Shown here piece by piece: positions 1-64,000 of a DNA stretch of 64,000 nt. The stretch is from the sequence record PQ900156.1. One strand, given 5' to 3'. Position 1 is the first letter of the stretch, and the number at the start of each line of letters is the position of its first letter. This stretch comes from Escherichia phage vB_EcoP_ShWW44. Under the pieces are notes generated by a model. That model ran no database searches. It was not told where the DNA came from and saw only the letters and a program-made list of their open reading frames with translations. The translations under genes were made by a program, and so were the position numbers.

Positions 1-48
1 TTGTAATGGCAGGATGGATAGCTTTTGCTATCTACTGTGTAAACAACT

Positions 49-77
49 AACCCTCTTAACGGAGGGTTTATTTTTTA
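49..77 (+). terminator. intrinsic terminator (hairpin + T-tract) ending the upstream gene outside the window
   Basis: Stem CCCTC/GAGGG with flanking A-T pairs, followed by TTTATTTTTT. Confidence 0.6.
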
Positions 78-123
78 CATGTCATGTATACTAATCCTGC
101 TATTTACTTATGAGGAAATTGAT

Positions 124-957
124 ATGCCAACTTTGAAAGTAGGTTTTAACAAAACCACTAATGTTGCAACTGTACTGGATGCAGGTGGTTCTATTCCAGG
201 TGGTTCCGTAGAAGTAGGTACTTTTGTACACCCGGATGCCACTTACCCTGATAGCTTAGTTATCTATCATGGAGTTCGTGATCTGTTGTATAAACGCTCT
301 GCTAAAAACCCTGCTGAAGAAGGCTTCTGGCCTAATAACATCGTGGATATGCAGTCTATCTCTATTGATATGAAAGCTACTCCACGACTGACTGTCGCTA
401 CCAAACTGTCTCGTGTAGTCTCCGCTATCGAAGGTGAAGACATTAACTGGCATGTTGATGTAGCAGGTGGTAAAGCACCATTTACTTATAAATGGCAATT
501 CAAAGTTGATACCGTTGGTGCAGCATTCGCTGATATTAGTTCCAGTACTAACCCATCTGCTGCTACTGCAACGCTGACTCTTAAAGACATAACAGCTGCT
601 TCTGCTGGTACTTATAAAGTGATTGTTACTGATGCTAATGGAACCACTGTAGAAGATGAGTCACTGCTGGCTGTAGGCTATTACGAAGCAAGCTCCCTGG
701 TAGCTACTCCTGCTTCACTGGCTCTGTCTGTTGCTGACGATCTTGCTGCTGGTAAAACCGTAACCATTGCTGCTATGCCTGTTGGTTCTTCTGCTGGTAC
801 TTTGTCTATCAAGACTGCTCCAGATTCTGCTCGTGCTACGGCTACCATTGCTGGTAACGTACTGACAGTTAAACCAGTGGCTGCTGGTGAAGCTACTTCT
901 GTAGTAGTTACCAATGGTACGGTCGATGTAACTATCCCTGTTACTGTTGCAGAATAA
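124..957 (+). CDS. Ig-like (Big_2-type) repeat protein, probable capsid decoration protein (N4 gp17-like by position)
   Basis: ORF track 79..957; start moved to ATG 124, which has GAGGA 8 nt upstream; Thr/Ala/Val-rich beta-repeat composition; lies first in the middle block as in N4. Confidence 0.55.
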   Translation: MPTLKVGFNKTTNVATVLDAGGSIPGGSVEVGTFVHPDATYPDSLVIYHGVRDLLYKRSAKNPAEEGFWPNNIVDMQSISIDMKATPRLTVATKLSRVVSAIEGEDINWHVDVAGGKAPFTYKWQFKVDTVGAAFADISSSTNPSAATATLTLKDITAASAGTYKVIVTDANGTTVEDESLLAVGYYEASSLVATPASLALSVADDLAAGKTVTIAAMPVGSSAGTLSIKTAPDSARATATIAGNVLTVKPVAAGEATSVVVTNGTVDVTIPVTVAE

Positions 958-979
958 GGGTATCCTTTTTTGGGGTTAT

Positions 980-1005
980 AGCCCTCCTTAGCGAGGGCTT
1001 TCTTG
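980..1005 (+). terminator. intrinsic terminator
   Basis: AGCCCTC-cttagc-GAGGGCT hairpin followed by TTTCTT. Confidence 0.6.
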
Positions 1006-1024
1006 TATCTATAGGAGAGTAAAA

Positions 1025-1339
1025 ATGGCGCAAAAATTGCGTGTATGGCACATTCCCCAAGTGCCAATGAAGGCATTTCAAGTAGAGACTAATAGTCTTC
1101 AGGAAGCTGTTAAGATTAAGAATGCGTTAGCAGATTATGATCTATTCCAATATGAGAACAATGTCAAAGGCGATTATGCTAATGCTAACGGTATTGAGAT
1201 GTGGGATGAGACTATCTCCGATCAAGAACTAGTGGAGATGGGTTTAGAAGACCGTTGGGTAGATTGGTATATTGAAACTGAAGATGGTTTCTTTGATGAC
1301 CCAGAAGAGTATCTGAATTATCTAATCAAGCAAGTATGA
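1025..1339 (+). CDS. hypothetical acidic protein (104 aa)
   Basis: ORF with AGGAGAG RBS; Asp/Glu-rich. Confidence 0.6.
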   Translation: MAQKLRVWHIPQVPMKAFQVETNSLQEAVKIKNALADYDLFQYENNVKGDYANANGIEMWDETISDQELVEMGLEDRWVDWYIETEDGFFDDPEEYLNYLIKQV

Positions 1340-1385
1340 TTGCTTTATTTGGGGTTATAAACCCTGAAATGAAACCCTCAAGTTT

Positions 1386-1415
1386 GACCTCCCTATTAAA
1401 GGGAGGTCTTTTTTT
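1386..1415 (+). terminator. intrinsic terminator
   Basis: GACCTCCC-tattaaa-GGGAGGTC hairpin followed by TTTTTTT. Confidence 0.7.
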
Positions 1416-1440
1416 GACTTAAACATTCTGGAGCCGGGAA

Positions 1441-1653
1441 ATGTATAAAGAGATTGCATTCTTCTCATTCTTACTTGGTGGTTTAATAGGTGCAGGATTT
1501 GTAGCTATTTCTAATACCTACTTTGGTTCTACTCCAAACTCTGTAACTCAAACCCTCAAGCATGAATGTGAATTGAATATCCCTCGTAATCAAAAATGTG
1601 TAATGCAGTTCGTACCGGAGAAAAATGAATATCCACAATCTACGTTTGGTTGA
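1441..1653 (+). CDS. small membrane protein (70 aa, one N-terminal TM helix)
   Basis: Hydrophobic segment FFSFLLGGLIGAGFVAI. Confidence 0.45.
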   Translation: MYKEIAFFSFLLGGLIGAGFVAISNTYFGSTPNSVTQTLKHECELNIPRNQKCVMQFVPEKNEYPQSTFG

Positions 1654-1885
1654 GAAACTGTATGAAGAATACAATGACAACCGACAGCAATTAGCTAGTT
1701 TGAAGAAGTCACCACATATGGTGAAAGTATCATTCAATGGTACGGATTTAGGACCGCAAGCCCGTACAAGAATACTTCCTGAACTACTGTCCTTTTATCA
1801 AAGGAGGGTTGCTGTTTTAGAGAAACGCTTTGAACATTTAGGTGTAGATTTATCACATCTTCCAGATGAAGGAGAAGATGAATGA
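1625..1885 (+). CDS. hypothetical protein (86 aa)
   Basis: ORF with GGAGAAAA RBS; 29-nt overlap with upstream ORF. Confidence 0.45.
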   Translation: MNIHNLRLVEKLYEEYNDNRQQLASLKKSPHMVKVSFNGTDLGPQARTRILPELLSFYQRRVAVLEKRFEHLGVDLSHLPDEGEDE

Positions 1886-2067
1886 AAGTAACCCAGTCCC
1901 AAGCAATCTTCCTTCGTATGGTTCAAGGTGGCTCTGCCACCAGCAACCGTAATAACAAAACCGCACAGTCCCTTAAGAAGCTGGGCTTAGTTCAGTTCAA
2001 TGCTGGTCTTGGGTGGTCATTAACCCTTATCGGTGTACTTAAACTCAATGAAATGAAAGGTAAATAA
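1882..2067 (+). CDS. hypothetical protein (61 aa)
   Basis: ATGA start/stop overlap with upstream ORF (translational coupling). Confidence 0.4.
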   Translation: MKVTQSQAIFLRMVQGGSATSNRNNKTAQSLKKLGLVQFNAGLGWSLTLIGVLKLNEMKGK

Positions 2068-2397
2068 ATGAAAACTTTACTTAAAGGTATTGCAGTAGCT
2101 GCGCTGATAGCTTTGGTTCCAAATGCACAAGCAGTTAAACCAGAACCAATTCTGGAAGGTGCTCAGGCTTACCTGGATGACACCCGTGATGCATTCGGAC
2201 AAGGGTTCTTCATGGGCAGTATGATCTCTTACATCGAGAACACAGATAACTGTGTACCGGATGGTATGAAGTATTCAGACATTCTGCCTAAGATTGCCAA
2301 AGTAGTTATTTATGACTCTGCAATCCTCAAATTGAAGAATACATCCCAAATTGTTGTGTACTCAGTACACAAGGCATATCCCTGCACCAAATCTTAA
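2068..2397 (+). CDS. secreted/periplasmic protein with N-terminal signal peptide
   Basis: MKTLLKGIAVAALIALVPNAQA has the n/h/c layout of a Sec signal with an AQA cleavage motif. Confidence 0.55.
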   Translation: MKTLLKGIAVAALIALVPNAQAVKPEPILEGAQAYLDDTRDAFGQGFFMGSMISYIENTDNCVPDGMKYSDILPKIAKVVIYDSAILKLKNTSQIVVYSVHKAYPCTKS

Positions 2398-2431
2398 TCA
2401 GTAATTCCATTAGCTTTAGGAGAGTAAGTAA

Positions 2432-3484
2432 ATGGCAAGCATCGACTCCTTGACCGTATGTAATACACGTCAAGCTCGTAACTTTATTATCCGTGCCCTT
2501 AGAGCAGGTAACGTACCGTTCCTGACTTCATCACCAGGAATGGGCAAATCTGCAATTATTCGTTCTGTTGCAGAAGAATTTGGTATGAAGCTGATAGACC
2601 ATCGTCTGTCTACTTCTGCCCCAGAAGATTTGTCTGGATTACCATTCCGTAATGGTGACCGTGCAGAGTTTATCCCATTCGCTGACCTATTCCCCATTGA
2701 AGGGGATGAAGTACCAGAAGGTTATAATGGTTGGCTCCTGTTCCTTGATGAGTTCCCGTCCGCTCGCAAAGAAGTAATAGCTGCTGCATACAAACTGATT
2801 CTAGACCGTATGACTGGTCAGAAAAAACTTCATCCTAACGTGATGATTGTCTGTGCTGGTAACAAAGCTACTGACCGTGCCATTGTTAACCCATTAGGTA
2901 CTGCAATGCAGTCTCGTGTGGTTCACTTTGAGATGGAACTTAACTTCGACATTTTTGTTGAAGACGTAATGATTCCTCAGCAATGGGATGAACGTCTGGT
3001 TGCATTCTTACATGCTAACCCTGGTTATCTGCATGACTTCGACCCAGCTCATAAGAACAAAACGTTCTGTTGTCCTCGTACTTGGGACTTTGTTAATAAA
3101 GACCTCAAGAACTTGCCAGAAGGTGCTCTGCCTGATGAGGATTCTATCTACTATGCAGGACACGTCACTGCTGGTAAGGCTACAGAGTTTGTTCAATTCA
3201 CTCAAGTATACAATCGTATGATTACGATTGAGAAGGTAGTTAAAGACCCACTGGGCTGTGCACTACCGGAGGATAACAACCTGTGCTGGGCTACTGTTAA
3301 CCATCTGGCTAACAAAACTACTGAAGAGAACTTTGCTGATGTTCTTCAGTACATTGAACGCTTTAAAACGTTCACCCATAAGATTCTGTACTTCCGTACA
3401 GTAGGCAATGCATTACCAGATCTTCTGGCTACCCCTGAATGGCGTAAGGCTGCTGCTAATATCTCTCGTTACATTCACGGATAA
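2432..3484 (+). CDS. MoxR-like AAA+ ATPase
   Basis: Walker A SSPGMGKSAI; Walker B LLFLDEF; AGGAGAG RBS. Confidence 0.7.
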   Translation: MASIDSLTVCNTRQARNFIIRALRAGNVPFLTSSPGMGKSAIIRSVAEEFGMKLIDHRLSTSAPEDLSGLPFRNGDRAEFIPFADLFPIEGDEVPEGYNGWLLFLDEFPSARKEVIAAAYKLILDRMTGQKKLHPNVMIVCAGNKATDRAIVNPLGTAMQSRVVHFEMELNFDIFVEDVMIPQQWDERLVAFLHANPGYLHDFDPAHKNKTFCCPRTWDFVNKDLKNLPEGALPDEDSIYYAGHVTAGKATEFVQFTQVYNRMITIEKVVKDPLGCALPEDNNLCWATVNHLANKTTEENFADVLQYIERFKTFTHKILYFRTVGNALPDLLATPEWRKAAANISRYIHG

Positions 3485-3491
3485 TCACAAC

Positions 3492-4667
3492 ATGAACCAA
3501 TTTCCTCAGCACACACTTAGTGATGAACAACTCATGCGTGAGTATGACCGTATTCAGGCTCAGGCGTTTCTCGGAGGCAGTGCTGCGTTCTTTGGTTCAT
3601 TACTGTGTAGTCTTAAATTCTCATGGAAACGCGAGGGTTGCCCCACTGCACGTACTGATGGGATAGAACTCCATTTCAATCCAGACTTCTTTATCTGGAT
3701 GTGTCCAGATGCAAGAGAAACAGTGCTTATGCATGAATTATGGCATGTGGCATATCTACATGACATTCGTCGTGGAAGACGTGACCCAGAAGTCTGGAAC
3801 CAGGCATGTGACCACTTCATTAACCTTCAGTTAGAAGAAGATGGCTACAAGTTCACTGGCATTGATAAAGGTATTTGCAAAGACCCTCAATATAAAGGAT
3901 GGGTCGAAGAAGACATCTACGATGACCTGATGAAGAACCCTCAGAAAAGGCAAAAGCCGTCGGGGGGTGCTGGAGCAGGTCTTGCTGGCGACATGAAATC
4001 CCCCACTTCGGGGCAGTCCCAGGGTGCTGTCGTCAACAACGTAGTACGTGCAATGCAGAGCCAGAAGATGGCTGGTGGACAGATGCCCGGTAAGGGTGCT
4101 GGTCGTATGGAAGAGGTTATTACCCAATTCCTTAAACCAGTAGTTCCCTGGCAGGAAGTTCTGATGAACTTCTTTACCGACATTGATGACACCCATTATA
4201 CGTGGGCCAGACCTAATCGTCGTTACACTGACATCTATCTACCTTCCCTGGAAGATGATGAAGGACGTTTACGTCACTTAGCATACTTTGAGGATGTATC
4301 TGGTTCTATTAGTGGTGCTGACTCTCTGCGTTTTAACTCAGAGGTTGCCTACGTTAAGAGCCAGTTCAATCCTAAGAAGATGTCCTTAATTACCTTCGAC
4401 GATATTATCCAAGAAGAGATGGACATCACTGAAGAAGATACTTTCGAAGAAATTAAGATTACAGGTCGTGGTGGTACAAACCTTGAACCAGTACGTGAAT
4501 GGATTATTAAGAATAAGCCAACCGCTGCAATCATATTCTCCGATATGTATGTTCGCCCAATGGAAGAATTGCCATTTGATATCCCTATCATCTGGTGTGT
4601 TCTAAATAATCCTAATGCTACCGTACCTTTTGGGGAGGTAGTTCATATCCCTAAAGGAATGAAATAA
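3492..4667 (+). CDS. VWA-domain protein with N-terminal HExxH metallopeptidase-like domain (partner of the AAA ATPase)
   Basis: HELWHVAYLH motif; start set to first ATG after the ATPase stop (track ORF begins at 3408 inside the ATPase gene). Confidence 0.6.
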   Translation: MNQFPQHTLSDEQLMREYDRIQAQAFLGGSAAFFGSLLCSLKFSWKREGCPTARTDGIELHFNPDFFIWMCPDARETVLMHELWHVAYLHDIRRGRRDPEVWNQACDHFINLQLEEDGYKFTGIDKGICKDPQYKGWVEEDIYDDLMKNPQKRQKPSGGAGAGLAGDMKSPTSGQSQGAVVNNVVRAMQSQKMAGGQMPGKGAGRMEEVITQFLKPVVPWQEVLMNFFTDIDDTHYTWARPNRRYTDIYLPSLEDDEGRLRHLAYFEDVSGSISGADSLRFNSEVAYVKSQFNPKKMSLITFDDIIQEEMDITEEDTFEEIKITGRGGTNLEPVREWIIKNKPTAAIIFSDMYVRPMEELPFDIPIIWCVLNNPNATVPFGEVVHIPKGMK

Positions 4668-5173
4668 TGGTTGTTAATGGTAATTCCCTGTATCGTTCAT
4701 CTCAACTGCTGGATGTCCCAGACCGTAAGGTATCTAAACACGGTGTAAGCTATGGATTGGGGGAAGCTGGTTATGATATTCGCATCAAACAAGATATTAC
4801 CTTCTATCGCTTATTTGGGTTGATTCCAATGGTGAAAGTCGTTGATGGAAATCAAGTATCACGCCATCTCGGTAAGTTCACATTGGCTTCAGCAATTGAG
4901 AAGTTCAACATGTCCCCATCCTGTGTAGCCATCGTTCACGATAAGTCTACTTGGGCAAGACGTGCATTATCTGTATTCAATACCGTAATAGAACCAGGAT
5001 GGAAAGGGTATTTGACTCTTGAACTGGTCTATCATGGTCGTAAGAAATTGCATATCCCGGCTGGTTCTGGGATAGCTCAAGTATTATTTCATCTGGTTCA
5101 GGAACCTGCTAATTACAATGGCAAGTACATGAACCAGGAAAACCAACCAGTAGCTGCAAGAAGCAGTAAATAA
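4667..5173 (+). CDS. dcd: dCTP deaminase / dUTPase-fold protein
   Basis: KSTWARRALSVFNTVIEPGWKGYLTLEL resembles the dCTP deaminase core; TAATG overlap with upstream gene. Confidence 0.6.
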   Translation: MVVNGNSLYRSSQLLDVPDRKVSKHGVSYGLGEAGYDIRIKQDITFYRLFGLIPMVKVVDGNQVSRHLGKFTLASAIEKFNMSPSCVAIVHDKSTWARRALSVFNTVIEPGWKGYLTLELVYHGRKKLHIPAGSGIAQVLFHLVQEPANYNGKYMNQENQPVAARSSK

Positions 5174-5182
5174 GGAAAACTC

Positions 5183-5392
5183 ATGTCAGTATTTCAAGTA
5201 ACTAATGCAACCTCAAATGTACGTGTAACCATTAATGCTGCAAACGTGATTGCAGTGGAACTGATTCCACTGTCTGATTGTGCACGTATCACATTCGTAA
5301 ATGATGGTGCTATGGAAACCAAAGAAACCTATCGTTCTGTGCGTAATTATCTGAAGAAAGCTCTTGCTCCAGCAAGTAAAGATGCTGAGTAA
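5183..5392 (+). CDS. hypothetical protein (69 aa)
   Basis: ORF only. Confidence 0.4.
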   Translation: MSVFQVTNATSNVRVTINAANVIAVELIPLSDCARITFVNDGAMETKETYRSVRNYLKKALAPASKDAE

Positions 5393-5406
5393 GTAGCTGC
5401 CTAGAT

Positions 5407-5430
5407 AGCCCAACTATGTTGGGCTATTTG
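5407..5430 (+). terminator. probable intrinsic terminator
   Basis: AGCCCAAC/GTTGGGCT hairpin followed by ATTTG. Confidence 0.45.
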
Positions 5431-5465
5431 CGAAGAAACTAACTCAACCCCACATAGGAACCATC

Positions 5466-5717
5466 ATGGAATCTTTAGCAGCAATCCTTGTACTGTTGTT
5501 TGTATTAGCCGTATACCTTATCCCTACTATCATTGCTTTTGCACGAGGTCATGCCTCTAAGTGGGGTATTGGTGTGCTTAATATCGTATTAGGCTGGTCA
5601 CTGGTATTTTGGGTAGTAGCACTTATTTGGGCACTGTCTAATAAAGGAACTACAATCGTTAACGTTGGCAGTGGTAACCAGTACAACGTGTCTCAAACGA
5701 GCAGCAAAGCAGAGTAA
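5466..5717 (+). CDS. superinfection-immunity (Imm)-like two-TM membrane protein
   Basis: 83 aa, two TM helices; LIPTIIAFARGH...LNIVLGWSLVFWVVALIWAL resembles the Imm family pattern. Confidence 0.6.
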   Translation: MESLAAILVLLFVLAVYLIPTIIAFARGHASKWGIGVLNIVLGWSLVFWVVALIWALSNKGTTIVNVGSGNQYNVSQTSSKAE

Positions 5718-5790
5718 CTAATCTAAGCATCATTAATAGGGTGCTTGTGGAAGTTACTTCCAGCTCATTGCTTATCCATCTCCTAACCCA

Positions 5791-5816
5791 AGCCCACCTA
5801 ACCCGTGGGCTTTTTT
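5791..5816 (+). terminator. intrinsic terminator
   Basis: AGCCCAC-ctaaccc-GTGGGCT followed by TTTTTT. Confidence 0.65.
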
Positions 5817-5862
5817 AATTACAGGTACTTCTTATGACAAACAGACGAATGGTAAGTCTATC

Positions 5863-6211
5863 TTGTATGGGCTGGACTTAAGTAAGCTAGAACAAACAGC
5901 AATGCTTACTTTAGGTAAAACTATCCATGACCAAGTGGAGAATGAAAATGTATTAGATCTTTACACAACAATGCAGGTTCTTGTTCAAAAAGATGGACTA
6001 CTAGCAGACCTTTTCCTTCATACATTCCCCCAGAACCGCATCTGAAATCTAAGGTAGACCGTATCATAGATAAGTTCTGGCTTAGCCCGTGTTATGACGA
6101 AATGCATCTTTACTTGGCTCAAATACAAAAGAATCCTTATACCAAAGATGTATTTAAGGGTAAGAGTACTACTCACCACTACCCCTGGTATAGAAGAGGT
6201 AGCAAATACTA
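5863..6211 (+). pseudogene. possibly frameshifted gene: ORF 5863..6045 continues in another frame to 6211
   Basis: Frame of 5863..6045 stops at 6043-6045; an ATG-less open frame runs 5946..6211 and ends overlapping the next start; homopolymer CCCCC at about 6026-6030 lies in the overlap. Confidence 0.3.
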
Positions 6212-6655
6212 ATGCGTATCCCATTCCTGAGAAAAAGGGAACGAAATCCTGTTCTTTACAATAAAGGCATAGAGGATGAGTATGAACTCAATCGTAAAGC
6301 TCGTTCCTACACAACAGAATTATTCATAGGGACTAGAAATCCTGATAGATTATTGGACTTTGTTTTTGAACAAGTCTTTATCATATACAGATTAGCTATG
6401 ACTGCTGGTTCACAAGAAGTGGGTGATAAGGCAAGACATGCTCTCTGTATGCTCCGTAAAGAGTATGAAGCCCTCATGTATGAAGACTTGTACTCCTTTA
6501 AAGAAGAAACCGCTGTAGCGTGTTCTGTGGCTCTTACTGAAGGTGTAGCAGTATTACAAGAACTACCTCGTAGTGAGTTTAAGCTGGTATACGCTCAGGT
6601 TAAGAGAATCACAGAGACGAGAAGTGGTATCACTAACTATCTAAGGTCATTCTAA
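6212..6655 (+). CDS. hypothetical protein (147 aa)
   Basis: ORF; stop overlaps thyX-like start. Confidence 0.55.
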   Translation: MRIPFLRKRERNPVLYNKGIEDEYELNRKARSYTTELFIGTRNPDRLLDFVFEQVFIIYRLAMTAGSQEVGDKARHALCMLRKEYEALMYEDLYSFKEETAVACSVALTEGVAVLQELPRSEFKLVYAQVKRITETRSGITNYLRSF

Positions 6656-7599
6656 TGATTAAGGCATCAGTTATTGCAGATTCCGTTCATCCAGAAACAG
6701 GAACTCGTATCACAACCTTTGAATTGGTTTATCCCCGATTCATTCACAGTGAATTTATGACTCACCGTGTATTCAACCGTAATGCTTCAAGTAGCCGTGC
6801 TATTCCTACTTCTAAATTAATTGAACAGGTTCGTAATGAACCAGTGATGCCAAGTCACTGGGGCAAGAACCAGAAAGGTATGCAAGCAGAAGAAGAACTC
6901 ACTCCTATGGAGATTGAGGATGCTAAGTTTATCTGGGATAACGCTGCATCTGCTGCTGCTGTGTACGCTGAACAGCTACGTCGTGGACAAGTACATAAGC
7001 AAATTGTTAACCGTATTCTGGAACCCTTCACACATATCCGTGTAGTAGTAACTTCAACTAGCTGGGCTAATTTCTATGGACTGCGTGACCACAAAGATGC
7101 ACAACCAGAGATTCGTGAACTGGCTCAAGCAATGCGTAAGGCACATGAAGAAAGCACACCAAGAGCATTACCGTATGGGCATTGGCATTTGCCATATATT
7201 GCTCATATTGACCGTGTTGGGGCTTACAATTTCTGCAAACGTAATCGAGTTACACGCGATGAACCAAGTGATGCAGAAGTATATGGCTTACTTCTCAAAG
7301 TAAGTGCTGCACGCTGTGCTCGTGCTTCTTATAACAACTTTGAAGGACGACCTTCTACTATCGAAGAAGACCTTGGCTTATTCGCTAAGTTAGTAGAAAA
7401 CCAACCTATTCATGCTTCACCAACGGAACATCAGGCTACGCCTATGAACCTTGGTGAAAAATATGTGAATAACATGAACCCAGTTACATGGGAACAAGGT
7501 GTTACATCCATGGATAAAGAAGGGAATCTGTACTCAGGTAACCTGCTCCACTTTATCCAATTCCGTAAATTAATTCCTGGTGAGACTATTACTGAATGA
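6655..7599 (+). CDS. thyX: flavin-dependent thymidylate synthase (ThyX)-like
   Basis: FMTHRVFNRNASSSRAIP fits the ThyX (R)HR-x7-S...R signature. Confidence 0.5.
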   Translation: MIKASVIADSVHPETGTRITTFELVYPRFIHSEFMTHRVFNRNASSSRAIPTSKLIEQVRNEPVMPSHWGKNQKGMQAEEELTPMEIEDAKFIWDNAASAAAVYAEQLRRGQVHKQIVNRILEPFTHIRVVVTSTSWANFYGLRDHKDAQPEIRELAQAMRKAHEESTPRALPYGHWHLPYIAHIDRVGAYNFCKRNRVTRDEPSDAEVYGLLLKVSAARCARASYNNFEGRPSTIEEDLGLFAKLVENQPIHASPTEHQATPMNLGEKYVNNMNPVTWEQGVTSMDKEGNLYSGNLLHFIQFRKLIPGETITE

Positions 7600-7834
7600 A
7601 AAACTAGCTCTATACGCAATGCTAATTAGTACCCTACTAACACTGACCTACGCATACAAAGTTGCCTTTGTCGTAGAAACAGATATGCAGTTCATTCGAG
7701 CTAGTATTCTGTTCTTTGTAAGTGAAATTGGTTTGTGGTGTATCTACTACTTTGCTCGTGACTACGAAGCAATTCGTGAGCAGGAAGAAGTAAAAAGACA
7801 AATGATACGATTTGTAGAACAAAATCGTAAGTAA
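7580..7834 (+). CDS. small membrane protein (84 aa, two TM)
   Basis: Hydrophobic segments LALYAMLISTLLTLTYAY and ILFFVSEIGLWCIYYF. Confidence 0.45.
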   Translation: MRLLLNEKLALYAMLISTLLTLTYAYKVAFVVETDMQFIRASILFFVSEIGLWCIYYFARDYEAIREQEEVKRQMIRFVEQNRK

Positions 7835-7839
7835 ACCTA

Positions 7840-7866
7840 AGACCTCCTCCGGGAGGTCTTTTTTTG
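7840..7866 (+). terminator. intrinsic terminator
   Basis: GACCTCC-tccg-GGAGGTC followed by TTTTTTT. Confidence 0.7.
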
Positions 7867-7894
7867 GTTTCAATTAACTCTTTCAGGAGGGCAT

Positions 7895-8107
7895 ATGCCT
7901 GCTAAATACCGTATCAAAGACACACCAGTAATGTGTGAAGGTGAGAAGGGTGACATTGTATATGCCTGTATTCAGGATGATTTCAATGCTGCTCTTATGT
8001 TAACCCAAATGACAAATACACTGCATGTATCAGTAACACTGGATCCTACTGGTGACTATCCATGCTTTCCTATTCCTGCCCATAACCTGGAGCAAATCCA
8101 TGATTAA
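7895..8107 (+). CDS. hypothetical protein (70 aa)
   Basis: ORF with GGAGGG RBS. Confidence 0.5.
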   Translation: MPAKYRIKDTPVMCEGEKGDIVYACIQDDFNAALMLTQMTNTLHVSVTLDPTGDYPCFPIPAHNLEQIHD

Positions 8108-8414
8108 CCCTGAAGTAATTCATAGTAAAACCGGTAAGGCTGTCCCACTTAGTGAGATTGCAGTTACAGGTGATATTGCTGCTTGTCCTGCAAATATCGC
8201 TTCCCTCTGTATGTGCATTGCCGCACTGGCAGAAGAACGTAAGTTATGGTTGGAACCAAGCAAGGAAATGATTCAGGCTGGTTTGGCTGAAGTAAAAACA
8301 CGTCTGAGAGAACTGGATGAAGAGAACGGCCCACTCCTTGGACCAACTGATAAACAAATATCAGATATGGCTGTGTTTGTATTGCAAGCAATGGCAGGTA
8401 AACGCAATGGCTAA
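8099..8414 (+). CDS. hypothetical protein (about 105 aa)
   Basis: Start trimmed to ATG overlapping upstream stop (ATGATTAA). Confidence 0.45.
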
Positions 8415-8598
8415 TGTAAATATCGCCTCAGAGAAAACGTATAGCATTCAGATTAACGGTTTAACCGAATATCAGGTCTTATTCCTAATGAATGCTTTTC
8501 AAAATAGTCCTGTAGGTCACCATCCTAATGATGAACCACGGGAAGAAGCTGAACTTCGTAAAGCTATTTTTGATAAGTGTAAACAAGTTCTAATGTAA
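8407..8598 (+). CDS. hypothetical protein (about 63 aa)
   Basis: Start trimmed to ATG overlapping upstream stop (ATGGCTAA). Confidence 0.4.
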   Translation: MANVNIASEKTYSIQINGLTEYQVLFLMNAFQNSPVGHHPNDEPREEAELRKAIFDKCKQVLM

Positions 8599-8625
8599 GC
8601 AACATTTAATCTGGAGAGTAAATAA

Positions 8626-11193
8626 ATGTTAGTTGCAGATACCAATGAAGTAGCTACCTCAGCGACACTGGGTGGCAAAGAAACAATTGCCTTTGGCATC
8701 TCTGATGACCCGGCATTCTTTCGCGTATTAAGTACTTCCCTGTATAACAATCCTACTCTGGCAGTAGTCCGTGAGACTATCTGTAACAGTTGGGATGCTC
8801 ATATTGAAGCAGGTAAAACTGATACTCCTATTCGTATCACCATTGATACAGACAACTTTATTACCTTCCGTGACTACGGTAATGGGATCCCGGATGAACT
8901 CATTGGTTCCATTTATGGTGTCTATGGTGCATCTACCAAGAAGTCCAACAGTAGTGTTACTGGTGGCTTTGGTCTGGGATGTAAATCCCCATTCGCTTAT
9001 ACAGATAGCTTCCAGGTTACTTCATGGAACCAAGGAAAGATGTCGGTATATAACGTAGCTAAGGCTGCGATTGAGAATGATGGTAAGCCGGGCATTGTTC
9101 CTATTGTTACCAATATTCCTACTGAGGAATCTGGTCTGGAAGTTAAATTCCAGTTAGGTAAACATGATGTAAATACCTTTGTGCATTACATCACATCAAT
9201 CGTATTTAACGGTGAGATTAAAGCTGAACTTAGCATTCCTAAACTAGTTAAAACAGAAGCAGGCAATAGTATTCAGCAAGGTAACTACACTTTACTGAAT
9301 ACATTGGGTATGTCATTTGAACCTGGTTCATATGATATGTCTGATAGCTGGTATCAGGGTTATATGGGTAACAGTAACATATTCGTTCGTTACGGTAACG
9401 TAATGTACCCCATAGTATCCAGCCCGGCTAGTGAAGAAGCTGTGGGCCTTATCCTCAACTTCATGAATATTATCGGTGCTGATAATTTAGTAGTTCAGGC
9501 TGCACCAGACACCTTAGCTATTGCTCCTAGTCGAGAAACGCTGTCTAACCAGAAGTTAACCGACGATGGTATTACTACTCTATGTGTAGATTTAGCAGAC
9601 CGTATGGAGAAAGAGATTAAGGCTAAGATTCCTGAAGCTATTAAACAGGTTGAAGAATACGCCTCCAAATCCTCTACTCGCTTCTGGGAATATCCATCAT
9701 TCCTGGGTGCTGTTACAGACAGAACTGTTCAACGCTATATGTCCTCTAGTTTGTGGGCTAAGCAACGTAAGCATTACATCAAGCACTGGCGTAACTTATC
9801 CAATAAGGCATTATTAGCTCGTCCTGAATATGCAGGTCTTAAAAAACTGTATGGTAAGGCTATGCGTGCTCTTAAGGATACTCGTGAAGAAAGTACATAC
9901 TCCCCATTCTCGGAATTAGTATATCGCCATCTGCACTTACCTCAGCTTGCTGCTTTAAAACCTACTGGTATTAAGTGGTCTGGTTACATAATGAATCAAG
10001 GTAACCGTGTTGACTTGGTAAAAGGTAAACTTACTGACTACTTTAGGATATACAATAACTCCCACCAAAGTATTGGCATATTCACTACCAAGAATGTTGT
10101 AGTTACCCGACGTTTATCTGATTGTGCAGACTCTTTCTCATACTTCCCTGAATACAACCGAGGTGACCTGGAGCGTACAGCTTTTGTTCACGTCGTTGGT
10201 CCTAAGAAAGGTGCAGCAGAAGAAGCTGTAGCTAAGTTCACTGCTATGGGTTATCAGGTAATTGACCTTACTCAATACAATGAGTGGGACAAACCAACTA
10301 ACTTCCGCAGAGAACAGGCTAAGTTAGTTGCTGAGAAACGTGCTAAGACAATAGCTGCTAATAAAACCAAAGCAGGAGGTAAAACTAATGCTCTGATTTC
10401 ATTGAATGCAGTTCTTGGTGCTACCCAGGTGCGGAATAAAAATGGAGATTGGGAACCCAAGCCGTATATTCAGAAAGAATTTGCTGACCCAAGCCGTCAT
10501 GAGAAATATGGTTTCGTTGAGGTAGAGAAGCCTAAGTACTACGTACTAGCCAATCAGGTTGGTTCTGGTAGTCCTGTAACTGCCAGAATTGGAACTATGT
10601 GGAAATGGTATGAGTTATCTGATGAGATGAGAGCAGAGACTGTTGTCTGCCGTAATCAAATCGAAGCTAACAAGGCCAAACGGAGAGGTGCTATCCACAT
10701 TGATGATGTTCGCTTTATGGAGCTGATGCCAGTTATTACCAGTAAAGGCTTCAAGAAATATGTTACTGAACACCGTATTGGTATTCTGGAATACGTAGGA
10801 CTGGATGACAGGGAATACTGGGAAATCCTCGACATACTGGGTCTAACATTCAAACCATTACAGAATCTGATTTTTAAACCAGAGTATGAATGGGCATATG
10901 AATTTCTACGGAATCGTCTACTCAACAACAAAGAAAAACTTGTTGAAATGGGTTGTATTAAGTCAGTGGATGACTTAGAGCCATATGCAATAATGACTAA
11001 TCCGCGTAATCATAAGTACTTTAAAATACTTAATGATTACAAAGAATTATTCAGTTATAGCTGGAATAAAAATGACATCCTACAGACGCTGGACTTAGGT
11101 AGTTTGGTCAAACACCTTAAGAAGAATCCAGAGGATATTCCTGGGTTTAAGTCCCTCTACCGTAATCGTCTAAATAAACTGAAAGGTAACTAA
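8626..11193 (+). CDS. rIIA: rIIA-like protein with N-terminal GHKL-type ATPase fold
   Basis: N-box ETICNSWDAHIEAG, G1 DYGNGIPDE, G2 TGGFGLGCKS; 855 aa; followed by a second large gene as in rIIA-rIIB pairs. Confidence 0.6.
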   Translation: MLVADTNEVATSATLGGKETIAFGISDDPAFFRVLSTSLYNNPTLAVVRETICNSWDAHIEAGKTDTPIRITIDTDNFITFRDYGNGIPDELIGSIYGVYGASTKKSNSSVTGGFGLGCKSPFAYTDSFQVTSWNQGKMSVYNVAKAAIENDGKPGIVPIVTNIPTEESGLEVKFQLGKHDVNTFVHYITSIVFNGEIKAELSIPKLVKTEAGNSIQQGNYTLLNTLGMSFEPGSYDMSDSWYQGYMGNSNIFVRYGNVMYPIVSSPASEEAVGLILNFMNIIGADNLVVQAAPDTLAIAPSRETLSNQKLTDDGITTLCVDLADRMEKEIKAKIPEAIKQVEEYASKSSTRFWEYPSFLGAVTDRTVQRYMSSSLWAKQRKHYIKHWRNLSNKALLARPEYAGLKKLYGKAMRALKDTREESTYSPFSELVYRHLHLPQLAALKPTGIKWSGYIMNQGNRVDLVKGKLTDYFRIYNNSHQSIGIFTTKNVVVTRRLSDCADSFSYFPEYNRGDLERTAFVHVVGPKKGAAEEAVAKFTAMGYQVIDLTQYNEWDKPTNFRREQAKLVAEKRAKTIAANKTKAGGKTNALISLNAVLGATQVRNKNGDWEPKPYIQKEFADPSRHEKYGFVEVEKPKYYVLANQVGSGSPVTARIGTMWKWYELSDEMRAETVVCRNQIEANKAKRRGAIHIDDVRFMELMPVITSKGFKKYVTEHRIGILEYVGLDDREYWEILDILGLTFKPLQNLIFKPEYEWAYEFLRNRLLNNKEKLVEMGCIKSVDDLEPYAIMTNPRNHKYFKILNDYKELFSYSWNKNDILQTLDLGSLVKHLKKNPEDIPGFKSLYRNRLNKLKGN

Positions 11194-11197
11194 TCTG

Positions 11198-13246
11198 ATG
11201 AAAATCGAACTGATTTCTATCATCGCACTGGCAGTTGACAGTCGTAACCTTACATTGTGGAAGCCCGATGGCTCCACGATTGTATATCCTCAGAGCGACC
11301 CACGGGTTGCTCGCATTGTATCTGAGGCTCAAACTAAAGGTCTGGGAACTACCAAAGACCAAATAGAAGTAAACATCGCACCAGAAGGAAACCTGCATAC
11401 TGAATATCTGGAAGCAGAGAAGAACACTAACGGATTCGTCCGTTTCTTCAAGGTAGCTAAAGCTAAACTCAAAGAGTTCTTCCAGGATGGTACAGGTGTT
11501 CAACCTGCACACGTATTATCTGATATTAAGCTGGGTAATCCTACTAAGACACTGGTGTCTAAAGCTATGGATACCTTCCTGGCTGTACAGGCTAATGAAC
11601 CAGAAGTAACTGTAACGAATGGTTGTTATGACAAACGTGACAACCTAATGTGGGTTACTGGCTGGGACAAAGACCATAACCATCTTGCACTGGTTCGTTT
11701 TATTAACGACGTACTGGGTTGGGGTTATGACCATACTAATCGCATCCTTGCACGGGAATGGCCTATTGGAATCCGTGCAGTATCCGATGATGAAATGAGT
11801 GAGTTTGCTAAGCAAGCCAAGCACATCAAAGGAGTGCATATTGTATTTACCAGTCGTGATGTAACGCCATTTCCATATGTAGAAGTAGCTAAAACTACGA
11901 ACCAGGATAAGCTGGCTGCTGCTTCTGAGAAGTTAGCTGCATTGGGGGCTATTAGCACCGATGATGCTAACTTCCACACCGAAGTGAAAGAAGACGAAGT
12001 GGTTGTTGCTGTTACCAACAATGGGGTTATACCTGGAGTTGAAAACCTGCATCGTCACTTGCGTCAGTCTGCCAAGCTGAAAGACTACAAGGGCTTTACT
12101 AAGTTCCTTGAGCGTCTGGCTCCGGTTATTAAAGACCGTCTGCACTCAGTAGAAGACCTGATGAAGTTCATGGAAACTGCTGAATTACCTATTGCCGATG
12201 ATGGTTCAATCCTGTTCCTTAAACGCCTTAAGTCTAGTGGTATAGAAAATGGTAAACGTGTATTCGTTGACTGTCACTCAGGTAATATTCGTCAGTGGGT
12301 AGGCTGTAAAGTGCAGGTACGTGAAGACCTGGTAGACCCTGACCGCCGTCAGGATTGTTCTAACGGTCTGCACGTAGCATCCATGAGCTATATACGTGGC
12401 TTCGGTGGTAACGTAACTATCCTTGGTAAAGTAGCACCGGAAGATGTATTTGCTGTTCCTGAGTACAGCACTAATAAGATGCGTGTATCTGCGTATCACA
12501 TTATTGCTGAACTACCGGAAGAGGAACGTAATAACGTTAACAATGGTATCTACCTGTCTAAGACAGAAGTAGGTAAGAAGCTACTTAATGATGCCATCGT
12601 TGGGAACCATAGCTCACCTACCACACTTATTATGGTTGGTGGTCATTATGGTACTAACCTCAAATACACTAATCTAACGTCCGGCTCTGTAGAACAATTC
12701 CGTACAGTTGCTAGTAAGGAAGCACTAAACATGGAAGAGTCACTGAATGAAGCTGTAGCTGCTGAACCAGTGAAAGCTACCGACCTTAAACCTGTTATTA
12801 AGAAGGCTCCTACTGTGAAAGAACAAATCCAGGAACTGGTCAAAGAGTTCCTTAATGCAACAACACCAGAAGATAAGTTAGCTGCTGCTGACCTTCTGGT
12901 AGAACTGCGTTCCAAAGCCAGAAAGCCTTGGGGTGCATTCGATGTAGGTAGTGATGTAGTAGCTAAGATTGCTGATGTACGTACTACCTATACAGCTAAG
13001 CCTATTGGTAAACCTAAAGCTGTTAAGCAGGATAAGACAGTTAAACCCACTAAATCTAAGCCTGCTATTAATGGTACTAATGCCAATATCATCAGAGGTT
13101 ATCTAGCAGATAGTGGTATGTCCGATTATCAGAAAGCCCACTCCATTCATGACCTGAAACGTGCAGCTAAGAAGTCATACGCTGCTATGGGTCTTACTGA
13201 AGAAGAGTGCAAAGCCATTGATAAACTGAAGCACCATCTTAAGTAA
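11198..13246 (+). CDS. rIIB: rIIB-like protein (by synteny only)
   Basis: 682-aa ORF immediately downstream of rIIA-like gene; no diagnostic motif read. Confidence 0.4.
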   Translation: MKIELISIIALAVDSRNLTLWKPDGSTIVYPQSDPRVARIVSEAQTKGLGTTKDQIEVNIAPEGNLHTEYLEAEKNTNGFVRFFKVAKAKLKEFFQDGTGVQPAHVLSDIKLGNPTKTLVSKAMDTFLAVQANEPEVTVTNGCYDKRDNLMWVTGWDKDHNHLALVRFINDVLGWGYDHTNRILAREWPIGIRAVSDDEMSEFAKQAKHIKGVHIVFTSRDVTPFPYVEVAKTTNQDKLAAASEKLAALGAISTDDANFHTEVKEDEVVVAVTNNGVIPGVENLHRHLRQSAKLKDYKGFTKFLERLAPVIKDRLHSVEDLMKFMETAELPIADDGSILFLKRLKSSGIENGKRVFVDCHSGNIRQWVGCKVQVREDLVDPDRRQDCSNGLHVASMSYIRGFGGNVTILGKVAPEDVFAVPEYSTNKMRVSAYHIIAELPEEERNNVNNGIYLSKTEVGKKLLNDAIVGNHSSPTTLIMVGGHYGTNLKYTNLTSGSVEQFRTVASKEALNMEESLNEAVAAEPVKATDLKPVIKKAPTVKEQIQELVKEFLNATTPEDKLAAADLLVELRSKARKPWGAFDVGSDVVAKIADVRTTYTAKPIGKPKAVKQDKTVKPTKSKPAINGTNANIIRGYLADSGMSDYQKAHSIHDLKRAAKKSYAAMGLTEEECKAIDKLKHHLK

Positions 13247-13260
13247 TAGCCTGTTCAAAT

Positions 13261-13292
13261 AGCCTCACTTATAATAAAGTGAGGCTATCTTT
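13261..13292 (+). terminator. intrinsic terminator
   Basis: 10-bp stem AGCCTCACTT/AAGTGAGGCT, loop ataata, then ATCTTT. Confidence 0.65.
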
Positions 13293-13308
13293 GAAGAGGA
13301 AATAAGCT

Positions 13309-13704
13309 ATGTCTAAAGTATTCAGAAGTAATCGCAAAGCAACTGATGAAGACATCATTCGTATGAATGCTGTTGGTCTGTCCCTCGCAACTATCGCTAA
13401 GACGTTGGGGGTTCACCCCACTACGGTTACTTTGCGATTGCGTTCTCTAAACATTGAACCAGCCGATACACGTCGGACGTTCATGGAAAACGTATTACGA
13501 CCTTTACCAACCCATGTGGCTGATTGGCTATCAGAACAAGTTGGTCCTGCTTATGAGATTCGTTCATATGTAAGAGACTTGATTCTGGAGGCATATAACA
13601 ATCGTCACCTTAACCAAGAGAGTGAGCATGACAAGTTCATCCGTTTGTACGCTGGCAAATACGGAAGCCTGGTTCCGGAAAGCAGTACCAAATCCGACGA
13701 GTAA
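13309..13704 (+). CDS. HTH DNA-binding protein
   Basis: Helix-turn-helix-like segment LSLATIAKTLGVHPTTVTLRL. Confidence 0.45.
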   Translation: MSKVFRSNRKATDEDIIRMNAVGLSLATIAKTLGVHPTTVTLRLRSLNIEPADTRRTFMENVLRPLPTHVADWLSEQVGPAYEIRSYVRDLILEAYNNRHLNQESEHDKFIRLYAGKYGSLVPESSTKSDE

Positions 13705-14083
13705 GAACATTAGTACCCAGATGGGTTGCCATCTGGAAGAAGTAGAAGAAATGCTTCAGACCATTTATCCAAATGGTAGTTACGATGCAGAATTACTGCA
13801 ACGTGCACAAGATGCCATTACAAATCTGGCAAACCATATGAAACGTAATGACGATGCTTATCGCATTGACGCTAGTACCAGTCTGCTGGATTCACTGGCA
13901 GATCAGATTGTTACAGCAACTGGCGTCGGTACTTTCCTTGGGATGAATGTCCCTGGAGCATTGGCTGAAGTCAATCGCTCAAACTATTCTAAGTTTGAAG
14001 ATGGGGAACCTGTCTTCAATGAGAATAAGAAAGTTATGAAAGGGAAAGACTACACTCCCCCGGATTTAACCCCTTACATCTAA
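13622..14083 (+). CDS. MazG-like all-alpha nucleotide pyrophosphohydrolase (start uncertain; may begin at ATG 13721)
   Basis: HLEEVEEM followed by LLDSLAD fits an EExxE...ExxD arrangement; track ORF overlaps the upstream gene by about 80 nt. Confidence 0.4.
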   Translation: MSMTSSSVCTLANTEAWFRKAVPNPTSKNISTQMGCHLEEVEEMLQTIYPNGSYDAELLQRAQDAITNLANHMKRNDDAYRIDASTSLLDSLADQIVTATGVGTFLGMNVPGALAEVNRSNYSKFEDGEPVFNENKKVMKGKDYTPPDLTPYI

Positions 14084-14104
14084 CCCTCTACGGAGGGTTT
14101 TTAC
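14083..14104 (+). terminator. intrinsic terminator
   Basis: AACCCTC-tacg-GAGGGTT followed by TTTT. Confidence 0.6.
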
Positions 14105-14115
14105 TGGAGATTTTA

Positions 14116-15426
14116 ATGTTTTCCAAACCTACCAAAGCCCCACTGAACAAGGGGCAAAAAGCGGTTGCGAAGGAGTTCTTCGACTTCCTGCTCAACCCTA
14201 ATGCTACCGAATTCAATATTAGTGGCCCTGGGGGAACTGGCAAGACATTCCTGATGTCGCACCTCATTGATGACACTATGCCTGCATATATGGAAACTTG
14301 CTCCCTTATGGGAACCAAGCCCCTGTATAACGAAGTTGTTATGACTGCGACCACGAACAAGGCTGCTGAAGTTCTGGCTCAGGCTACTGGACGTCCAACA
14401 TCTACCTATCATTCCTTTCAGGGACTGATTGTTAAGAATGACTTTAAGACTGGTGAGGCTAACGTCGTACCATCTAAATCATTCAATATTAAGAAGAACA
14501 AAATCATCTTCGTAGATGAAGCATCCATGATTGACCGTCAGTTACTTAAGTATGCTCGTGAAGGTACTCACCAGTGTAAGCTGGTATTCGTAGGAGATGC
14601 TTCTCAGCTTCTGCCTGTTAAAGAGAATAAGTCTCCGGTATATGCAGGTAATATCCCAACACACTATCTGACTGAACAGATGCGTACCGATGCACCGGAA
14701 CTCAAAGCATTGCACCAACAATTGCGTGATACGGTGGAAGGTAAGACGGGCTTCCTGCCTATTAAGTGTATTCCAGGCATTATTGACTGGGTACAAGAGG
14801 AAGAGATGGAGAAATTGGTTCTCAGTCACTTCACTCAACCTACTAATAGCCGTATTGTTGCTTATACGAATGACCAGGTTATTAATTACAATAACTACAT
14901 TCGTGAGGCCAACGGATACGTAGGTGAGTACTCCATTGGTGAACAGCTAGTCTCTAACTCTGCTGTTCGTTTAGGTGTGGATAATCGTCTGTCTATCGAA
15001 CAGGATGTAAAACTCATCGACCAGGATAGTAGTACTCGCATGATTAAGGTTACAGGTGACCTGGAACTGGAAGTTCGTGATAGTACTCTGGACCTTGGTT
15101 ATGGTGGTATTGTAAGTGAAGTTCCTGTTCCTACTGACCCAGACTACTTCAACCGTTTGGTTAAGTGGCTTGGTAAAGAGAAGAACTGGGAACCTTACTT
15201 CCGTCTTAAAGAAACCATTCCAGACCTGCGTGCTACTCATGCATGTACTGTCCATAAATCACAAGGCTCTACTTACGACACAATCTTTATTGATGCGAAT
15301 GACCTCTCAAGCTGTCGCCAACCTGATATGGTTGCTCGCCTGCTTTACGTCGGTGTGTCACGTGCCCGTAAGCGAGTAGTGTTCTATGGCAATCTTGCCA
15401 GTAAGTATGGTGGTCTAACTTTCTAA
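14116..15426 (+). CDS. SF1B DNA helicase (Dda/RecD-like)
   Basis: Walker A GPGGTGKT, Walker B IIFVDEASM, C-terminal VHKSQGSTYDTIFID. Confidence 0.8.
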   Translation: MFSKPTKAPLNKGQKAVAKEFFDFLLNPNATEFNISGPGGTGKTFLMSHLIDDTMPAYMETCSLMGTKPLYNEVVMTATTNKAAEVLAQATGRPTSTYHSFQGLIVKNDFKTGEANVVPSKSFNIKKNKIIFVDEASMIDRQLLKYAREGTHQCKLVFVGDASQLLPVKENKSPVYAGNIPTHYLTEQMRTDAPELKALHQQLRDTVEGKTGFLPIKCIPGIIDWVQEEEMEKLVLSHFTQPTNSRIVAYTNDQVINYNNYIREANGYVGEYSIGEQLVSNSAVRLGVDNRLSIEQDVKLIDQDSSTRMIKVTGDLELEVRDSTLDLGYGGIVSEVPVPTDPDYFNRLVKWLGKEKNWEPYFRLKETIPDLRATHACTVHKSQGSTYDTIFIDANDLSSCRQPDMVARLLYVGVSRARKRVVFYGNLASKYGGLTF

Positions 15427-15436
15427 GGGAGGATAT

Positions 15437-15967
15437 ATGCCTCAGATTGGTTCAGCGACTATTGGTCAGGTTGCCAATAGCAGTGAGATAGTCAAACACC
15501 TGTTCTTAGCAGAACTGGTTCGTCTTGATAGTGTGTTAAACGGTATCATTGATAAGAACGACCGTATCAATGGTATAGATGTATCGGCTGGATTCCTTTA
15601 TCAAGGGGAGTTCTATCAGCGTTCTAATGCTGCCAGACCTCCAACCTACGGTGAACGACTAACCCTTAATCCAGAACTATGGCCTGCAATGGACAAGTAT
15701 CTGAAAGCCTCCAGTCGTCTGATTATGGAAGTACACCTTGTGAACCAGACTGTATATCGCCTGGTTCGAGGTTGTATGTCTTATCAGGATGTACGTGATG
15801 CTTTACCTGAATGCCTGGTAGCTCAAGACCAGACTGGTAAGTACAAGGAACTACCACGTACTCGTGAAGCAGCCTGGACACTTGCTGGTGATCCCATGGC
15901 AATAAAACAATATGAGAAGATTCTTCCCTCTATTGAGTATTATGCAGCTTCCCATCTGATTTTCTAA
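15437..15967 (+). CDS. hypothetical protein (176 aa)
   Basis: ORF with GGGAGG RBS. Confidence 0.55.
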   Translation: MPQIGSATIGQVANSSEIVKHLFLAELVRLDSVLNGIIDKNDRINGIDVSAGFLYQGEFYQRSNAARPPTYGERLTLNPELWPAMDKYLKASSRLIMEVHLVNQTVYRLVRGCMSYQDVRDALPECLVAQDQTGKYKELPRTREAAWTLAGDPMAIKQYEKILPSIEYYAASHLIF

Positions 15968-15976
15968 GGTAAAGCT

Positions 15977-18556
15977 ATGCGTTACATCACCTCTCAAGAT
16001 ACGGGTAAGTATCCTATTGCTATCCTCGGTCATCAAATCCGAAGGGAGGAGATAATTAAAACCTACCTGCTGCCTAATGACCTAAGCATGGAAGATTTTA
16101 TCTTCATTGAACTTCATTCTGCCCCAGGTAAAAAGAAGACCCCTGCAAGGGAAATTAAAGAGTTCATACAGCAGGAACTGCAACAAGTACTGGATGATGC
16201 AGAGACTCAATACATAATCTGTACCGATTCTGATTACTTTAAAATACTGACTAAAGAAGCTAAAGCAGAGGCTAACCTCGGCTATGTTTGTGACTCAGTA
16301 TGGGGTAAGCAGAAGGTTATCTATGCACCTAGCTACAGGCAGGTCTTTTATAACCCACCTGTAGTGAAATCCAAGATTGCTCAGGGTATGGATGCATTAC
16401 TTAACCACATACGTGGTCAATATGCTGAACCAGGTCAAGGAATCATTGAGTTTGAAGCCTACCCGGATACCCCAGAAAAGATTAAAGCCTGGTTAGACCA
16501 GTTGCTTGAGATGAATAAGCCTCTGGCTATAGACATTGAAGCATTCGGTTTAAAGCACTATAACGCAGGCATAGGAACAATTACATTCTGTTGGAGTAAG
16601 ACACAAGGCATAGCCTTTAATGTGGACTACGAGCCGATTCCTGGGGCTACTGAAGCACCTTACGGGCGTATCAACAGAAATGATATTGTTCGAAATCTTC
16701 TACGTGAGTTCTTCATTAAGTACACCCAACGGCAGATGTATCACAATATTAGCTATGACGTGTACGTACTCATCTATCAGTTATTCATGGATAACCTGAT
16801 TGATACAGAAGGCTTATTACATGGCATGGAAATCATGCTACGTAACTGGGATTGCACTAAGTTAATCACCTACCTGGCTACTAATAGTTGTGCTGGTAAT
16901 CACCTTAGTCTGAAAGACCAGGCCCAGGAGTATGCTGGTAACTATGCTCAGGATGATATTAAAGACATTCGTCTTATTCCTAATGAGCAACTGTTACGTT
17001 ACAACCTCATTGATGGTTTATGTACGTGGTACACATATGAGAAGCACTGGGATACTCTCGTTGCTGATGACCAATTGGATGTTTACAACAACATCTTTAA
17101 GCCAGCTTGTGAAGATATTATCCAGATGCAGTTAACCGGTATGCCCATGAATATGGATACCGTTAACCAAGTAGCTAAGGAGATGGAAACTGACAGGAAC
17201 CAGGCTCTGAAAACTATTCGCGAGTCCAAGCTCATGAAGAACTTCACCCTGATGCTTCGTCAGGAATGGGTAGATGATAAGAATGCTAAGCTGAAGAAAA
17301 AACAAGTAACGCTTGCTGACTGTGACATCGAGTTTAATCCAAACTCTGGTCCACAACTACAGAAGCTGTTATTTGATTATATTGGCTTACCAGTTCTTGG
17401 TCTTACTAAGAGCAAGCAACCTGCTACTGATGGTGACACCATTAAAACACTGCGTACACATACGCAGAGTGAAGATGTTAAGGAACTGCTCAATGCACTT
17501 ATCGACTATAAGCTCGTGGATAAAATTATCACTTCATTCATCCCGGCTTTCCGTAATGCACAACCTGGGCCAGATGGATGGTACTACCTATTCGGCAACC
17601 TCAATCTGGGGGGAACGGTTTCTGGTAGATTATCTGCCTCCGAGCCAAATCTGCAAACCATTCCGTCTGGCTCCAAATACGCCAAGAAGATTAAAAAATG
17701 CTTCGAAGCACCACCAGGTTGGATCTTTTGTGGGCTGGACTTTGCAAGCCTTGAAGACCGTATCTCAGCTTTAACTACTAAAGACCCACAGAAGCTTAAG
17801 GTATATACCGATGGCTATGATGGTCACAGTCTCCGTGCATATGCTTACTTCGGTGAGCAGATGCCAGACATAGAAGACACGGTAGAATCCATTAACTCCA
17901 TTCAACACAAGTACAAATCATTACGTAGTGACTCGAAGGCTCCAACCTTCTTGCTTACCTATGGTGGTACGTATATGGGCTTAATGAAAAACTGTGGCTT
18001 CTCTGAAGAAAAGGCCAAGACTACAGAGAAACGTTATCACGACCTCTATGTAGTTAGCGACATGTGGGTTCAGGCTAAGCTAGACGAAGCTGCCAAAACT
18101 GGTTATGTTACTGCCGCATTCGGTTTGAGAGTGCGTACTCCTTTACTGGCTCAAGTATTACGTGGGACATGTAAGACTCCGTATGAAGCAGAAGCAGAAG
18201 GCAGAACTGCTGGTAATGCTTTAGGGCAAAGCTGGTGTCTACTGAATAACCGTGCTGGTTCAGAATTTATGCGTAAAGTCAGAGCCAGTGAGTTCAGGTT
18301 AGATATTCGTCCTAGTATTCATATTCACGATGCTCAGTACTTCATGATTCGTGACAACATGGATACCTTGCAATTCACGAACAAGCACTTGGTTGAAGCC
18401 GTTAACTGGCAAGACCATCCTGATATTGCTCATCCAGAAGTTGGTTTGGGTGGGGAACTATCCTTGTTTTACCCAACGTGGGCTAACGAGATTGAAATTC
18501 CAAATCACGCTACCCCAGAAGAAGTTCATCAAATAATTCAAAAGGCATTCGCATGA
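15977..18556 (+). CDS. family-A DNA polymerase
   Basis: Motif A GLDFASLEDR, motif B RSDSKAPTFLLTYGG, motif C IHIHDAQ; 859 aa. Confidence 0.8.
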   Translation: MRYITSQDTGKYPIAILGHQIRREEIIKTYLLPNDLSMEDFIFIELHSAPGKKKTPAREIKEFIQQELQQVLDDAETQYIICTDSDYFKILTKEAKAEANLGYVCDSVWGKQKVIYAPSYRQVFYNPPVVKSKIAQGMDALLNHIRGQYAEPGQGIIEFEAYPDTPEKIKAWLDQLLEMNKPLAIDIEAFGLKHYNAGIGTITFCWSKTQGIAFNVDYEPIPGATEAPYGRINRNDIVRNLLREFFIKYTQRQMYHNISYDVYVLIYQLFMDNLIDTEGLLHGMEIMLRNWDCTKLITYLATNSCAGNHLSLKDQAQEYAGNYAQDDIKDIRLIPNEQLLRYNLIDGLCTWYTYEKHWDTLVADDQLDVYNNIFKPACEDIIQMQLTGMPMNMDTVNQVAKEMETDRNQALKTIRESKLMKNFTLMLRQEWVDDKNAKLKKKQVTLADCDIEFNPNSGPQLQKLLFDYIGLPVLGLTKSKQPATDGDTIKTLRTHTQSEDVKELLNALIDYKLVDKIITSFIPAFRNAQPGPDGWYYLFGNLNLGGTVSGRLSASEPNLQTIPSGSKYAKKIKKCFEAPPGWIFCGLDFASLEDRISALTTKDPQKLKVYTDGYDGHSLRAYAYFGEQMPDIEDTVESINSIQHKYKSLRSDSKAPTFLLTYGGTYMGLMKNCGFSEEKAKTTEKRYHDLYVVSDMWVQAKLDEAAKTGYVTAAFGLRVRTPLLAQVLRGTCKTPYEAEAEGRTAGNALGQSWCLLNNRAGSEFMRKVRASEFRLDIRPSIHIHDAQYFMIRDNMDTLQFTNKHLVEAVNWQDHPDIAHPEVGLGGELSLFYPTWANEIEIPNHATPEEVHQIIQKAFA

Positions 18557-18858
18557 CCAAAAGTACTAAAGAAACTGTTGTCAGAAAATATCATTGGATG
18601 GTAGCAGCACAGGTAGTATTCCAACTTCCTAAAGTGGATGATGGTTCCCTGCTTACCATGAACACAATGTTGCTCACTGATGAACCTTATGTGACCTATA
18701 AAGATTTGGCCCGTGCCAATCACTCTCTGAAGATTAGTCTGGACCAGCGTTTCGATACCTCGGTTGACCTGAAAGACATCGTTTATCTGTCACTCAGCAA
18801 TCTGGGTCTGATGTCTGAACCAGAGTTCCAGGCAAACATGATTCCCAAGGGGGAATAA
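18553..18858 (+). CDS. hypothetical protein (101 aa)
   Basis: ORF; ATGA overlap with DNA polymerase stop. Confidence 0.5.
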   Translation: MTKSTKETVVRKYHWMVAAQVVFQLPKVDDGSLLTMNTMLLTDEPYVTYKDLARANHSLKISLDQRFDTSVDLKDIVYLSLSNLGLMSEPEFQANMIPKGE

Positions 18859-19325
18859 TGACTAAGCTCTCCGGTGGTCTTAATAACTACTATGTAGTTT
18901 CAGTTAAGAATCCCCAACGGAAAGAGCAAGAGCCATATCAAGCAGAGTGTGAGGATATTATCCAAGCACTGGGCATGACCTTCGATGAAGGTTGTGCCTT
19001 TAAAGCTCTGTGGCGAAATGCTGCTGCCCGTATGGGTAATGGTAAACCCGGTAATAGTGCTGTATATGATGCTGAGAAAATGGTTCATTATACGAACCGA
19101 ATTCTAGCTAAGGAGAAGTTAGTAGATGAATTGCCTGCCACAGATACCACTGCTATTGGGAGATGCTGGCATTACCCAGGAAATGGGAAGCCTTATATAA
19201 CAACAAACTTTCAGTTCATTGAGGTAGCCTACAAAGGTGAGCTAGATAATATAGTCAGCTATAACTTCGATGAGGTAGAGGGTATTCGCTGGAACCAGGT
19301 GCATAAATATAGGATTACCTACTAA
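18858..19325 (+). CDS. hypothetical protein (155 aa), possibly DUF3310-like
   Basis: YYVV...AFKALWRNAAARMGNGKPGNSAVYDAEKMVHY resembles the phage DUF3310 pattern (weak, from memory). Confidence 0.45.
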   Translation: MTKLSGGLNNYYVVSVKNPQRKEQEPYQAECEDIIQALGMTFDEGCAFKALWRNAAARMGNGKPGNSAVYDAEKMVHYTNRILAKEKLVDELPATDTTAIGRCWHYPGNGKPYITTNFQFIEVAYKGELDNIVSYNFDEVEGIRWNQVHKYRITY

Positions 19326-20305
19326 TGAAAATAACCAACAATCATGATGTCTCACTGGCTCTGGCTGTATGGCTATTACATGACGAGTATGATTACGTAG
19401 ACAATCCTAAGTATCTGTCTGTTACTACATTGCTTAAGCCCATTAAGCAAATCGTCATGAAACATCGTGTAGATTTAAGTGACCAGTCAATTGATGTTAT
19501 GGATTTTGTCTCCACATCAATGGGTACTGGTTTGCATGACTCTATCGAGAAAGCCTGGAAGCTGGGTCATAAGACTGCATTGAAGAAGTTGGGGTATCCT
19601 CAGCGAGTAATTGATGCAGTAGTCATTAACCCAACCAAAGCAGACTTTGATGCTAACCCTGACCTTATCCCAATCTACATTGAACAGCGTGGAACCAGGG
19701 TAGTTAAGGGTTGGACTATCGGTGGTAAGTTCGACATCGTAACAGAGGGTCTGTTGCAAGACTTTAAGTCCACCTCAACCTATTCCTGGGTTGCTGGTTC
19801 CCGTGATGATGAACACAAGATGCAAGGCAGCTTGTACCGTTGGATTCATAACGACATCATTACCGAGGATGTAATTCGTATTAACTACATCTTCACTGAC
19901 TTCATGAAGCATATGGCTAATAGCAATCCAAACTATCCTGCTAATCGTATTATGCATAAGGATATTCCGTTGCTATCTGTCGATAAGACTGAACGTTGGG
20001 TAGAAGAGAAGATTCACCTCATTGAGAAGTACTGGAATGCCCCTGAAGAGGAAATTCCTGAATGTACTGACGAGGAGTTGTGGCGAACAGAACCACAGTT
20101 CAAATACTTCTCTGATGCTTCTAAGGTAGATGTACCTGGAGCCAGAAGTACCAAAAACTTTGACGATATGGCATCTGCTCGTATCTTCATGGCTGAAAAA
20201 GGTGGCAAGGGTGCTATCAAGGTCGTGGAGGGGCAGGTTAAGCGTTGTCTGTACTGCCCTGTCGCATCCATTTGCAAACAAAGAGAGAGATATTTTCCAT
20301 CATGA
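19325..20305 (+). CDS. PD-(D/E)xK nuclease with C-terminal Cys cluster (RecB/Cas4-like)
   Basis: FDIV...QDFK fits D...(D/E)xK; C-terminal CLYCPVASIC (C-x2-C-x5-C) plus an upstream Cys. Confidence 0.45.
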   Translation: MKITNNHDVSLALAVWLLHDEYDYVDNPKYLSVTTLLKPIKQIVMKHRVDLSDQSIDVMDFVSTSMGTGLHDSIEKAWKLGHKTALKKLGYPQRVIDAVVINPTKADFDANPDLIPIYIEQRGTRVVKGWTIGGKFDIVTEGLLQDFKSTSTYSWVAGSRDDEHKMQGSLYRWIHNDIITEDVIRINYIFTDFMKHMANSNPNYPANRIMHKDIPLLSVDKTERWVEEKIHLIEKYWNAPEEEIPECTDEELWRTEPQFKYFSDASKVDVPGARSTKNFDDMASARIFMAEKGGKGAIKVVEGQVKRCLYCPVASICKQRERYFPS

Positions 20306-22455
20306 GTATTGACCTTACCGGAGTAGTGCATCATCCGGCGATTGAAGAAATCGTAGATGTGCTCTGCAATAAAACCCAGAATAATGACCGGGGATTTTTC
20401 CGTGTCGAAGTAGCCTACTTCTTGGCTAAAATGGCATCCTGCATGGGTGCAACCATCGTAACTAAAGATCGTGGTGACCTGCCGGTAAACATCTACGCTA
20501 TAGCGTTGGCTACATCTGGTTTCGGTAAAGGTCACTCAGTAAATATCATTGAAGACGGGTTCATGACTGGCTTCCGTAAACGCTTTATGGAAGACACCAT
20601 GCCCGTCATTGCAAATGATCGTCTATGGAAGATTGCTAACGAACGCTCTGCACGGCAGGGTACTGACCAGCAGGAAGAGTTTGATAAAGTTGAGGCAGAG
20701 TATAAACGTGCAGGGGCATATCCGTTTACGTTTGACTCAGGTACTCCACCAGCAGTTAAACAACTACGCCATAAACTATTAATGGCTGGATGTGGTTCAA
20801 TCAATCTTCAGATTGATGAAATTGGTTCGAACCTGTTGGCTAACATGGATGTACTAACCTTGTTCCTGGAGTTATATGACCAGGGAAAAGTAAAACAGAA
20901 GCTAACCAAGAATACTGCTGAAAGCGTTCGTGGTGAAGAATTGGATGGCAAAACTCCAACTAACCTGCTGCTGTTTGGTACACCAAGTAAGCTACTGGAT
21001 GGTGGTCAGACTGAAGACCAGTTCTATGGCTTTCTTGATATAGGGTATGCACGTCGCTGTCTGTTTGCCACTGGTCACTTAGACAAAAGAGCACATGCAA
21101 CACTAACCCCGGAAGAAATCTACCGTAACTTGATTAAACAAGATAACGTACAGACCCTTGGTAAGTGGGCTAACCATTTCCATAGTCTGGCTGATCCAAA
21201 CCTGTTTGGTTTTAAGATGGTTGTGGAAGATGCAGTGGGTATTGCTCTGATTGCTTACAAAATTGATTGTGAGAAACAAGCAGAAGCTATGGCTGACCAC
21301 GAAGAAATTCGTAAAGCTGAAATTTCCCACCGTTATTTCAAAGCACTTAAACTGGCAGGAGCACTGGCGTTTGTTGACCAGAGTTCATTCATTGAGATGA
21401 CTCACCTTAAACAAGCAATTCTGCTTGTAGAAGAATCTGGAGCAGCATTCCAGACAATCCTCAATCGTGAGAAGGCTTATGTGAAGCTGGCTAAATACAT
21501 TGCTTCTGTAGGTAAAGAAGTAACTCATGCTGACTTGGTGGAGTCATTGCCTTTCTATAAGAGCGGCAATGCAGCTCGTAATGAGATGATGACTCTTGCT
21601 ACAGCATGGGGATATAAACAGCACATCATCATTAAGAAAACCTTCAATGAAGGTATTGAATTCTTTCGTGGGGAAACTCTGAAAGAGACTGACATCAATG
21701 AGATGATAGTGGCATATAGTGATAGCTTTGCTTATGACTACATTGGTGAACGTGTACCGTTCGACCAGTTGCATGTATTAACCCAAGCTCCCGGTATGCA
21801 TTGGGTAAACCATCACATGAAGAATGGGCATCGTTCTGAAGAGAACGTTATTCCAGGATTTAACATGATTGTTATTGACTGTGATGGAGGAGTACCACTG
21901 CATACGTGCCATGAACTGATGAAGGAATATAAGTTCATGACCTATACCACTAAGCGTCATTCTGATGAAGAGAACCGATTCCGACTGATTATTCCAATGA
22001 ACTATGAGTTACATCTCGATACTGAGGAATACAAAGAGTTCATGAATAACGTTATGTCTTGGCTACCGTTTGAAACGGATGAATCTGCTAACCAACGGGC
22101 CAAGAAGTGGATGTCCTGTGAGACTGGTTCCTATCATTACAATCTTGAAGCAAATCTGCTGGATGTGCGTGACTTTATTCCTCGTACTAGTAAGAACGAG
22201 CAGTTCCAGAACCAGATGAAGGAAGTACAGTCGTTGGATAATCTGGAGCGTTGGTTCGCTAGTCGTATTGCTACCGGTAATCGTAATAATCAAATGATTA
22301 AGTACGCACTGGCATTGGTTGACAGTGGTTGGGACTTTGCTCAAGTACAGCAAGCCGTCCACTCATTCAATAAGAAACTGGCTAATCCATTACCAGATGA
22401 TGAATTGAATGCAACCGTAATGGTCACCGTGGCTAAACGCTTCGCTGGCAAGTAA
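20302..22455 (+). CDS. DNA primase (prim-pol-like core with PriCT-like C-terminus)
   Basis: NMIVIDCDGG DxD motif; C-terminal helical region resembling PriCT; start set to ATG 20302 after upstream stop. Confidence 0.5.
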   Translation: MSIDLTGVVHHPAIEEIVDVLCNKTQNNDRGFFRVEVAYFLAKMASCMGATIVTKDRGDLPVNIYAIALATSGFGKGHSVNIIEDGFMTGFRKRFMEDTMPVIANDRLWKIANERSARQGTDQQEEFDKVEAEYKRAGAYPFTFDSGTPPAVKQLRHKLLMAGCGSINLQIDEIGSNLLANMDVLTLFLELYDQGKVKQKLTKNTAESVRGEELDGKTPTNLLLFGTPSKLLDGGQTEDQFYGFLDIGYARRCLFATGHLDKRAHATLTPEEIYRNLIKQDNVQTLGKWANHFHSLADPNLFGFKMVVEDAVGIALIAYKIDCEKQAEAMADHEEIRKAEISHRYFKALKLAGALAFVDQSSFIEMTHLKQAILLVEESGAAFQTILNREKAYVKLAKYIASVGKEVTHADLVESLPFYKSGNAARNEMMTLATAWGYKQHIIIKKTFNEGIEFFRGETLKETDINEMIVAYSDSFAYDYIGERVPFDQLHVLTQAPGMHWVNHHMKNGHRSEENVIPGFNMIVIDCDGGVPLHTCHELMKEYKFMTYTTKRHSDEENRFRLIIPMNYELHLDTEEYKEFMNNVMSWLPFETDESANQRAKKWMSCETGSYHYNLEANLLDVRDFIPRTSKNEQFQNQMKEVQSLDNLERWFASRIATGNRNNQMIKYALALVDSGWDFAQVQQAVHSFNKKLANPLPDDELNATVMVTVAKRFAGK

Positions 22456-22456
22456 G

Positions 22457-22491
22457 CAAACAGGAGTCTTTCTTTGGTTTGAAGGACTCCT
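22457..22491 (+). other. 10-bp stem-loop downstream of primase gene, no T-tract
   Basis: AGGAGTCTTTC/GAAGGACTCC-type stem with 8-nt loop; not followed by a U-run, so terminator function is doubtful. Confidence 0.3.
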
Positions 22492-22511
22492 AAATTAAAT
22501 GAGGAAAAATA

Positions 22512-23264
22512 ATGTCCGAAGTAATTCCCAATGATATGAACACTCAGCTAATCCTGATTGCAGGATTCTCAGCGAGTGGTAAATCAGCATCACTGCGTAA
22601 CATCCGGAACCAGGAACGCTGGCTCTATCTGAATACTGAAGCAGGTAAACGTCTGCCTTTCCGTAATAAGTTCAATACCTACAACATTGAAGACCCATAC
22701 CAAATCTGGGAAGCATTTGATGTTGCATCTCCTGGTGGAGAAATGGCAGATGATGTTGATGGTATCATCATTGACTCAGCAACCTTTATGATGGATATGC
22801 TGGAATCTCAGTATGTACTGCCTTCTGCAAACACACAAAAGGCATGGGGTGACTTTGCACAGTTCTTTAAGATACTGCTGCAACAGAAAGTCGTTAAGTT
22901 TGGTAAGCCAGTGATTATTACTGCTCATGCTAAAGACGAACTGGATGAAGCTGCTGGTGTGATGAAAACGTTCATCCCAGTGAAAGGCTCTCTGAAGAAT
23001 AACGGGCTTGAAGCCTACTTCTCTACTGTGGTTTACGCAGAACGTGTAGACATCAAAGAACTGGAGAAGTATGGGAACAAGATGTTAGAAATTACGGAAG
23101 AGGAACGTGACTTAGGATATAAGCACGTATTCCAGACCCGTCCAACTAAGAAGTCGGTTGGTAAACGACTTCGTTCCCCAATGGGTATGTTCGATAAGTC
23201 CGAGACTTACATTGATAACGATGCCCAGAAACTCTTAGACCATCTGGCTGAATACTACGCTTAA
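22512..23264 (+). CDS. RecA-like NTPase (AAA_24/Sak4-like)
   Basis: Walker A GFSASGKSAS, Walker B-like GIIIDSA; 250 aa. Confidence 0.5.
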   Translation: MSEVIPNDMNTQLILIAGFSASGKSASLRNIRNQERWLYLNTEAGKRLPFRNKFNTYNIEDPYQIWEAFDVASPGGEMADDVDGIIIDSATFMMDMLESQYVLPSANTQKAWGDFAQFFKILLQQKVVKFGKPVIITAHAKDELDEAAGVMKTFIPVKGSLKNNGLEAYFSTVVYAERVDIKELEKYGNKMLEITEEERDLGYKHVFQTRPTKKSVGKRLRSPMGMFDKSETYIDNDAQKLLDHLAEYYA

Positions 23265-23303
23265 GCGTTTGCCTGGTTGTTAATCACTTATTAGGAAAAT
23301 CAT

Positions 23304-24107
23304 ATGTCATTGTTCAGTAATCTGAAAGAAAAAACCAAAAACGTTGAAGCTGTTAAAGACTCCCTGGGTGGTGGTGGCTTCGGTGCAAAAGAGTCCGATA
23401 TCTACACTGGTACTGTAAAAGTAGCTTACGTAGGCAAAGCTGACTCTGGTGCAGACTGGATGCAGTTAATCATCGAAGACCTGAAGAACTCAGATAGCGT
23501 ACCTGCCGGTGAGTTCCGTGCTCAGGTGTACTTCACTTCTGGTAATGCTAAAGGTAACAAGCCGACTTACGAGAAGAACGGTAAAGAATACTTCCTGCCT
23601 GGCTACACTGTCATTAATGACATGATGCTGATGGCTACTGGTACTGAACTGCCTGAAGCAGACTTCGAAGAGAAGATTGTTAAAGTCTACGATTTCGATG
23701 CTAAAGCAGAAGTTAATAAGTCTGTCATGGTTCCAGTTGAACTGGTTGGGCAGACTGTTACCTTCGCTCTGGAAAAGGTTCTGGAATCCAAGCAGGTTAA
23801 GGGTGACAACGGTTACGTTGATTCCGGTGAAACTCGTGAAGTAAACGAGATTCAGAAAGTGTTTCACCCGGAACTGCTGGTCACAGTCGTCGAGGCTCAG
23901 GAAGCAGAGAAGGCTGAGAAAGAACTGACCCCAGAACTGGCTGTATTCTATGCAGCATGGTTAGAGAAGAACAAAGGCAAGACTCGTGATAAGACCAAGG
24001 GTTCTGCTGGTGGTAATGGTAAAGGTGGCTTACCTCCTAAACCAGGTGCAGGTGCTGGCACGGGTACTGCTCCTGCTGGTGGTAAATCACTGTTCGGTAA
24101 ACGTTAA
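23304..24107 (+). CDS. single-stranded DNA-binding protein (N4 gp45-like by size and position)
   Basis: 267 aa, Gly-rich C-terminal tail; sits after primase and ATPase as in N4. Confidence 0.45.
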   Translation: MSLFSNLKEKTKNVEAVKDSLGGGGFGAKESDIYTGTVKVAYVGKADSGADWMQLIIEDLKNSDSVPAGEFRAQVYFTSGNAKGNKPTYEKNGKEYFLPGYTVINDMMLMATGTELPEADFEEKIVKVYDFDAKAEVNKSVMVPVELVGQTVTFALEKVLESKQVKGDNGYVDSGETREVNEIQKVFHPELLVTVVEAQEAEKAEKELTPELAVFYAAWLEKNKGKTRDKTKGSAGGNGKGGLPPKPGAGAGTGTAPAGGKSLFGKR

Positions 24108-24661
24108 TGAAAATCCCAATTGTCGGTGCAGACATTAGTCTCCGCAATTGGGGTTTAGCTCGTGGGATGCTGGACATTGAGTCCGGCGTCTTTGAGCAGG
24201 TCGAACTTAAGCTGGTTCAAACTGGAGTTGACCACAACAAACAAGTTCGAACCAACTCCAAAGATATACAAGCCGCTCACGATTTGTTTCTTGGTTGTGA
24301 GGAATGGATACGATCTGCTAAAGCAGTATTCGTAGAAGTACCGGTAGGCTCTCAGTCTGCTAACGGTATGAAATCCTACGGTGTATGCGTAGGATTAATA
24401 GGTGCATTTCGTGCATTGGGTTGTCCAATCTTTGAAGTATCCCCAATTGAAAACAAACTTGCACTGGTAGGTGATAAAACTGCAGCCAAGGACACGATGA
24501 TTCGTGCTGCTCATGCCATCTATCCTGAAGCCAACTGGCTCACTGATAAGAAAGGCAAACTTCTGAATAAGAATGAGCACTTAGCTGATGCAATCGGTGC
24601 AATCCATGCTGGTGTAAATCTCCCAGCTTTCCAGAACCTTATTAAGTTATTAAAGGCGTAA
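24107..24661 (+). CDS. RuvC-like Holliday junction resolvase
   Basis: N-terminal MKIPIVGADISLRNWGLA resembles the RuvC/YqgF first-strand Asp motif. Confidence 0.45.
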   Translation: MKIPIVGADISLRNWGLARGMLDIESGVFEQVELKLVQTGVDHNKQVRTNSKDIQAAHDLFLGCEEWIRSAKAVFVEVPVGSQSANGMKSYGVCVGLIGAFRALGCPIFEVSPIENKLALVGDKTAAKDTMIRAAHAIYPEANWLTDKKGKLLNKNEHLADAIGAIHAGVNLPAFQNLIKLLKA

Positions 24662-24662
24662 T

Positions 24663-25106
24663 ATGCAAATCATTTTGAACCAGTCCGAAGTAGAAGCTGC
24701 TGTACAGGCTTATGTAGATGATCAAATCAATCTTGCTGGTGACATTAATATTGTCATCAATGCAGATGGTACTGCCTCTGTTGGTATCAACGAAGAGGTA
24801 AGTCACGAAGATGACTCCCCACCCGTGGTAGAGAAGAAAACTCGTCGTTCTCGTAAGAACCCACAAGAAGCTAAACACCGTCCGGTAGAACCAGAGCCGG
24901 AAGAAGTAGTTGGAGAGCTAAAGGTGGAAGAAACCCAGACCTCTACTGGTGGTCCGAACGAGAGTTCTACGCCGGAACCTGAAGAAGAAGCAGTAGCTGA
25001 ACCAGAAGCACAAGAAGAAGTTGTGCAGGAAGAGGTTAAGGCTGAAGAACCGGCAGAGAAACCTGCTACTAAGCCTTCACTGTTCGCTGGCCTAAAACGT
25101 AGTTAA
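24663..25106 (+). CDS. highly acidic, low-complexity protein (147 aa)
   Basis: Glu/Pro-rich repeats (PEPEE, EEVVQEEV). Confidence 0.55.
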   Translation: MQIILNQSEVEAAVQAYVDDQINLAGDINIVINADGTASVGINEEVSHEDDSPPVVEKKTRRSRKNPQEAKHRPVEPEPEEVVGELKVEETQTSTGGPNESSTPEPEEEAVAEPEAQEEVVQEEVKAEEPAEKPATKPSLFAGLKRS

Positions 25107-25337
25107 TCTGGTAGGTGGCTCAGAAGCTGCTGCTAGGTGTGGTAGTGTTTATAGTCCTGATGCTACTACTGGTCAGGATTATAGACGTGTCGGCTCCATA
25201 CATAGCTTTTATCATCACTGTCATTATCCTGTGGAAATGCAGTGGTAAACACGGTGGTGACAAGCCGCCAGAGTAACAACAACCGAACCAGTGTGCAGGA
25301 ATACTCTCCCCTGTGCATTGGTTCAACTGAAGCTAAT

Positions 25338-25508
25338 ATGAACAAATTTACTATTCACTGGCTCAATGGAAAGGTTAGTTCTTTCATGGGTGAAGAACCC
25401 GTTGAAGGAAAGAAAGTATTTCACATTGAATCGGAAGGATGCAAAATCTTAGTACCGTATGCTTGGTATAAAGAAGGTGAAGTAGAAGCATTAAAAAAGA
25501 GTAGTTAA
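25338..25508 (+). CDS. small hypothetical protein (about 56 aa)
   Basis: Track ORF 25242..25508 starts with GTG; first ATG at 25338; weak RBS. Confidence 0.25.
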   Translation: MNKFTIHWLNGKVSSFMGEEPVEGKKVFHIESEGCKILVPYAWYKEGEVEALKKSS

Positions 25509-25907
25509 TATCGTGAAGGGTTCTGTTAGAATCCTTTGAGATAGGAACTCCTATCATAACCTTTCTTAACTTAATCCTTGCCGTATGGCACTGACGCTAG
25601 GGTTTATGCCCATCCGTCAGGTAGACTATTTTAAGAATGGGTTATCACAGAAAATGTAAAGCAACATTCGGGTTAATCAATGGCCTCTCTCTATAGGGGC
25701 CATTTCTGAATCTTAGGCTATATCCCAAAGGTTAGTATCTTTGGGATAAGGCTTCAGATCCCTTATAAACTAACGCTCATGTTGAGCATAACACTAACCC
25801 CTACTGGCGGGTAATTCGATACGCTAGTCCTACAGCATCGAATTGTTAGGTCTTACATGCAACATAGGGTATAAAGGGAGGATTCGTCCCCTCCCTCCTA
25901 TTATAAT

Positions 25908-25977
25908 GGTCGGGGTAGCACGTAGGCATGTGCAGAAGGTCGCTACTTCTCTCGCTGGTTCGAATCCAGCCCCTGAC
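25908..25977 (+). tRNA. probable tRNA (isotype unresolved; anticodon loop read as GTCGCTA)
   Basis: 7-bp acceptor stem GTCGGGG/CCCTGAC, D-stem GCAC/GTGC with GG in loop, perfect stem AGAAG/CTTCT, T-arm GCTGG-TTCGAAT-CCAGC; TATAAT element just upstream; variable loop only 3 nt. Confidence 0.45.
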
Positions 25978-26433
25978 CTACTGACATCCTATCAATGAGT
26001 ACATTAGGCTAACGTGCGGAGGTTTACACTGTAGCCGGTGTAGGTGGAGAAGACGGCAGGGTAGCTACCTGTGCTTAGTGTACTCTTTGATAGTTTTCGT
26101 AAGCGATTATGCGGTTTTTTAGAAATGAACCAATAACATAAATGCAAACGATGATGTTGTTCTGATGGCGGCGTAATAGCCTGTAAGTCAGCAAGGTCTT
26201 CCTATTCCTTGTAAATAAATTCGGCGCAGTGGCCCGCTGTAATTAATAATGGGCACACAACAGGTAAGAGCATTGGGTAATGTCAGCCTTGGTTCGAAGT
26301 CGAAAGACATGCGGTAATACCCAGCCAAAGTTCCAGTGCTCTTTCCGTTGTGGAAATGCAAGCACAACAAGTCCAGACGATATCTGAGTGACTTTAAAAA
26401 CAGATGGAGCCAGGTGGAATCCCTGGCAATCTA

Positions 26434-26499
26434 TTCCGGTGTAGGTACTAGTGTCGTGCACGGCATGAGTGTTCTGGTTCGAGTCCAGACGCCGGAACC
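26434..26499 (+). ncRNA. tRNA-like element: acceptor stem + T-arm + encoded CCA, no D or anticodon arm found
   Basis: 5' TCCGGTG pairs 3' CGCCGGA (one G-U); T-arm TCTGG-TTCGAGT-CCAGA; discriminator A then CCA; only 31 nt between acceptor and T-stem. Confidence 0.35.
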
Positions 26500-26597
26500 A
26501 ATTACCAGTTGCACGAGATGGCTTGGCATGTTCAAGTTTGGACTAAGTGTGACACCGCTAGATTGGAGGGCTGCTGCGGTAAGCTATAGACTCCAAC

Positions 26598-26625
26598 CGG
26601 GGGTTCGAATCCCTCACTGGTAACC
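26598..26625 (+). ncRNA. tRNA-like 3' module (T-arm + acceptor 3' strand + CCA)
   Basis: GGGGG-TTCGAAT-CCCTC, then ACTGGTA-A-CCA; only exact 5' partner TACCAGT is at 26502-26508, about 90 nt upstream. Confidence 0.3.
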
Positions 26626-26713
26626 AATTCAAAGTAGCATTGCACTAATCCATCCCGGAGTTCAAAGACCAAACATGGAGCAGTGCTACTTTGAATTAGA
26701 AGAATTAAGGTGG

Positions 26714-26752
26714 GTCTGGTGAAGTAGATAGGGTTCGATTCCCTCCGGTAGA
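26714..26752 (+). ncRNA. tRNA-like minihelix (acceptor-like stem + T-arm)
   Basis: TCTGGTG ... TAGGG-TTCGATT-CCCTC ... CGGTAGA; acceptor arms resemble those of element 26434-26499. Confidence 0.25.
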
Positions 26753-26794
26753 GTAATCTACTAGCGTGCTTGGTGCATGAATAAGACTTAATAC

Positions 26795-26822
26795 TGGTGG
26801 TTCGATTCCATCCCCCACTACC
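26795..26822 (+). ncRNA. tRNA-like 3' module (T-arm + acceptor 3' strand + CCA)
   Basis: GGTGG-TTCGATT-CCATC, then CCCCACT-A-CCA; no complementary 5' strand found within 80 nt. Confidence 0.25.
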
Positions 26823-27351
26823 AATTTGAGGTGTAACAGTTAAATCCAGTTGCCGGAAGTGCTATTCTAGATACGCTGCCAATGTGTGAACGGTAAGGCT
26901 GTACAGGACTCGGACTCCCACCTCAAACCAAAGTCGCCAGGTACTTATGGCAAACGGGTAGTAACGAACTAGTCATTCGTCAAACGCCCAACCTATTACG
27001 AGTCAGCAAGAACGCCTTCACTTAAACTTAAACAATATGAAAGCTTAACGCAGATAATATGTAGGGGTATGTAAGGATTGCGAAGAAGGAGCCAGTTAAA
27101 GCCTGGCATGACTCACCTATTAATAGAGAACATAGTCCTGATTGCATTGCACTCTAAAGACAATGCCGGTGAGACAGTCCGGCACTCTAATTATTGTAAA
27201 CATACCCACTGACGAGTGGGTATGAGTATGAGCAGACTATAATGCTCAAGTACAGTTATCTATTATCGGACTATCAATCCTGTTTGCTGGTACAAGCACC
27301 GGTGGTAATAGTTAACTGGCCTAGTCTCGTTAGCTGCGTTAAAGCTACTGA

Positions 27352-27376
27352 GTCCCTCTTCGGAGGAACTTTTTTA
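27352..27376 (+). terminator. intrinsic terminator with UUCG tetraloop closing the non-coding locus
   Basis: CCTC-ttcg-GAGG core with flanking pairs, followed by TTTTTTATTT. Confidence 0.5.
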
Positions 27377-27398
27377 TTTGAAAGTAGGAGAAATACTA

Positions 27399-27673
27399 TG
27401 GCTAAATATCGTAAAAAACCTGTTGAGATTGAAGCTTTTCAATGGGACGGTAGTCTTAATCTGAACAAAGAACCAACTTGGATAGTAGATGCTCTTCATA
27501 ATGGGGTAGTCTGGTTCTCTGGGAAGGATAATAAATTATGTATCAGAACTCTGGAGGGTATCTTAACTGCTTCCCCCAATGACTATATTATCCAAGGTAT
27601 ACATGGGGAGCTATATCCGTGTAAACCAGATATATTCCTGGAAACCTATATCAAATCAACAACCGTAAGCTGA
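27399..27673 (+). CDS. hypothetical protein (91 aa)
   Basis: Start set to ATG with strong RBS AGTAGGAGAAA (track ORF starts 27242). Confidence 0.6.
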
Positions 27674-27677
27674 AACT

Positions 27678-27836
27678 ATGATTGACCTAATTTCTACTCC
27701 GTATGCCTATGAGGTAACGGATAACCGAGGACATAAGTACTTGGTATTTGCAGGTAGCGTAGCCTATAACAACGCAGTCATGTTTAAGCACACACTAAAA
27801 CCACTCTATGAGGTTAATAATGGCAACAGTAAGTAA
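27678..27836 (+). CDS. small hypothetical protein (about 52 aa; below the ORF-track cutoff)
   Basis: ATG 4 nt after upstream stop; overlaps next gene start; weak RBS. Confidence 0.25.
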   Translation: MIDLISTPYAYEVTDNRGHKYLVFAGSVAYNNAVMFKHTLKPLYEVNNGNSK

Positions 27837-28200
27837 AGAAACAATCGAAGCTAAGATTAAGAGCGTTTACTATTTTAACGGTGCTGATGCAGTGAAGTCT
27901 GCATTCGTTGACCCTTCTGCACTACCGGCAGATGATTTGGCTAACCTGGGTCTAACAACCCATTGCATTATAATCCTGGAAAACGGATTCAAAATTGAAG
28001 GCGTATCTGCCTGTGTAGACCCAACTATCTATGATGAACAGAAGGGTCGTCAGTATGCATATGAAAATGCATTCAATAAGATTTGGGAATTAGAAGGTTA
28101 CCTACTACGTCAGGCACTGCATGAGAAAGAGGAGACTGCTAAAGATCTAGCTTCCTTTGCAGAAAACAACACCTGTGATGGTGGTGGTTGTACAATCTGA
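27820..28200 (+). CDS. N4 gp49-like small protein (family assignment tentative)
   Basis: Start at ATG with GAGG RBS; sits just upstream of the vRNAP gene; family recalled from memory only. Confidence 0.45.
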   Translation: MATVSKETIEAKIKSVYYFNGADAVKSAFVDPSALPADDLANLGLTTHCIIILENGFKIEGVSACVDPTIYDEQKGRQYAYENAFNKIWELEGYLLRQALHEKEETAKDLASFAENNTCDGGGCTI

Positions 28201-28282
28201 TCCAAAGGTGTAAGGTAGTTTTTACCGAAAGGTACTGAACTACCCGACAAAGTAGCAAGGCTCAAAAAGCCAAAACAAAACA

Positions 28283-28306
28283 AGCCCTCCTAGTGAGGGC
28301 TTTCTC
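28283..28306 (+). terminator. intrinsic terminator
   Basis: AGCCCTC-ctagt-GAGGGCT followed by TTCTCATTT. Confidence 0.6.
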
Positions 28307-28333
28307 ATTTAATGGAAAGACTCTAGGAGCACT

Positions 28334-28627
28334 ATGGAACTCTTTAAGAAGGGTCAGCTTATACCAAAGCGTATTGGTGGATTACATGTCCATCGTAAAG
28401 CCCGACACCGTTTAACCTTTGGTTGTGATGTACAAATTGATGGTAATAGCTGGATTGCTGTACCGGATACAGGAATTGCAATGGTTCTCTGTAAGAAGTT
28501 AGGTATTCGCAGAAACAACGGTACTTACCAAAACGTAGATGCAGATTTTGTAGATATTTACTTTGAAGCTAACAAGATTGATTATGTAATCAAGACTGGC
28601 AAAAAGATTCTTGTAGTTAAGAAATAA
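28334..28627 (+). CDS. hypothetical basic protein (97 aa)
   Basis: ORF with AGGAG RBS. Confidence 0.55.
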   Translation: MELFKKGQLIPKRIGGLHVHRKARHRLTFGCDVQIDGNSWIAVPDTGIAMVLCKKLGIRRNNGTYQNVDADFVDIYFEANKIDYVIKTGKKILVVKK

Positions 28628-28632
28628 AACAG

Positions 28633-28658
28633 AAGCCCCTCATTAGAGGGGCTTTTTC
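28633..28658. terminator. bidirectional intrinsic terminator between convergent genes
   Basis: AGCCCCTC-atta-GAGGGGCT flanked by an A-run upstream and TTTTT downstream. Confidence 0.7.
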
Positions 28659-28660
28659 AT

Positions 28661-31600
28661 TTAGTTAGTAAGATTGAGCCAAGGGTTCAGGTTATGGGCA
28701 CGCAAGCCTTGACCAAAACCGAAGGAGTAACCGAGGTTGCCCTGTGCAGCAATACTAAAGATGTTGTCCTGAATAGGCAAACCAACATTACCAAACATGG
28801 TAGGGGTTGGTGCTAACATAGCCATAGCAGCATGTACTGGGTTATTACGAATCATGGACACTGCAACTTTTGCAGAACGAATCTTAAAGTTGTAGAACCA
28901 CATCAGACCAACACTTTCCATATATCCACGGAAGCGACCAGGTAAACGGTCATAGTTAATGAACTCTTCTGTTACACGTCCCAGTGCCTCTTCACGAGTC
29001 TTACCTTTACGCTGAGTCAGTTCATCATAGATGATTGCTTTAGCAATAAAGTCAGAGTACTCAACTGTCTTCTGGATACCCTGGAAGAGAGCAGTATCCT
29101 TAGGGATAAGTGCATAACGACCTGCGTTACGTACAGACTTAGGCAGCTTATCAGCCAGCTTATCCATGTACTCGTGAAGTTTACCTTCAGTAATCAGGAT
29201 GTCATCACGTCCAATACCTGCGTCTGCAATTGAGGAGAACTCGCCAGCTTCCAGCAGAGGCCAGATACTTAAACGCTTATGGCTATCCGTGATGGACTGA
29301 ATCTCGGCCTTCAGCTTACGAATCTGGTTCGGGTTAGTAGCTGCACGTAATTCTGCTTCTGCATCTACCTGACGCAGACGAGATTTCAGGTACTGGTTAA
29401 TCTCAGCAGTCTTCTGTGGAATGCTCTTAGCAATGTTCTTAACAGGCACACCACGAGCAACCATCTGGTAAAGGTTAGCCAGGAAGTTAACAGCAGGTAC
29501 AACTACTGACTTAACCACAATCAGAGTCTTAGCTTCTTTAACTAAGTTCTGAACCAGGTTCTCACCACCCATTACATACTTATAGGCACGGTTACCAAAT
29601 ACACCCATCATAGCTTTCTTGAAGGTATCCAGTGTTTCTGGGGACCAGCGAGAATTACCAGACCAGGCATCACCAACAGAAGCTGCACGATAACCCAGAG
29701 CATCATTGAGCATGTCACGACGTACCCACAACTCACCTGGGCCAAACAGACTTTCTGCTTTCTGACGAGTTTCACTGTTCATCAGTTTAAGAGCATCAGC
29801 AGTCACTGGGTCCAGTTTAGAACCAAGAAGGTTAACGTACTGGGACTTATTAGATGCAGACATCTTAATGTCGTTCTCATACATGCTATGCAGGTTCTCA
29901 ATCAGCATATCGTTGAAACGCTGAGCCTTAGCTTCTTCCACCTGGCGACCACGCCATACACCGATTGCACGAGCAAGATGGTTCTCACCCTCAATATGCT
30001 TCAGCATGTTAGGGTCAATAGATTGCTCATAAGCAACTACATTACCATTGGCATCATATACAGGCAGCAGTGGTTCATTGCCACGTTCACCACGAGCCTG
30101 TGCTTTAGTGATACGGTCTACGGAAGGCTTGTCAGTAATACGACCAGCTACCATGGTTCCCATCGTAAAGCCTGTACCAAGGTCTACACCACCAGCAGTA
30201 TTTCGAACGTTCTGCAGGATACCTTGTGAGAACGGAGCCTGTGCCTGTACTGGTGCAAAGTAGTAGCTACGTGCTGGTCCACGGTTAGCAGAGCTACCTT
30301 GATATGTACCCAGACGTACATAGGATTTCTCAATCAAATCAGCAAACTGACTATCTTCAGCAACAATCAGGTTAACACCTTGCTTGCTATCACTAGGTAT
30401 ATATCCTTTGTACTGGTTCAAGGTTGCACGACTATCAGACTTAGCTTTAGCCATTTCATCTTTACGCTGACCAACCAGGTAAGAAGTAGCAAAGTCCATG
30501 CCTTCAATTTCTGTCTGAGCCAGTGAAGATAACACCTCACGGTCAGTCTTATTCATTGCTTCCAGTGCATACAGCGTAATGAGTTTATCCAGTTGAGCTA
30601 CATCTACAACGGAACGTGTAGTCTTACGTTCACCCAGTAAACGAGAAATTGCAGTAGCATTACGCAGCAGGTTATTACCAACCGTACCATTAATCATGTA
30701 CTGAGCCAGTTGCTTAGATTTACGATTAATCAGAGGCCAGTTACGTCCAGCTTGTTTCTGCAAATCTGCTTCCAGTTTATTAACCTCACGGTCAACAATC
30801 TTTTGGTCAGTCAGCAGGTCACGGATTTCATCCAGAGACATAGTATCTCGCAGAACAGCTAAGTCAGTTTTACCCATACCAGTATGCATTGCTTTCCACT
30901 CATCATTGGTCAGCTTACGGCTGAACTTAGATGCGATAGTGGTAGGCAAATGTTCACGGAACTGTTGACGGTCAGCCTGTACCTGTGCACGTACTGCTTT
31001 AATCAAATCATATACAGAAGCATTGCTCTTAGTACGTCCGATTATGTCATTAACCAGGTCATGGAAAGGCTGCCATACTTTACCCTGGTTCATTGCAGCC
31101 ATAACACCTTCAGCTACGATTGAACCATTCTTCTCTGTAGCAATAGCAGCTACCAATTGTGCAGCATGAGCAGCACCTTTAACCAATGGGTTCTTGGTAT
31201 TAGCTGCAACTTCACGAGCACCTTCCAAAGCACGGGTAGACAGTACATCAATAGAGTCCACCAGATACTGGTTAGCACGGTCGATAGCATTACCAGTAGG
31301 TGTAGCAACGGAATCATAGAAGGACTCTGCATTAAGACTGGTCTGCATGATTGTCTGAGCCAGTGCATCCATACCTTCCTGTACGTTAGTAGCTTTAGTA
31401 TCACCTGCTACACGAGCATTCAGACTAGCCATTGCAGCAGTACCGATGTTAGTCAGCATTGCGTCAACAGTATTGCCAGATTTCTTATCTGCTTTCATAA
31501 CAGGAATGTCAGCCAGTACCTTACGTACTTCTTCACTTACCATTGCCAGACCAACAAAGGTAGGCAATAAAGAAGAGCGACCCTGTGCATCAAACTCAAT

Positions 31601-34600
31601 GTTGTTAGCACCCATGATGGTATCGAACTTCTGCTGTGCATAGTAACGGTCAGCAGGGTTAGTACTATCTGGGTCAGCCATGAACGATTCAACAGTTAGG
31701 TTCTTAGTAACATGTGTGTAGTATTCCTGTGCACGAGCCATAGCAGCAGGGTTAATAGCAGCCTCAGTAGCCAGTGCAGCAACGATGTTAGTGAAGAGAC
31801 GCTGTTCCTGCATATTCATGGTGAAGCCATGGGCCTGAACATCACGGGTTACTTTGGTTGCATTTACTACTGCATCAGAGAACTTACCTTTACGAATTAC
31901 TTGCTGTACTGGTTCTGAACCAATGTAGTCAGTAATCAGCTTATCAAAGGTCTTACCTAACTCTTCCAGACGAGTATTGTCACCATATGCTTTGTTATGG
32001 AACAGGGTAGTGTCTTTGGCTACAGCAGCAGTAGGAGCTTGTCCACGCATTACTACAGCAGAGTTAAACAGTAGGCCAGAGAACATATCATCTGCATTAG
32101 CCGGAGCTTTCTTACGTCCAAATACCAGACGCTTGATTGCTTCATATACAGCCTGAACCATAGCTTTAAGTGCAGTGGTTTTCTTCTGCTTACCAATCAG
32201 TTCACGGTTGGTTAAACCCCAGGCCATGTACTCATTTAGTGCAGCAGCTTTAGCCATTGCTGGTTCAATAAAGCCATTGGACAGGTGACCGTTAATGGTA
32301 TTGAGTGCATCAGCATATGCTTCACGTACTGCCGGAGATTCATCCTTAACATCCAGAGCACGAAACTGGTTCATCAGGTCTTCAATATTCTGAACTGCTT
32401 CATTAGGAGTACCTTCATAATGAGCCAGTACAGATTCAAAAGTAGAGGCATGTACCAACTCATGAACCAGAGTCTCTAAGGAAGGGGTAACTAAATAGAT
32501 GGTCTTATCTTCAAAGTTAGTCCAGCCGTATGCATTACCAGCTTCAGCAGCTTCAATATCTTCCGGTGCTGGGCGAGTAATATTCTTCTCAATAGCATAG
32601 GCATCCAATTGAGCAGGTGTACCATAAACAACCTTATAGTCTTTAGCAGCGAGAGATTTCTGTATTTCTTTCAGTACTGCTTGCTGTTCAGGAGACATCT
32701 CTTTAGCCAGCTTAGAGATAGCAGTATTAGACAGCAGACGTACACCAGACTTCAGTACACGACCAACCTGTTCCATTGCTGGTACTTCTTTCACTGGTTC
32801 TGCTTTAGTAGCACGTACTGCATCACGACGCTTGTTTAATTCAGCATCAAACAGTTCGTTTAGCTTAGCTACTTGCTGGTCTACAGTAAGACCTTCCAGA
32901 GAGATTTTACCGTTGTTCACATAAGGAGCACCAACAGCAGCCATCTGGTCAACGGTGACTTGTACCTGGTCCATTACCTTGTGACGAATATCTACACCCA
33001 AAGCAATGTTACGCAGATTGCGTTCAATTAATGCAATACCAGAATCTTTAATCATAGAAATTTTATAATCTCTATCACCATCTACTCTGGTAATCTGAGC
33101 ACGCTGGTCATACTCCAGAGCAGATTTAGCGATAGCCTGTTTGGTTTCATCAGACAGTTTGCTGAAATCTACGTTCTTATGAAACTTAGCAAAGGAGTCA
33201 TAAACATTCTTGATAGGATTACCCTGCCAGGAAGTATATACAGCCTCATTAGCTTTACGACTTGCGTCAGTGATGTCATTGATACCAATGTTCATACCAT
33301 CAAAGATTTTCAGGGTATTCTTCGGAGCACCTTTCATAGTAGAAAGGGTCTGCATCATCATGCCATCACCAGTACCGATGGTCATAAACGGAATACCTGC
33401 AACACCTGCCTGTGAAGGAGCATAGATGCTCATTGGCACACGCATACGGTCATCTAAGTTGGTAGCCAATACTTGGTTAGCAACATCAGTATTCTCGCTA
33501 CCAGCAATGTAGAAAGTCTGGGAACCAGTCTCAATCATTGGAGCCAGTGGAGATAAGTGATTCTGAATTTCATTCAGTTCTTTCTGAGTTAAGAAATCAC
33601 CTTTCTTCCATGTTGGGTCTTTTTCTTTTTCTGCCAGTTTAGCCTGTACTGCCTGTTGGAACATATCCTGCAATACCAGTGATTGAATCTGAGTAGCCTT
33701 CTGCAAATTTTCAGTAGAGTACATCAGACCTTCACCAACAGTATTTCGGATACCATGTCGCATTGGCTCAACGAACAAGTGAAGCATGTTCTCTTGTAAG
33801 TTCTTCAGAGCATTACCGGATACAGTAAACTTCTGAGGGTCTAATTTACCGGTCAGAGCACCTTCTACCTGCTGAATAGACAACTCACCTTTACGCATAA
33901 CTGGAACATTGCCAGTTAGTGCTTCCATAGAAGTAAGGAAAGTATCCAGCATAGCCTGAGCATCGGCCTCAGACGCAGCCTCCTTACCAAACATAGCCAT
34001 AGCCGGGGAAATGCTAGGGTCAGCAGCACGGGCTTGCAGAACGTCACTGAAGCGTTCATAGATGGTATCAGTAATTGCACTAACCATTTTGCCAGCAATA
34101 CCACGAGCACCTGAACCATAAATGGTAATGGTCAGTGGGTTTTTAGCGATACCGCGTTTCAGGTCCAGAGTACCATCTTCCTTAAGATTGAAGTCTTTAA
34201 TGAATAGGTCCATTAACTTCTGGAGATGCTTCATCTGGTTCGTAACAGGAACGTTGTTACGATAAGTATTACGCAATTCATTCAGATGCCTTTGTAGACT
34301 ATTAGTGGATGCTTCATACAGGTCAACGCTGTCCTCATGCGAATGATGCTCGTTCATAGTCTTGCCAGCTTTACCGAAGAACAAGCCACCTTTAGCAGTA
34401 TTCTTAATCCAGTCTGGAGTGAACTTACCACCCGTCATTAATACCATTGCGTTGATTGGTCCGTTGGTTACACCATCAGCTTCAACGTACAGTGGGGTAT
34501 TAAAGTTGGCACGGTCATCACTGTTAAGATAACAGGCATACTCCATCAGAGCCATGAGAGCTACAAATGATTTATCATTACCCAAAGGGGTCTTCAGAAT

Positions 34601-37600
34601 ATCCACAGCATCAGTAGGTAAGTGCCCAGACTTATCAAACTCAACCATCATATCAACGGCAGGTTTCAATTTACCTTCCAGAGCTTTAGTCAGCTCATCC
34701 GACATAACTTCACGGGACATTTTATGAACTTTGATACCCAATGCCTGAGCCAGTCCAAGCTGGAAGTCAGAGAAGTCTTGACTGTTTTCATTACTTAAGT
34801 CGATGGTAGAGAAAGTTGGTAGGATTGCTTCACGTACCAGCTTAGCTGATTGTGGGTTGTTCTTACCAAGCATCTGCATACGACCTACACGGGTCATGTT
34901 GTAGCCGTAGTGAATAGGTGTAGTGCCAATGTCTTCTCTCTGTTCCTTAATCTGATTGATAACACCAAACAATGGAATCTTTGCATGGACTACGGACAGG
35001 TTCTTACCTTCCAGAGATTTAGCAGTATTCACATTCAGCAATTCTGGGGTAAGAGCACCAGCACCCATCAGTTCCAGAATGTTGTCACGACCCATTGCTT
35101 CATAGAAGTTAACCATAGGCATATGTACACGGAACTCTGTAGCCTGTTCTGCCTTAAGGGCAGCTTTCTGTTCCGGGGTATTCTTAACAGCCGGGTTACG
35201 TAACTGAGTTTGAGCCACAGAAGGGATATCATCACCCAGGTACAGTTTCTCTTCTGGTTCTAAAAGGACAGCTTCCTCAATAGCAGTAGGGAATTTGTTA
35301 ATGGCATCGTTATCATCTAACTTCTCAATGGTATACAGACCAACAGTCTTATTAGATTCTGGGTCAATCTCAGACACATCCAGCATAGACTCTTTAACTT
35401 CACCCATCTCAATGAGAGAAGACAGAATCTCTGTAGCCATTGCCATTGGGATACCCTTGGTATAACCCAGAGGTGCATTAGGATTACGATTAAGTCCCCA
35501 GTAAGATTCAATCTTTTGAGCCAATGAGTTAGTAGCTTCAACCAGAGTCTGAGCATTCTCGAAGTCAGCCAGAATACCTTCAGGTAACAGGGATGCTTCT
35601 ACACCAGTAATAGCAGCTACGTCTTTCATGTCTTTAATGGCAGCATTCTGTGTAGCAGTTAATCGCCATTGCAGACCAGCAAGTACAGCAGTCTCTAACA
35701 ACTGGTCATTGAACTTAAAGGTGTCACCATCTTTCTCTACGATGTTAAGTAACTTACCACCTACCCAACGGTTGGCCTCAGTACCTTCTGCAAAACGTTT
35801 ACCAACGTTCTTGTTAGAAAGGAACTTAGCAAGACGGTCAGACAGAGTAGTCTTCAGAGTTTCACCAAAATCAAACAAGTCCTGATAACGCTTAATCACA
35901 TCACTTGTGAGAGCGTTATTTTCTTTTTGAGTAAATGCTTCAAAGCGAGCAGCAGAAGACAGTGCTTTCTTAACATCAGTCAAAGGAGACACAGAACCAA
36001 TGGTACGAGACTTAGGTTCTTCTGGCAGAGAAAATGCTTTAAGGAACTGGTTCGGTGTCTTGTCATTGTTATAGACAGGGAACACTGTTTCCATTTCCGA
36101 TAGAGGTTTACCACCAACAGTATAGTCTGCTTTCAGTTGAGCCAGTGATACTTCTTCTTTCTCAACGTTATTGGTATTAAGCCCAGATGTATCTACACCA
36201 ATCTGAATCAGTGCATTGTTTGCTTCTACGAATGATTGAACAGTATTGAATTGTTCAGCAGTTAGCTTCTGATTATCAAACAATTGCAGAGATACGAACG
36301 GTTGCTCACTACCTTTATAGAAAGTAGAACGTACAGCACCAGTATCCAGAGACATGTCACGATAACCATCATGACCAAATACGTCAGACAGACTGATATG
36401 GTCGCCATTGGAACCAACAACAGTACCATCAGCGAATAGCCATGGACTATCTCTACGGTCACCATACTTATTAAGAGTATCTTGTGAAATAGTATTCTCT
36501 TTCACATAAGAATCTCTTTCAGATTCAGTAGGCTGTTCAACGATATCCTGTTTTTCAGACTGGTTCTCAGGTTCTTTTACAGTCTGTGGTTTAGACTCTT
36601 TAATAGTAGGTTCTGTTTTAACAGCTTCACTAACAGAGGGTTTAGTCTGTACAGTAGGGGTAACTGGTTCCTGTTTCGTAACAGGAGTTTCATCAACCTG
36701 ATTCACTGGTTCATTAGTCTGTTGGGATTGAGCAGCATCAAGATTGCCCTGACGGAACTCTTTAACTACCTGGGCAGCAGGTTTGTCCAGACGTGAATCC
36801 AATGGGGTAACTTTCACATGAGAAACATTAAGCTCCGGGTAAGCCGTAGCAAGTGCGTTAGCAATATCAGCTACGGTTTTGGCCTCCAGTCCTACTTGCT
36901 GGGCAAACTTAACAGACTTGGTATCATACGGATTGACACCGAGGCCAGTACGACTACGTACCCATTCACGCGAGGGAGTAAGAGCCTGATAATGGACAGA
37001 CTTATTCTTATCCGCATTCCCAGAAATCAGATGCTCATTCAACGCTCCGACCTTATTCTGCATGTGCTGGGCGAACTTCATAAAGTCGTCGAGATAAGCG
37101 GAGGCCAAATCGAAGTTACCAGAGTTGTACGCAGAACGAATGCGTTTAGCATGTTGCAACGCAGAGTACTGGCCTTCATTAGAACGAGATTCGTCGGTTT
37201 TAATCTGTTTACTAACAATGTCTTGAGGACGTAAGCCTAGTTCTTCTGCTTTAGCGTCAAATTCTCGTGCTCCTTGCAATAGAGCAGCAGCAGATTGCAG
37301 GGCAGCACGCTGACGATTCCCCAGTGTAATCTTACCTTCACTTGCATGTTTCAGAACCATGTTCACTGAATCTGCATCCAGTACTTCTGGAGACATATCA
37401 GCAGCCATAGCAATGTTGTTTGCCTGGGCTTGGTTAGCTTCTTCGGTAGCTTTCAGTTTACCTGCTTCAGCCTGTTCCTGAATCATGGAATGGATGGCAC
37501 GGAATGCACGGAGTACCTTCGGTGTATTCTGTACATTAGCCATCAGACCAGAGAACTGGTCAACGATATTAGCAGCAGGAGAACCCTGTTCCAGATTAGC

Positions 37601-39448
37601 CAGAGCACCCGGGTCACGGTTAATGAAGCTATCCATAGACATAATGTTGTCATACATCTGGATTGCAGCTTCCATTTGAACGTTAGGGTCTTCGGCAGTA
37701 TTAACCAGGTCAGCCATCTTCTGAATAGCTTCAACACGGTTAGTGGAACCAGAAACAGCTTCACGGATTGCTGGACTAGCTTGCTCCAGTTCTACTGGGT
37801 CAAACTTCATTACCTGAGTTAAGTCAGCAGCATACTGTGTAGCAGCAGCTTTCTCTTCAGGAGAAATATCCATTGCATCCACTGCTTCCTGAACAGTTGC
37901 TTGTGCTTGTTCTGCCTGAGCAGTAGCTTCTTGTGCAGCAGCGTTAACCGTAGCGTCTGATACAGGGGATGCTTGTTCGTTACGCTTAGCAACTTCTTCA
38001 CCACGCTGAACCAGGATGTTAGTAATAGGAGAAGCTACTTTTGCTAGTGCCTTACCAGCCAAAGAAGCACCAGCCAGGGTAGTACGTACAGCAGGACCAA
38101 CGGCAGCACCAGCAGCCTTAACAGTTGCACCAGGAGCTTGAGCAACTCCAGCAGAACCAAAGCCATACAATGCACCAAGACCAGTTTGTTCACCCACACC
38201 TTTAAGCAAATCACGCTTAGCATCTACATTACCCTGAATTGCCTTGTTCTGTGCGAACTGACTTGTACCAGACTGGATACCTTCTTCTACAGTCTCACGC
38301 AACATGTTAGAACCAGCACCAACCAGTGAACCTACCTTAAGTGGGTTAAGTTCAAACTTGGATACCAGTGGACCAGTAAGAGCAGCAACCGGAGCAGTTA
38401 AGCCAGCAGCAGTGATACCTGTTTCAGACGCAGTTTGACGACGTGCTTCTTCAGGAGATAAACCATCTTTAATATGCTGTTGGTATACAGGGGATTTAGC
38501 AGCCAGTTCACTGAACGGCATTTCCATAATTTCATTAGCAGTCTGTTGGTATGCTCCACCAGCTTCCATTCCACCAATTGCTATAGCAGGCGCAGCAACA
38601 CGACCAGTAGCCATTGCAACCTGTGCAGGACGTGAACCTAACTCAGCAGCTAGGGTAATACCCTTAACAGCTTTATCACCACCTACCATTACTTTACCGA
38701 GAGCAGATACACCACGGATAAGTGGACCACCGGTAAACAGAGAACCAACACCCTCAGCCAGACCATCTGTAGCAGCCATGCCATTGGACAAAGTGTTAGC
38801 AACTGAATCGTAAGCATCACGACCAATGCGAGACAGAGAAGCAACGAGTTCACTTTCTCCTTTATCAATATCCTGCTTATAGAGTTTCTCGTTTTCCTGA
38901 GCAGATATTACGTTCTGGTTCTGTACTACATTACGACGAGCATTCAGTGCATCAGACTGTAGGTTGTGTACACCTTTATTCAACCAGTCAAGACCGGAAG
39001 CAATGGATGCCCCGGCATTATCATTGACCAAACCTGTACCAAGAGCAGCAATGCCCCCAAGGGTATTAGCAACACCAAGACCAACACCAGAAAGGGTATC
39101 ACCAAGTGCTTCACCATATGTACGACTCTTAGTTAAATCACGACGAACAGCATTAGCTGCATTGACACGAGCATTGAGAATATCCATTCCTTGCTCATTG
39201 CCATACTTGTTTATGATTTCAAGAGGGGAGGCATTAGTAAAATCTGCCTGAATAGAACCTGGTTCAAATGCACCAGCACCTAAATCACCGGCACGGCCTG
39301 CCTGTAACTGGTAGGCGTTCTGTGGGGTTAATTGGAAAGGGCTTTGCCCTTGTTCAGCTTGTTTCCGAGAGGTTGCAGTAGAGACATCGACTTGCTTAGC
39401 AGTAGTGATGCTGTCTGCGAAACCTGCCAGACGGTCAAATGTTGACAT
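28661..39448 (-). CDS. giant virion-encapsidated RNA polymerase (N4 vRNAP-like)
   Basis: About 3600 aa; T7-like motif A YVEADGVTNGP, motif B RGIAKNPLTITIYGSG, motif C LKIFDGMNIG with the A and C aspartates about 392 residues apart; track start 39466 is TTG, ATG with AGGAA RBS is at 39448. Confidence 0.85.
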   Translation of the reverse strand: MSTFDRLAGFADSITTAKQVDVSTATSRKQAEQGQSPFQLTPQNAYQLQAGRAGDLGAGAFEPGSIQADFTNASPLEIINKYGNEQGMDILNARVNAANAVRRDLTKSRTYGEALGDTLSGVGLGVANTLGGIAALGTGLVNDNAGASIASGLDWLNKGVHNLQSDALNARRNVVQNQNVISAQENEKLYKQDIDKGESELVASLSRIGRDAYDSVANTLSNGMAATDGLAEGVGSLFTGGPLIRGVSALGKVMVGGDKAVKGITLAAELGSRPAQVAMATGRVAAPAIAIGGMEAGGAYQQTANEIMEMPFSELAAKSPVYQQHIKDGLSPEEARRQTASETGITAAGLTAPVAALTGPLVSKFELNPLKVGSLVGAGSNMLRETVEEGIQSGTSQFAQNKAIQGNVDAKRDLLKGVGEQTGLGALYGFGSAGVAQAPGATVKAAGAAVGPAVRTTLAGASLAGKALAKVASPITNILVQRGEEVAKRNEQASPVSDATVNAAAQEATAQAEQAQATVQEAVDAMDISPEEKAAATQYAADLTQVMKFDPVELEQASPAIREAVSGSTNRVEAIQKMADLVNTAEDPNVQMEAAIQMYDNIMSMDSFINRDPGALANLEQGSPAANIVDQFSGLMANVQNTPKVLRAFRAIHSMIQEQAEAGKLKATEEANQAQANNIAMAADMSPEVLDADSVNMVLKHASEGKITLGNRQRAALQSAAALLQGAREFDAKAEELGLRPQDIVSKQIKTDESRSNEGQYSALQHAKRIRSAYNSGNFDLASAYLDDFMKFAQHMQNKVGALNEHLISGNADKNKSVHYQALTPSREWVRSRTGLGVNPYDTKSVKFAQQVGLEAKTVADIANALATAYPELNVSHVKVTPLDSRLDKPAAQVVKEFRQGNLDAAQSQQTNEPVNQVDETPVTKQEPVTPTVQTKPSVSEAVKTEPTIKESKPQTVKEPENQSEKQDIVEQPTESERDSYVKENTISQDTLNKYGDRRDSPWLFADGTVVGSNGDHISLSDVFGHDGYRDMSLDTGAVRSTFYKGSEQPFVSLQLFDNQKLTAEQFNTVQSFVEANNALIQIGVDTSGLNTNNVEKEEVSLAQLKADYTVGGKPLSEMETVFPVYNNDKTPNQFLKAFSLPEEPKSRTIGSVSPLTDVKKALSSAARFEAFTQKENNALTSDVIKRYQDLFDFGETLKTTLSDRLAKFLSNKNVGKRFAEGTEANRWVGGKLLNIVEKDGDTFKFNDQLLETAVLAGLQWRLTATQNAAIKDMKDVAAITGVEASLLPEGILADFENAQTLVEATNSLAQKIESYWGLNRNPNAPLGYTKGIPMAMATEILSSLIEMGEVKESMLDVSEIDPESNKTVGLYTIEKLDDNDAINKFPTAIEEAVLLEPEEKLYLGDDIPSVAQTQLRNPAVKNTPEQKAALKAEQATEFRVHMPMVNFYEAMGRDNILELMGAGALTPELLNVNTAKSLEGKNLSVVHAKIPLFGVINQIKEQREDIGTTPIHYGYNMTRVGRMQMLGKNNPQSAKLVREAILPTFSTIDLSNENSQDFSDFQLGLAQALGIKVHKMSREVMSDELTKALEGKLKPAVDMMVEFDKSGHLPTDAVDILKTPLGNDKSFVALMALMEYACYLNSDDRANFNTPLYVEADGVTNGPINAMVLMTGGKFTPDWIKNTAKGGLFFGKAGKTMNEHHSHEDSVDLYEASTNSLQRHLNELRNTYRNNVPVTNQMKHLQKLMDLFIKDFNLKEDGTLDLKRGIAKNPLTITIYGSGARGIAGKMVSAITDTIYERFSDVLQARAADPSISPAMAMFGKEAASEADAQAMLDTFLTSMEALTGNVPVMRKGELSIQQVEGALTGKLDPQKFTVSGNALKNLQENMLHLFVEPMRHGIRNTVGEGLMYSTENLQKATQIQSLVLQDMFQQAVQAKLAEKEKDPTWKKGDFLTQKELNEIQNHLSPLAPMIETGSQTFYIAGSENTDVANQVLATNLDDRMRVPMSIYAPSQAGVAGIPFMTIGTGDGMMMQTLSTMKGAPKNTLKIFDGMNIGINDITDASRKANEAVYTSWQGNPIKNVYDSFAKFHKNVDFSKLSDETKQAIAKSALEYDQRAQITRVDGDRDYKISMIKDSGIALIERNLRNIALGVDIRHKVMDQVQVTVDQMAAVGAPYVNNGKISLEGLTVDQQVAKLNELFDAELNKRRDAVRATKAEPVKEVPAMEQVGRVLKSGVRLLSNTAISKLAKEMSPEQQAVLKEIQKSLAAKDYKVVYGTPAQLDAYAIEKNITRPAPEDIEAAEAGNAYGWTNFEDKTIYLVTPSLETLVHELVHASTFESVLAHYEGTPNEAVQNIEDLMNQFRALDVKDESPAVREAYADALNTINGHLSNGFIEPAMAKAAALNEYMAWGLTNRELIGKQKKTTALKAMVQAVYEAIKRLVFGRKKAPANADDMFSGLLFNSAVVMRGQAPTAAVAKDTTLFHNKAYGDNTRLEELGKTFDKLITDYIGSEPVQQVIRKGKFSDAVVNATKVTRDVQAHGFTMNMQEQRLFTNIVAALATEAAINPAAMARAQEYYTHVTKNLTVESFMADPDSTNPADRYYAQQKFDTIMGANNIEFDAQGRSSLLPTFVGLAMVSEEVRKVLADIPVMKADKKSGNTVDAMLTNIGTAAMASLNARVAGDTKATNVQEGMDALAQTIMQTSLNAESFYDSVATPTGNAIDRANQYLVDSIDVLSTRALEGAREVAANTKNPLVKGAAHAAQLVAAIATEKNGSIVAEGVMAAMNQGKVWQPFHDLVNDIIGRTKSNASVYDLIKAVRAQVQADRQQFREHLPTTIASKFSRKLTNDEWKAMHTGMGKTDLAVLRDTMSLDEIRDLLTDQKIVDREVNKLEADLQKQAGRNWPLINRKSKQLAQYMINGTVGNNLLRNATAISRLLGERKTTRSVVDVAQLDKLITLYALEAMNKTDREVLSSLAQTEIEGMDFATSYLVGQRKDEMAKAKSDSRATLNQYKGYIPSDSKQGVNLIVAEDSQFADLIEKSYVRLGTYQGSSANRGPARSYYFAPVQAQAPFSQGILQNVRNTAGGVDLGTGFTMGTMVAGRITDKPSVDRITKAQARGERGNEPLLPVYDANGNVVAYEQSIDPNMLKHIEGENHLARAIGVWRGRQVEEAKAQRFNDMLIENLHSMYENDIKMSASNKSQYVNLLGSKLDPVTADALKLMNSETRQKAESLFGPGELWVRRDMLNDALGYRAASVGDAWSGNSRWSPETLDTFKKAMMGVFGNRAYKYVMGGENLVQNLVKEAKTLIVVKSVVVPAVNFLANLYQMVARGVPVKNIAKSIPQKTAEINQYLKSRLRQVDAEAELRAATNPNQIRKLKAEIQSITDSHKRLSIWPLLEAGEFSSIADAGIGRDDILITEGKLHEYMDKLADKLPKSVRNAGRYALIPKDTALFQGIQKTVEYSDFIAKAIIYDELTQRKGKTREEALGRVTEEFINYDRLPGRFRGYMESVGLMWFYNFKIRSAKVAVSMIRNNPVHAAMAMLAPTPTMFGNVGLPIQDNIFSIAAQGNLGYSFGFGQGLRAHNLNPWLNLTN

Positions 39449-39517
39449 AGCAAGATTCCTGTTCAAACTTATATCGTATAAGAAGATTCACTGTACAGTA
39501 AGTGAATGTAAGAGAAA

Positions 39518-39533
39518 AGCCCCGGATGGGGCT
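39518..39533 (-). terminator. intrinsic terminator immediately upstream of the vRNAP gene
   Basis: AGCCCC-ggat-GGGGCT hairpin with U-tracts on both strands. Confidence 0.55.
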
Positions 39534-39551
39534 TTATTAGTATGTAAGATT

Positions 39552-41498
39552 TTATCGAGGTTGCATATAGGGAGGTAAACCCTCTGCTAATTTTCGATAA
39601 CGTTTAGCTCGTTCTTCATCTTCACGACTACGCTCACGTTCTACTGAAACATTAGAACGGAAGTTCTGTGGAACCAGGTTTCCTTGGTTAGCTACCACAG
39701 TATTAACAGCAGCATCGAGTGCAGCTCGTGCCCTTGCTAACTCAGCCTCACGAGCAGGGATAGTAGCAGCAAGCCCACTTTGACCAGCAGCTACACGACG
39801 ACGGGTATCAGCGAGTAAGGCTTCTGCTTGTGTTACCTGGTTCTGAGCGTTTTCAATATTACCCTGTACCTGAGTAAGAACATTATCACGAGCAGTAGCT
39901 TCAATACCTTCCCCACGTCGTACTGAACGTGCTAGTTCTCTGGCAACGGTATCGTCAATACGAATACCTCCTCCACCTTCATTGGAGATGAATGGGTTAA
40001 GTGCATCAAGTGCTCGACTAATCATACCTTCCGGTACGTTGGTAGTAGATTGTTTAAGAATCTCGGCAGCTACAGCAGGAGACTGCCCGGATTCCTGCAT
40101 AACATCATTCAGTCGAGCTATCATCCATCCTTTCTCAGAACCTTTGAAAGCATCCTTAAGAAGACGGTCTGCTACTTCACCAATGGTAGAGTTGTCACGC
40201 AATGCACGGGCATAGTTAGCAGTAATGGTTCCAGTATTATCTTCAGACTGACGTGCGGCAACTGTATTGCCTGCCATGTTTGAGACTACTTGTTGGGTCT
40301 GTAACTGATCAATAGGAGCACCTACTTCTGCCTGTGCAATTAACTGACGTGCTTCACTCCATGGCATATCCTTATAACCACCTACACCCAAGTCAGGCAA
40401 TGCAGCCCAAGTCTTGGAAAGGTTACCATTCTTACGGTCATTGAAGATTGCTTCAGCTATTTTGTCCTGTACTTCAGGAGTCATTTGCTGATTACGCCAA
40501 TCCGAACCAAGTACCTTGGGAGCATAGTCTTCCAGAGTAGCTTTATTAATCTGGAATGCTCCTACAGGAGAATGACCTTGCGACGGGTTATTAATCATAG
40601 TTTGCTGATGATTGGTAACCTCACCAAGGGTCATCTCGGTAATAGGCTTATCAGTAGCAGCAAAGGTATAGGTTGCATCGTAAGGTGATCCAGAACGAGT
40701 ACCAGCAGTGCCTGGAGCAGAACCAGAAGCAGACGTTGCATAAGTACCTGGGAATCTCTGGTTCACACCTCGCATGATTGCAGCACGTACACCAGGGGAA
40801 GCATTCTGCATAGCAGACTCTGCCAATGTAAGAGCATCCATAGGAGTGGAAGCACTACGGAAAATATCCGTCAGTATACCGGATGCAGCTTGTGAATCAG
40901 CATCATTACGTTGAGTCACACCCAAATCAAAGCGGTTCTGTGCTTGGTTAATAGCCTGACCACCTTGACCTTGCAGACGACTTAACATATCCAGTTGTTG
41001 GTCAGCAGGAAGTGCAGACAGTGCATCACGAGTCTGACTCAATGCAGCATTAATACGATTCTGGTCACCAGACTGATAAGCCTCAGACAATAAACGAATA
41101 GCTGGAGATGCATTATCTAATGCAGAGTCAGTATTCTGTAAACGACCAAACGTATAAGCATTGAAGTCATTAATTCCCTGTTGCCCTTGCTGAGTCAGAA
41201 GTGTACTTGCTCGCTCATCCAGATTCTGAAGGGTATGTTGGTTTACCAATGAAGGGTCAACCCCCTGAAATAGTGCACCGGATGCCAAAGCATTACGGTA
41301 TTCAGTAGGGTCTTGATACTGCATAGCATTCATCATGACGGCATTGCCAGCCTCCTGCTTGGCAGCGTTCTGGAAATTACCCAGTGCATCACTTAAGCCG
41401 GAGGTGGCGTTACCAATCATGTTGCCAAATGTGCGAATGCTGTCACCAACTCCAGAGAAGTTAGGTGCATCAACATTACGCCATGTAATTTGAGCCAT
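39552..41498 (-). CDS. virion protein (N4 gp51/52 position), possible lysozyme-like segment
   Basis: 648 aa; AGGAAA RBS; SPVGAFQINKATLEDY weakly resembles glycosidase motifs. Confidence 0.5.
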   Translation of the reverse strand: MAQITWRNVDAPNFSGVGDSIRTFGNMIGNATSGLSDALGNFQNAAKQEAGNAVMMNAMQYQDPTEYRNALASGALFQGVDPSLVNQHTLQNLDERASTLLTQQGQQGINDFNAYTFGRLQNTDSALDNASPAIRLLSEAYQSGDQNRINAALSQTRDALSALPADQQLDMLSRLQGQGGQAINQAQNRFDLGVTQRNDADSQAASGILTDIFRSASTPMDALTLAESAMQNASPGVRAAIMRGVNQRFPGTYATSASGSAPGTAGTRSGSPYDATYTFAATDKPITEMTLGEVTNHQQTMINNPSQGHSPVGAFQINKATLEDYAPKVLGSDWRNQQMTPEVQDKIAEAIFNDRKNGNLSKTWAALPDLGVGGYKDMPWSEARQLIAQAEVGAPIDQLQTQQVVSNMAGNTVAARQSEDNTGTITANYARALRDNSTIGEVADRLLKDAFKGSEKGWMIARLNDVMQESGQSPAVAAEILKQSTTNVPEGMISRALDALNPFISNEGGGGIRIDDTVARELARSVRRGEGIEATARDNVLTQVQGNIENAQNQVTQAEALLADTRRRVAAGQSGLAATIPAREAELARARAALDAAVNTVVANQGNLVPQNFRSNVSVERERSREDEERAKRYRKLAEGLPPYMQPR

Positions 41499-41510
41499 GA
41501 TGGTTTCCTA

Positions 41511-41954
41511 TTAACGAGTTAGCTTGTTAGCTGCAATGTAAGCATCAGCAGTAGATTGGTCACGGTTCTCTGCTGTAGCACGGCTACGAGCACGGTCTTC
41601 CAGCGCAGTGTTATAAGACTTAATCTGGTTGTTCAGGTTAGTGTTAGTAACACTCTTAGTAAAGTTCAACTGGTCTTTGGCTAACTTATTGGCCTGAAAA
41701 CCACCATAGATATTAGCTAATGAACCAATAGCACCTAGTCCTAACTGGAAGGTTGGTACGTTCAGACCCAACTGATTAGCTGAACCAGACAGGAAAGAAG
41801 TAGGGGTAGATGCACCCAAATTAGTACCCATACCAATAGCTGCACCTGGGTTATAGTTCATAGCTGGGGTATTAAAGTTCTGATTGTTATTAGACATCCA
41901 AGACATAGCAGCTGGCTGTGGGGTTTGGTTGCCTGTTAAGAATGACAAATCCAT
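41511..41954 (-). CDS. virion protein, hypothetical (about 148 aa)
   Basis: Start trimmed to ATG with AGGAGA RBS (track start is TTG). Confidence 0.5.
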   Translation of the reverse strand: MDLSFLTGNQTPQPAAMSWMSNNNQNFNTPAMNYNPGAAIGMGTNLGASTPTSFLSGSANQLGLNVPTFQLGLGAIGSLANIYGGFQANKLAKDQLNFTKSVTNTNLNNQIKSYNTALEDRARSRATAENRDQSTADAYIAANKLTR

Positions 41955-41967
41955 GGGGATTCTCCTG

Positions 41968-44622
41968 TTAAACAAGGTCAGTATTAAGGGTCATGTCAGA
42001 GAAGCTGCCAACCATGTTTAAAGACATGTCAGCTATATCTGAACCAGTCATGAGAGTACGTGACAGGAATGAATCCATTGACTCCATTGACACGAATTGC
42101 ATTGGGTCAATTACACCCTGTCCAGCAGTACCAAACATTTCTTCATACTGCTTATTGATTGCCATCATATCAGTATTGTACTGCTGCATTACACTCTCTG
42201 CTTTCTGAATAGTAGCAGCCGTAGATGCATTAATATACTGACTAATACCATTACCTACTGAACTGGTAAGCTGCATGATGTTTTGGGCATTCATCATTTC
42301 ACCGGCTAAGGTAGATAATGATGTACCAGTAGACATAGCAGTACCAACATTCATAGCTACCATTGAAGCAATTGCAGCAATAATAAAGCCTAGTTTGTCG
42401 CCAAACAGTGAAGTGGATACTTTAGTAATAATGGATATCAGAATCATTGCAGCAATGGCATTTGCTACAGCACCAACTATCACGGCAGCTAATCCAGCAA
42501 ACCCAAGAGATGCACCAACTGCACCATATGCTCCAAGTATACCTGCACCACCAGTACCCATAGTGAATACGGATACAACGACTGCAACTACAACCACCAC
42601 AATCTTAAAGGCAGATGTTTGATACCACTTCTGCTTAACCTTCTTATATGAGTTCATCACTAAGTAGGAACAGGCAGTAGATAATTGAGTACTTCGAACC
42701 AGTGACATTGAACGGTAGATGTTAGTGTGCAGTGGAATAATAAATCCACTCTCTTCTGCATCACCCATTGCCTCAGCAACATCAATGTGCACTGACTTAT
42801 TCTTATATACCCAGTTATTGTGGTTTAAACCTAGTACTCTGAGTTTACGGTAAGTGTTATTACCATCCTGCCAGAGTAACTCATACTCCTGCATAGAGTA
42901 GAATGTATATGTAACCTCCAGCTTCTTAACTGAACCTGAGTTACTAGCAGTATGTATGTTCTTGCGAGTAAGGGTTATATCTCCTGCATATCTGGCTCGA
43001 AGTTGTCCCTGCTTAGCACCAGACCATGCTTGCCCTGAGTGAGTAGTTTCAGATACATAGTTCCAGCCAATAGTCATGTCATACTTGTACTGCTTATTAC
43101 TATGTACCCTAAACTCTCGCTTAGGTATGACTGGGTATTCTGGTAGTGGAGGAGGTGTTCCAACAATCTGACCTTCCTGCCTGTTCCACCATTCTACATA
43201 AGCATCGACTGCATCATTAGCTGCCTGATAGCCTGCAATTACTGCTTCCAGTGTCGGGTAGGTTGGGTCAGGTGGAAATGCTTCAGTAGCCATCTGAAAG
43301 AAACGGTAGATGTATTCTTTAGCAGTATCCTCTGGGGTATTAAGAGATACACCGAATGTGCCATAAATGTACTGAATATCACCTATGTGATCATTCTTCT
43401 TAAGCTCTGTCACTACCTTATCGATTTTTCCACCAGTAGCTTTATAAAGAGCCTTTTTACAGTGAGGGTAGATTGAGTCATTCTCTACCCACTGTTTATC
43501 GTTCCTGATTGGAATGAATGGGTAGAATCGGTTATCAGTAGCCTCAGTATTAAACAGTGAGTCTAGAGCAACGTTACCAGAGTTCTGCTTATAGATAAGC
43601 ATCTTAGGTGTACCTACAGCAGTCATCTCAGTATCAGTACGAGTAGTCTGGGATGAGTACTTACGAACCAGTGTCTCTGTAGTTGTAGTAATTGTATCGG
43701 TACGGGTAACACCACCACCTATATCAACTACATTAGTTGTTACAGTAGTACTGGACTGAACCTCACCAAACTTTTTATGGGTCATTACCCTGTCAGATAC
43801 AACTACAGTTACATCATCAGGTTTCTCAGTGAATCCCTTACGGTAAACCTTAACGTAAGAGTTCCAGTTATCCACACTTGGTTCGGTGACAGTACTATCT
43901 TCATCCGGTCTACCATCAGAGTAAACAGAATGAGTATGTATAGTCTTAGTAAGATTGGTTGTATTAGCTGTTGTATCACTTGATACGGTAGTCCATAGCA
44001 AAGTGGAGGGTAAGTCATCCTCACTATCATAGACAGTAGTCGGTCCTACTACAGGTGGATTAGTAGATGGGGACTTATAGAATGAGTAATCAGCATAGAG
44101 ATACAAAGCACCTGGTTCAAAGTTAGTAGGTGTGAATTTAATAGTGGAACCTCCATCCAGAGAGGTCATAGTAATTTCATTGGTATCTTCATCAATGTCT
44201 ATGTCGAATCGTTCCATGATTCGACTTGGAGCATTCTCATAAAGATACTGGTCACACCATTGCTCAAAGTCAGCAAAGCCTATCTCTGCTGCCTGAACAT
44301 AAACGGATTCCCCAGCAGGTGGTGTAATTTGACCCTCTATTACAGTAGGGTCAATCTTAGCCAGTACACCTAATGAAGAACCAGCCATACCAACTTCTGA
44401 ATCATAGTGGTTCTTACTCCAGCTGGAGAACAGTCGCATACGAATACCCGGCCCATTCAGATAACTATCAGAGATAGTGTCTGCCATAGTGAATCCTGTA
44501 TTGGAAACAATGTTACCAATGACTACAGTCTTCATATAGTTTGGGCGTTTGTGTATATCCCCTGCCATGTTATAGACAGAGGATGCTACGTATACTTTAG
44601 TCTTCCCACTGAATAAGCCCAT
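41968..44622 (-). CDS. large virion protein with C-terminal hydrophobic Gly/Ala-rich segments (possible ejection/channel protein)
   Basis: 884 aa; C-terminal about 150 aa contain several TM-like Gly/Ala/Val-rich helices. Confidence 0.5.
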   Translation of the reverse strand: MGLFSGKTKVYVASSVYNMAGDIHKRPNYMKTVVIGNIVSNTGFTMADTISDSYLNGPGIRMRLFSSWSKNHYDSEVGMAGSSLGVLAKIDPTVIEGQITPPAGESVYVQAAEIGFADFEQWCDQYLYENAPSRIMERFDIDIDEDTNEITMTSLDGGSTIKFTPTNFEPGALYLYADYSFYKSPSTNPPVVGPTTVYDSEDDLPSTLLWTTVSSDTTANTTNLTKTIHTHSVYSDGRPDEDSTVTEPSVDNWNSYVKVYRKGFTEKPDDVTVVVSDRVMTHKKFGEVQSSTTVTTNVVDIGGGVTRTDTITTTTETLVRKYSSQTTRTDTEMTAVGTPKMLIYKQNSGNVALDSLFNTEATDNRFYPFIPIRNDKQWVENDSIYPHCKKALYKATGGKIDKVVTELKKNDHIGDIQYIYGTFGVSLNTPEDTAKEYIYRFFQMATEAFPPDPTYPTLEAVIAGYQAANDAVDAYVEWWNRQEGQIVGTPPPLPEYPVIPKREFRVHSNKQYKYDMTIGWNYVSETTHSGQAWSGAKQGQLRARYAGDITLTRKNIHTASNSGSVKKLEVTYTFYSMQEYELLWQDGNNTYRKLRVLGLNHNNWVYKNKSVHIDVAEAMGDAEESGFIIPLHTNIYRSMSLVRSTQLSTACSYLVMNSYKKVKQKWYQTSAFKIVVVVVAVVVSVFTMGTGGAGILGAYGAVGASLGFAGLAAVIVGAVANAIAAMILISIITKVSTSLFGDKLGFIIAAIASMVAMNVGTAMSTGTSLSTLAGEMMNAQNIMQLTSSVGNGISQYINASTAATIQKAESVMQQYNTDMMAINKQYEEMFGTAGQGVIDPMQFVSMESMDSFLSRTLMTGSDIADMSLNMVGSFSDMTLNTDLV

Positions 44623-44623
44623 A

Positions 44624-45466
44624 TTAGTTCAGCCCGTTGTTAGACTTCAGCTTGGTCAAAATGGTATCAATACTTGCGTTAGTGAAACCATTAGGTGGAT
44701 TCAAGCCTTCATCAATAGTTTTCTGAGTAATCCATGCATCAGTAAACAGCTTAGATGCTTTAACTTCTGCATCCCGTTGATAAGAAGTAATCTGTTGAGA
44801 GTACAACTCTTTCTGTTTACCTACAGAACCAGTAACTAGTGTTCCATCACTACGGGTATCCAGTGTCTGTGCACGTTGTGCTTCGGTCTGCTCAGTAACC
44901 AGCTTAAGCTGTTGAGGTAACATCTGACTGGCGTTAAACAATGCAGCACAGTATGTCTCAGACTCAGTAGCAATTTTCATCTTAGTAAGAGCATATTCAC
45001 TCTTAGCAGACAGTGCCTGAATCTTAGCCAATACAAACTGTGCTTTAGAAGTTGCCAGTGTGACACGAGCAGTAACTGCTTGAATCTGTGCCATAGCAGC
45101 AGCCCAGTATGCTTGGTCACGACCAAGTAAGAACTGAACAGCATTACTCATGCAGGATTCCATCATAGCAATATATGCTTTGGTATATTCACCACCTGTA
45201 ATACGGTTAGCCTTAAACTCAGCTTTAAGGTGATTATGTGCAGATTCCATTAATGCATCAAACGTACCACTACCACCTACTTCACGGGTAGTAAGTGATT
45301 CATTGGATATTTTATCAATAGCACCAAAGATTGGAGAATCATCCCCACCAGGGATATCCCATTCAGGGCCAGACATATCAATATCAGGAAGGGTAAAGTC
45401 ATCACCCTTAGTTAACTCTTCTAGGAGTCGGTTAGCTTCTACCTCAGCAGAACAAGACATAATCAT
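44624..45466 (-). CDS. virion structural protein, hypothetical (280 aa)
   Basis: ORF in late block between capsid and tail/ejection genes. Confidence 0.5.
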
Positions 45467-45536
45467 TCCTCTTGGTTCAAAAAGAAACGGCCCACGGAGT
45501 TACCCCAGTGAGCCGTGTTGAACTGTAGCTTATACG

Positions 45537-46178
45537 TTAATCGTTAAGGCTACCAGCAGCAATCTGTGCTTGAGCCAGTTGAGCTAATTCTGCTTCAGTC
45601 AACGGAGGCAGTACTTCAATGGAGAACTCACGTGCTTCTGTTGCACGGATATCTGGTAAGCCATTCTTACCTTTACGAGTGGTAATGTTAATGAACTTAC
45701 GCTCTTTAAGGAACTCGTAGATACAGTACGGAATATGATAACCATTGTCGGTTACTTCACCGAATGGAACAAACTTACGCACAGTACCCATATATTCGTT
45801 AGCTACGGTGATAATCTCACCCGGCAGGTCTTTCTTCTTGGGGTCAAGGTTCTGGATACGTACACGAATCAGTCGAGTCTGTTCTGCACGAATCTTCTGA
45901 CCCAGGGTCATCTTCTTAACGCCAGCTTCTTGATTAGCACCTAGTGGGTTAACAGCAGCTTCTTCTACTACTGGTTCATCTTTTACTTGTGCAGCTTCAA
46001 TCTTCTCACGAAGCTTCTCAACGGAAATGTTGTTAGAGAACTTGATATTCATCAACGTTGCACGTTGCTTAAGAACTTCAAGTTCACTAGGCATTGCAAT
46101 ATCGTTAACGGTATCTTCGTTGCCCTGTACGTTCACTTCTACGTCAGTGGTCGGTTTATCGTTAATGCTCATGTTCAT
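45537..46178 (-). CDS. virion structural protein, hypothetical (213 aa)
   Basis: ORF directly downstream of the major capsid gene. Confidence 0.5.
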   Translation of the reverse strand: MNMSINDKPTTDVEVNVQGNEDTVNDIAMPSELEVLKQRATLMNIKFSNNISVEKLREKIEAAQVKDEPVVEEAAVNPLGANQEAGVKKMTLGQKIRAEQTRLIRVRIQNLDPKKKDLPGEIITVANEYMGTVRKFVPFGEVTDNGYHIPYCIYEFLKERKFINITTRKGKNGLPDIRATEAREFSIEVLPPLTEAELAQLAQAQIAAGSLND

Positions 46179-46207
46179 ATTTCCTGTGGTTCATTTAGTT
46201 TTATTAA

Positions 46208-46236
46208 GAGGGGGACATAAGTCCCCCTTGTTTTAT
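46208..46236. other. GC-rich stem-loop downstream of the capsid gene; T-tract is on the plus strand
   Basis: GGGGGAC-ataa-GTCCCCC; plus strand follows with TTGTTTTATTT, minus-strand transcript follows with UCUUAAU. Confidence 0.4.
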
Positions 46237-46245
46237 TTCGGACTA

Positions 46246-47448
46246 TTACAGAGGAGCAACAGTCTTAATCAGAGCCAGACGTTCTGGGCGTTTAACCAGG
46301 ATACCATAGTACCACTTGATAGAACTGAAGCCAGTTTCACCATACGGGTCATTACGGTCAGCAGTTTCTTTACCAGGCATCTTAGTCATGATGGTGAACT
46401 TAACAGACTTACCATCAGTCTGGAAGCCAATGGTAGAGAAGGAATCATCACCAACTACCAGCATCGGGAACACATCGTAGTGCTCCTGACCAGATACCAT
46501 AGAAGTACGGTAACCTGGGTTAGTAGTAACCTGTGCACCAGCACCTGCCCAGTGCAGCATTTCAGGAACCTGGATAATACGGAACTTATCAATACAACCG
46601 ATTTCACCATTCATCAGAGTACCAGCATCAGCATAGTGCTGAACTTCGATGAATGCTTTGTTACCGAACAGGTCTTTCATCGCTTTCAGTTCTGGAACCA
46701 GCTCAGAACCAACGTACATTACACGAGTACCACCAAGTACTTTGGTATCTGTCAGTTTAGAACCAGTGATGATAGTAGTCTGGGTCGGAGTACGGTTCTC
46801 AGTAAGAATCTGGTCAAGACGCATCAGGTTCTTATAAGAAACTACAGACGGGGTAGAACCTTCACCGGTGATGGTTGCATCAGAGACAGCAGCACCTGCA
46901 TACAGTACAGTACCAGCAGCAGCCAGCAGGTCTTTTTGGAGAACAGCTTCAGTCAACTGTACAGCACCGTTCATCAGTTCACGAGACAGGTGTTCTTTCA
47001 GTTGATCATCGGAATCAAAGTCCAGAGACTCTTGAGTAAATTCGTAGAAGAAGCCGAACTTATGAATAGAACCTTCACGAGCCAGACGAGTAAAGCCTAC
47101 ACGGTTAACACGACCACCATTCTCTGACAGCAGAGGCAGTTTAGAAGTAATGTTACCTACGTCTTTGGAAGAACCGTACAGGTTACCGTTAACGATGGTA
47201 GCACCATTAGCATCAATACCCTGGTCGTTAATGTTCTTATCGTCGAGCAGAGGAACGTACTCATATACCTTAACAGTCTTACCGTAGTTCTTCGGCATGT
47301 TAACGGTGTTAGCCAGAGGCATAAAATACTGATCTTTACGGGACTGAATAATAGCTTTCTTCAGCCAGTAATAGGTATTCATCTGGTCGGAACCAGCACC
47401 ATCAATGCTAGATTTCTGACCGTCAATTGGAGCGTTATAGTTTAACAT
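46246..47448 (-). CDS. major capsid protein (N4 gp56-like by size and position)
   Basis: 400 aa; AGGAATGAGA RBS; followed by strong stem-loop; synteny with portal. Confidence 0.6.
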
Positions 47449-47464
47449 ATCATCTCATTCCTGT

Positions 47465-48685
47465 TTAAAGACTACCCGGTACTGGGAGTTTAGCGAAATC
47501 TTCATCACTCATAGCGAGTGGGTTTACAATAGGTGTTGCTTTACGTGTAGCAGCCCGATTAAGGGAAGCTGCTTTAGCTTGCTCGTTGTTAGCCAGAGTC
47601 TGCTTAGGTTGTGCCACACGCACTACCGGCTGAACTGCTGGTTTAACTGCTTGTACTGGTTCAGGCTTAGCCACTTGGTTAAATGCTCCCTGTTGTGCAA
47701 GGAGGTTACCAACGTAGTTATAAGCCTGAATGAACGGAGTACCTACCGGAATCTGACCTAACACCTGAAGACGATTCACTTCATTAGCAATGGTGTCATA
47801 AATACCATTCTCACGTTGTTCGTGAATGGTGTGGAGTAAGCCACGATTCTGATAAAGAGCATCTTTACTGGCAGCATCCCATGTCGAGCTAATAACACCT
47901 AATGTAGCTTGTCCTTCTTGAGTAGACTTTAAGTCGTCAATTTCGGTTGCAAAATCTGCTTCGGTGTCTGTAACACGGTGTTTGCCACCCTGGTAGTTAA
48001 TCTCCTCTTCTGGATTAAAGTCCAGAGGATCTGTACCAGAGTCTTTCAACAACTTTTTAATGGCTTCAGGATTCTTCTTATCCAGGTCAATCAGGAAAGA
48101 AAGTTTATCCTCATCCATTAAACCGTTGTTCTGTAGCATCAGCATTACCTTACGGTACGGCTGAAGTTCTTGCATCTTACGAGTATAGTTAGCACCCATC
48201 TGCATCAGGCTAATGGCCTCCTCCGGTGAACGGGGAGTAATCATTTTGCCGTTAGCTTTAAAAGGAGCCATCAACTTCTCATAACCTTCCTTATAGTTGA
48301 AGTCAGCAGGCAGACCTTCAGACTGTTTGCCTTCTTCTTTCTGTTCCTGGCCTGGTTCAGCAGTAGAAGGTTCAGCTTCAGTAATCGGCTTACCGTTACT
48401 ATCAACTTCTGTGTCAACAACTTTATCATCAACTTTATCAGAAGTTAAAGAATTTGCTGAATCATCTTCATCTGGGTCAGGTTCAGTGGGGGTTTCTTCA
48501 GTTGGTAGGTCTTCAACAGCAGAGGGGTCAACTTCTTCATCAGGAGTCTGTACGCCGTTGGTTTCTGGGTTGTTCTGAGTGGAAGTATCTTCCTCAGCAA
48601 TAATAGCTGGGGCTTCCATATTCAGAATCTCATCATCCGACATTGCGAGAATGTCGGAAGCTGTGGTTGCAGCTTCCGTAGTCAT
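47465..48685 (-). CDS. acidic/Pro-rich protein upstream of capsid gene, possible scaffolding protein
   Basis: N-terminal 130 aa rich in D/E/P/T; position between portal and capsid. Confidence 0.4.
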   Translation of the reverse strand: MTTEAATTASDILAMSDDEILNMEAPAIIAEEDTSTQNNPETNGVQTPDEEVDPSAVEDLPTEETPTEPDPDEDDSANSLTSDKVDDKVVDTEVDSNGKPITEAEPSTAEPGQEQKEEGKQSEGLPADFNYKEGYEKLMAPFKANGKMITPRSPEEAISLMQMGANYTRKMQELQPYRKVMLMLQNNGLMDEDKLSFLIDLDKKNPEAIKKLLKDSGTDPLDFNPEEEINYQGGKHRVTDTEADFATEIDDLKSTQEGQATLGVISSTWDAASKDALYQNRGLLHTIHEQRENGIYDTIANEVNRLQVLGQIPVGTPFIQAYNYVGNLLAQQGAFNQVAKPEPVQAVKPAVQPVVRVAQPKQTLANNEQAKAASLNRAATRKATPIVNPLAMSDEDFAKLPVPGSL

Positions 48686-48704
48686 AGGAAATATCTCCGG
48701 TTAA

Positions 48705-49049
48705 TTATTCGTCTTCAGGTTCAGCACGAACTGCATCGAGTTCTTCTTCTACCTGAAGAATAACGTCAGCTTCATTCTCACCCATACGAATGGCGAGGTC
48801 GAGCCAACGACGTAAGTGACCAGCAGCTTGGGCCATATTCAGTGCATCTGCACGGTTATTAGGTTCAAGCAGTGGGTCACCAGACTCCTGCACGTAACGT
48901 GCACAATCTTCCACACAGAACTGGCGAAGGATTACTTTACGGAACAGTGGGTTCTCCAGAAGTTTACGTACATCTTCTGCATGTGCAACTGCACCTTTAG
49001 CAGCTTCCAGTCGATGTTCCAGTCCTGCGATTGTTGATTCTTTACTCAT
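48705..49049 (-). CDS. hypothetical protein (114 aa)
   Basis: ORF between portal and scaffold-like gene. Confidence 0.5.
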   Translation of the reverse strand: MSKESTIAGLEHRLEAAKGAVAHAEDVRKLLENPLFRKVILRQFCVEDCARYVQESGDPLLEPNNRADALNMAQAAGHLRRWLDLAIRMGENEADVILQVEEELDAVRAEPEDE

Positions 49050-49062
49050 GTGAAGGTCTGCC

Positions 49063-51333
49063 TTATAAGTTCATACCAAGAGCCGATGCTGGGTCTTGGC
49101 TAGGGTCATAAAACTGGGAACTAAGTGAATAAGTCGGGTCTTGCTGTGCAGCTAAGTCACGTTCCTGTAAAGAGTTCCCGTTAGTCAAAGCATTATATCC
49201 GACAGCAGCAGATATGTTGGGGGTAGTTTCACCTTCTTTAGTAGGTGTTGTCAACGCCTTAGTTATTTGAAGGTTCTGGTTTCCTTGAGATTGTGCTTTT
49301 TGTTTCTCCATATCACGAGCATGTTTAGTACCAGATTCCTGTTCCAGATAATCCAGGTCTTTGAGGTCACCGCTAGAAATAGCTTCTTTAGCCTTAGCAT
49401 TATTGAGTGCAATCTTACTTTTCAACTCTTCATTCTCAAGCTGTGCTTTCTGAATTGCTAATTGCTTAAGCTGTTCTTCCATAGGGTCTGGTTGTGGTTT
49501 CCAGGTACGTAATTCATGAGCAAGGTCTGGCATACGTTTAAGTTCTGCAATCTTAGCTACAAGAGATAACGTAATAGTCTGGTCAACTGTATTACCTAAC
49601 GTTTGAACCATGAAGCTCAAATCCTGAGATTTCTGGTTATCAATTTCAGCAGTATTAATATCAACCTCAATATCGAAGTTACCTTTAAGGTCTTCACGGT
49701 TAATTTCTACATACTGCTCATTAGTAATACGTACTACTTCCTTCTCAGATAAGAACACAGCATTCATTGCACAAATCTTAGTACCAATGTCTGCCATACC
49801 CTTAGCTAATCGGCGAAGGATTGCCATCTCACGTTTGGATGCTGCATCAAGTGCACCGCGGATACCAGCAGCTACATCTCCATAAGCTGCACCAGTTACA
49901 CCACCAGAAAATGCTTTAACACCAGTTAGTGCCTCTGCTTCCTGGTTCTGCATCTGAGTCATTACTATTGCCGACTGAGGTAACTCAGGGAACTTGTGTT
50001 CCATAATGGCCTGACTAGGATTCCCCTGCATTGGGTTGTATTCATAGTCTTGCCCATCATCATATCGACGACGGTTTAGAGTATCTAACATCCCTTTAGG
50101 ATAACCACGTTGCCCGTTTGCACTTCGACCCAACAGGTCAATCATCCCACGCATTGTTGCACCAAGAATTGCTTGGTTATCCCCTAGTAGTTCAGCGTCA
50201 GCTTCACCAAAGAGTTCACGTTTACGTGGCATGTAAGGGACAACTACCAGAGGTAACTTACCATCTGGGAATGGGTTCTTCTCCATACGAATAAGAGTAG
50301 AACCAATCCAGGTAGCAACAATTGGTTCCAGTGAACCGTCATCATTAATGTCGTAAAATCCCCAGTACTCATAAGCAACTACTTTCTTACGTAATGCATC
50401 TTTAAACTGGAAATCACCAGGAGTTTTACTTTCATGGTCTGGGTCAGTCATAGGGCTAGAACTTTCCCAGTCAATTTTATCCAGATTGTGATAGCGGTCT
50501 TTGTTCTTCATGAGGTCTGCTTTGCAAGTCTCAAATGAGATAACTGCATAAAGAGCCTTATCCAAATCACCATTACAGCTTGGGTCAATAACTACGTTGT
50601 TGGGGTTAAGCATTTCAACAGTAGGTCTGTTAACCAGTGCTTTTTCTACTTCTACTTCAGTAACACCCGTCTGGATTGCATAGGTAGCTTCCCCAGTTTC
50701 ATTGAAGTAGTTAACAGCTTCCTTAATATCTTCTGGCATCGTTTCGTCATATTCACGAGGATTCTCTGCCTGAAGCTGTAAAGCCTGCTGAAGAATATCT
50801 GCTTGTTCCTGGTTCTCAATTGGATACAACTGGAAGACTGGGGTTTCTGTTTTAATCTTAACAGTCTTACGTTCCCAACCAATACGAGCAATGCCAGTAC
50901 CATCGTCTACGACACTGTGTACGTAATCATCCACCAGTTTTACTTTATTAAGCTGGGTACGGAATTGGTAGTTAAGCACTAGTTCATTCTGACGTGCAGC
51001 TAACTCATCCTCAAAAGTAACAGGGGTTACTTTAAAAAGTTTGTTAGACGAGAGGAATGGTTCTGACAATGGTGCATAACGCCATTCTGCCTGACGGCGA
51101 ACCAGTCTAGGCTGGACTTGGGAACGGCCCTTAACCTTTGGGGGTTTAGCCTTACCCTTAACTTCCATCAAGTCATTCCACTCACGAATCTGAGCCATGA
51201 TTGCATCGTGAGCAGGTTTAGCTGATTCCAAATCACCTTTCAGTAATTGGATACTTGGTTCCTTCTTCCAGTCCGTTAACTTCTCTGATTGAGCCGGGTC
51301 TGGTAAAGGCTTAAAAGTGTCTTGGTGTTCCAT
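49063..51333 (-). CDS. portal protein (N4 gp59-like by size and position)
   Basis: 756 aa; position between lysis cassette and capsid module. Confidence 0.55.
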
Positions 51334-51335
51334 AG

Positions 51336-51863
51336 TTATTCCTGTTCAAAAAGTTTACGGTCAGCCTGAATCTGTTTACCCAACTCAATTAGTTGGCTGT
51401 CACGGAGTCTAACAGTTGCCCGGAGTTCTTCAACCAAACGTCTGCCTTCTTCAAGACTGTTGTCGAGTCTGGCTGCATGGCTTGCAAGACTTCTGCACTC
51501 AAGGGTTCCGGCTTCGGCTTGACGTTTATATACCGATGCTCGCCTTTCAGACTGTTGCATCCGGCTGTCGTAATCACTGCTAACGCGAGCAAGCTCGCTT
51601 GCGTAATTACTCTCAGCCGTCTGCAACCGGGAAGTGAGTAACCCGACTTCATAACTATGGTTTCTTTGGAGAGCATTGTATTTGTCCTGTAATTTTTGTA
51701 TTGCCTTTTGGTCTTCAACCTTTTGGTCATCCCATTTCTTTTGAACAGTAGACTGTCCATTGGAATTACCCCAAAAGTAAATGGTGGCCCCTAGGACCAC
51801 CACCAGAAGATAAGGCCAACCTTTAGAGATTAGCATCTTCATTACATGCCTCCAGTGGCACAT
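51336..51863 (-). CDS. i-spanin (Rz-like): N-terminal TM plus periplasmic coiled-coil
   Basis: [18 protein letters not shown] then charged helical region; start may be an internal ATG (about 51842 or 51836). Confidence 0.55.
51389..51652 (-). CDS. o-spanin (Rz1-like) lipoprotein embedded in the i-spanin gene in another frame
   Basis: Signal with RRLR n-region, [12 protein letters not shown] lipobox-like, Pro-rich mature part KPKPEP; start set to internal Met of track ORF 51389..51760. Confidence 0.5.
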   Translation of the reverse strand: MKSGYSLPGCRRLRVITQASLLALAVITTAGCNSLKGEHRYINVKPKPEPLSAEVLQAMQPDSTTVLKKADVWLKNSGQLLDSVTAN

Positions 51864-52458
51864 TGCCTATTCGGTTAGCTACCCAACCATATGTAAAGTC
51901 TGGCATGTTTAATGAGGTGTAGTGGTTCAGTTGTTTGGCATCAAGTAACTTAATCATTACCTTACATGCTGCAACTTTGCCTCGTTTTTTCTGTAATGCT
52001 TTATATGCATTAACAGTACTTGCACCGACTTTACCATCAACCTGTATTTTAGGGTAGTCTTTGCCATCACGGGACATTTCATTAAGAGATTGCTGTAACC
52101 ACTTAGCCGGACGAGTTACACCAGTGTTAACACCAGCATCTACCAGCTTGTGTGTTACAGCAGGAGATATATCAGCGAAGGCTACGAAGTTAGGCTTAAG
52201 TACATAGTCATCAATGTATATCTCAGCAGCCATCTCTTTAGATAAACCTTTCATAGAACCATCCCAACCATACTCAGTAGCCAGAACTTCTTTGTGAGAT
52301 TTAGCTACAGATTGAGTAATGCCATGATTAGTTTCCCCACCTGGGTCACGAGGATTGTTTACATATCCCCCTTCCATATAGAACACTGCCCCCAGGATAG
52401 CAGCGACAACTCCTCCCACTGTACCACCTTTCGCAGCAAGTTTCTGTTTAGCTTTCAT
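51823..52458 (-). CDS. endolysin, GH108-type muramidase with possible SAR signal-anchor
   Basis: EGGYVNNPRDPGGETNHGIT motif; N-terminal Gly/Ala-rich weak TM GGTVGGVVAAILGAVFY. Confidence 0.65.
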   Translation of the reverse strand: MKAKQKLAAKGGTVGGVVAAILGAVFYMEGGYVNNPRDPGGETNHGITQSVAKSHKEVLATEYGWDGSMKGLSKEMAAEIYIDDYVLKPNFVAFADISPAVTHKLVDAGVNTGVTRPAKWLQQSLNEMSRDGKDYPKIQVDGKVGASTVNAYKALQKKRGKVAACKVMIKLLDAKQLNHYTSLNMPDFTYGWVANRIGNVPLEACNEDANL

Positions 52459-52708
52459 GTGAATCTTCCTTTGGTCGGAATCGTATCAATCTGCCTATGA
52501 TGTTTAAGGCAAACAGTGCGATTGCAATATTGGAACCATGGGGAATATCTTCCAGGATGTGACGAGGTAGTCCTGTCAGCATTGGTTGAATAATATCTAT
52601 GGCAGAAAACATAATTAACCCAAATGTACTAATCTGAATGGATGCCCACTTCCAGCATCTTTTCCAGTTAGGTACTAACTCAATCTTTCTTTTTAACCTG
52701 CGAACCAT
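52448..52708 (-). CDS. holin/pinholin candidate (two TM helices)
   Basis: TM segments ASIQISTFGLIMFSAI and NIAIALFALNIIG; immediately upstream of endolysin; start trimmed to internal Met. Confidence 0.45.
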   Translation of the reverse strand: MVRRLKRKIELVPNWKRCWKWASIQISTFGLIMFSAIDIIQPMLTGLPRHILEDIPHGSNIAIALFALNIIGRLIRFRPKEDSHES

Positions 52709-53022
52709 GCGAATATCTCCCGTCTTGCAGCAGCCAATACACCAATAATTGCACCTGCTCCAGCCCACACCCACTTACCAAAAATTCCAGCACCAACAAC
52801 TTTATGCTTAATGGTGATGAACTCTTCAATAGTAGGTTCATTTTTAGCTAAGCTATCCTCCACATTTTTCAGCCTATTGCCTATGTCATTGATTGAATCC
52901 CGTAGTTCCACCAGAGTTTCCTCCAGTTTCTCACGGTCCTGCCTGTCCCTTGTCTGGTTCTCAAACAGAGTCTTCAATCGTTCCTCCAGTCTGACTAGAA
53001 GCAGTTCACCCGATTCATTCAT
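52693..53022 (-). CDS. lysis-associated membrane protein (N-terminal coiled-coil, C-terminal Gly-zipper TM)
   Basis: C-terminal VVGAGIFGKWVWAGAGAIIGVLAAA; first gene of the lysis cassette. Confidence 0.4.
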   Translation of the reverse strand: MNESGELLLVRLEERLKTLFENQTRDRQDREKLEETLVELRDSINDIGNRLKNVEDSLAKNEPTIEEFITIKHKVVGAGIFGKWVWAGAGAIIGVLAAARREIFAWFAG

Positions 53023-53201
53023 AATATTACCGTAGTTGTGTAGTTAGATTCCCCAATAGGGCCATATCATAAGATGACTCTTAGATAATACTTAGTATGA
53101 TGGGGTACATCCAGACATAGTGTCTGCCTTAGACATTATTGTAAGAAGTGCAGGTACAGTGAGAGAATGGGGAATGCAAACAGTAAACTCTATATAGGAA
53201 A

Positions 53202-53226
53202 AGCCCCCTTAATTGGGGGCTTTTAG
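53202..53226 (-). terminator. bidirectional intrinsic terminator after tailspike gene
   Basis: AGCCCCC-ttaatt-GGGGGCT with U-tracts on both strands. Confidence 0.6.
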
Positions 53227-53238
53227 TAATGTCACATG

Positions 53239-55146
53239 TTATACAAAGTAAACCAATGTACCTATGATACGTGAATTATTCCCCAGTGCTGCAACAGAAC
53301 CAGAAATACCCACTGCTGAGGCTGTAGATGCAGAGATCATGATATTGGAGTTCAGTGCTTCTGCTCGGATATACAAGCCATAAACAGGTAAGGCAAGTTC
53401 AGCATAGTAGCCTACACTACCTGTACCTGTGGTATCACCACACGCAAAAGGCAGACCTAAAATTGCTGACTGATTCCCTGTACCAATAGTATTGATATGA
53501 ATATCAAACTCTACTGTTACCTTACGACCTTCTTTACGGTACTTACCCTTCTGAATGTTATAAGTAGCATTACCACCTACAGAAGGGGTCCATGTACCTT
53601 CTATAACATCAGAGGATGTCCATGCATTTGGTGATAATGGTGGGTTATTGACAACAGTGAATTTAGCACCAGCACCTGAGTTGTAGGGGATGAATACAGG
53701 ATTAATACGAGCAAAGGTGTTATTAACCTGTTCATCAAGGTTGTTCATATCAATCAGAACCTGTCCATTAGCAAATGTACTAACAGCAATATCCTCTACT
53801 ACCCAATCACGTAGCTTAACGTTACCATCCATCATTCCGATGATGCGACCATTATTCCCTATCTTCTCACTATGCATGTTGATGTAACAGTTACGGATTC
53901 GTACACTCTGTGGGAAAAGGTAGTTTGCAGGATTAGTCTTGTCACTAAGTACTGAAACCATCCAAGGTCGTACAGCTGTACTCACCTCTGTGTAGTATCC
54001 ATCAATAATAGCACCGTGAGCATTTGGCCCAAGAAGAATACCTCCAGTACAGTGGTGTGCGTTACCTCCAATTACACGGCACATTGTAGAGTTGATATAT
54101 GCAAAGTAACCTAAGTCTTGGTTATCGTATGCACCCATTGAGCAATCACGTATGGTAAATCGTGAGTTACCGCCATCATAGGCACTACCATCAGTCTTCT
54201 TGCCAAGGAGAGCTATGAAACTACCAGTTGCTACTGTACTGAAGTAGGTATGTTTCTCACAACACTCAATGATCCCATCCCAGTTCTCATACTGAGAATA
54301 GATGTCATAGGTTGCAGAGTTACCATAGTCCATAAAGATGCAGTATCTGATTCTAGGTGTGAATACGAAGGACTTAATGAAAATACCGAAACCTGCTTGC
54401 ACACCACCAGTGAATCGCAGACCCTCTATAGTGTATTCAGACTGATAGAAGTTATCAGCAGTAGGTGCATCTTCTGGAGTTGGGTCACCTAAGTACATTG
54501 CTGCACCAGTACCTGAGTAGTCCAGAGTAGCTGACTGAAAACCATATACTGCTACAGGGCGTGTAAAGTTTATACCAGTAGTATACTTATAATGACCAGC
54601 AGGAAAGATAACAGAAATGGGTGCAGAGTATTTGGCTCGGGAGTTTACCCAAGCAACCATAGCCTGAATAGCAGCAGTGTCATCGGTAATCCCATCACCT
54701 ACTGCACCAAAGTCCTTCAGACTTACCCAATCACCTAATGCAGCCTGTACAGTGCGAGCAACTTCACCAACACGTCCGGTAATGTGACCAACCTTACTAG
54801 AGCCAGTGTTAGAAGCCAGTTCGTCATATACTGCTGTAATGGCTTCATTGACTCGTACAGCAATGTCATTTGGTGCAGGAAGTAGACTAACGGTAATACC
54901 CCCTGGGTTATAGGTTAATTGGTCACCATTTACATTAGCAATGGTTGCCCCGGAGGGGAGAGTAGGTAAAGTCCATATCTTCTTAGCATTACGATCGAAG
55001 AGTATAGTCTTATCATCTAGCAATGTATTAGTATTCGTACTGAGAATAACTTTACCTTCTGCTACGTTACATGCACGAGCAATGGCTTGTATATTGGTAA
55101 GAATACCCGTAGAGCCTTTACCACCTTGAGAGAACATCTCGTTCAT
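53239..55146 (-). CDS. tailspike/tail fibre with pectate-lyase-like beta-helix domain (depolymerase candidate)
   Basis: DFGAVGDGITDDTAAIQAMVAW motif typical of Pectate_lyase_3 domains; 635 aa. Confidence 0.65.
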   Translation of the reverse strand: MNEMFSQGGKGSTGILTNIQAIARACNVAEGKVILSTNTNTLLDDKTILFDRNAKKIWTLPTLPSGATIANVNGDQLTYNPGGITVSLLPAPNDIAVRVNEAITAVYDELASNTGSSKVGHITGRVGEVARTVQAALGDWVSLKDFGAVGDGITDDTAAIQAMVAWVNSRAKYSAPISVIFPAGHYKYTTGINFTRPVAVYGFQSATLDYSGTGAAMYLGDPTPEDAPTADNFYQSEYTIEGLRFTGGVQAGFGIFIKSFVFTPRIRYCIFMDYGNSATYDIYSQYENWDGIIECCEKHTYFSTVATGSFIALLGKKTDGSAYDGGNSRFTIRDCSMGAYDNQDLGYFAYINSTMCRVIGGNAHHCTGGILLGPNAHGAIIDGYYTEVSTAVRPWMVSVLSDKTNPANYLFPQSVRIRNCYINMHSEKIGNNGRIIGMMDGNVKLRDWVVEDIAVSTFANGQVLIDMNNLDEQVNNTFARINPVFIPYNSGAGAKFTVVNNPPLSPNAWTSSDVIEGTWTPSVGGNATYNIQKGKYRKEGRKVTVEFDIHINTIGTGNQSAILGLPFACGDTTGTGSVGYYAELALPVYGLYIRAEALNSNIMISASTASAVGISGSVAALGNNSRIIGTLVYFV

Positions 55147-55437
55147 AGCAACCTCTTTGTTTTTCTAGAAGACCTCGCTTCAGCGGGGTCTTATAACTAG
55201 GTAAGTACACGGTAGCGTAGGCCAGTATGCATTATCTTATCTAGACTTTTCCTCTTACTAGATACAATAACCATCCATTCCCTCCTACAATGTTACACCA
55301 ACCTTTCATATTAATACTTGGAATACACTAAGAGCAAACCTAGATAGTCAGGGAACAAGTCATAGACTCCAGAGCGGCACTCATAGGTGTGCTGTGAGCT
55401 ATCATAGGTCTGCCCTTGTGTACACTAAGATATTAAC

Positions 55438-55590
55438 CTGCTTACGCAGAAGATACAGAAGGTTTCTTCATTGCACGACGTTGTACATCCTTAGCAATGG
55501 CGTAAGCCTGCTTAGGGTCACACTCTTCCTTGATGAGTTCTTCTGTGTTCCGGCGTACAGCACTTTGCTTAACTGACTTGATTAATGGCA
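55438..55590 (-). CDS. small basic protein (about 50 aa) translationally coupled to tailspike 2
   Basis: TGATG stop/start overlap with upstream tailspike gene; below ORF-track cutoff; coordinates +/-2 nt. Confidence 0.3.
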
Positions 55591-58428
55591 TCACTCTTCA
55601 GTCCCAAGTCTGCTCGTTACCTCTGGTATGACTGTCACTTGCATTGTTTGACCTGCGTGCCCATTGATTACCTTGATACGAATAAGATTAGCTGTGGAGG
55701 AATCATCACTAACAGTAATATCGCCAGTATTTACCCCTACTGCTCCGTATTTATCACCAAAGCTAACAGTAACAGAGGAACCGAATACTGCATGTCTCCC
55801 ATCGACACGATAGGAAGAAAAGTTTCCTGTAGAAACGTTACGGATAAGAACCCACAGACTAAGTCCACGGAAAGACAAAGTACCATTTGTTGATACAGGT
55901 AACTCAATAGTAGCTGACCCACCTTGTACAATTTCTCCTGCATACTTAGATTTGTATAGGTACTTCCCTGGCAAATCTAGGTATTCTTCATTTACACGAA
56001 GAAGATTGTTAATGTGCATTGCGTCAGTTCTGTTTGTAACAGGGGATTCATCAACTCCAACATCAAAGTTGTCATAACTATAAACTTTGCCGCCTGAACC
56101 ACTAAAGAGTAAGTTAGTGCCATGTAAGTTATTATGACGCACCGTATGGTTAGCACCGGAATGGCGAATAATGGTTATACCTCTAACACCAGACACACCA
56201 TAACAATCATTACCCTCAATAGAAGCGGAATCAACAGAATCATCTAAGAATATACAGTTAGGAACATCCTTGCCAGTGATATGGTTGCCACGTATAGTCA
56301 AGTTACGGTGACGACCTGTTGGGCTTTGGCCAAACTTACTGACGTAAATGCGAGGTACATTGTTTCCTACTACTGATACGTTCTCAGAGTTGTTAGATTG
56401 TGCAGTAATGAAAATCCTATCCGTGCAGGTGTTACCTATTACGTTAATGTTGCTAGTGTCATCTATCCATAGCAGTTTATGGAAGATATTACCAGTAACA
56501 ACACCGTAGCTTATCTGGTTATTCTCAATCTCTAAGGATCCATATTCATTGTCATGGTCATAGTTACCAATAACCACCAAAGAGCCGTTACCATTAATGA
56601 AGTTATAAGAAGTAGCATTCTTGCCACCATACGTCGAGTTACCTATGCACTTGGCATTGGTCACACCTACGTGTTGAAAGTGGCCTCTATCTTTACCATC
56701 TTTAGGCTGAACTGAAGTACAGCCCATAATAGAGGTGTCACGAACTACTCTGTTGGTAGGATCGCTTTCTGACGCATCGTAGGAGCGACCTCGGAAGTCT
56801 GTGTTATAGAAGAAACCCTCGAAACGCGCACCATGTACCTTGATGTCCTCATAGTCTCTACCGTCTTCATAGGCCAATATTTGAAATGCACGACATGCGT
56901 TGTCATATCTCGCAGCAGTAAGTGTCCCTGTCAAGAAACTACGAAACTTACTTGTTTTGATACGAATACACTCAAACTGCAAGTCTGCATCTCCAACTAG
57001 TGTAATAGGTTTGTCCACGGTAACAGTACCAAACCTATAGGGTCCGCCATAGAAACCTAAAGTACCTCCAGACGGAGTCGCATCAATTGCAGCTTGAATG
57101 GCGTAAGTACTATCTGTTGTAAGATTGGGCACTGCACCAAAATCTTTGACACTAACACTATCTTCTGCCCGTTCCTGCAATGTACGAGAAATTGTCCCAG
57201 GCAAAGGAATCTTAATACCAATCTTACTTGCACCGGAATCACTAGCTAAATCCGCTTTATATGCAGTCAGCTCATCTCTTACTGGAGATGGTACAGGAAG
57301 TAGATCAACAACAATTTCGCCAGGGGAATATGTTAACTTACCTGCATTAACAGACTGAATATATACATTCGCTGGTAATGAAGGTAACCCATATGACTTC
57401 TGCTCACTAACAGAGTAGACAATCTTTTTACCATTCAATAATTGCGTAGTGTCAGTGCTAAGAATTACTTCACTATCCTTAACGTTAGTAGCACGAGCAA
57501 CTTCCTGAAGAGTATGGTCTGATGTTTCCAGTACCTGTGTTTCTCCCCCAATCTGTACAATCAGACGGTCATTGGTTGCCAGCGGCTCAGTAAGAAGGAT
57601 ACGCTGGTTATCTGGGTCAGCAGTATATGACTCAGTGGTTAATCCTTTATACAAACGAAGACCATTCTTATACACAGCAGGAATAGACTGGAAGGTATAA
57701 GGAATAGTAATAACCTGCTCACCACCTACAGCAGCACCATTGTTGTATAACCAGTTAATCTGAACCCAATCACTAACATTAGGATTATCCGGTACAGCAG
57801 GAACTCCAGTCAGAAGGAATACTACTTCATCACCCTCTTCCAAAGGTTGAGCCAGAGTTACAGACAGACTATCTGCGTTAAACTCAAAGCCACGCCCTAC
57901 ATACTGCATGTCTCCATTAATAATAATGAAAGGCACACCTACCGTACCATCTGGTACGTTGATTGTAGTTTCGCCACCAGCAGCAGAACCATTGCAGTAC
58001 ACCCATGGAATATACGCACCTTCCCCGGAGGAAGTACCACCACTATTGGAGCCAGAAGTAGCAACAGTAATCCACGAACCAATTGCTTCTGGGTCATCTG
58101 GTATGATGCCGGTACGGTCACCTTCTACATATAAGTAGTCTGTTACCTGACGGTCACCTGCACGAGAGAAGCCATAGATACGTGCATACTTAGCTTTAGT
58201 AGTTAGTGCTTTGAGTTCTGCTTCAGACTGTACACCAAGTACCATTCCATACTGGTTAAGGAAATCATACAGGAGTTTAAGATTACCCAGGTTGCAGTAC
58301 ACAGTACGAACCACATGGTAAGCATTACCAAGTAGTGCATCTACCATTGGGTCATTGGAACTATTCTGGCAGTAAGGATTAGTCCAATCCTGTTTTGCAT
58401 CAAAGGGGTTGTGTGCGTTCATCGCCAT
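55591..58428 (-). CDS. tailspike with right-handed parallel beta-helix (second depolymerase candidate)
   Basis: VKDFGAVPNLTTDSTYAIQAAIDA plus repeated NxxIxGN beta-helix rungs; 945 aa. Confidence 0.65.
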   Translation of the reverse strand: MAMNAHNPFDAKQDWTNPYCQNSSNDPMVDALLGNAYHVVRTVYCNLGNLKLLYDFLNQYGMVLGVQSEAELKALTTKAKYARIYGFSRAGDRQVTDYLYVEGDRTGIIPDDPEAIGSWITVATSGSNSGGTSSGEGAYIPWVYCNGSAAGGETTINVPDGTVGVPFIIINGDMQYVGRGFEFNADSLSVTLAQPLEEGDEVVFLLTGVPAVPDNPNVSDWVQINWLYNNGAAVGGEQVITIPYTFQSIPAVYKNGLRLYKGLTTESYTADPDNQRILLTEPLATNDRLIVQIGGETQVLETSDHTLQEVARATNVKDSEVILSTDTTQLLNGKKIVYSVSEQKSYGLPSLPANVYIQSVNAGKLTYSPGEIVVDLLPVPSPVRDELTAYKADLASDSGASKIGIKIPLPGTISRTLQERAEDSVSVKDFGAVPNLTTDSTYAIQAAIDATPSGGTLGFYGGPYRFGTVTVDKPITLVGDADLQFECIRIKTSKFRSFLTGTLTAARYDNACRAFQILAYEDGRDYEDIKVHGARFEGFFYNTDFRGRSYDASESDPTNRVVRDTSIMGCTSVQPKDGKDRGHFQHVGVTNAKCIGNSTYGGKNATSYNFINGNGSLVVIGNYDHDNEYGSLEIENNQISYGVVTGNIFHKLLWIDDTSNINVIGNTCTDRIFITAQSNNSENVSVVGNNVPRIYVSKFGQSPTGRHRNLTIRGNHITGKDVPNCIFLDDSVDSASIEGNDCYGVSGVRGITIIRHSGANHTVRHNNLHGTNLLFSGSGGKVYSYDNFDVGVDESPVTNRTDAMHINNLLRVNEEYLDLPGKYLYKSKYAGEIVQGGSATIELPVSTNGTLSFRGLSLWVLIRNVSTGNFSSYRVDGRHAVFGSSVTVSFGDKYGAVGVNTGDITVSDDSSTANLIRIKVINGHAGQTMQVTVIPEVTSRLGTEE

Positions 58429-59129
58429 CCTCGTTGTTCAAATTTAGTTTCGGTAATTGAAATACTTCCATTAGCCAGGTCGTAATCAACAACCTCACCA
58501 CAGATGCTTTCATACGTTTGCAGATACTCTGCTGCCTTAGCGTTAGCTTCAGGAGTATTCAAACCAGTGTGGTAACGATAACCCACCCAGTTATGAAGTG
58601 CCGTCATTAGCGTATCAGCTAAATCAACCTCCTGTTCTTCATCACCCGTAAGTACTGGGTGCTTAGCTTGATAAGTTACGTTAAGTGCCTCGAAGTGTCG
58701 AGGTCGCATACACTGAATAGTATCAGGCCGAGGAGTGAAGATTGCATGGGGGTCTGAATCGTCGTTAAGTCTACGGCGATTCCCTAAGTTATCAAACACA
58801 TTTAAGATTTTAATAACATCATCCTGGAAAGGTTTCATGAACCCATCCATGATGTATGGATATTGAATCTCTAGAGTAGGCTTAGTAAATTTGGAGTAAG
58901 CATATCTGGATTGAAGGGGATAATCAGTACGACCTTCCTTCATCTCTACTATGCAGCTATTAGTCCTTAAAGGGAAACGACTATGTAGTCGTACCAGCCC
59001 TTCATTAATAGCAGCCAATATCTCAGGCTTGCTATCTGGTTCAATATCTAATCTGTCATCCGTGACTGCACCAGTACCTTTCAAGGTACTTAGTGCTAAG
59101 CCACGATATACTTCTGATAATTTTTGCAT
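58419..59129 (-). CDS. virion/tail-associated protein, hypothetical (236 aa)
   Basis: ORF between large terminase and tailspike genes. Confidence 0.5.
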   Translation of the reverse strand: MQKLSEVYRGLALSTLKGTGAVTDDRLDIEPDSKPEILAAINEGLVRLHSRFPLRTNSCIVEMKEGRTDYPLQSRYAYSKFTKPTLEIQYPYIMDGFMKPFQDDVIKILNVFDNLGNRRRLNDDSDPHAIFTPRPDTIQCMRPRHFEALNVTYQAKHPVLTGDEEQEVDLADTLMTALHNWVGYRYHTGLNTPEANAKAAEYLQTYESICGEVVDYDLANGSISITETKFEQRGWR

Positions 59130-59135
59130 GGTTCC

Positions 59136-60746
59136 TCACACAATATATGAACGTAGAGGGTTAACACTATCTTCTTCTTCATCATCCCACATCGGGTCAC
59201 CTTTATTATCCACCATAGTCATACCTGCTTGTGGTTTCCATGGATTGAGATAACCCAGCATAGAGATAGTATCAATACAGTCATCCTTACCTTTGATTCC
59301 ATTAATGGTAGCTAGTTTAATCTGGCCCATGAACAGACCCATAATAGTTGAATCTCTCAACTCTTCCGGGAAATACATCTTACCAGCTTTGAACCATGGA
59401 ACTACCAGGTTAAAGCGTGACAGCTTAGAAGTTACAGGACGTATGCCTGGCTTACCACCCTCAGAGGATGCAAAGTTAAAGAAGACATTACGGTTAATCA
59501 TTTCTTTCTGAAGGAGTGAAATGAATCCATTCTGTTGTCCTGTGATTTCGACCCCAACGTTTTGTGGTTGGTATTCTTGAACCAGACGGAACAGGTCATC
59601 GAAGTTTTTATCCATAAGCTGACGATTAGCCACACCATCAACCCAGAACCAATCTCCATTAGAACTATAAGCCCAAACTGATATGACACTGTAGTCACTG
59701 GTCTGTTTCTCCGAAGTAGCAAAGTCGGTTGTAATGTAATAGTTGTAGCAGGACTTCATCCTTAACAGTTGTTGTCTGCTATACCATCTAATTTCACTAT
59801 CCTGAACCAGTCTCTCATCCTCAGAACTAATACGTAACATAAGTTCCTGATAGAAGCCTGCCAGCTTACCTGTCTTAACTGCCATGTCATATTGGGCTTT
59901 AATGTAGTCGTAAGAGAAACGGTCATCCCATGCACCCTGAAATTCTTCTCTGCTACATGGGAACTTCTCACATACAGGCCATACGTTGACATCCCATGCA
60001 CCAGACTCAACTGCTTCAATGATAATGTCTTCCTTATTAAAGGGAGTACCGTTGAAGATTACTTTACGACGAGTAGGGTCAAGAGCATGGTTCACGCCTT
60101 TATAGACGGTGTCTTTAATAGCTTCCATGCTTGTCTTGGAGTTAGCATCGCCATCACTAATCAAGTCATCCAGTACACAGAGTGTTGGACGTTTACCATA
60201 TATCTTCGTACCACGAAGACCTGTCTTAGCACCAAACAGCTTAACACCAAGTCGATGCCCTTCTACATTACGAAACTCTAATAGGTTATCCGTAAAGGTA
60301 GCTTCAGGTATCCATTGCTGAAGGAACTCACTATTCTTATAACGGAACTCAATATTCTTACGTGCAGACTTAGCACCGTTATCCATTGAGTCAGATACGT
60401 AAATCATTCCTTCTACTTTACCTAGGCTAGGTAAGTGACCAAACACTGCCAGGAATAAAGTAAAGTATTCCATGAACACAGCAGTCTTACCTGCACCACG
60501 GAAGCACAGGTTAACTACATACTGGTTCGGGCTAATCATCTTATCCAGCATCTTCAAGTGAACTGGGGGTGTTTTGTTGGATTCACCTTCTTTGCCATTA
60601 ACCAACTTAATAAAGTTGGCAAAGGTAAGAGCAAACTGACTGGGAACATAGTTGGAAGAGTTTAGGTGGGAGTAATCCACCTGGTCTAGCCATTCATCCA
60701 GTTCCTGTTTAATTAACTCAGACATCTGTAATGTCCTCATCTGCAC
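59136..60746 (-). CDS. terminase large subunit
   Basis: Walker A-like RGAGKTAVF, Walker B-like region, C-terminal nuclease-like acidic residues; 536 aa. Confidence 0.7.
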   Translation of the reverse strand: MQMRTLQMSELIKQELDEWLDQVDYSHLNSSNYVPSQFALTFANFIKLVNGKEGESNKTPPVHLKMLDKMISPNQYVVNLCFRGAGKTAVFMEYFTLFLAVFGHLPSLGKVEGMIYVSDSMDNGAKSARKNIEFRYKNSEFLQQWIPEATFTDNLLEFRNVEGHRLGVKLFGAKTGLRGTKIYGKRPTLCVLDDLISDGDANSKTSMEAIKDTVYKGVNHALDPTRRKVIFNGTPFNKEDIIIEAVESGAWDVNVWPVCEKFPCSREEFQGAWDDRFSYDYIKAQYDMAVKTGKLAGFYQELMLRISSEDERLVQDSEIRWYSRQQLLRMKSCYNYYITTDFATSEKQTSDYSVISVWAYSSNGDWFWVDGVANRQLMDKNFDDLFRLVQEYQPQNVGVEITGQQNGFISLLQKEMINRNVFFNFASSEGGKPGIRPVTSKLSRFNLVVPWFKAGKMYFPEELRDSTIMGLFMGQIKLATINGIKGKDDCIDTISMLGYLNPWKPQAGMTMVDNKGDPMWDDEEEDSVNPLRSYIV

Positions 60747-61407
60747 GTACTAGTTTAGAACCAGCAACCTCTTTGGTAGGTACACCACTATTGATTGCAT
60801 TAATTTGCTGTTCAGCCAATGCAGCAAGTGTTGCCTTGAGGTCAGTTAATCCAGAGTTCTCTCTCAAGTCCAGATTGATATTCGTTACCTGGTCTTTCGG
60901 TTTAGCTAAGTGAGTAAGGATAGAGTTAGCTGCATCACATCTTACTTTCTCACTTGCTGCTGAAGTCATTAGTTCAACCTGAACGTTGATGGCCTTCTGA
61001 TAATTGTCCTGGTTCACAATCCACACTGGAACCAAACTTTGTTCCATGATGAGGTTAACTAACTTACCCCTGTGATAAGCAGATACATAAGCACTAATAT
61101 CTTTCTCACTGGTTCCTCGTGCTACTAGTTCTGCTTGTCGGTTAGGGAATGTTTTGAAGTAGGCTTCCTTATTTGAGTAGCCCATATGTTTATAAGTTAC
61201 ATACTGAACTGCATTCATGTAGTCCTGTGTCTTAAACTTACCTTCCTTCATTACACCAGAGTAGGAGATAAAGTTTTCACGGAAGGACTCAGCAACCAGT
61301 TGGTCTTGGGTAATGTTGTTAATTGTATCTACTAACTCTTGGGTCACACTGTTTTTGAAGTTAGCAGGTAGTGCATTAATAATCTGCTGCTTAGTTAGTT
61401 CACTCAT
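60718..61407 (-). CDS. first gene of late block; possible terminase small subunit (position only)
   Basis: 229-aa ORF overlapping the large terminase start by 29 nt. Confidence 0.35.
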   Translation of the reverse strand: MSELTKQQIINALPANFKNSVTQELVDTINNITQDQLVAESFRENFISYSGVMKEGKFKTQDYMNAVQYVTYKHMGYSNKEAYFKTFPNRQAELVARGTSEKDISAYVSAYHRGKLVNLIMEQSLVPVWIVNQDNYQKAINVQVELMTSAASEKVRCDAANSILTHLAKPKDQVTNINLDLRENSGLTDLKATLAALAEQQINAINSGVPTKEVAGSKLVRADEDITDV

Positions 61408-61578
61408 ACTTATCTCGCTACAAAGTTATGTCTATTAAAGAAGATTCTTTTCTTGGGGTGAGTTACCCCTTGAAGAAACGATACCATACAGTTACACTTT
61501 AGTCATGATATAGAAAAAGTTCATGATACTAAATAGTATGTAATGTTCCGATGACCCTATTCCCAAAAGGAGTAACCT

Positions 61579-61869
61579 TTGAGAATCTATATGAGAGTCC
61601 ACGACTCTAAAGATGTATACAAAGAGCTAGACCACACTAAAGCTGGTATTCTTTCAGATGACATTATCATCACACATGATGAAGACACCTACCATGAATT
61701 AGCTGGGATGATGCTTTTAGAGAATCATCCAGGCATTAAAATCTTAGAACCAAGAGAAACATACTCTTTAGAAAAACGCCTTTCAGCTCTTGTGTTCTTC
61801 ACAAAATTACCTCATAGTGTCTCCGTCAGGCGAAGCAAAGACAGTGTTCGGATGACGGTGACGATGTGA
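61579..61869 (+). CDS. early protein, hypothetical (96 aa)
   Basis: AAGGAG RBS; track start is TTG at 61579, first ATG at 61591. Confidence 0.5.
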   Translation: MRIYMRVHDSKDVYKELDHTKAGILSDDIIITHDEDTYHELAGMMLLENHPGIKILEPRETYSLEKRLSALVFFTKLPHSVSVRRSKDSVRMTVTM

Positions 61870-62017
61870 TTAGTCATGCCGCCTAGTAGACAGTGGCGGT
61901 ACTCGTAAAGAGTTAATAACTTCTACAGTCAGGGTTGCCCGGCTCCTTTCCTACCTAGTAGGCTAACGATACACATGTATCTAGGGTGATGAACTGACCC
62001 GTGATAGAAAACGGTAA

Positions 62018-62053
62018 GGGGTAGAGTCGAGAGGCTCTACCCCATTTCTTTTT
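62018..62053 (+). terminator. intrinsic terminator in early region
   Basis: GGGGTAGAG-tcgagagg-CTCTACCCC followed by ATTTCTTTTT. Confidence 0.65.
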
Positions 62054-62069
62054 AAGGAGGTATGAAATT

Positions 62070-62468
62070 ATGAGCATCTACGCTTTTGATATTGATATTA
62101 CCGGTGTACTACGCAAGCAAGAACCATATTACCTAGAGGAACCAGAGGTAGTAAGTAAGATGATTACCCCAAGACAATCAGTATTCTTTCCTGATTGCGA
62201 GGAATCACACGAGATTATTGGTTCTTTCTTCTTATCCAACCTGCAACTTAACACTGAGATACTTACTGAACCAAAGGTATATGATCTTACTGAGTATAGC
62301 GACTTCGAAACATTCTTCCCAGGAGTCAGATTCTATAAAGTACCTGGTTGGGAAATGATAGCTGACCATAACGTCTTTAATAAAACACTTTCTATTTACT
62401 TCAGACCTATCCCTAAAGGAAGGAAAATCAATCATGAAATTCATATTGACCGCCCCCAGTTTTATTAA
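62070..62468 (+). CDS. early protein, hypothetical (132 aa)
   Basis: AGGAGG RBS. Confidence 0.6.
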   Translation: MSIYAFDIDITGVLRKQEPYYLEEPEVVSKMITPRQSVFFPDCEESHEIIGSFFLSNLQLNTEILTEPKVYDLTEYSDFETFFPGVRFYKVPGWEMIADHNVFNKTLSIYFRPIPKGRKINHEIHIDRPQFY

Positions 62469-62748
62469 AGGGGAATCCTTGTACACAACAGACTTCACTT
62501 TAGAAGAGGTTATAGATAGCAACCCTCAACATGTAATCCTGGTTCCTACCTTAGAGGACTACCATGAAGTAAGAGGTCAACTCTTCTTAGCAGGGAATGA
62601 CCGTAAGGTTGTGTGTATCATTCCACCGTCTGTCTATATAGACTATCAGGCTTATGATGCTATCCCTTACATGTTGGTATCCGATGGCTACCAGTGGGAA
62701 AGTCGTTATGAGAATGAGGAATACCGTTACTACTATGTAAGGAAGTAA
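62434..62748 (+). CDS. early protein, hypothetical (104 aa)
   Basis: ORF overlapping upstream gene by 35 nt. Confidence 0.5.
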   Translation: MKFILTAPSFIKGESLYTTDFTLEEVIDSNPQHVILVPTLEDYHEVRGQLFLAGNDRKVVCIIPPSVYIDYQAYDAIPYMLVSDGYQWESRYENEEYRYYYVRK

Positions 62749-62751
62749 GCT

Positions 62752-63075
62752 ATGTACCTGTACTCATTAGTTGCACTACGTACTTGTTATTATCCCCATA
62801 CACTAACTGGACAATATTCTGGCAATGGTAAGGTGGAGAGTACTACCATCCTGTATGAGCCAAGTGAAGAAGCAGATGTGTTCATTGGTACTTGCCTGCT
62901 GTTGGGGCAACCTATCAAATTCATTAAGATAGATAGATCCGTAGAAATACCGGAACACACCAGTGTGTACATACTATCTGAGAATGAACCTATGGTAGTT
63001 ACTACCCTTACAGGTAGACTTATTACCCTCTACCCTTCCACCTCATATTTATCTAGCGACGAGTGTGCCCTATGA
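62752..63075 (+). CDS. early protein, hypothetical (107 aa)
   Basis: ORF tightly packed after previous gene. Confidence 0.5.
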   Translation: MYLYSLVALRTCYYPHTLTGQYSGNGKVESTTILYEPSEEADVFIGTCLLLGQPIKFIKIDRSVEIPEHTSVYILSENEPMVVTTLTGRLITLYPSTSYLSSDECAL

Positions 63076-63413
63076 ATAGAGTACTGTACCTTCATCAATA
63101 TACAGATGATGTCTCTGTTTACTCCGAGAATGTCAATAAAGCTATTGATTGGTTACTGCCACAAGACTGTCATATGCTTATGCTATCTGGCGAGTTAGCA
63201 GATAGTACCCGTGGTTCCATCCTTCTACTTAACAGTCTAGCTAAGTTAACCATCCTTAACCCAGGTGAATCCATAGAGATACCTGCAGGTGAATCTGCAT
63301 TTTTGTTCTTTGAACCAAGGATAGAAGAAGGGTTTGTTGGGCTTACTATAGATAGCAGACCTAATAAAGATTTTAAAAGAGTACGTATCATCACCCCAAG
63401 GGTATCTCTATGA
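63063..63413 (+). CDS. early protein, hypothetical (116 aa)
   Basis: ORF overlapping neighbours by a few nt. Confidence 0.5.
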   Translation: MCPMNRVLYLHQYTDDVSVYSENVNKAIDWLLPQDCHMLMLSGELADSTRGSILLLNSLAKLTILNPGESIEIPAGESAFLFFEPRIEEGFVGLTIDSRPNKDFKRVRIITPRVSL

Positions 63414-63739
63414 AACTAAACACATCCCCCTATCCAGTACAGCTAGAAGTAGTATTTGACCAGGATACCTTCATTAAAAAGTACAAGAAACTTAAAGGGT
63501 ATGAGCCAGACTTGGACGATTGTAAGGGGTATACTTCTTACTCTGGAAATCGAGTATTGATCGGTATCTTTAGGGAACCTTTACATACACTCATCCACGA
63601 ACTCAATCATTTCTGTTTATGGGTGTTTGACTACATAGGTATGCCTATAAACTCTGCCAATAGTGAAGCATATTGCTATTACTATGACCATATCTTCTCC
63701 CAGATTCCTTCCTCCTATTTAACTGCTTATAAGGGCTAA
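63410..63739 (+). CDS. small HExxH protein (putative mini zinc-metallopeptidase)
   Basis: LIHELNHFCLW contains HExxH; 109 aa; ATGA overlap with upstream gene. Confidence 0.5.
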   Translation: MKLNTSPYPVQLEVVFDQDTFIKKYKKLKGYEPDLDDCKGYTSYSGNRVLIGIFREPLHTLIHELNHFCLWVFDYIGMPINSANSEAYCYYYDHIFSQIPSSYLTAYKG

Positions 63740-63740
63740 C

Positions 63741-63875
63741 ATGTGGTATGTAACAGTCAAGGGCTTACCTGAACCAGTAATAGTACACAGCCTAGCTTTC
63801 GTAGAAGTTGGTGGACCATTGCTTGTAAACGGTAAGCTGTATGAGGTTTTAGGTATTAAACGCTATGACGAATAA
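63741..63875 (+). CDS. small hypothetical protein (44 aa; below ORF-track cutoff)
   Basis: ATG 2 nt after upstream stop; ends just before hairpin 63876-63893. Confidence 0.3.
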   Translation: MWYVTVKGLPEPVIVHSLAFVEVGGPLLVNGKLYEVLGIKRYDE

Positions 63876-64000
63876 GGGGTAGATAGCTACCCCAACCATC
63901 TTTCATATTAATACCTCAAAGCTATCTGCTTATAGAGATAGTGCCTATAATATTTTTGCATGTCAAAATTGTGATAGCTATGTACAGCCATAGTGGTGTG

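Follow-up and report, generated by a model that had tools for sequence, protein, structure and literature searches.

A short direct repeat as the probable joint of an accessory-gene slot in a G7C-like N4-type coliphage

Genes, repeat copies and hairpins between gp17 and gp17.1

The window analysed here is a stretch of 64,000 nucleotides (64 kb) from Escherichia phage vB_EcoP_ShWW44 (PQ900156.1). Its similarity to named phages identifies it as a G7C-like N4-type coliphage of the genus Gamaleyavirus, Schitoviridae. It corresponds to positions 8445-72444 of Escherichia phage St11Ph5. In BLAST, the first 3 kb match this phage at 95% and many other G7C-like phages at 88-93%.

Three genes in the same orientation make up the locus (Table 1), which is situated immediately to the right of the genes for the two RNAPII subunits. 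The first encodes a gp17-like protein, whose Pfam Ig-domain matches are weak and lie under the curated cut-offs. The second is gp18. Its protein is 100% identical to that of St11Ph5, and it shares 61-64% identity with gene 17 of P22 and of the P22-like phage L. This family is wide-ranging and is also found in Vi1-like phages. The third is the small gp17.1-like gene, and its start served as the right-hand anchor for the gap measurements given below.

Table 1. Features of the gp17-gp17.1 region, in window coordinates.
Feature	Coordinates	Strand	Basis or remark
gp17-like gene, Hoc-like/Ig-domain capsid decoration	124..957	+	ORF; orthologues annotated in both St11Ph5 and N4; adjoins the slot on the left
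Weak hairpin h1, AAGGG-TAT-CCTTT	956..968	+	Over the gp17 stop codon; read from the sequence
Upstream repeat copy, TTTTTTGGGGTTATA	966..980 (12-mer 969-980)	+	Putative left joint of the cassette
Terminator-like hairpin tA, AGCCCTCC-TTAGC-GAGGGCT then TTCTTG	980..999	+	First element of the cassette
Variable 379-nt segment (tA, RBS, gp18, linker with copy 2)	981..1359	+	Present, absent or replaced; register within the repeat arbitrary
gp18, P22 gene-17-like 'superinfection exclusion' protein	1025..1339	+	Pfam PF17420 GP17, E=5.8e-45; slot cargo
Hairpin h1(B), AAGCAA-GTATGA-TTGCTT	1328..1345	+	Across the gp18 stop codon; RNAfold
Downstream repeat copy, TTATTTGGGGTTATA	1345..1359 (12-mer 1348-1359)	+	Conserved copy; lone copy kept in empty-slot phages
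Stem-loop h2, GGGGTT-ATA-AACCCT	1351..1365	+	RNAfold
Intrinsic terminator h3, GACCTCCC-TATTA-AAGGGAGGTC + T7	1386..1415 (hairpin 1386-1408)	+	Common to gp18-bearing and empty-slot phages
gp17.1-like small gene	1441..1653	+	ORF, annotated orthologues; right neighbour of the slot

The 12-mer TTTGGGGTTATA occurs exactly twice on the + strand of the 64 kb, and both copies are intergenic. The original prediction had reported this pair at 966-977 and 1347-1358. Both copies are real, at positions shifted by 3 and 1 nt from those given. Copy 1 begins 11 nt past the TAA (955-957) of the gp17-like gene, and its last base is the first base of tA. Copy 2 begins 8 nt past the TGA (1337-1339) of gp18, with the hairpin of h3 following 26 nt downstream. 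Both copies adjoin stop codons and terminator hairpins, and the earlier description of the pair as lying in regulatory-looking intergenic DNA holds. The 12-mer is the core of a 15-nt direct repeat of the form CTTT(T/A)TTTGGGGTTATA, matched at 14/15 positions with a spacing of 379 nt. The likeness reaches 15-20 nt.

A 12-mer repeated within 400 nt had been considered unlikely by chance. With regard to length, this argument is weak. In first-order random sequences that follow the dinucleotide frequencies, about 1.7 exact direct repeats of at least 12 nt within 400 nt are expected per 64-kb window, and 8 are present. It is the position of the copies and the comparative evidence, not the length, that make the pair non-random.

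The motif does not behave as a dispersed regulatory element, as had been proposed. It is found nowhere else in the 64 kb, and it was not among the words enriched in the intergenic DNA of the window, St11Ph5 or N4 in a 7-mer enrichment test. The same test picked up the terminator T-runs, the GGAGAGTAA ribosome site and the GCTCCGC early-promoter loop. Sites in the window with one or two mismatches to the 12-mer numbered 9, against 5.7 expected, which is chance level; the two that were inspected (11718 and 12020) lie inside a coding ORF. Genome-wide searches with up to two mismatches, with core sub-words and with looser T-tract-plus-GG patterns returned only chance-level counts or coding DNA. 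The weaker TTTGGTTT variants mentioned with the motif turned out to be unrelated to it. The one at 7863 is the T-run of the terminator at 7839-7860, and the one at 22473 forms the loop of another, 11-bp stem-loop. In total, TTTGGTTT has 8 occurrences (3.2 expected), and the remaining six are outside the intergenic gaps listed. The stem-loop at 22473 lies upstream of a gp44 homologue and is kept in N4 with an altered outer stem.

The hairpins around the repeat differ in their distribution. In the empty-slot relatives, h1 is present as perfect 6-bp versions (TAAGGG/CCCTTA, TAAGAG/CTCTTA and TAAAGG/CCTTTA). The terminator-like hairpin tA is kept after gp17 in all the gp18-bearing Enquatrovirinae examined, N4 and Moo19 included, and is missing from the empty-slot phages. 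The pairing of h1(B) takes other forms elsewhere, with GCAAT-CCTG-ATTGC in the ST4/Moo19 type and AAGAA-GTAAT-TTCTT in N4. The downstream 12-mer supplies the T-tract plus the 5' arm and loop of h2, ahead of the terminator. The h2 stem GGGTT/AACCC is kept across Gamaleyavirus, Moo19 and Jgk1, and it is cut to GGGT/ACCC in N4. Its loops vary (ATA, GTA, GATAA, AATAA, GAGCA, GAAA, TAACG), with 4-5 nt in the ST4/Moo19 lineage. Finally, the annotations of PhAPEC5 and PhAPEC7 list h3 as a terminator.

With RNAfold, the region is predicted to fold into three hairpins in tandem, namely h1 at the stop codon, h2 and the terminator h3, with z-scores of -4.6 to -5.4. In an alignment of 13 sequences, 97% of the cells over the three hairpins are paired. 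For h2 this value is 100%, with no two-sided changes. Covariation in the hairpins was not significant: the 2 two-sided pairs found were matched or exceeded in 151 of 500 shuffles. Rfam 15 gave no family at its gathering score, the best matches, to Phe_leader and CRISPR-DR63, scoring 24.9 against 55 bits and 26.8 against 37 bits, respectively.

Several roles for these elements were considered and rejected. The 12-mer is not itself an intrinsic terminator: h2 is followed by GAAATG, its T-tract precedes the stem, and the true terminators stand beside copy 1 and 26 nt after copy 2. A leader peptide or attenuator was suggested by a 17-codon ORF (1369-1419) and by the weak Phe_leader match; the ATG of this ORF is not conserved in relatives. 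Likewise, a palindrome bound by a dimeric protein does not fit, with arms spaced by 3, 4 or 5 nt depending on the lineage. This variable spacing in h2 favours a hairpin over a fixed double-stranded protein site. No sigma-70-type promoter was detected in 958-1024 or 1340-1440.

Slot alleles among relatives

BLAST with positions 850-1500 splits the Gamaleyaviruses into phages that cover the full query and a larger group that covers 43-44% of it in two pieces. The short group spans 272-273 nt of the 651-nt query, which equals 651 minus 379. Most Gamaleyaviruses have no cassette; among the matches listed, at least 21 genomes are short and at least 8 are long. The gap from the gp17-end anchor to the start of gp17.1 measures 487 nt in the window and 109 nt in the empty-slot phages. 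The difference is 378 nt, and the 1-nt mismatch with the repeat spacing of 379 falls in the T-tract.

We read 13 distinct short-allele junctions, from ECBP1, Bp4, PhAPEC5, PhAPEC7, UE-S5a, 24-32N, Mimir124, K57alpha1.2 and several (metagenomic) contigs. The empty-slot junction has the form gp17-TAA..TATCC(C)TT(A/G)-TTTGGGGTTATA-AACCCTG... In all 13 sequences, a single motif joins the left flank of copy 1 to the right flank of copy 2 (AACCCTGAAATGAAACCCTC..., then h3). These junctions, together with the gap lengths, identify the two copies as the endpoints of a presence/absence polymorphism that comprises tA, the RBS, gp18 and the linker.

The slot can also hold a different gene. Phage HK2 has the same left flank, with the motif-like TTGTGGTTATA, the terminator tA and the RBS ATAGGAGAGTAAAAATG, and the same right flank (TGATTGCTTTATTTGGGTT..., also TGATTGCTTTATTTGGG...). 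Between them lies an unrelated ORF of 52 amino acids; Klebsiella and Salmonella phages from other families encode homologues with 63-83% identity. The gp18 gene itself occurs as two sequence types, which differ in their C-termini and in their versions of the right flank. For ST4 and NAN33P5, the left flank is identical and the types of gp18 and right flank are different. The empty, gp18 type I, gp18 type II and HK2-ORF alleles have common flanks, so the endpoints of the indels and replacements coincide with the motif. These slot states are scattered in the neighbour-joining trees of both flanking genes.

In the genus Enquatrovirus (N4), all the records among the matches listed reach into gp18 and none has the empty pattern. 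The two repeat positions share little sequence in this genus. The absence of the empty pattern could be consistent with a loss that depends on the repeat, and a single historical event would fit equally.

Three other origins of the repeat were tried. A motif that travels with the gene was rejected: gene 17 of P22 has a different terminator and is without the motif. The flanks are therefore attributed to the recipient lineage, not to the gene. The attC sites of integrons have the consensus GTTRRRY, which GTTATAA does not fit. Neither a transposase or integrase nor terminal inverted repeats occur in the cassette, and both an attC site and the target-site duplication of a transposon were discarded. 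Viral and metagenome contigs were also scanned and contributed no more than about 5 further relevant loci; of the 50 metagenome matches, most were unrelated terminators. In the Gamaleyavirus literature searched, we found no description of the gp17-gp17.1 slot.

The window itself carries a breakpoint at the motif. In a three-way comparison with St11Ph5 and the empty-slot phage Bp4, the 12 informative sites between 816 and 973 all agree with Bp4 (12/12), and the last 100 nt of gp17 are 100% identical to it. From 981 on, the window is St11Ph5-like. The switch falls between 973 and 981, inside the GGTTATA of the motif. Its direction in this lineage can be read either way. A window-like ancestor may have lost the cassette and given rise to the Bp4-like form, or an empty-slot backbone may have re-acquired it. 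Under either history, the motif would be the joint.

A recombination joint and rival readings

The two copies differ strongly in conservation. The original prediction named absence from orthologous positions in relatives as part of its condition for refutation, and by this measure the upstream copy does not hold up. At the upstream position, the perfect 12-mer is found in the window only among the gp18-bearing relatives examined. All others are degenerate: TTTGTGGTTATA in St11Ph5 and PE007, TTCGTGGTTATA in IME11, TTTGTGATTATA in ST4 and NAN33P5, (A)TTTGGTTATA in PGN829.1 and U1G, (A)TTTGGTTAAA in AN24P2 and Jgk1, TTTGGCTAAA in Moo19 and TTATGAATGTA in N4. The likeness between the upstream and downstream positions is 10-11/12 in the other gp18-bearing phages, with 11/12 in St11Ph5. 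The downstream copy, in contrast, is conserved. As mean pairwise identity among the 13 empty-slot phages, it reaches 98.7%, against 82% for the third codon positions of gp17. On the same scale, the h3 stem has 95%, h1 84% and the h3 loop 75%. Conservation above the neutral level makes some function of the downstream copy possible, be it as an RNA stem-loop, a processing site or a promoter element. The strong conservation of the 12-mer in phages with an empty slot likewise points to a role beyond that of a recombination scar.

We consider it probable that the TTTGGGGTTATA pair is the core of an imperfect direct repeat that flanks a 379-nt accessory cassette and acts as the recombination joint of the slot. 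Exchange between the two copies, or between a lone copy and one member of the pair carried by a co-infecting relative, would remove, restore or replace the cassette and leave one copy. Such an exchange predicts the allele differences seen: two copies in the long allele, one hybrid copy in the short one, and a size difference equal to the spacing. The route would be homologous or microhomology recombination, or replication slippage, between linkers of about 15-20 nt. A homology of 12-15 nt is short for RecA-type exchange. The downstream copy seems to be the ancestral, selectively constrained element, whose stem-loop most likely acts at the transcript level, in the 3' untranslated region, as a structure for 3'-end stability or a context for termination. 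The upstream copy would be a partial and normally degenerate look-alike, identical here as the result of a recombination event. Against the repeat joint, the junction is the same in all the empty alleles. This may go back to one ancient deletion that was spread through homologous recombination in the flanks, or to recurrent repeat-mediated deletion; both fit. Judged from these sequence comparisons, the locus appears to be a case of ordinary phage gene shuffling at short repeats, rather than a promoter or a processing signal.

A promoter for the phage's own polymerase was nevertheless weighed in detail. According to this reading, the motif is a middle promoter element for the N4-type RNAPII, initiation takes place in or next to the T-tract, and the gene that follows each copy is driven by it. 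The small hairpin would be a structure of the 5' leader or, as described in LUZ7, part of a hairpin promoter. RNAPII promoters of N4 consist of a minimal AT-rich element at -7..+2 (PMC4496689), and the enzyme prefers to initiate at T (PMC9163698). The T-tract CTTTATTTG loosely fits this element, although the GGGG core is not AT-rich. The middle promoters of LUZ7 are hairpins with stems of at least 6 bp and loops of 3-4 nt, about 15 bp upstream of the start (PMC9163698). The h2 of the window, with 6 bp and a 3-nt loop, loosely resembles them, but in the ST4/Moo19 lineage the loop has 4-5 nt. In favour of this reading, each copy precedes genes of the middle-gene region, and the downstream one is highly conserved. 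The hairpin promoters of the virion polymerase, at the left end of St11Ph5, are also followed by T-rich-plus-GG strings. However, the GC-TCC-GC context of those early hairpins is missing here. Over about 28 kb of rightward genes there are just these two copies, the other intergenic regions being without the motif and without enrichment, and the upstream one is not conserved at its orthologous site. Besides, transcripts that began at the copies would meet terminator hairpins 1-26 nt downstream. In the literature and datasets searched, we found no data on transcript starts or ends for N4 or G7C-like phages. Taken together, we regard a middle promoter as unlikely.

A broader version of the same idea would make the T-tract plus stem-loop (with a loop of 3-5 nt, and often after a stop-codon hairpin) a putative, hitherto overlooked site recognised by the phage's own transcription apparatus in the Enquatrovirinae. 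It could be a hairpin-type middle promoter of RNAPII or a pause/attenuation signal, and the same element would then serve as the recombination linker as well. The two-subunit RNAPII binds single-stranded DNA only. We judge this version quite unlikely. If it were true, accessory genes would be swapped in and out with ready-made expression signals.

Cleavage of the transcript offers another account of the motif region. RNase E or an enzyme of that kind would cleave the single-stranded U-rich stretch between h1 and the next stem-loop (h2 or tA), so that gp17, gp18 and the downstream genes end up on separate messages. A hairpin, a U-rich linker and a hairpin are indeed found at both copies. We take UAUUUGG to resemble classical RNase E sites, such as that of RNA I, and the loose RN|WUU rule; the consensus is so loose, though, that many AU-rich strings fit it. 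Moreover, the linker between h1 and h2 has just 3 nt in the empty-slot phages, the upstream copy is not conserved, and terminators on both sides already set the ends of the transcripts. A processing site thus seems very unlikely. As for a chance repeat, with no shared origin or role, only the statistics speak for it, with the roughly 1.7 repeats of this kind expected per window and near matches at chance level. The copies nonetheless fall at the two ends of a 378-379-nt polymorphism found in more than 20 genomes, their likeness extends to 15-20 nt, and related T-rich-GG-TTA strings occur at both positions across three genera. The structure of the empty-slot junctions effectively refutes chance.

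With the repeat as the probable joint of the slot, the locus illustrates at base resolution how accessory genes come, go and are exchanged at one defined site in N4-like phages. The genes concerned are an anti-exclusion or exclusion gene of the P22 gene-17 type, or an unrelated ORF of Klebsiella and Salmonella phages. The slot is also a natural and evidently tolerated insertion site for the engineering of G7C-like therapeutic phages. We predict that gp18-bearing isolates with a perfect repeat, like the phage of the window, may yield 379-bp deletion variants. The middle promoters of this group are still poorly defined, and the conserved downstream stem-loop would be a reasonable first target for the mapping of transcript ends.

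Parallels in other phages

The hairpin promoters of N4-like phages offer a partial likeness (PMC9163698, PMC6027278). In the empty-slot phages, h1 and h2 are 6-bp stems with 3-nt loops, and T-rich-plus-GG strings adjoin them. On the other hand, they lie outside the early region, the loop ranges from 3 to 5 nt, and the T-tract precedes the hairpin. The promoter of the N4 virion RNA polymerase has a stem of 5-7 bp and a 3-nt loop with a central template-strand purine in a conserved loop context (PMC6027278, PMC4496689). The template loop of h2 is TAT, with a central A, yet it is without the GC-TCC-GC context of the four early hairpins of St11Ph5.

Another parallel is found in T4-like phages, where PeSL (promoter-early/stem-loop) cassettes mediate modular shuffling (Arbiol et al. 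2010, PMC2839356; Comeau et al. 2014, PMC4122927). In both systems, small non-essential genes of a plastic region are flanked by conserved intergenic stretches that include a stem-loop terminator, the endpoints of indels and replacements among close relatives lie within these stretches, and unrelated genes are exchanged between identical flanks (PMC2839356, PMC4122927). PeSLs, however, carry a strong sigma-70 promoter, and none is detectable at the slot. There are about 50 PeSLs per genome, compared with two copies at one slot. The homology at the slot is just 15-20 nt approximately, much shorter than in PeSLs, and the phage of the window transcribes this region with its own polymerases. The slot repeat is therefore not a PeSL, given the lack of a sigma-70 promoter, the presence of two copies only and the much shorter homology.

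Classical deletions in T4 rII and in T7 arise between short direct repeats in lytic phages, and nearby hairpins favour them. The slot resembles these deletions in that the long allele carries a pair of direct repeats against a single one in the short allele, and the segment missing from the latter is as long as the repeat spacing. In contrast, the polymorphism of the slot is evolutionary, extends across natural isolates and includes a replacement allele (HK2). Furthermore, the copy retained at the slot appears to be under selection and so to be more than a substrate.

The morons of lambdoid phages are extra genes with their own transcription signals, inserted between conserved genes. Like them, gp18 is of foreign affinity, has its own terminator and conserved neighbours, and is present or absent among relatives. 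Unlike them, it has no recognisable promoter, and its flanks come from the recipient lineage. We class the repeat as a linker or boundary repeat of an accessory-gene slot. With it, the concept of modular shuffling through linkers, developed for T4-like phages, is extended to the Schitoviridae.

Contents of the gp18 slot and of a second slot before gp17.1

The gp18 slot does not hold the same cargo in all relatives. Phage HK2 fills it with an unrelated ORF of 52 amino acids. Homologues of this ORF (63-83%) occur in phages of Klebsiella (BUCT_49532-like) and of Salmonella (Shemara), and it gave no Pfam match. The end of gp18 also differs in the Gamaleyavirus NAN33P5, in which TTA replaces the TGA stop. 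The ORF continues across the motif and terminates at the TAA within TTATAA. The same phage presents GGAGTT instead of GGGGTT, which results in a mismatch in the small stem.

A second variable slot is present at window ~1416-1423, directly 3' of the terminator at 1386-1415. Here, a gene for a predicted membrane protein of 86 amino acids, followed by a terminator of its own, is found in Bp4, IME11, K57alpha1.2 and one metagenomic contig. The insertion separates the T-run of the 1386-1415 terminator from the ribosome site of gp17.1. The window shows only TTAAACAT at this place.

Coordinates of the features in the window and in compared sequences
Feature	Sequence	Coordinates	Location
Unrelated 52-aa ORF	HK2 (L081)	1376-1534	gp18 slot
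Second variable slot	L003	1386-1766	before gp17.1
Second variable slot	L006	1765-2145	before gp17.1
N4 virion-polymerase promoter-type hairpins (xGC-TCC-GCx), n=4	St11Ph5 (L001)	~85-105, 885-937, 1154-1188, 5957-6009	left of window
11-bp stem-loop AGGAGTCTTTC-TTTGGTTT-GAAGGACTCCT	window	22462-22493	between gp43-like stop and gp44-like start
tRNA-Ala (anticodon CGC), single	window	25908-25979
T-rich tract, then small GGGGT-GAGTT-ACCCC hairpin	window	61446-61472	intergenic, between leftward late genes and rightward right-end genes

Promoter-type and translation signals

Sigma-70-type promoter-like matches are rarer than in shuffled sequence, both at window 1-20 kb (19, with 44.4 expected) and at 20-40 kb (18, with 35.7 expected). 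This suggests that window 1-40000 avoids host-promoter-like sequences. In St11Ph5, each of the four promoter-type hairpins is followed by T(A/T)TTGG. The site of this type upstream of the RNAPII subunit gene is TTTTGGTTATTA, and its likeness to the motif is superficial.

An extended ribosome-binding string, GGAGAGTAA, is identical at window 1013-1024, 2420-2431 and 8611-8625. Each time it is followed by a start codon: that of gp18, that of the gp24-like ATPase and that of the rIIA-like gene. The tRNA gene lies in an ORF-poor stretch of roughly 1.7 kb (25.5-27.2 kb).

Stem-loops and their N4 counterparts

At window 1359-1381, AAACCCTGAA and AAACCCTCAA form a repeat with a spacing of 13 nt. Since there are two such partners, the GGGTT arm could pair with either, and alternative stem-loops could form. 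Contig L015 and UE-S5a have a changed distal copy.

The original prediction considered TTTGGTTT at 22475 a weaker variant of the motif that follows a terminator. It is instead part of the stem-loop between the gp43-like and gp44-like genes, which has no T-run on its 3' side. N4 presents CAGTCCTTTTC-TTGGTT-GAAGAGGACTG at the equivalent position. The loop core and the inner stem are identical, whereas the outer stem differs on both sides. This stem-loop is a conserved structured element. Finally, the T-rich tract and hairpin at 61446-61472 are similar in shape to the downstream element as it occurs in N4 (TTTCTTGGGGTTAACGACCC).

Follow-up and report, generated by a model that had tools for sequence, protein, structure and literature searches.

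The reading that we prefer for the two acidic open reading frames (ORFs) of Escherichia phage vB_EcoP_ShWW44, and to which we would give roughly even chances, is that the 104-aa product of positions 1025-1339 (+ strand) is a stand-alone counter-defense factor, and that the 147-aa product of positions 24663-25106 (+ strand), an orthologue of N4 gp47, is a core accessory factor of replication or late transcription. For the shorter protein, which belongs to the P22 gp17/N4 gp18 family, counter-defense is the most likely role as judged from secondary literature on P22. The label 'superinfection exclusion' that this family bears in Pfam, PHROGs, and RefSeq is probably misleading and probably inverts the role of the family, because the sources on P22 gp17 describe escape from exclusion. 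The analysis covered the whole stretch of 64,000 nucleotides (sequence record PQ900156.1), which is called the window below.

An N4-like coliphage origin of the window is indicated by its first 6 kb, which are 94% identical to Escherichia phage St11Ph5 (Schitoviridae, Enquatrovirinae, Gamaleyavirus) and match 58 N4-like records. The layout is likewise typical of an N4-like coliphage, with early and middle genes running rightward and late genes running leftward. A preliminary description of this DNA had singled out the two ORFs as encoding strongly acidic proteins and possible DNA mimics, and had proposed pI, disorder, and structure prediction as checks. The coordinates, the + strand, and the acidity were all confirmed, with computed pI values of 4.12 for the 104-aa protein and 4.33 for the 147-aa protein. 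The former has a charge of -14.4 at pH 7 with 21% D+E and 7.7% K+R, and the latter a charge of -20.2 with 28 Glu and 13 Pro residues. In a comparison set of 65 ORFs obtained from the window by greedy choice, no other product is as negatively charged per residue as these two (-0.138 each), and a pI below 4.5 was computed for three of the 65 products. The wording 'low complexity', which also came from the preliminary description, suits the 147-aa product, whose sequence entropy reaches its minimum at residues ~76-136 (net charge -18), but it does not suit the 104-aa product, which is aromatic-rich (14 W/Y/F residues) and predicted to be well folded. Structure prediction separated the two proteins in the same way, as the AlphaFold2 model of the 104-aa protein is a compact alpha/beta structure (pLDDT 92.8, pTM 0.81), whereas the acidic part of the 147-aa protein is predicted to be disordered. 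Judged from their sequences, both ORFs are genuine genes, because a Pfam match of 152 bits and some 1,200 cluster representatives support the 104-aa product, and the 147-aa product recurs at an unchanged position in 68 phage records. The ORF at 1025-1339 starts with ATG and is preceded by AGGAGAG 8 nt upstream.

By its database matches, the 104-aa protein falls into a known family and is itself catalogued there already. It scores E=5.8e-45 and 151.9 bits against Pfam PF17420 ('GP17, superinfection exclusion gene product 17'), the gathering cut-off being 25 bits, and this match spans protein residues 4-100 and profile positions 2-96 of 98. It also matches phrog_1510 (E=6.1e-50), which is placed by PHROGs in the category 'moron, auxiliary metabolic gene and host takeover'. 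P22 gene 17 is 60.8% identical over residues 4-100, or 93% of the query (tblastn; blastp E=8.5e-45), and N4 gp18, which carries the GenBank note 'similar to P22 gp17', is 64.6% identical. The product of St11Ph5_00026 (gp26, YP_010659874.1) is 100% identical, and none of the 315 coding nucleotides differ. Homologues are borne by 324 phage records that include P22-like phages, Stx phages, Ackermannviridae (Det7 gp56), and N4-like phages, and the gene is thus common to temperate and virulent phages, a T4-like contig among them. A profile search of the family, clustered at 50% identity, returned 1,195 representatives, and homologues are present in bacterial genomes from Enterobacterales, Betaproteobacteria, Firmicutes, Actinobacteria, candidate-phyla bacteria, and others. 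The acidity of the protein is a family trait rather than noise, because the great majority of homologues have a pI below 5 (119 of 120 close homologues and ~90% of the 148 representatives of clusters at 50% identity); the median charge of the homologues is -12 to -15. NCBIfam and PADLOC scans of both acidic proteins gave nothing meaningful, and a PDB sequence search with the 104-aa protein gave no match at E<=10. Our literature search yielded no paper on N4 gp18 and no anti-defense paper on P22 gp17. The 'gp17' of the IbfA paper was set aside as another gp17, a holin, and the CRISPRi-ART paper does not mention N4.

Conservation within the family is strongest in the first ~62 residues, which form the conserved core and hold the motifs VW[HW]IPQVP, YD.FQ, and K[PG]DY.N..G in the 104-aa protein. 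Thirteen columns are invariant in an alignment of 46 sequences (V7, P11, Q12, P14, F18, L35, Y38, D39, F41, Q42, K48, D50, and G56), and all thirteen are kept in the window protein. The C-terminal part is variable and has a net charge of -11 over 42 residues, compared with -3 in the core. A fold search with the AlphaFold2 model found neither a solved structure nor a known DNA mimic that resembles it. No hydrophobic segment was seen on sequence inspection (GRAVY -0.58), and this single-domain protein is therefore presumably cytoplasmic; a membrane segment or signal peptide, which is a trait of the SieA, SieB, and T4 Imm/Sp type, was also absent by the same inspection.

The gene belongs to the rightward, middle-gene part of the genome, where it follows a head-decoration gene (N4 gp17 homologue, 79-957) and precedes small ORFs, and it occupies a 379-bp cassette (window positions 964-1342) that is bounded by two copies of a 15-nt direct repeat on the + strand with a spacing of 379 nt. 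The left copy (TTTTTTGGGGTTATA) lies at 966-980 and the right copy (TTATTTGGGGTTATA) at 1345-1359, the latter being the only copy kept in relatives that lack the gene, and the exact 11-mer TTGGGGTTATA occurs twice in the whole window, at 970 and 1349. A terminator-like hairpin (980-999, +) stands after the head-decoration gene and directly upstream of the ORF, and a strong terminator-like hairpin (1386-1408, +; 9-bp stem with 6 GC pairs) with a T7 run to 1415 stands downstream of it. The alignments with G7C and ECBP1 contain a clean 379-bp gap with one repeat copy left. Moreover, a block of 462 nt (974-1435, +) is without any difference from St11Ph5, whereas the surrounding 6 kb are 94% identical and the next-longest identical run in that region is 175 nt. 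In a 601-nt comparison, the gene was carried by about 13 Gamaleyavirus records (9 phages), Moo19, N4, and N4-like Enquatroviruses, and most other Gamaleyavirus records matched over the flanks only. From these observations we conclude that the gene is dispensable and is gained or lost at the repeats, and the 462-nt identical block suggests that the segment was exchanged recently by recombination. Such cassette behavior is typical of accessory, host-range-type genes.

Secondary passages in three papers (PMC4837284, PMC6486243, PMC9409062) state that P22 requires gp17 to get past the exclusion system of a resident Fels prophage, although those in PMC4837284 disagree with those in PMC6486243 and PMC9409062 as to whether Fels-1 or Fels-2 is the excluding prophage. 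In the mechanism that we propose, the 104-aa protein would bind and neutralize an exclusion or abortive-infection protein encoded by the host or a prophage, as reported for the P22 prototype. The conserved N-terminal ~62 residues would serve as the recognition core; most of the negative charge (net -11) sits in the variable C-terminal ~40 residues. Dispensable as it is, the gene travels on the 379-bp cassette, which is gained, lost, and exchanged among related phages, and the protein itself probably does not exclude other phages, its database name notwithstanding. The primary papers behind the P22 phenotype are reportedly Susskind & Botstein 1978 and Semerjian et al. 1989. Fels-2 encodes, in the interval from its portal gene to replication gene A, the 565-aa protein STM2723.1 (L016:22639-24336), which matches PADLOC AbiU (E=2.7e-112) and Pfam AIPR (E=8.8e-43) and whose position we take to correspond to the P2 tin/old defense hotspot. 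Ten accessory ORFs of Fels-1 gave no defense match against PADLOC, with generic helicase similarity only. Co-location reasoning would thus make the Fels-2 AbiU/AIPR protein a speculative candidate target of the P22 gp17 family. A bolder extension, which we regard as decidedly improbable, is that PF17420 comprises widespread AbiU/AIPR inhibitors with an unseen fold, in which the N-terminal core would recognize the target and the acidic C-terminal half would fill its nucleic-acid-binding site in a form of partial mimicry.

The proposal of the preliminary description that one or both proteins are DNA mimics is in our judgment quite unlikely; their carboxylates would stand in for the DNA backbone and inhibit type I restriction enzymes or nucleoid proteins, in the manner of Ocr and ArdA. 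This proposal draws on the net charge of -14 of the 104-aa protein, the charge density of which is within the range of small known DNA mimics, on the family-wide conservation of this acidity, mostly in the C-terminal 42 residues, on a spread over many phyla that would be expected if the family were aimed at generic DNA-binding proteins, and on the location of the P22 gene about 620 nt from ral. However, a high and conserved negative charge is needed for mimicry without being specific to it. A Pfam scan of the 104-aa protein at E<=1 gave GP17 only and neither Ocr (PF08684) nor ArdA (PF07275), and the model matched the fold of no solved mimic. Of the invariant residues, most are aromatic, Pro, Gln, or Lys and just two are Asp, and to judge from the alignment this has the appearance of a surface for specific binding, not of an array of charges. 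In the passages cited above, the phenotype described for P22 is prophage exclusion and not restriction. Furthermore, the BASEL study describes pronounced RM resistance of the Gamaleyavirus Bas96 (PMC11990801). Bas96 gave a flanks-only match of 223 nt, and because this pattern equals that of G7C, from which the gene is absent by alignment, Bas96 apparently lacks the gene as well; it is RM-resistant nonetheless, and RM resistance in the genus would therefore be independent of the gene. For the 147-aa protein, the predicted disorder of the acidic part and the standing of gp47 as a core gene of the replication module, near the SSB gene, speak against mimicry. As such, the part of the original proposal that can be retained is an acidic anti-immunity protein of 104 aa, by homology with P22 gp17, whereas its specific part, a DNA mimic that blocks restriction enzymes or nucleoid proteins, gained no support, as Bas96 and the lack of an Ocr or ArdA match indicate, and its extension to the 147-aa protein is less fitting than the caveat on SSB partners.

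The surroundings of the gene in other phages bear on the remaining alternatives. In P22 and Serratia prophages it is one of the genes of the early leftward operon, close to N, ral, cIII, kil, and abc1/2, and in the T4-like contig its neighbors are small ORFs, most of them without annotation. Clustering of the neighbors in 35 genomic loci found no recurrent partner gene except a repressor-like gene in 5 loci, and the extra domains in longer family members are unrelated to one another (RNA polymerase alpha-CTD-like, N4 gp49/Sf6 gp66, DUF6166, or none); the 104-aa protein thus appears to work alone. These fusions were rejected as a clue to function, as they are heterogeneous and probably read-through gene calls. 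The wide taxonomic spread of the family could equally mean that its target is a conserved host protein and not a defense system. A role in host takeover, in which the 104-aa protein would bind RNA polymerase, a nucleoid protein, a protease adaptor, or a similarly conserved host protein and the Fels phenotype would be indirect, agrees with this very broad distribution, with the location in the early/middle gene region, with the strongly conserved core, and with the PHROGs category. We nevertheless hold it to be unlikely, since most closely related Gamaleyaviruses lack the gene and grow well without it, which is a pattern more typical of host-specific counter-defense, and since the sole phenotype that the cited passages report for the family is prophage-dependent. 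It is also conceivable, if very unlikely, that the aromatic and polar core binds an immune signaling nucleotide and the protein works as a sponge of the Tad/Acb2 type. It is indeed small, has no partner gene, and clusters invariant Tyr, Phe, Trp, Lys, Gln, Asn, and Asp within residues 1-62, but a strongly negative protein would be an odd binder of anionic nucleotides, no sequence or fold likeness to known sponges was found, and our literature search returned nothing in support. The literal sense of the label, by which the protein would keep superinfecting phages out of the infected cell, strikes us as extremely unlikely. The name itself, as it stands in three databases, and the small membrane protein and SPFH lipoprotein that neighbor the gene in N4 and Det7 would favor it, but the passages behind the name describe escape from exclusion. 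Moreover, the Sie, Imm, and Sp exclusion proteins are membrane proteins, unlike the 104-aa protein with its lack of a membrane segment or signal peptide. Stand-alone counter-defense therefore remains the reading that we prefer for the 104-aa protein.

Two neighborhoods deserve a separate description. In N4 (gp18-gp19-gp20, L010:3128-4552) and Det7 (gp56-gp58, L009:3477-4794), which belong to unrelated phage families, the family gene is followed by two others, one for a membrane protein of ~69 aa and one for an SPFH/Band 7 lipoprotein, the Pfam matches of the latter being E=1e-23 and 1e-12. The partners in the two trios have no BLAST similarity between the two phages, and the trio is absent from the window. 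These neighbors might hint at an envelope-related role for the family. The product of window positions 2068-2397 (+) is 109 aa long, has at its N-terminus what resembles a signal peptide, and matches Rap1a, an immunity protein of type VI secretion, weakly and below threshold (Pfam E=0.004; 18 bits, cut-off 27.7). In phage 24-32N, the annotated features of the 6-kb region that matches include a 'tai4 protein'. This product may be a phage-borne periplasmic immunity-like protein.

As its gene neighborhood and conserved segments suggest, the 147-aa protein most likely serves replication or late transcription as an accessory factor. It matches phrog_7641, a family of unknown function (E=3.9e-69), and gp47 can be considered core in the N4-like group because of its presence in those 68 phage records. 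The gene order gp44 (ATPase)-gp45 (SSB)-gp46 (RuvC-like)-gp47 is common to St11Ph5, G7C, Moo19, KP8, and N4, and toward the end of the rightward replication block gp47 comes directly after gp46, with small ORFs and a tRNA gene downstream. That gene is a single tRNA-Ala (anticodon CGC; 25908-25979, +) inside an ORF-poor stretch of ~1.7 kb (~25560-27240) that separates the replication module from the virion RNA polymerase gene, and Moo19 and KP8 have at least five tRNAs at the equivalent place. Window gp47 is 36% identical to N4 gp47, with the N-terminal domain and a basic patch being alignable. Our literature search returned nothing on N4 gp47, and the matches of gp47 to phrog_14238 (RusA-like) and to a short-chain dehydrogenase (SDR) were dismissed as weak and due to low complexity or chance.

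Four parts can be distinguished in gp47, all on the + strand. Residues 1-45 (24663-24797) are predicted to form a small folded N-terminal domain with a helix at 7-24 and a beta-hairpin at 28-42 (pLDDT ~80), and this domain is conserved in N4, KP8, Moo19, and Jgk1. Residues 53-75 (24819-24887) make up a conserved segment, PPVVEKKTRRSRKNPQEAKHRPV, with a basic core at 56-75 (net +6), which appears in the cross-genus alignment as PPVVEKKTRR...EAKHRPV. Residues 76-136 (24888-25070) form an acidic linker (net -18) with a high content of Glu, Pro, Val, and Ala that is predicted to be disordered and that varies between genera in both sequence and length. Residues 137-147 (25071-25103) are a C-terminal tip, KPSLFAGLKRS, which the alignment shows to be conserved across genera as KPSLFA[GN]LKR, the N4 tip (KPNLLCLQV) being more diverged. 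The AlphaFold2 model of gp47, which was made from a shallow alignment (pLDDT 62) and is usable for the pattern of order and disorder only, has the helix-plus-hairpin domain, otherwise one short helix, and a pLDDT < 50 for most of residues 83-130.

The C-terminal tip of gp47 resembles that of the SSB. By pattern match, gp45 (CDS 23304-24107) ends in KSLFGKR (24084-24104, +), and this tip is conserved as KSLFGK[RK] in all five phages aligned. The pattern SLF.{0,1}G.{0,1}K[RK] has only two matches in the six-frame translation of the window, namely the gp45 and gp47 tips, and both lie at most one residue from a stop codon, with 0.02 matches expected by chance for a pattern that was defined after its matches were seen. 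In N4, the C-terminus of the SSB (N4SSB) is essential for the activation of late transcription through the beta' subunit of RNA polymerase (PMC4496689). Given this requirement and the likeness of the two tips, gp47 may share the partner of the SSB or compete for it. The preliminary description had added, as a caveat, that acidic disordered regions also occur in SSB partners, and gp47 fits that caveat better than it fits anti-restriction, in view of its disordered linker, its SSB-adjacent module, and its SSB-like tip.

The PF17420 family is large (~1,200 clusters at 50% identity, in many phyla), confidently folded, and without structural relatives, and the 'superinfection exclusion' label has spread with it to hundreds of phage genomes, including those of phage-therapy candidates. 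The AbiU/AIPR gene of Fels-2 offers a concrete candidate target, and the presence/absence polymorphism among Gamaleyaviruses constitutes a ready-made isogenic test system.

Among known systems, the product of P22 gene 17 is like the 104-aa protein in its full-length homology, equal length, invariant motifs, and acidity, and in being encoded by a small early/middle accessory gene. However, P22 is a temperate lambdoid phage in which the gene has another neighborhood, whereas the present phage is a virulent N4-like podovirus. The genes for N4 gp18 and St11Ph5 gp26 immediately follow the head-decoration gene (N4 gp17), a position orthologous to that of the 104-aa ORF, although N4 gp18 is followed by gp19 (membrane protein) and gp20 (SPFH lipoprotein) and the window ORF by unrelated small ORFs. 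Ocr, ArdA, T4 Arn, and Ugi-type mimics are, like the 104-aa protein, small and strongly negative, with production before the late phase and a probable anti-immunity role, but the 104-aa protein has no sequence or fold kinship with them, its conserved residues are not mainly carboxylates, and the phenotype attached to its family is prophage exclusion. For the 147-aa protein, the closest parallels are N4 gp47, which occupies the same position after gp44-gp45-gp46, and the C-terminal activation region of N4SSB, where the SSB tip KSLFGKR resembles the KPSLFAGLKR of window gp47.

Follow-up and report, generated by a model that had tools for sequence, protein, structure and literature searches.

Introduction

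What would a bacteriophage use an AAA+ ATPase and a metallopeptidase-like VWA protein for, when the two are encoded side by side among its middle genes? The question is raised by a locus in the window, i.e., the whole stretch of 64,000 nucleotides of Escherichia phage vB_EcoP_ShWW44 (PQ900156.1) that was analysed here. The phage belongs to the genus Gamaleyavirus, among the N4-like members of the Schitoviridae, and the window has 94% nucleotide identity to phage St11Ph5. A preliminary description of the letters alone had seen an AAA+ ATPase followed by an HExxH-bearing VWA protein, and both open reading frames are indeed present on the plus strand, between 2432 and 4667. Profiles, predicted structure and motif conservation support this architecture, with profile searches giving matches to Pfam AAA, DUF2201_N and DUF2201.

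The gene pair is not new, as Iyer et al. (2021) had already reported this architecture from jumbo phages, and the genes themselves are those known as gp24 and gp25 in phage N4. There the two (an AAA ATPase and a vWFA protein) are read on middle transcripts and belong to the N4-like core, which has only 14 genes (PMC4193335, PMC2784036). Their function is given as ‘unknown’ in the literature searched, and searches on gp24/gp25, DUF2201, Schitoviridae MoxR, N4 CRISPRi-ART and conjugative contexts found no experimental work on any member of the family. It belongs to the few universally conserved gene sets of the Schitoviridae and recurs in other large virulent phage lineages and in conjugative elements. 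With its client identified, one of the last remaining gaps among the N4 core genes would be closed, and it would be seen whether a dedicated protease can be driven by a MoxR ATPase.

Results

Organization of the locus

The genes and signals of the locus are the following:

2432..3484, plus strand: gp24-like gene (ATG at 2432, stop at 3482-3484), 350-aa MoxR/dynein-related AAA+ ATPase, orthologue of N4 gp24
3492..4667, plus strand: gp25-like gene (Pfam; St11Ph5 note ‘gp25’), 391-aa zincin-like metallopeptidase and VWA protein, orthologue of N4 gp25
4667..5173, plus strand: dCTP deaminase gene (gp26; Pfam DCD, 9e-16), a syntenic neighbour not claimed as part of the machine
1386..1408, plus strand: strong terminator-like hairpin upstream of gp24 (9-bp stem, 6 GC pairs, T7 tail)
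5790..5812, plus strand: strong terminator-like hairpin downstream (8-bp stem, 5 GC pairs, T-rich tail)

An AGGAG ribosome-binding site precedes the gp24-like frame, and 7 nt separate its stop from the start of gp25. The longest gp25 frame opens at 3408, with the real start being the ATG at 3492, as in the annotation of St11Ph5, whose notes name both gp24 and gp25. The gp25 stop (4665-4667) overlaps the ATG of the dCTP deaminase (TAATG), which couples gp25 and gp26 translationally, and the two hairpins are the probable start boundary and end of a gp24-gp25-gp26 transcription unit. Some 1.5 kb upstream of gp24, beyond four small ORFs, is a gene for a Hoc-like capsid decoration protein.

The locus had been described as part of a replication block. 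Genes of nucleotide metabolism are present, but in this N4-type middle region they are mixed with genes for capsid decoration and superinfection exclusion, and it is therefore not a pure replication block. No structured RNA was found by an Rfam scan of window positions 1-9000. N4 middle promoters are not of the sigma-70 type, and a sigma-70 scan found such sites to be rarer than in shuffled sequence, for both of which reasons the scan is uninformative on promoters.

The ATPase

Along gp24 the following elements are recognized:

2528..2551, plus strand: Walker A or P-loop, S33-S40 (SSPGMGKS); G38, K39 and S40 invariant in 50 homologues
2594..2647, plus strand: motif IDHRLSTSAPEDLSGLPF, residues 55-72, after strand beta2; aligns with the midasin/MoxR segment ‘RINLSDQTDLMDLFG’
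2735..2752, plus strand: Walker B, L102-E107 (LLFLDE), on model strand 100-106; D106 and E107 invariant
2861..2917, plus strand: putative sensor-1 residue N144 (end of beta4) and R162 in a MoxR-like ‘A-x-Q-S-R’ segment; both invariant; strands 137-144 and 163-168 in the model
2945..3478, plus strand: C-terminal all-helical domain, residues 172-349; eleven helices, pLDDT mostly 89-95

The protein matches Pfam AAA (E=3e-5) and PHROG 1297 ‘ATPase’ (E=6e-133), and its Walker A (GxxxxGK[ST]) and Walker B (hhhhDE) stand in a P-loop alpha/beta core, as in AAA+ proteins. Between beta2 and beta3 the model shows additional short strands, and the segment here (59-99) is highly conserved; within it, residues 65-71 are of low confidence (pLDDT <50). 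Motif IDHRLSTSAPEDLSGLPF, in which D56, R58, P64, D66, G69 and P71 are invariant among gp24 homologues, is presumed to be the helix-2-insert region. A strand pair (131-133 and 137-144) comes ahead of sensor 1, and by analogy with related ATPases we infer that N144 would be sensor 1 and R162 a candidate arginine finger. The helical C-terminal domain is longer than a standard AAA+ lid and is kept at full length in a plasmid orthologue (hhalign E 5.5e-31 over 324 columns).

How far this ATPase may be called MoxR-type, as in the preliminary description, depends on the level considered. The window protein itself stays below the Pfam thresholds, scoring 14.6 bits against AAA_5 (cut-off 22) and 13.1 bits against bpMoxR (cut-off 27). 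Full-length orthologues, however, pass the AAA_5 cut-off (Ettore 24.0, Synechocystis pSYSA 25.3 and Thermus 33.0 bits), and these three are tied to the gp24 profile by hhalign E-values of 1e-32 to 4e-35. Searches of PDB sequences, with the single protein and with a profile, gave midasin as the best, albeit weak, match, and the fold is nearest to those of dynein, CbbQ, NorQ and midasin, with an identity to solved proteins of only 13-17%. The nearest neighbours in structure and sequence are thus MoxR, midasin or dynein modules and, as expected of the MoxR clade, the gene is paired with one for a VWA-domain protein in viral loci and on plasmids. As judged from sequence, the name appears to hold for gp24 at the protein-family level.

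The zincin-like VWA protein

Four elements can be placed along gp25, with alignment A3 being a diverse set of the gp25 family:

3732..3761, plus strand: HExxHxxxxH motif (H81-E82-L-W-H85-V-A-Y-L-H90); H81, E82, H85 and H90 invariant in alignments A2 and A3
3798..3824, plus strand: N103-x-A105-C106-D107-x-x-I110-N111 motif on the next helix; invariant in A3
4128..4247, plus strand: linker motif, residues 213-252 (FLKPVVPW...W-x-RPNRR-x4-YLPS), between peptidase and VWA domains; conserved, pLDDT 42-59
4278..4649, plus strand: VWA domain, residues 263-386, with a complete MIDAS (D268-x-S270-x-S272, T329, D351)

Pfam assigns residues 17-253 to DUF2201_N, a putative metallopeptidase family (E=4e-55, 187.7 bits), and residues 263-386 to the VWA-like DUF2201 (E=1e-34). 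In the AF2 model (pLDDT 77.7) strands 42-45, 53-55 and 59-62 are followed by helix 72-87, which bears H81, E82 and H85, whilst H90 opens helix 90-93. An HExxH helix after a small beta-sheet, together with conserved candidate third ligands (H90, D107), is the arrangement of a zincin, and weak Peptidase_M48 matches around this helix are obtained for six of nine diverse family members. The N103-N111 motif is a candidate for the third or fourth metal ligand or for a wall of the active site. Invariant residues of the linker are L214, W220, W238, R243, R244, Y249 and P251 in A2, and P216, P241 and P251 in A3. The C-terminal half has the Rossmann-like VWA fold, in which D268-V-S270-G-S272, T329 (in GGT) and D351 (in FSD) are all invariant in A2 and A3, forming a complete motif and a predicted metal site. 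Searches of PDB sequences with gp25, as a single protein and as a profile, gave no real match.

Catalytic and metal-binding residues of the pair are unchanged down to about 24% identity, and the HExxHxxxxH and NxACD motifs are constant from N4-like phages to plasmids. These motifs are intact and under strong purifying selection, and the invariance of the HExxH glutamate and of the motifs around it points to catalysis.

PHROG 1314 and many RefSeq phage records label gp25 “HNH endonuclease”. The chance that the gene is an HNH (homing) endonuclease is negligible, the database label being the sole support for it. Pfam gives DUF2201_N and DUF2201 and no HNH family, nine diverse family members have no HNH-type domain (HNH or beta-beta-alpha-Me) even at E<=5, and the C-terminal half is a VWA fold. 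Besides, gp25 is a vertically inherited core gene with fixed synteny, unlike homing endonucleases, and genuine HNH endonuclease ORFs are found as separate genes, inserted beside or within gp24 of relatives. The HNH identity is thus refuted at the level of both sequence and structure (DUF2201_N and VWA fold), and the hundreds of phage records carrying the unsupported label may lead automated annotation astray, as well as tallies of homing endonucleases.

Group-I-intron-like insertions are found in gp24 of relatives (residues 66/67 and 67/68), and inteins in the gp25 homologues P0364 and P0371 sit exactly between A105 and C106, i.e., in both genes the most conserved motifs are targeted. Homing introns and inteins in the most conserved motifs are typical of functionally important genes.

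Distribution in phages, plasmids and ICEs

In 78 of 80 viral loci gp24 is found upstream of gp25 on the same strand, the remaining two having no upstream sequence, and a dCTP deaminase follows gp25 in most of the 80. Orthologous pairs, with the genes adjacent or close by, occur in PBECO4, Ettore, rV5-like phages, CB7 and cyanophage S-TIM61, and pairs are present in rV5-like, Rak2-like and PA5oct-like phages and in a T4-like cyanophage. The divergence of the pair is slow and apparently vertical, over a host range that includes Escherichia, Rhizobium and Synechococcus. In rV5-like phages ORF11, just upstream of the gp25 homologue, was considered as the ATPase and turned out not to be it.

Conjugative plasmids and ICEs carry orthologous pairs too, with type IV secretion genes next to them; the preliminary description did not mention conjugative elements. 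Records of gp24 and gp25 amount to 808 and 735 in phages and to 134 and 108 on plasmids, with nearly equal genus counts in both cases, so the linkage of the two genes is tight across phages and plasmids. MOBH/MPF_T plasmids and ICEs of Burkholderiaceae and Rhodovastum carry a three-gene cassette (ATPase, a protein of about 300 aa, DUF2201 protein) directly upstream of the trbB/virB T4SS operon. The middle protein (32% identity between Burkholderia and Rhodovastum) has no Pfam match, and no counterpart of its gene was found in the window. In a Burkholderia ICE the pair lies near an E2/JAB/E1 cluster, on Synechocystis pSYSA among toxin-antitoxin genes and with DUF262, and on Thermus pTHEOS01 between RecQ-like and UvrD-like helicases; it is present on Rhodococcus linear plasmids as well. 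Within 6-7 kb on each side, pSYSA, pTHEOS01 and the Rhodococcus plasmids have no annotated secretion or assembly genes. A comparison of neighbours for a shared third component or client gave no mutual similarity among those of an rV5-like phage, Thermus, Rhodococcus, Acinetobacter, PBECO4 and Synechocystis.

The family comprises about 21,500 clusters at 50% identity. A profile search of genome contigs with the N4-like alignment returned only N4-like sequences, some within MAGs or large bacterial contigs, and did not reach cellular DUF2201 genes, whilst a homologue search seeded with the Burkholderia plasmid protein gave Burkholderiaceae matches only. An NCBIfam scan had no matches for the pair.

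Discussion

The domain identities of gp24 and gp25 are those of an AAA+ ATPase and a zincin-like VWA protein, and beyond these we infer ring formation by gp24, its physical interaction with gp25, peptidase activity of the latter and the identity of a client. It is probable, in our opinion, that the two form a two-protein, ATP-dependent machine for remodelling and proteolysis. Such a machine would be made in the middle phase of infection, with gp24 assembling into a MoxR-type AAA+ ring and gp25 acting as its dedicated adaptor. The VWA/MIDAS domain of gp25 would grip an acidic residue of the client and dock on the ring, in the way proposed by analogy with CbbO on CbbQ, NorD on NorQ and the MIDAS domain of midasin on its own ring. 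ATP hydrolysis by gp24 could then pull or loosen the client, after which the tethered zincin domain of gp25 would cut the client, or gp25 itself. The whole would be a split, MIDAS-guided analogue of the FtsH-type AAA+ metalloproteases.

The clients we would favour are the element's own freshly made multi-protein assemblies, upon which the machine may act in assembly, maturation or quality control. For phages these would be virion or tail parts, for conjugative elements the type IV secretion apparatus. Mechanism and client class taken together are held more tentatively, at somewhat short of an even chance. This choice of client is supported by the Hsp20 gene immediately upstream of the pair in S-TIM61, by the structural genes adjoining the pair in PBECO4 and the Hoc-like gene near that of the window, and by the position of the plasmid and ICE cassette next to the T4SS operon. 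It is supported as well by the published prediction of a virion-assembly function (PMC7824862) and by the precedent of the MoxR-vWA pair of Acidianus two-tailed virus (ATV) in tail assembly. The reading of the pair as a chaperone or remodelling module, already offered from the letters, is reasonable and agrees with that prediction for jumbo phages (PMC7824862). In a partial KP8 virion proteome neither gp24 nor gp25 had mass-spectrometry coverage, which is neutral for a chaperone. Since several plasmids have no annotated secretion or assembly neighbours, a purely virion-directed role cannot be general. As for its place in the genome, the pair is located in a middle-phase unit with the dCTP deaminase, near thyX and outside the late structural block, an observation that speaks against an assembly client.

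Could the machine instead be directed at the host? It would then degrade or dismantle a conserved bacterial protein (candidates being defence factors, quality-control proteases and proteins of the nucleoid or bound to DNA) on behalf of the mobile element, for takeover or anti-defence. The carriers of the pair, which are virulent phages from five lineages or more, conjugative plasmids, ICEs and other large plasmids, share a host cell and not a virion, some plasmid neighbourhoods are of an accessory or conflict type (those of pSYSA and the Burkholderia ICE described above), and zincin peptidases such as ArdC have anti-restriction roles on plasmids. Anti-defence genes are, however, usually patchy and fast-evolving, no PADLOC defence model matched gp24 or gp25 at E<=0.01, nor did any other defence-related match or candidate target emerge. 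Expression of the pair ahead of the late genes would suit a host-directed protease, but its universal retention as core genes and its slow, apparently vertical divergence would not (PMC4193335), and on balance we find such a role somewhat unlikely. A bolder version, in which the pair (a MoxR ring and a MIDAS-guided zincin tethered to the VWA domain) represents an unrecognised class of split AAA+ metalloprotease, a common tool of virulent phages, conjugative plasmids and ICEs against one universal bacterial or DNA-bound target and not against virion parts, is clearly unlikely; if true, a conserved protease for host manipulation or DNA clearing would account for two of the 14 Schitoviridae core genes.

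The neighbourhood of the pair might also be taken to indicate a non-proteolytic factor of the MoxR-VWA kind, which activates a neighbouring enzyme of DNA or nucleotide metabolism or a replisome component, or loads a cofactor into it, in the manner of NorQD, CoxDE, CbbQO and CobST, with the HExxH as a metal-binding or regulatory module only. Co-transcription and translational coupling with the dCTP deaminase would fit this, as would the thymidylate synthase gene within about 2.5 kb downstream of the pair in the window, PBECO4 and S-TIM61, which represent three unrelated lineages, and the fact that the nearest solved relatives (CbbQ, NorQ and the VWA domain of NorD) are enzyme activators. We nevertheless regard it as improbable, given the invariance of the catalytic glutamate of HExxH and its surrounding motifs and the plasmid copies without nucleotide-metabolism neighbours; to our knowledge, moreover, neither dCTP deaminase nor ThyX needs an inserted metal centre. 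Even less probable is the removal of proteins stuck on DNA, by a counterpart of the eukaryotic Wss1/Spartan-Cdc48 pairing, where a small zincin and an AAA+ ATPase clear DNA-protein adducts or tightly bound proteins (e.g., topoisomerases, relaxases). The compact HExxHxxxxH does recall the SprT/WLM type, and neighbours include RecQ-like and UvrD-like helicases, a toprim/DUF3991 protein, ParB, Lsr2 and DprA. Yet the single SprT-like match, in one member, is very weak and not significant (E 0.28), the recurrent weak match being to M48, a DNA-binding domain is absent and contexts are heterogeneous. The role is purely conjectural.

Turning back to the remodelling and proteolysis machine, its closest known counterparts are N4 gp24 and gp25, the direct orthologues of the window genes, with identical order, strand and neighbours (dCTP deaminase, thyX). 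Enquatrovirus-type phages have about 60-62% identity to the window proteins, and there is no difference of substance, the window's genus being Gamaleyavirus. Cellular MoxR-VWA pairs include CbbQ-CbbO (Rubisco activase), NorQ-NorD (NO reductase maturation), RavA-ViaA and CoxD-CoxE, to which the midasin ring and its MIDAS domain can be added; we know of no characterised pair among them with a zincin domain fused to the VWA protein. In contrast to cellular MoxR ATPases, the helical C-terminal domain of gp24 is long and specific to its family, and the protein scores below the Pfam AAA_5 and AAA_3 thresholds.

The MoxR AAA+ ATPase and metallopeptidase-vWA cochaperone reported in group 2.2 jumbo phages by Iyer, Anantharaman, Krishnan, Burroughs and Aravind, and predicted to be a virion-assembly chaperone with peptidolytic processing (PMC7824862), has the two-gene architecture of the window. 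Its PBECO4 and Ettore proteins are full-length homologues, the ATPases aligning to gp24 with hhalign E-values of 1.9e-30 and 4.1e-35 and the partners consisting of DUF2201_N and DUF2201. Whereas that work treats the pair as a feature of jumbo phages (PMC7824862), it is found here also in 70-kb podoviruses, rV5-like myoviruses, a cyanomyovirus and conjugative elements, which weakens a purely virion-specific reading. The MoxR ATPase and VWA protein of Acidianus two-tailed virus are associated with tail development (cited in PMC7824862, PMC7159879) and, as virus-encoded proteins with a proposed part in assembling a virion structure, resemble the window pair in description; they belong to an archaeal virus and are without a peptidase domain (PMC7824862).

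The cassette of Burkholderiaceae and Rhodovastum shares with the window a full-length ATPase orthologue, a DUF2201 protein with the same invariant motifs and the order of these genes, and differs from it in the additional gene of about 300 aa between the two and in the T4SS operon directly downstream. FtsH/Lon-type proteases, finally, have ATPase and protease in one polypeptide and work by threading through a pore, whereas gp24 and gp25 are separate proteins with a proposed MIDAS-based choice of substrate, and threading by MoxR-class ATPases is not known to us. What the pair may share with them is the proposed logic of an ATP-driven ring coupled to a protease (in FtsH, one with a zinc HExxH), by analogy and not by membership.

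Results

Bases 2000-5200 of the window share 94% identity with Escherichia phage St11Ph5 and with about 55 further G7C-like phages, which belong to the genus Gamaleyavirus of the Schitoviridae (the N4-like phages), and the RefSeq notes on the two St11Ph5 genes, 'gp24' (ATPase) and 'gp25', follow the N4 numbering. A preliminary description had placed here, at 2432-4667, a MoxR-type AAA ATPase paired with an HExxH/VWA protein; since the coordinates, the motifs and the Pfam domains are all recovered, this observation is correct, and the domain identities of both proteins can be regarded as established. The genes around the pair in St11Ph5 encode RNAP2, a Hoc-like decoration protein, a superinfection-exclusion protein, dCTP deaminase (gp26) and the thymidylate synthase ThyX (gp30), and Pfam recovers these neighbours in the window too.

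Features of the window
1386-1408, + strand: strong terminator-like hairpin, one border of the probable transcription unit
2432-3484, + strand: gp24, AAA+ ATPase of 350 aa; Walker A is SSPGMGKS, Walker B is LLFLDE
3492-4667, + strand: gp25, HExxH/VWA protein of 391 aa
5790-5812, + strand: strong terminator-like hairpin, other border of the probable transcription unit
6655-7599: thyX

Judging from sequence, the two hairpins probably bracket one putative 4.4-kb transcription unit, with four small ORFs, gp24, gp25, gp26 and two small ORFs in this order; terminator-like sites are enriched (10, against 4.1 +/- 2.0 in shuffled sequence). The coupling of the pair is operon-like: the second ORF, listed from 3408, truly starts at the ATG at 3492, 7 nt past the gp24 stop and in agreement with the St11Ph5 annotation, and its own stop overlaps the dCTP deaminase ATG (TAATG). 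Upstream, the ORF at 2068-2397 (+) encodes a protein of 109 aa whose N-terminus resembles a signal peptide; its weak Pfam match to T6SS immunity proteins of the Rap1a/Tai4 type is sub-threshold (18 bits where the cut-off is 27.7, E 0.004), and one related phage record names the protein 'tai4 protein'.

gp24 matches Pfam AAA (E 3e-5), and among 50 homologues of 50-97% identity G38, K39, S40, D106, E107, N144 and R162 are invariant and residues 55-100 form a very conserved segment; the ATPase residues are intact. The window protein itself stays under the Pfam AAA_5 threshold (14.6 bits against 22) and under that of bpMoxR as well; AAA_5 is passed by its full-length orthologues from Pseudomonas jumbo phage Ettore, Synechocystis pSYSA and Thermus pTHEOS01, which match the gp24 profile with hhalign E-values of 1e-32 to 4e-35, the latter two being named 'MoxR family ATPase' by NCBI. 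The PDB sequence search gave midasin as sole relative (E 0.017 with the single sequence, 0.0016 with a profile), in an alignment spanning the P-loop and the post-beta2 segment, where 'IDHRLSTSAPEDLSGLP' stands opposite 'RINLSDQTDLMDLFG'. Because of these orthologues, the midasin match and the conserved motifs, we assign gp24 to the MoxR/dynein-related class as a divergent subfamily, and the MoxR-type label holds in this sense. Its AF2 model is good (pLDDT 86.7, pTM 0.81), and its C-terminal helical domain (residues 172-349) is unusually long and also kept in the plasmid orthologues.

gp25 consists of DUF2201_N, a 'putative metallopeptidase' (residues 17-253, E 4e-55), and the 'VWA-like' DUF2201 (residues 263-386, E 1e-34), with HELWH at residues 81-85. 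Among 52 N4-like sequences H81, E82, H85, N103, A105 and D107, among others, and the MIDAS set D268, S270, S272, T329 and D351 are invariant, and H90 nearly so (at least 90%); all of these HExxH-region and MIDAS residues, H90 included, are invariant across nine sequences at only 24-62% identity (N4-likes, Ettore, PBECO4, one rV5-like phage, two plasmids and one N4-like 'plasmid'). Of nine diverse members scanned with Pfam, six have weak Peptidase_M48 matches at the HExxH helix, and three to four have VWA, VWA_2 or VWA_CoxE matches. The AF2 model (pLDDT 77.7) has three short strands followed by the HExxH helix, which as modelled is a zincin layout, and then a C-terminal alpha/beta domain; neither the PDB sequence search nor the fold lists gave a solved relative of the peptidase domain. 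Between the two domains, residues 213-252 (window 4128-4247) read FLKPVVPW...W-x-RPNRR-x4-YLPS. This segment is among the most conserved of the family, from phages to plasmids, yet its pLDDT is only 42-59, and it may serve for docking or as a pseudo-substrate.

The two genes travel together. Upstream of the gp25 homologue (38-97% identity) and on the same strand, a gp24 homologue is found in 78 of 80 IMG/VR loci, the other two being without any upstream sequence, and a dCTP deaminase gene follows in most of the 80. With tblastn, 735 phage records contain gp25 and 808 contain gp24, and the genus counts of the two hardly differ. Beyond the Schitoviridae, the Rak2-like jumbo phage PBECO4 has the two genes side by side; a homing endonuclease gene lies between the two in Ettore and CB7; they are divergently oriented and about 4 kb apart in rV5-like phages; and they overlap in the T4-like cyanophage S-TIM61, with Hsp20 directly upstream and ThyX 1.5 kb downstream. 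Three unrelated phage lineages (the window, PBECO4 and S-TIM61) have a thymidylate synthase gene no more than about 2.5 kb downstream of the pair. At E<=1e-3 the gp25 family profile matches 21,544 cluster representatives; among the best 150, most cover essentially the whole two-domain profile, and a few are truncated or bear insertions. N4-like syntenic blocks (gp24, gp25, dCTP deaminase, thyX and more N4-like genes) also lie inside large bacterial contigs, as either an integrated N4-like element or an assembly artefact; the N4-like family is regarded as strictly lytic, and integration would be unexpected.

Features of related phages and bacterial contigs
S-TIM61 (L102), 3506-3940: Hsp20 gene
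S-TIM61 (L102), 7649-8320: thymidylate synthase gene
PBECO4 (L011), 6961-7890: thymidylate synthase gene
Mesorhizobium yinganensis CN2-181 contig2 (L004, 727 kb), 434974-448110: N4-like block
Roseococcus MAG contig (L003, 297 kb): N4-like block

On plasmids the two genes co-occur as well (108 and 134 records), and their genus counts match; the co-inheritance of the pair extends across very distant mobile elements. It is adjacent on Rhodococcus linear plasmids, on pSYSA, amid toxin-antitoxin genes, and on pTHEOS01, between RecQ-like and UvrD-like helicase genes. A three-gene cassette, in the order gp24-like ATPase, conserved protein of ~300 aa (32% identity between genera, no Pfam match) and DUF2201 protein, is present on large conjugative plasmids and on ICEs from Burkholderia and Paraburkholderia, and also on the Rhodovastum plasmid RHOApb, which is typed as non-mobilizable.

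Loci of the three-gene cassette
L013, 3888-7158
L014, 3946-7176
L016, 7938-11209
L017, 7917-11272

On a Burkholderia plasmid and a B. mayonis ICE the cassette directly precedes the trbB/virB type IV secretion operon, and in the latter it also adjoins an E2/JAB/E1 cluster. Acinetobacter baumannii pRBH2-3 (75,126 bp), filed as a circular plasmid, carries an RNA polymerase, a gp24-like ATPase and a gp25-like protein; because of these N4-like genes and a size typical of N4-like phages, it is probably a phage genome deposited as a plasmid.

gp24 is uninterrupted in the window, and several relatives (L030, L099, L058 and L035) have it split by insertions of 0.8-0.9 kb; the sites at residues 66/67, 67/68 and 119/120 fall in conserved motifs, and a further one is at about 201-223. 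In the one examined, L030, the insertion holds an HNH-type homing endonuclease ORF, the downstream exon has no start codon, and there is a sub-threshold Rfam group I intron match (26.8 bits, E 1.6e-4), because of which these insertions are probably self-splicing introns. The gp25 homologues P0371 and P0364 carry inteins in the invariant NxACD of the peptidase domain, at the exact junction of A105 and C106; these start with Cys and end with VVHN, with C106 as the +1 residue (Pfam Intein_splicing, 43.2 bits in P0371).

Insertion points
L030 (pSb-1-like phage), 6273-7142: insertion in gp24
window 3806/3807: position corresponding to the P0371/P0364 inteins

Homing elements typically settle at conserved sites of important genes, and the insertions therefore support the functional weight of both motifs.

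Discussion

The pair is real, but it is not new: it is known as N4 gp24/gp25 and as the DUF2201 family. The first roseophage genomes listed both as N4 homologues of unknown function, a 'putative ATPase, AAA superfamily' and a 'vWFA super-family' protein (PMC2784036); they are two of the 14 N4-like phage core genes, and middle transcripts in N4 (PMC4193335); and Iyer et al., who treat the pair in jumbo phages, took the ATV tail system as analogy and suggested that the pair acts in assembling the virion, with peptidolytic processing (PMC7824862). Our literature search found no experimental study of any family member. Through PHROG 1314, many RefSeq phage records call the protein at 3492-4667 and its homologues 'HNH endonuclease'; the label is unsupported, no HNH domain being detectable, and is a systematic annotation error.

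The preliminary description had also noted that such pairs act in bacteria as chaperone or remodelling modules, a reading that the behaviour of CbbQO, NorQD and midasin supports by analogy. As in those systems, gp24 would form a ring with gp25 as its adaptor, the gp25 MIDAS would bind an acidic residue of the client, and ATP hydrolysis would remodel the latter. The zincin domain would then cleave the client, or gp25 itself, a step suggested by the invariance of the catalytic glutamate. We propose this mechanism only tentatively, together with the element's own large assemblies as client class, which we favour because the pair belongs to the core genes, adjoins Hsp20 in S-TIM61, has structural genes among its neighbours and, in ICEs, stands beside the type IV secretion operon, and because of the analogy already published.

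The main rival is a host-directed protease, as it is the host, and not the virion, that phages and plasmids have in common, and the plasmid neighbourhoods are of conflict type; given that the pair evolves slowly and vertically and that no defence-related signal was seen, however, we consider this rival rather doubtful. A role in cofactor insertion or enzyme activation, near dCTP deaminase and thymidylate synthase, seems improbable, and the clearing of DNA-bound proteins more improbable still.

Whichever the client, gp24 and gp25 would make up a widespread, conserved two-protein machine. Compared to the FtsH-like AAA+ metalloproteases, the pair would be a split, MIDAS-guided analogue.

Follow-up and report, generated by a model that had tools for sequence, protein, structure and literature searches.

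An Imm-family protein and an exported protein of predicted Rap1a/Tai4a fold encoded by a G7C-like Escherichia phage

Background

Among phage proteins that prevent a second infection of the same cell is the small membrane protein T4 Imm; the helical-bundle domain of gp29, the tape measure protein, co-purifies with it, and the substitutions R33A and W50A lower exclusion (preprint 10.64898/2026.03.06.709160). Its N-terminus, according to the same preprint, is periplasmic. A comparable role has been proposed for HK97 gp15, a membrane protein thought to block genome entry via the tape measure protein (preprint 10.64898/2026.03.06.709160). HK97 gp15 and T4 Imm thus indicate that the entry-block strategy is used by unrelated proteins. 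T4 also produces Spackle (Sp), a periplasmic inhibitor of the gp5 tail lysozyme.

Small exported proteins of a different kind are the Rap1a/Tai4a immunity proteins, whose targets are peptidoglycan endopeptidases delivered by type VI secretion. The active site of one such enzyme, the DL-endopeptidase Ssp1 of the Tae4 family, is blocked by Rap1a, which is made with a signal peptide of 26 residues, folds into five helices and contains a disulfide bond between C78 in the α2-α3 loop and C122 at the C-terminus, a bond deemed necessary for correct folding (PMC3852654).

The apparatus through which N4-type phages deliver their DNA has recently been described. [quoted passage not shown] According to a preprint on N4 lysis, N4 has no characterised superinfection-exclusion system, and lysis inhibition is reportedly absent in the related phage G7C (PMC12642591).

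Here we analyse two small genes in a 64,000-nt stretch of DNA (hereafter, the window) from Escherichia phage vB_EcoP_ShWW44 (PQ900156.1). From comparison with the systems above, we consider it reasonably probable that the first product, an Imm-family protein, would block the entry of superinfecting genomes at the inner membrane, and that its exported neighbour would be a separate endopeptidase inhibitor of the Rap1a/Tai4a fold.

Results and discussion

Phage and genome setting

By megablast, positions 1-25000 of the window are 94.4% identical to phage St11Ph5 at 100% coverage and 93-94% identical to other Gamaleyavirus genomes at 98-100% coverage. Judged by its sequence, the window is a G7C/St11Ph5-like Gamaleyavirus, an N4-like podophage of the family Schitoviridae. 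Its genes include those for a virion RNA polymerase of 3,601 aa, a portal of the SU10/N4 type and proteins homologous to gp51, gp52 and gp53 of N4; the homologues of gp51 and gp52 are close ones, as is that of gp50. Being a podovirus, the phage lacks a tape measure protein; no match to such a protein was obtained in any of the virion ORFs scanned. The features discussed below are collected in Table 1.

Table 1. Positions of the features considered, numbered from the first nucleotide of the window
Feature	Position	Strand	Remarks
Terminator-like hairpin	980-999		
ORF, PF17420 family	1025-1339	+	104 aa; N4 gp18 homologue
Terminator-like hairpin	1386-1408		
ORF, predicted membrane protein	1441-1653	+	70 aa; phrog_7508
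Rap1a/Tai4a-fold protein (predicted, exported)	2068..2397	+	109 aa; slot of G7C gp17.3; five helices
Swapped cassette	2101..2373	+	aa 12-102 (late signal peptide and nearly all of the mature protein); blastn vs G7C
Hairpin between gp27 and Imm genes	5402..5430	+	13-bp stem, 3-nt loop, no T-run
Shine-Dalgarno sequence AGGA	5456-5459	+	6 nt before the Imm ATG; read from sequence
Imm-family gene	5466..5717	+	83 aa; ATG start; orthologue of G7C gp27.1 and St11Ph5 gp27.1
Intrinsic-terminator-like hairpin	5790..5817	+	8 bp, 5 G-C pairs, then TTTTTT; terminator scan
Segment before gp29 homologue	5828-6196		about 370 nt
Short ORF	5863-6045		
Short ORF	6094-6264		
ORF, predicted membrane protein	7580-7834	+	84 aa; phrog_12633
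Bidirectional terminator	7839-7860		strong
N4 gp52 homologue	41511-41975	-	
Spanin	51336-51863	opposite to Imm gene	lysis cassette
Endolysin	51823-52458	opposite to Imm gene	GH108 muramidase

The 83-aa product belongs to the T4 Imm family

The sequence-only reading had described the 83-aa product as a protein with two transmembrane segments and had assigned it to the Imm family, proposing a profile search as a check. The motifs on which it relied are present (...IPTIIAFARGHASKWGIGVLNIVLGWSLVFWVVALIWALSNK...), and the protein is hydrophobic at aa 1-28 and 33-60, the two stretches being separated by the basic loop R27-G-H-A-S-K32, in which R27, H29 and K32 are the basic residues. The Pfam family PF14373 (Imm_superinfect) matched with E=6.9e-17 and 61.5 bits, where the gathering score is 27.9 bits, and aa 16-57 align to the complete profile (1-42 of 42); for T4 Imm, the founding member of the family (NP_049660, from NC_000866), the score is 58.2 bits. 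A match to PHROG 1039, "immunity to superinfection", was obtained with E=9.5e-29, and BLASTP aligned the product directly to T4 Imm over 45 ungapped residues with 31% identity and 60% positives (E=4e-9). With the full-length profile match and this direct alignment the assignment holds, and by sequence the 83-aa product is a member of the T4 Imm family. In the PDB, a sequence search returned only noise (a lectin, E=0.03) and no recognisable Imm-family chain.

T4 Imm is of equal length (83 aa), likewise has a pair of hydrophobic helices with an R-G-x-x-S loop between them, and is also encoded by a virulent coliphage beside genes of nucleotide metabolism and replication. It differs in that the N-terminal helix is six residues shorter in the window protein and in that the C-terminal tails are unrelated. 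An alignment of 17 sequences (16 Gamaleyavirus-type alleles and T4 Imm) contains 11 invariant columns, namely P20, I23, A24, R27, G28, S31, I35, W44, W49, I54 and W55. With an alignment offset of 6, R33 and W50 of T4 correspond to R27 and W44, each of which is invariant in 17/17 sequences, so that the functional surface has probably been retained. The AlphaFold2 model, built with 16 homologues and of moderate confidence (pLDDT 67), predicts helices at residues 2-26 and 32-60 followed by a disordered tail at 64-83. Among homologues the hydrophobic core is preserved, and it is this tail, rich in Gly, Asn, Ser, Thr and Gln, that varies, so that alleles are 67, 80, 82, 83 or 86 aa long. Pairwise dN/dS values against St11Ph5, G7C and two metagenomic relatives range from 0.02 to 0.19, from which we conclude that the gene is under purifying selection.

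The Imm gene lies within a plus-strand block of nucleotide-metabolism and replication genes, with stable hairpins on both sides. The upstream hairpin (Table 1) folds with -17.4 kcal/mol (z=-5.4), and none of 200 shuffled sequences was equally stable; the G7C record carries an annotated stem_loop in the equivalent position. This structure is a candidate terminator (e.g. for phage RNA polymerase II), processing site or stabiliser. The downstream hairpin, which at 5790-5812 excludes the T-run lying beyond it, begins 73 nt past the Imm stop codon and folds with -12.5 kcal/mol (z=-4.1).

The segment that separates the Imm terminator from the gp29 homologue (Table 1) has no counterpart in G7C and is shared with St11Ph5, where one 47-aa hypothetical protein is annotated in it; the region contains short ORFs only.

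Distribution and existing annotation of Imm

Orthologues of the Imm gene are found between gp27 and gp29 in St11Ph5 (99% protein identity) and G7C (90%). Compared with G7C gp27.1, the window protein has a three-residue deletion (QSQ) and a different end of the tail, which are allelic differences only. The RefSeq note to G7C gp27.1 likens the gene to the JS98 Imm immunity-to-superinfection membrane protein, the St11Ph5 gene is labelled "putative membrane immunity protein", and many of the 58 phage records that match the region share a superinfection-immunity label. The family call is therefore correct and not new, having been annotated since the G7C genome record. Also, the gene is kept in an equivalent position in divergent Gamaleyavirus-like contigs, and distant homologues occur in Acinetobacter phages of about 45 kb, in the 52-kb Escherichia phage Mangalitsa and in T4-like phages of about 170 kb.

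In N4 the slot is occupied by gp28, an unrelated, non-membrane protein, which was considered as a possible Imm homologue and rejected. Since N4 has this unrelated gene in the slot, Imm is an accessory, host-takeover-type gene at the level of the genus and not as part of the N4 core. For both the Imm gene and the Rap1a-like gene described below, conservation and dN/dS led us to reject a chance ORF or pseudogene. Searches of NCBIfam and PADLOC gave no match for Imm, for the Rap1a-like and GP17-like proteins or for the two small membrane proteins discussed in the last section.

How Imm might act and on which phages

We infer that Imm is an inner-membrane protein, as regards both its location and its orientation, and by homology it would stop the genome of a later-arriving phage at the cytoplasmic membrane of the infected cell. 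To do so, it would bind the part of the arriving ejection machinery that inserts into the membrane and forms a pore, which in T4 is the tape measure protein. By extension from T4, a block to DNA entry is most likely what the window Imm provides. Our literature search returned functional data within the many-membered family PF14373 for T4 Imm only, and no exclusion phenotype for any N4-like or Gamaleyavirus Imm homologue.

A difficulty in carrying over the T4 mechanism lies in the target. T4 is a myovirus in which the partner of Imm is the tape measure protein gp29, whereas the phage described here is a podovirus without one, and binding of the T4 Imm partner therefore cannot literally explain self-exclusion. 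The likeness to HK97 gp15, which comes from a siphovirus and is prophage-encoded, unlike the window Imm, is one of described role only. [quoted passage not shown] Furthermore, one of the consequences that exclusion has in T4 would be missing in G7C, for which an absence of lysis inhibition is reported.

The main rival to this account is that Imm does not exclude its own kind and acts instead on unrelated, tape-measure-bearing competitors, such as T-even-like myophages and some siphophages, as a means of interference competition in the gut. The sole demonstrated Imm mechanism is, after all, binding to a tape measure protein, which is absent here, and the residues implicated in that interaction in T4 are conserved. 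Imm genes are also found in very different types of phage, suggesting a portable module that spreads horizontally, and St11Ph5 comes from horse faeces, a source from which T5-like coliphages have been isolated as well. Lu and Henning reportedly found T4 Imm to be narrow in its action, affecting T-even phages, which points to co-adapted specificity, and the core of the window protein is only 31% identical to T4 Imm. With these points against it, we regard exclusion of competitors as unlikely.

Still more doubtful is a membrane role apart from exclusion, either in the timing of lysis, as a holin or antiholin might act, or in protection from damage by secondary adsorption. Imm is small, has two hydrophobic helices and, according to a review, "reportedly molecularly resembles a holin", and the latent period under lysis inhibition is shortened in T4 imm mutants (PMC6832632); against such a role, the lysis cassette is about 46 kb away on the other strand, the residues that are invariant are those important for exclusion in T4, and lysis inhibition is reported absent in G7C (PMC12642591).

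An exported protein of predicted Rap1a/Tai4a fold

The 109-aa product encoded upstream of the Imm gene begins with a signal peptide at aa 1-22, recognised from sequence and hydropathy by K2 and K6, a hydrophobic core and the cleavage site AQA|V, and is on this sequence evidence a protein exported to the periplasm. Its gene closes a tightly packed run of four ORFs that follows the terminator-like hairpin at 1386-1408, and the gp24 ATPase gene lies just downstream. The Pfam family PF18602 (Rap1a) matched the protein with E=0.0043 and 18 bits, which is below the cut-off of 27.7, and a sub-threshold match to it was found in 12 of 13 family members, the best with E=5.5e-5. By phmmer, six remote relatives of 25-40% identity were retrieved, and residues G50, C62, A77, P105 and C106 are invariant in the alignment of 13 sequences.

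Sequence searches of the PDB, with the single sequence and with a profile, gave nothing useful, so the connection of the protein to Rap1a/Tai4 is made through comparison of folds only. AlphaFold2 produced a confident five-helix model in which the mature part is mostly above pLDDT 90, i.e. a compact five-helix fold as in Rap1a is predicted. The top four Foldseek matches in the PDB were three chains of Agrobacterium tumefaciens Tai4 and Serratia marcescens Rap1a, with weak E-values and TM-scores of 0.51-0.62, and the remaining matches listed had TM-scores of at most 0.34. Sequence identity to Rap1a (PDB 3ZFI) and Tai4 (PDB 6IJE) is 6-10%. In the model, C62 is located in the α2-α3 loop, between helices 42-58 and 69-82, and C106 three residues from the C-terminus; C62 and C106 have the same 44-residue spacing as C78 and C122 of Rap1a, the bond in the window protein being predicted from the positions of the residues. 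Based on the model, we regard the secreted protein as a distant member of the Rap1a/Tai4a fold. Unlike Rap1a and Tai4, it is the product of a lytic phage, and neither a Tae4 effector gene nor T6SS genes lie next to its own gene.

The label is already in the databases and is not new. In UniProt the proteins of Bp4 and SP5M are named "Rap1a immunity protein domain-containing protein", "tai4" is the label in several recent GenBank records, and a metagenome-derived nr entry is labelled Rap1a-complex. A paper discussing a phage Rap1a-like protein was not found in our literature search.

Two allele classes and a swapped cassette

Rap1a-like homologues were found in 56 phage records, and within the genus their identity to the window protein is bimodal: 22 of the 56 are at least 88% identical, 34 are 35-42% identical and none lies between. 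The comparison with G7C illustrates the difference between the classes, the Rap1a-like proteins being 37% identical and the nearby dCTP deaminases 95%. At the nucleotide level, the blastn match between the window and G7C ends at 2100 and resumes at 2374, with flanks of about 90% identity and no detectable similarity between them; this gap between conserved flanks indicates that a segment coding for nearly the whole mature protein has been exchanged. The two allele classes may differ in specificity, and a swapped cassette together with two classes is the pattern one would expect of a specificity-determining immunity protein. Between Rap1a-like alleles, dN/dS is 0.22-0.46 and dS is 1.4-3.5; because dS is saturated, we make no claim of positive selection.

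All detectable relatives are in contigs of N4-like phages and in the same part of the genome. In three relatives the gene either immediately precedes the gene for the gp24-type ATPase or lies two ORFs ahead of it, and in the most divergent relative it is downstream of a VWA-like gene. The Imm gene usually follows downstream of the Rap1a-like gene, with one locus (L009) having no Imm. No bacterial relatives of the Rap1a-like protein were among the phmmer matches listed or among the best 120 of 125 profile matches, these 120 being all from phages.

What the exported protein might inhibit

As to its mechanism, the exported protein would have a function separate from that of Imm. By analogy with Rap1a, it would most likely bind tightly to a peptidoglycan endopeptidase of the NlpC/P60 type and inhibit it sterically. 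Domains of the Tae4, NlpC/P60 and CHAP types were sought in the neighbouring genes and in 17 structural, lysis, packaging and vRNAP ORFs, and none was found. As no cognate effector is encoded nearby, the Rap1a-like protein is at best an orphan.

Also considered as a toxin effector was the gp52 homologue, for which Ntox22 scored E=1.2e-4 and 22.6 bits against 25. This candidate was rejected, the match being compositional because of the N/Q/G-rich, low-complexity sequence; the protein matches N4 gp52, a 16.5 kDa protein.

Among possible targets we place the T6SS amidase effectors first, a hydrolase of superinfecting phage second and a host endopeptidase, as the less likely, last. According to the first possibility, which we advance tentatively, the protein confers orphan immunity: during the latent period it would shield the infected cell from Tae4-family amidases delivered by the T6SS of neighbours, and the alleles would cover different effectors. 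By its fold the protein is related only to T6SS amidase-immunity proteins, which share its predicted disulfide geometry. The absence of a nearby effector is consistent with an orphan, and the exchange of the mature-domain cassette between conserved flanks and the division into two allele classes are what one would expect of immunity-protein specificity. Gut bacteria are known to have orphan immunity genes on mobile elements. A function intrinsic to the phage, however, would fit better with the finding that the sequence relatives are all in N4-like phages and in one conserved slot; moreover, the benefit of such protection within a short lytic cycle is uncertain, and the literature search found no paper describing it.

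The second possibility is that the protein is an analogue of Spackle, inhibiting a peptidoglycan-degrading activity required by superinfecting virions. The sequence-only reading had proposed it as a second candidate periplasmic exclusion factor. The signal peptide and the predicted periplasmic location stand. The exclusion part did not fare as well, given the Rap1a/Tai4a fold, the lack of a match to Spackle and the lack of a recognised virion hydrolase. In support of the proposal, T4 Spackle is, like the window protein, small, provided with a signal peptide and encoded by a genome that also encodes Imm. The region holds a predicted periplasmic, immunity-like protein together with an Imm homologue, as in the Imm/Sp pair of T4; both genes co-occur in divergent relatives, and the protein is conserved in several N4-like lineages. 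On the other side, T4 Spackle has no sequence match to the window protein and was not among the fold matches, and one locus, as noted above, has the Rap1a-like gene and no Imm. Additionally, the GH108 endolysin is the only hydrolase domain found in the virion ORFs scanned, which included the homologues of gp50, gp51, gp52 and gp53. With no recognisable hydrolase in the ejection proteins and an endolysin of a different enzyme type, a Spackle-like role, which might also involve an undetected or host-supplied enzyme, is weakened; a part in phage exclusion is possible for the secreted protein and is not the best-supported reading, and we consider it improbable that superinfecting virions are its target.

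Implications for both proteins

As it stands, the result for Imm confirms an existing annotation. Its remaining interest lies in the tension between the T4 Imm mechanism and the lack of a tape measure protein, and that of the Rap1a-like gene in the dimorphism of its swapped cassette. The window offers a test case, namely an Imm homologue with the key residues of T4 in a phage without a tape measure protein, for which N4-type ejection structures were described in 2026 (PMC13434306). From the binding partner of the window Imm one would learn whether proteins of this family recognise something that the pore formers of the inner membrane have in common. The dimorphic cassette of the Rap1a-like gene offers a lead on whether lytic phages carry defences against contact-dependent bacterial toxins.

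The most far-reaching combination, in which Imm blocks the N4-type ejectosome and the Rap1a-like protein gives a lytic phage immunity to T6SS amidases, with alleles recognising different effectors, seems to us unlikely to hold as a whole. Were it true, the Imm fold would be a general, retargetable blocker of inner-membrane pore formers and not specific to tape measure proteins, Imm would be the superinfection-exclusion system of N4-like phages, N4 itself having no Imm gene, and the Rap1a-like protein would save the infected cell from being killed by attacking bacteria.

Other accessory genes nearby

The 104-aa ORF upstream of the Rap1a-like gene matched PF17420, "Superinfection exclusion gene product 17" (P22 gp17-like), with E=5.8e-45, and also PHROG 1510. 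It is thus a third gene with a superinfection name, one that the sequence-only reading did not mention; it is flanked by the terminator-like hairpins at 980-999 and 1386-1408, is present in St11Ph5 and is absent in G7C, where blastn leaves 981-1344 unmatched. P22 gene 17 helps P22 to get past the exclusion that a resident prophage exerts; the name of the family may therefore mislead.

Two further predicted membrane proteins are encoded in the region. The 70-aa product has one N-terminal hydrophobic helix, and the 84-aa product has two hydrophobic segments and is directly followed by the strong bidirectional terminator (Table 1). In N4, the slot from gp17 to gp24 contains the membrane protein gp19 and the SPFH/Band-7 lipoprotein gp20. 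Accessory genes directed at the envelope seem to accumulate in this part of the genome.

Between the gp24 ATPase gene and the VWA-like gp25, G7C carries the HNH endonuclease gene gp24.1 (3560-4036 in locus L001), which the window lacks (3484-3510), and two HNH/AP2 genes are present in the gp24-gp25 region of a further relative (L007). This pattern is typical homing-endonuclease mosaicism.

Follow-up and report, generated by a model that had tools for sequence, protein, structure and literature searches.

Does a small gene of Escherichia phage vB_EcoP_ShWW44 really read in several frames, or is it split only in the sequence record? We asked this for the short region upstream of position 6212 in a 64,000-nt stretch of the phage (PQ900156.1), here called the window. 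An earlier note on this DNA had proposed that a single frameshift divides a gene at this place, and had offered three possible causes: an indel from sequencing or assembly, decay of the gene, or programmed frameshifting. The ORF with which that reading began does exist: the ORF listing gives 5863-6045, with a TTG start, 60 aa and a TGA at 6043-6045. A stop at 5943-5945 precedes the second frame, which is indeed open from 5946 and runs to the ATG of the next gene at 6212, as described. Its end had been placed at 6211, one base off the TAA at 6210-6212, and the frame, said to have no ATG start, contains a lone ATG at 6102.

The window belongs to a Gamaleyavirus coliphage (G7C-like, N4-related, Schitoviridae), and across region 5400-6700 ~60 phages of this kind match it at 82-92% identity. 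As judged by sequence similarity, the locus is the homologue of N4 gp28 (phrog_12812), a protein family without an assigned role; a Pfam search with the joined gp28 product found no family. The locus is also placed as gp28 is: imm and its terminator lie on one side and gp29-thyX on the other, and the stop overlaps the start of gp29. In the window the imm-type gene occupies 5466-5717, and the gp29 and thyX homologues lie at 6212-6655 and 6655-7599. Read from the sequence, an intrinsic terminator 3' of imm (5791-5816, plus strand; stem AGCCCAC/GTGGGCT and a T-run) precedes the unit whose first gene is gp28, and an equivalent terminator is annotated in PhAPEC5, PhAPEC7 and SP5M.

As written, gp28 is spread over three pieces of the plus strand. 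Its true start is the ATG at 5834-5836, which lies in a third frame and is stopped by the TAA at 5879-5881; the first piece, 5834-5848, reads ATG ACA AAC AGA CGA (MTNRR). In relatives, the gp28 ATG stands at a constant offset from the terminator (26 nt after its GGGCTTTTTT in Bp4, PhAPEC5, nithesis and others), and the gp28 N-termini follow the pattern M[TS][NS]R[RQ]NGKSI. The second piece, identified by translation at 5850-5991, takes in ORF 5863-6045; past the Asn codon broken at 5848-5849 it encodes GKSILYGLDLSKLEQTAMLTLGKTIHDQVENENVLDLYTTMQVLVQK, and these are the residues of the protein encoded by L044, a de novo contig described below. The third piece, also identified by translation (5994-6212), encodes WTTSRPFPSYIPPEPHLKSKVDRIIDKFWLSPCYDEMHLYLAQIQKNPYTKDVFKGKSTTHHYPWYRRGSKY, again as in the L044 protein, and ends in the TAA at 6210-6212 that lies over the gp29 ATG at 6212. 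This TAATG junction is kept in nearly all relatives examined. Joined, the three pieces give 126 aa, where a fused product of about 115 aa had been predicted, and the joined translation covers positions 1-127 of 127 of the phrog_12812 profile (E 8.7e-71). As the joined product spans the family from end to end, chance juxtaposition of ORFs does not account for the split.

The gene is therefore interrupted twice, at 5848-5849 and at 5992, rather than by the single frameshift first proposed, and its start at 5834 is in a frame that the proposal had not used. Alignment with intact gp28 genes reveals three 1-nt length differences, namely an extra T, a missing A and a missing base. The extra T is non-coding. 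It makes a TT at 5829-5830 (plus strand), in the spacer that separates the AGGT ribosome-binding site from the start codon, and in alignments almost every relative has just one T here. TT is the length state of phage St11Ph5, retained in the window, and L044 has a single T. The natural contig L053 also has TT, in a 5' allele like that of St11Ph5, but carries AAA at the first break and an intact gp28, so the TT state also exists in a de novo contig with an unbroken gene. At the first break, 5848-5849 (plus strand), which follows codon 5, the window has AA where relatives have AAA or AAAA (compare CGAAATGG), and one base is missing. L044 has AAA here and reads CGAAATGG / CAGACGAAATGG; besides the window, only St11Ph5 has the short AA state. 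The second break, 5992-5993 (plus strand), lies in the context CAAAAAGATGG (5986-5996), and by alignment the window's AAAAAGATGG corresponds to AAAAAGGATGG in the same-haplotype de novo contig, with one G missing. At this site St11Ph5 has AAGAAAAATGG, compared with CAGAAAAAATGG in PD205, PE007 and EC1-UPM. Both breaks require a -1 shift. The CCCCC run that had served as a landmark for the overlap of the two frames is present, at 6027-6031 (plus strand), but it is not an indel site and neither break falls there. Several intact relatives and L044 have the run without change (ATTCCCCCAGAACC), and, given this conservation in intact genes, we rejected it as a slip site. Searches of IMG/VR for the broken forms of the first and second sites matched none, and a metagenome search with an 18-mer specific to the broken first site returned 13 matches, all of them chance matches without similarity to the region.

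As a check, the earlier note had named a search for one unbroken ORF at this place in related phages. We compared 35 relatives, made up of 25 database and IMG/VR loci (24 intact) and 10 ENA/Logan contigs (all intact). An unbroken gp28 ORF of 126-142 aa is present in 34; in the 10 ENA/Logan contigs, of ~70 kb each, gp28 is 126-128 aa. The sole exception is St11Ph5, which is broken at the same two sites and has the extra T. The substitutions tell of a different affinity: the gp28 haplotype of the window is 92.3% identical to that of PE007 and 90.6% to that of Bp4, and 85.7% to that of St11Ph5. A haplotype nearer to intact alleles, but with the indel states of St11Ph5, is the signature of substitution-only calling on a St11Ph5 reference.

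This signature extends over the whole window. In a high-scoring segment pair confirmed position by position, window positions 1-64000 are collinear with St11Ph5 (NC_070873.1) 8445-72444 in one ungapped alignment 64,000 nt long; it contains 3331 substitutions, for an identity of 94.8%, and 0 indels. Natural pairs look otherwise. Over ~33 kb, St11Ph5 and nithesis differ by 127 gap openings per 2490 mismatches (155 gap openings over 65 kb), St11Ph5 and Mimir124 by 97 per 2916, and nithesis and Mimir124 by 106 per 3080. At these rates, ~110-170 indels would be expected between the window and St11Ph5. The substitutions themselves are biological and not random, with a transition/transversion ratio of 2.4, 74% at third codon positions and 47% equal to the nithesis base. 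As the ungapped 64-kb alignment shows that the two sequences are not independent, we dropped the shared indels as independent confirmation of the breaks, together with a comparison of selection between the window and St11Ph5.

The divergence from St11Ph5 is also unevenly distributed. In stretches of St11Ph5 without a nithesis counterpart, the window differs by 0.98%, compared with 5.8% elsewhere. Over the tailspike gene gp63.1 and a portion of the gp66 homologue, a run of 4275 nt at 53105-57379 matches St11Ph5 61549-65823 at 100% identity. This is the host-recognition module, which in St11Ph5 has been reported to be highly divergent from that of G7C (PMC5764931). Either the reference was used to fill a stretch to which no reads mapped, or the module is genuinely common to both phages; a phage truly sharing the St11Ph5 tailspike module would also explain this 4.3-kb identical block. 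If the run is fill, then the receptor-binding genes in the window are not those of the phage that was sequenced. Three more long blocks match St11Ph5 exactly. Those at 13001-13890 and 25884-26393 (St11Ph5 21445-22334 and 34328-34837) lie in regions of high divergence or many indels between St11Ph5 and nithesis, so that identity there is the opposite of what natural divergence would lead one to expect. The third, 63040-64000 (St11Ph5 71484-72444), reaches into a stretch without a nithesis alignment.

A de novo assembly of the same haplotype provided a direct test. Using the exact gp29 protein of the window, we located the Logan de novo contig SRR32240720_132 (L044; 2940 nt). Against window 3841-6768, L044 has 3 mismatches and 8 gap openings, and all 3 mismatches fall in one 3-nt block; there, and at every indel, the window equals St11Ph5. 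Over the same stretch, St11Ph5 and L044 differ by 221 mismatches. L044 thus carries the window's own substitution haplotype over 2.9 kb. Its gp28 is one ORF of 126 aa (MTNRRNGKSILYGLDLSKLEQTAMLTLGKTIHDQVENENVLDLYTTMQVLVQKGWTTSRPFPSYIPPEPHLKSKVDRIIDKFWLSPCYDEMHLYLAQIQKNPYTKDVFKGKSTTHHYPWYRRGSKY), with a single T, AAA and GG (AAAAAGGATGG) at the three sites. The window is obtained exactly from L044 by removing the bases that St11Ph5 lacks and retaining the St11Ph5 base at each position deleted in the reads. Look-ups for further SRR32240720 contigs returned none from that run for the capsid, which is too conserved, and the window's ThyX was not on record.

L044 and the window also differ at other genes of the stretch. 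At window 5648, within imm (5466-5717), L044 has 9 additional bases (CAGTCTCAG) and encodes an Imm of 86 aa, compared with 83 aa in the window, where the indel is suppressed. The gp27 homologue (5183-5392) has a compensating +1/-1 indel pair at 5260/5264 relative to L044. In the dCTP deaminase gene (4667-5173), the 3-nt block is at 5128-5130, TACATG versus TATCAG, and the window equals St11Ph5. The differences at 5260/5264 and 5128-5130 look like local complex variants that were not carried into the consensus, with 1-2 residues changed per protein.

Collectively, these data make it very probable that both gp28 frameshifts are artefacts of a reference-guided consensus in which substitutions alone were applied to St11Ph5. 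In such a procedure, reads of another phage would have been laid on the St11Ph5 genome, with substitutions called and insertions and deletions ignored. Extra read bases would then have been dropped, the A at 5848-5849 and the G at 5992, and bases deleted in the reads would have been kept from the reference, as with the extra T at 5829-5830. We infer that the record was made by such a SNP-only consensus and that SRR32240720 comes from the same isolate. The sequence pattern is that of such a consensus: there are no indels relative to one reference, and the de novo sequence differs only at indels and complex variants, where the consensus equals the reference. In the phage itself, gp28 is almost certainly one ordinary gene of 126 codons. 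Among the causes first offered, the sequencing or assembly indel is thus borne out, by the zero indels relative to St11Ph5 over 64 kb despite 3331 substitutions and by the intact gene in L044.

Genuine decay is very improbable; in it, the phage behind the window, like St11Ph5, would carry two real 1-nt deletions in a gp28 that is dispensable on its host and being lost. In its favour, the de novo assembly of St11Ph5 is broken at both sites too and has GTG for the ATG, and three indels within 165 nt are a pattern expected of a dead gene. Against this, the three pieces in the window contain no further stop, and joined they equal the intact L044 protein and match phrog_12812 over its full length. 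Descent does not predict that indels alone would be shared with St11Ph5 while the gp28 haplotype is nearer to the intact PE007 and Bp4, and 64 kb with zero indels cannot be natural. In a pseudogene, other sequence of the same lineage would be expected to confirm the lesions; here L044, of the same haplotype, has no lesion, the broken patterns are absent from IMG/VR and the gene has no extra defects. The proposal of a decaying gene is thus not supported.

What, then, of the breaks in St11Ph5 itself? Ion Proton chemistry miscounts homopolymers. St11Ph5 was sequenced on the Ion Proton and assembled de novo with Newbler (PMC5764931). At each coding break it is one base short in a run, with A2 for A3 at the first site and apparently A5 for A6 at the second (compared with PD205, PE007 and EC1-UPM). 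A further A6-to-A5 contraction private to St11Ph5, at TGAATGAAAAAACTAGC, shifts the gp30.1 ATG out of frame; it is reproduced in the window at 7596-7603. At this gp30.1 start (TGAATGAAAAACTAGC), both the window and St11Ph5 read ATG AAA AAC TAG; IME11, ECBP1, nithesis, Mimir124 and seven de novo contigs have A6 (ATG AAA AAA CTA over the thyX stop). In the window, the gp30.1 ORF can be called only from a GTG at 7580 or from an internal ATG. The loss of the gp30.1 start is of the same artefact class as the gp28 breaks. An A3/A4 difference of St11Ph5 at 4756 was considered as a platform error and rejected, as Mimir124 has the short state, which makes it a natural polymorphism. The two gp28 breaks of St11Ph5 may come from read errors or reflect a genuine lesion. 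Two of its three isolated coding indels fall in one 380-nt gene, gp28, and such clustering is commoner in a true pseudogene or a poor-read region than among scattered errors, so St11Ph5 might carry a dead gp28. Any such lesion would be a matter of St11Ph5 rather than of the phage behind the window. The RefSeq annotation of St11Ph5 places a 47-aa hypothetical protein at 14346-14489, inside the broken gp28, with nothing annotated over 14490-14655; the 14346-14489 locus is a frameshifted gp28 homologue, through either sequencing error or a pseudogene.

That the breaks are real in the phage, with gp28 either made through two serial -1 shifts or recently inactivated in a St11Ph5-like lineage, we regard as very improbable. 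If they were, this would suggest that certain hosts select against gp28, for instance because its loss is an escape from a defence system that senses it. The first of these readings, in which two programmed -1 ribosomal frameshifts in a row (or slippage during transcription) together yield the 126 aa, is extremely unlikely. Both breaks do call for -1, and the A5 run at the second (CAA AAA G) could let the Lys tRNA re-pair one base back. However, there is no X XXY YYZ heptamer at the first site, between ATG 5834 and TAA 5881, and the second offers only single-tRNA slippage on AAA. Predicted downstream RNA structure is weak at the first site (z = -1.77) and at the second none is stable (z = +0.61). 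Two inefficient shifts in series would leave almost no product. The two-frame arrangement is not conserved, gp28 being in a single frame in 34/35 relatives, and L044 needs no shift at all, which leaves the idea of a programmed frameshift without support. It is likewise scarcely credible that the locus holds two small genes, one starting at TTG 5863 (60 aa) and the other at ATG 6102 (36 aa): both ORFs are mechanically present and the annotators of St11Ph5 called a 47-aa ORF here, but ATG 6102 is not conserved (St11Ph5 has ACG), 0 relatives have two genes, and gene callers on the de novo contigs give one gene of 126-128 aa.

The substitution-only consensus on St11Ph5 has consequences beyond this gene. 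The split gp28 is not a real feature, and the locus is an ordinary small phage gene. As the window carries the indel states of St11Ph5, other indel-based features may be the same artefact, and all indel-dependent features of the 64-kb window are suspect: frameshifts, truncated or extended ORFs, lost starts, and homopolymer or repeat lengths. In the St11Ph5 RefSeq record itself, gp28 and gp30.1 are probably mis-sequenced or mis-annotated.

The locus can be set beside several known systems. In dnaX-type -1 frameshifting (A AAA AAG), the resemblance of the second site lies in its A-run and the -1 direction; the window differs in having no proper heptamer, stimulatory structure or conservation, and in needing a second shift. 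The closest intact counterparts, Bp4 EpBp4_0061, PhAPEC5 LD33_gp29 and nithesis CDS0055, share the gene order (imm, terminator, gp28, gp29, thyX) and the TAATG junction, but are single ORFs of 126-129 aa annotated as N4 gp28-like, whereas the window copy lies in three frames. St11Ph5 (NC_070873.1 / MG208881) has at 14,270-14,660 the same three length states, TT, AA and an A/G run one base short; it differs from the window by substitutions at 14% of gp28 and 5.2% overall, and GTG replaces the gp28 ATG. The known class that the window resembles is that of reference-guided consensus artefacts: like the window, these have no indels against the reference, carry SNPs that look natural, and retain the reference in unmappable regions and, as here, at a 3-nt variant. 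In both, frameshifts vanish in a de novo assembly, although for the window we infer the procedure from the sequence that it left behind.
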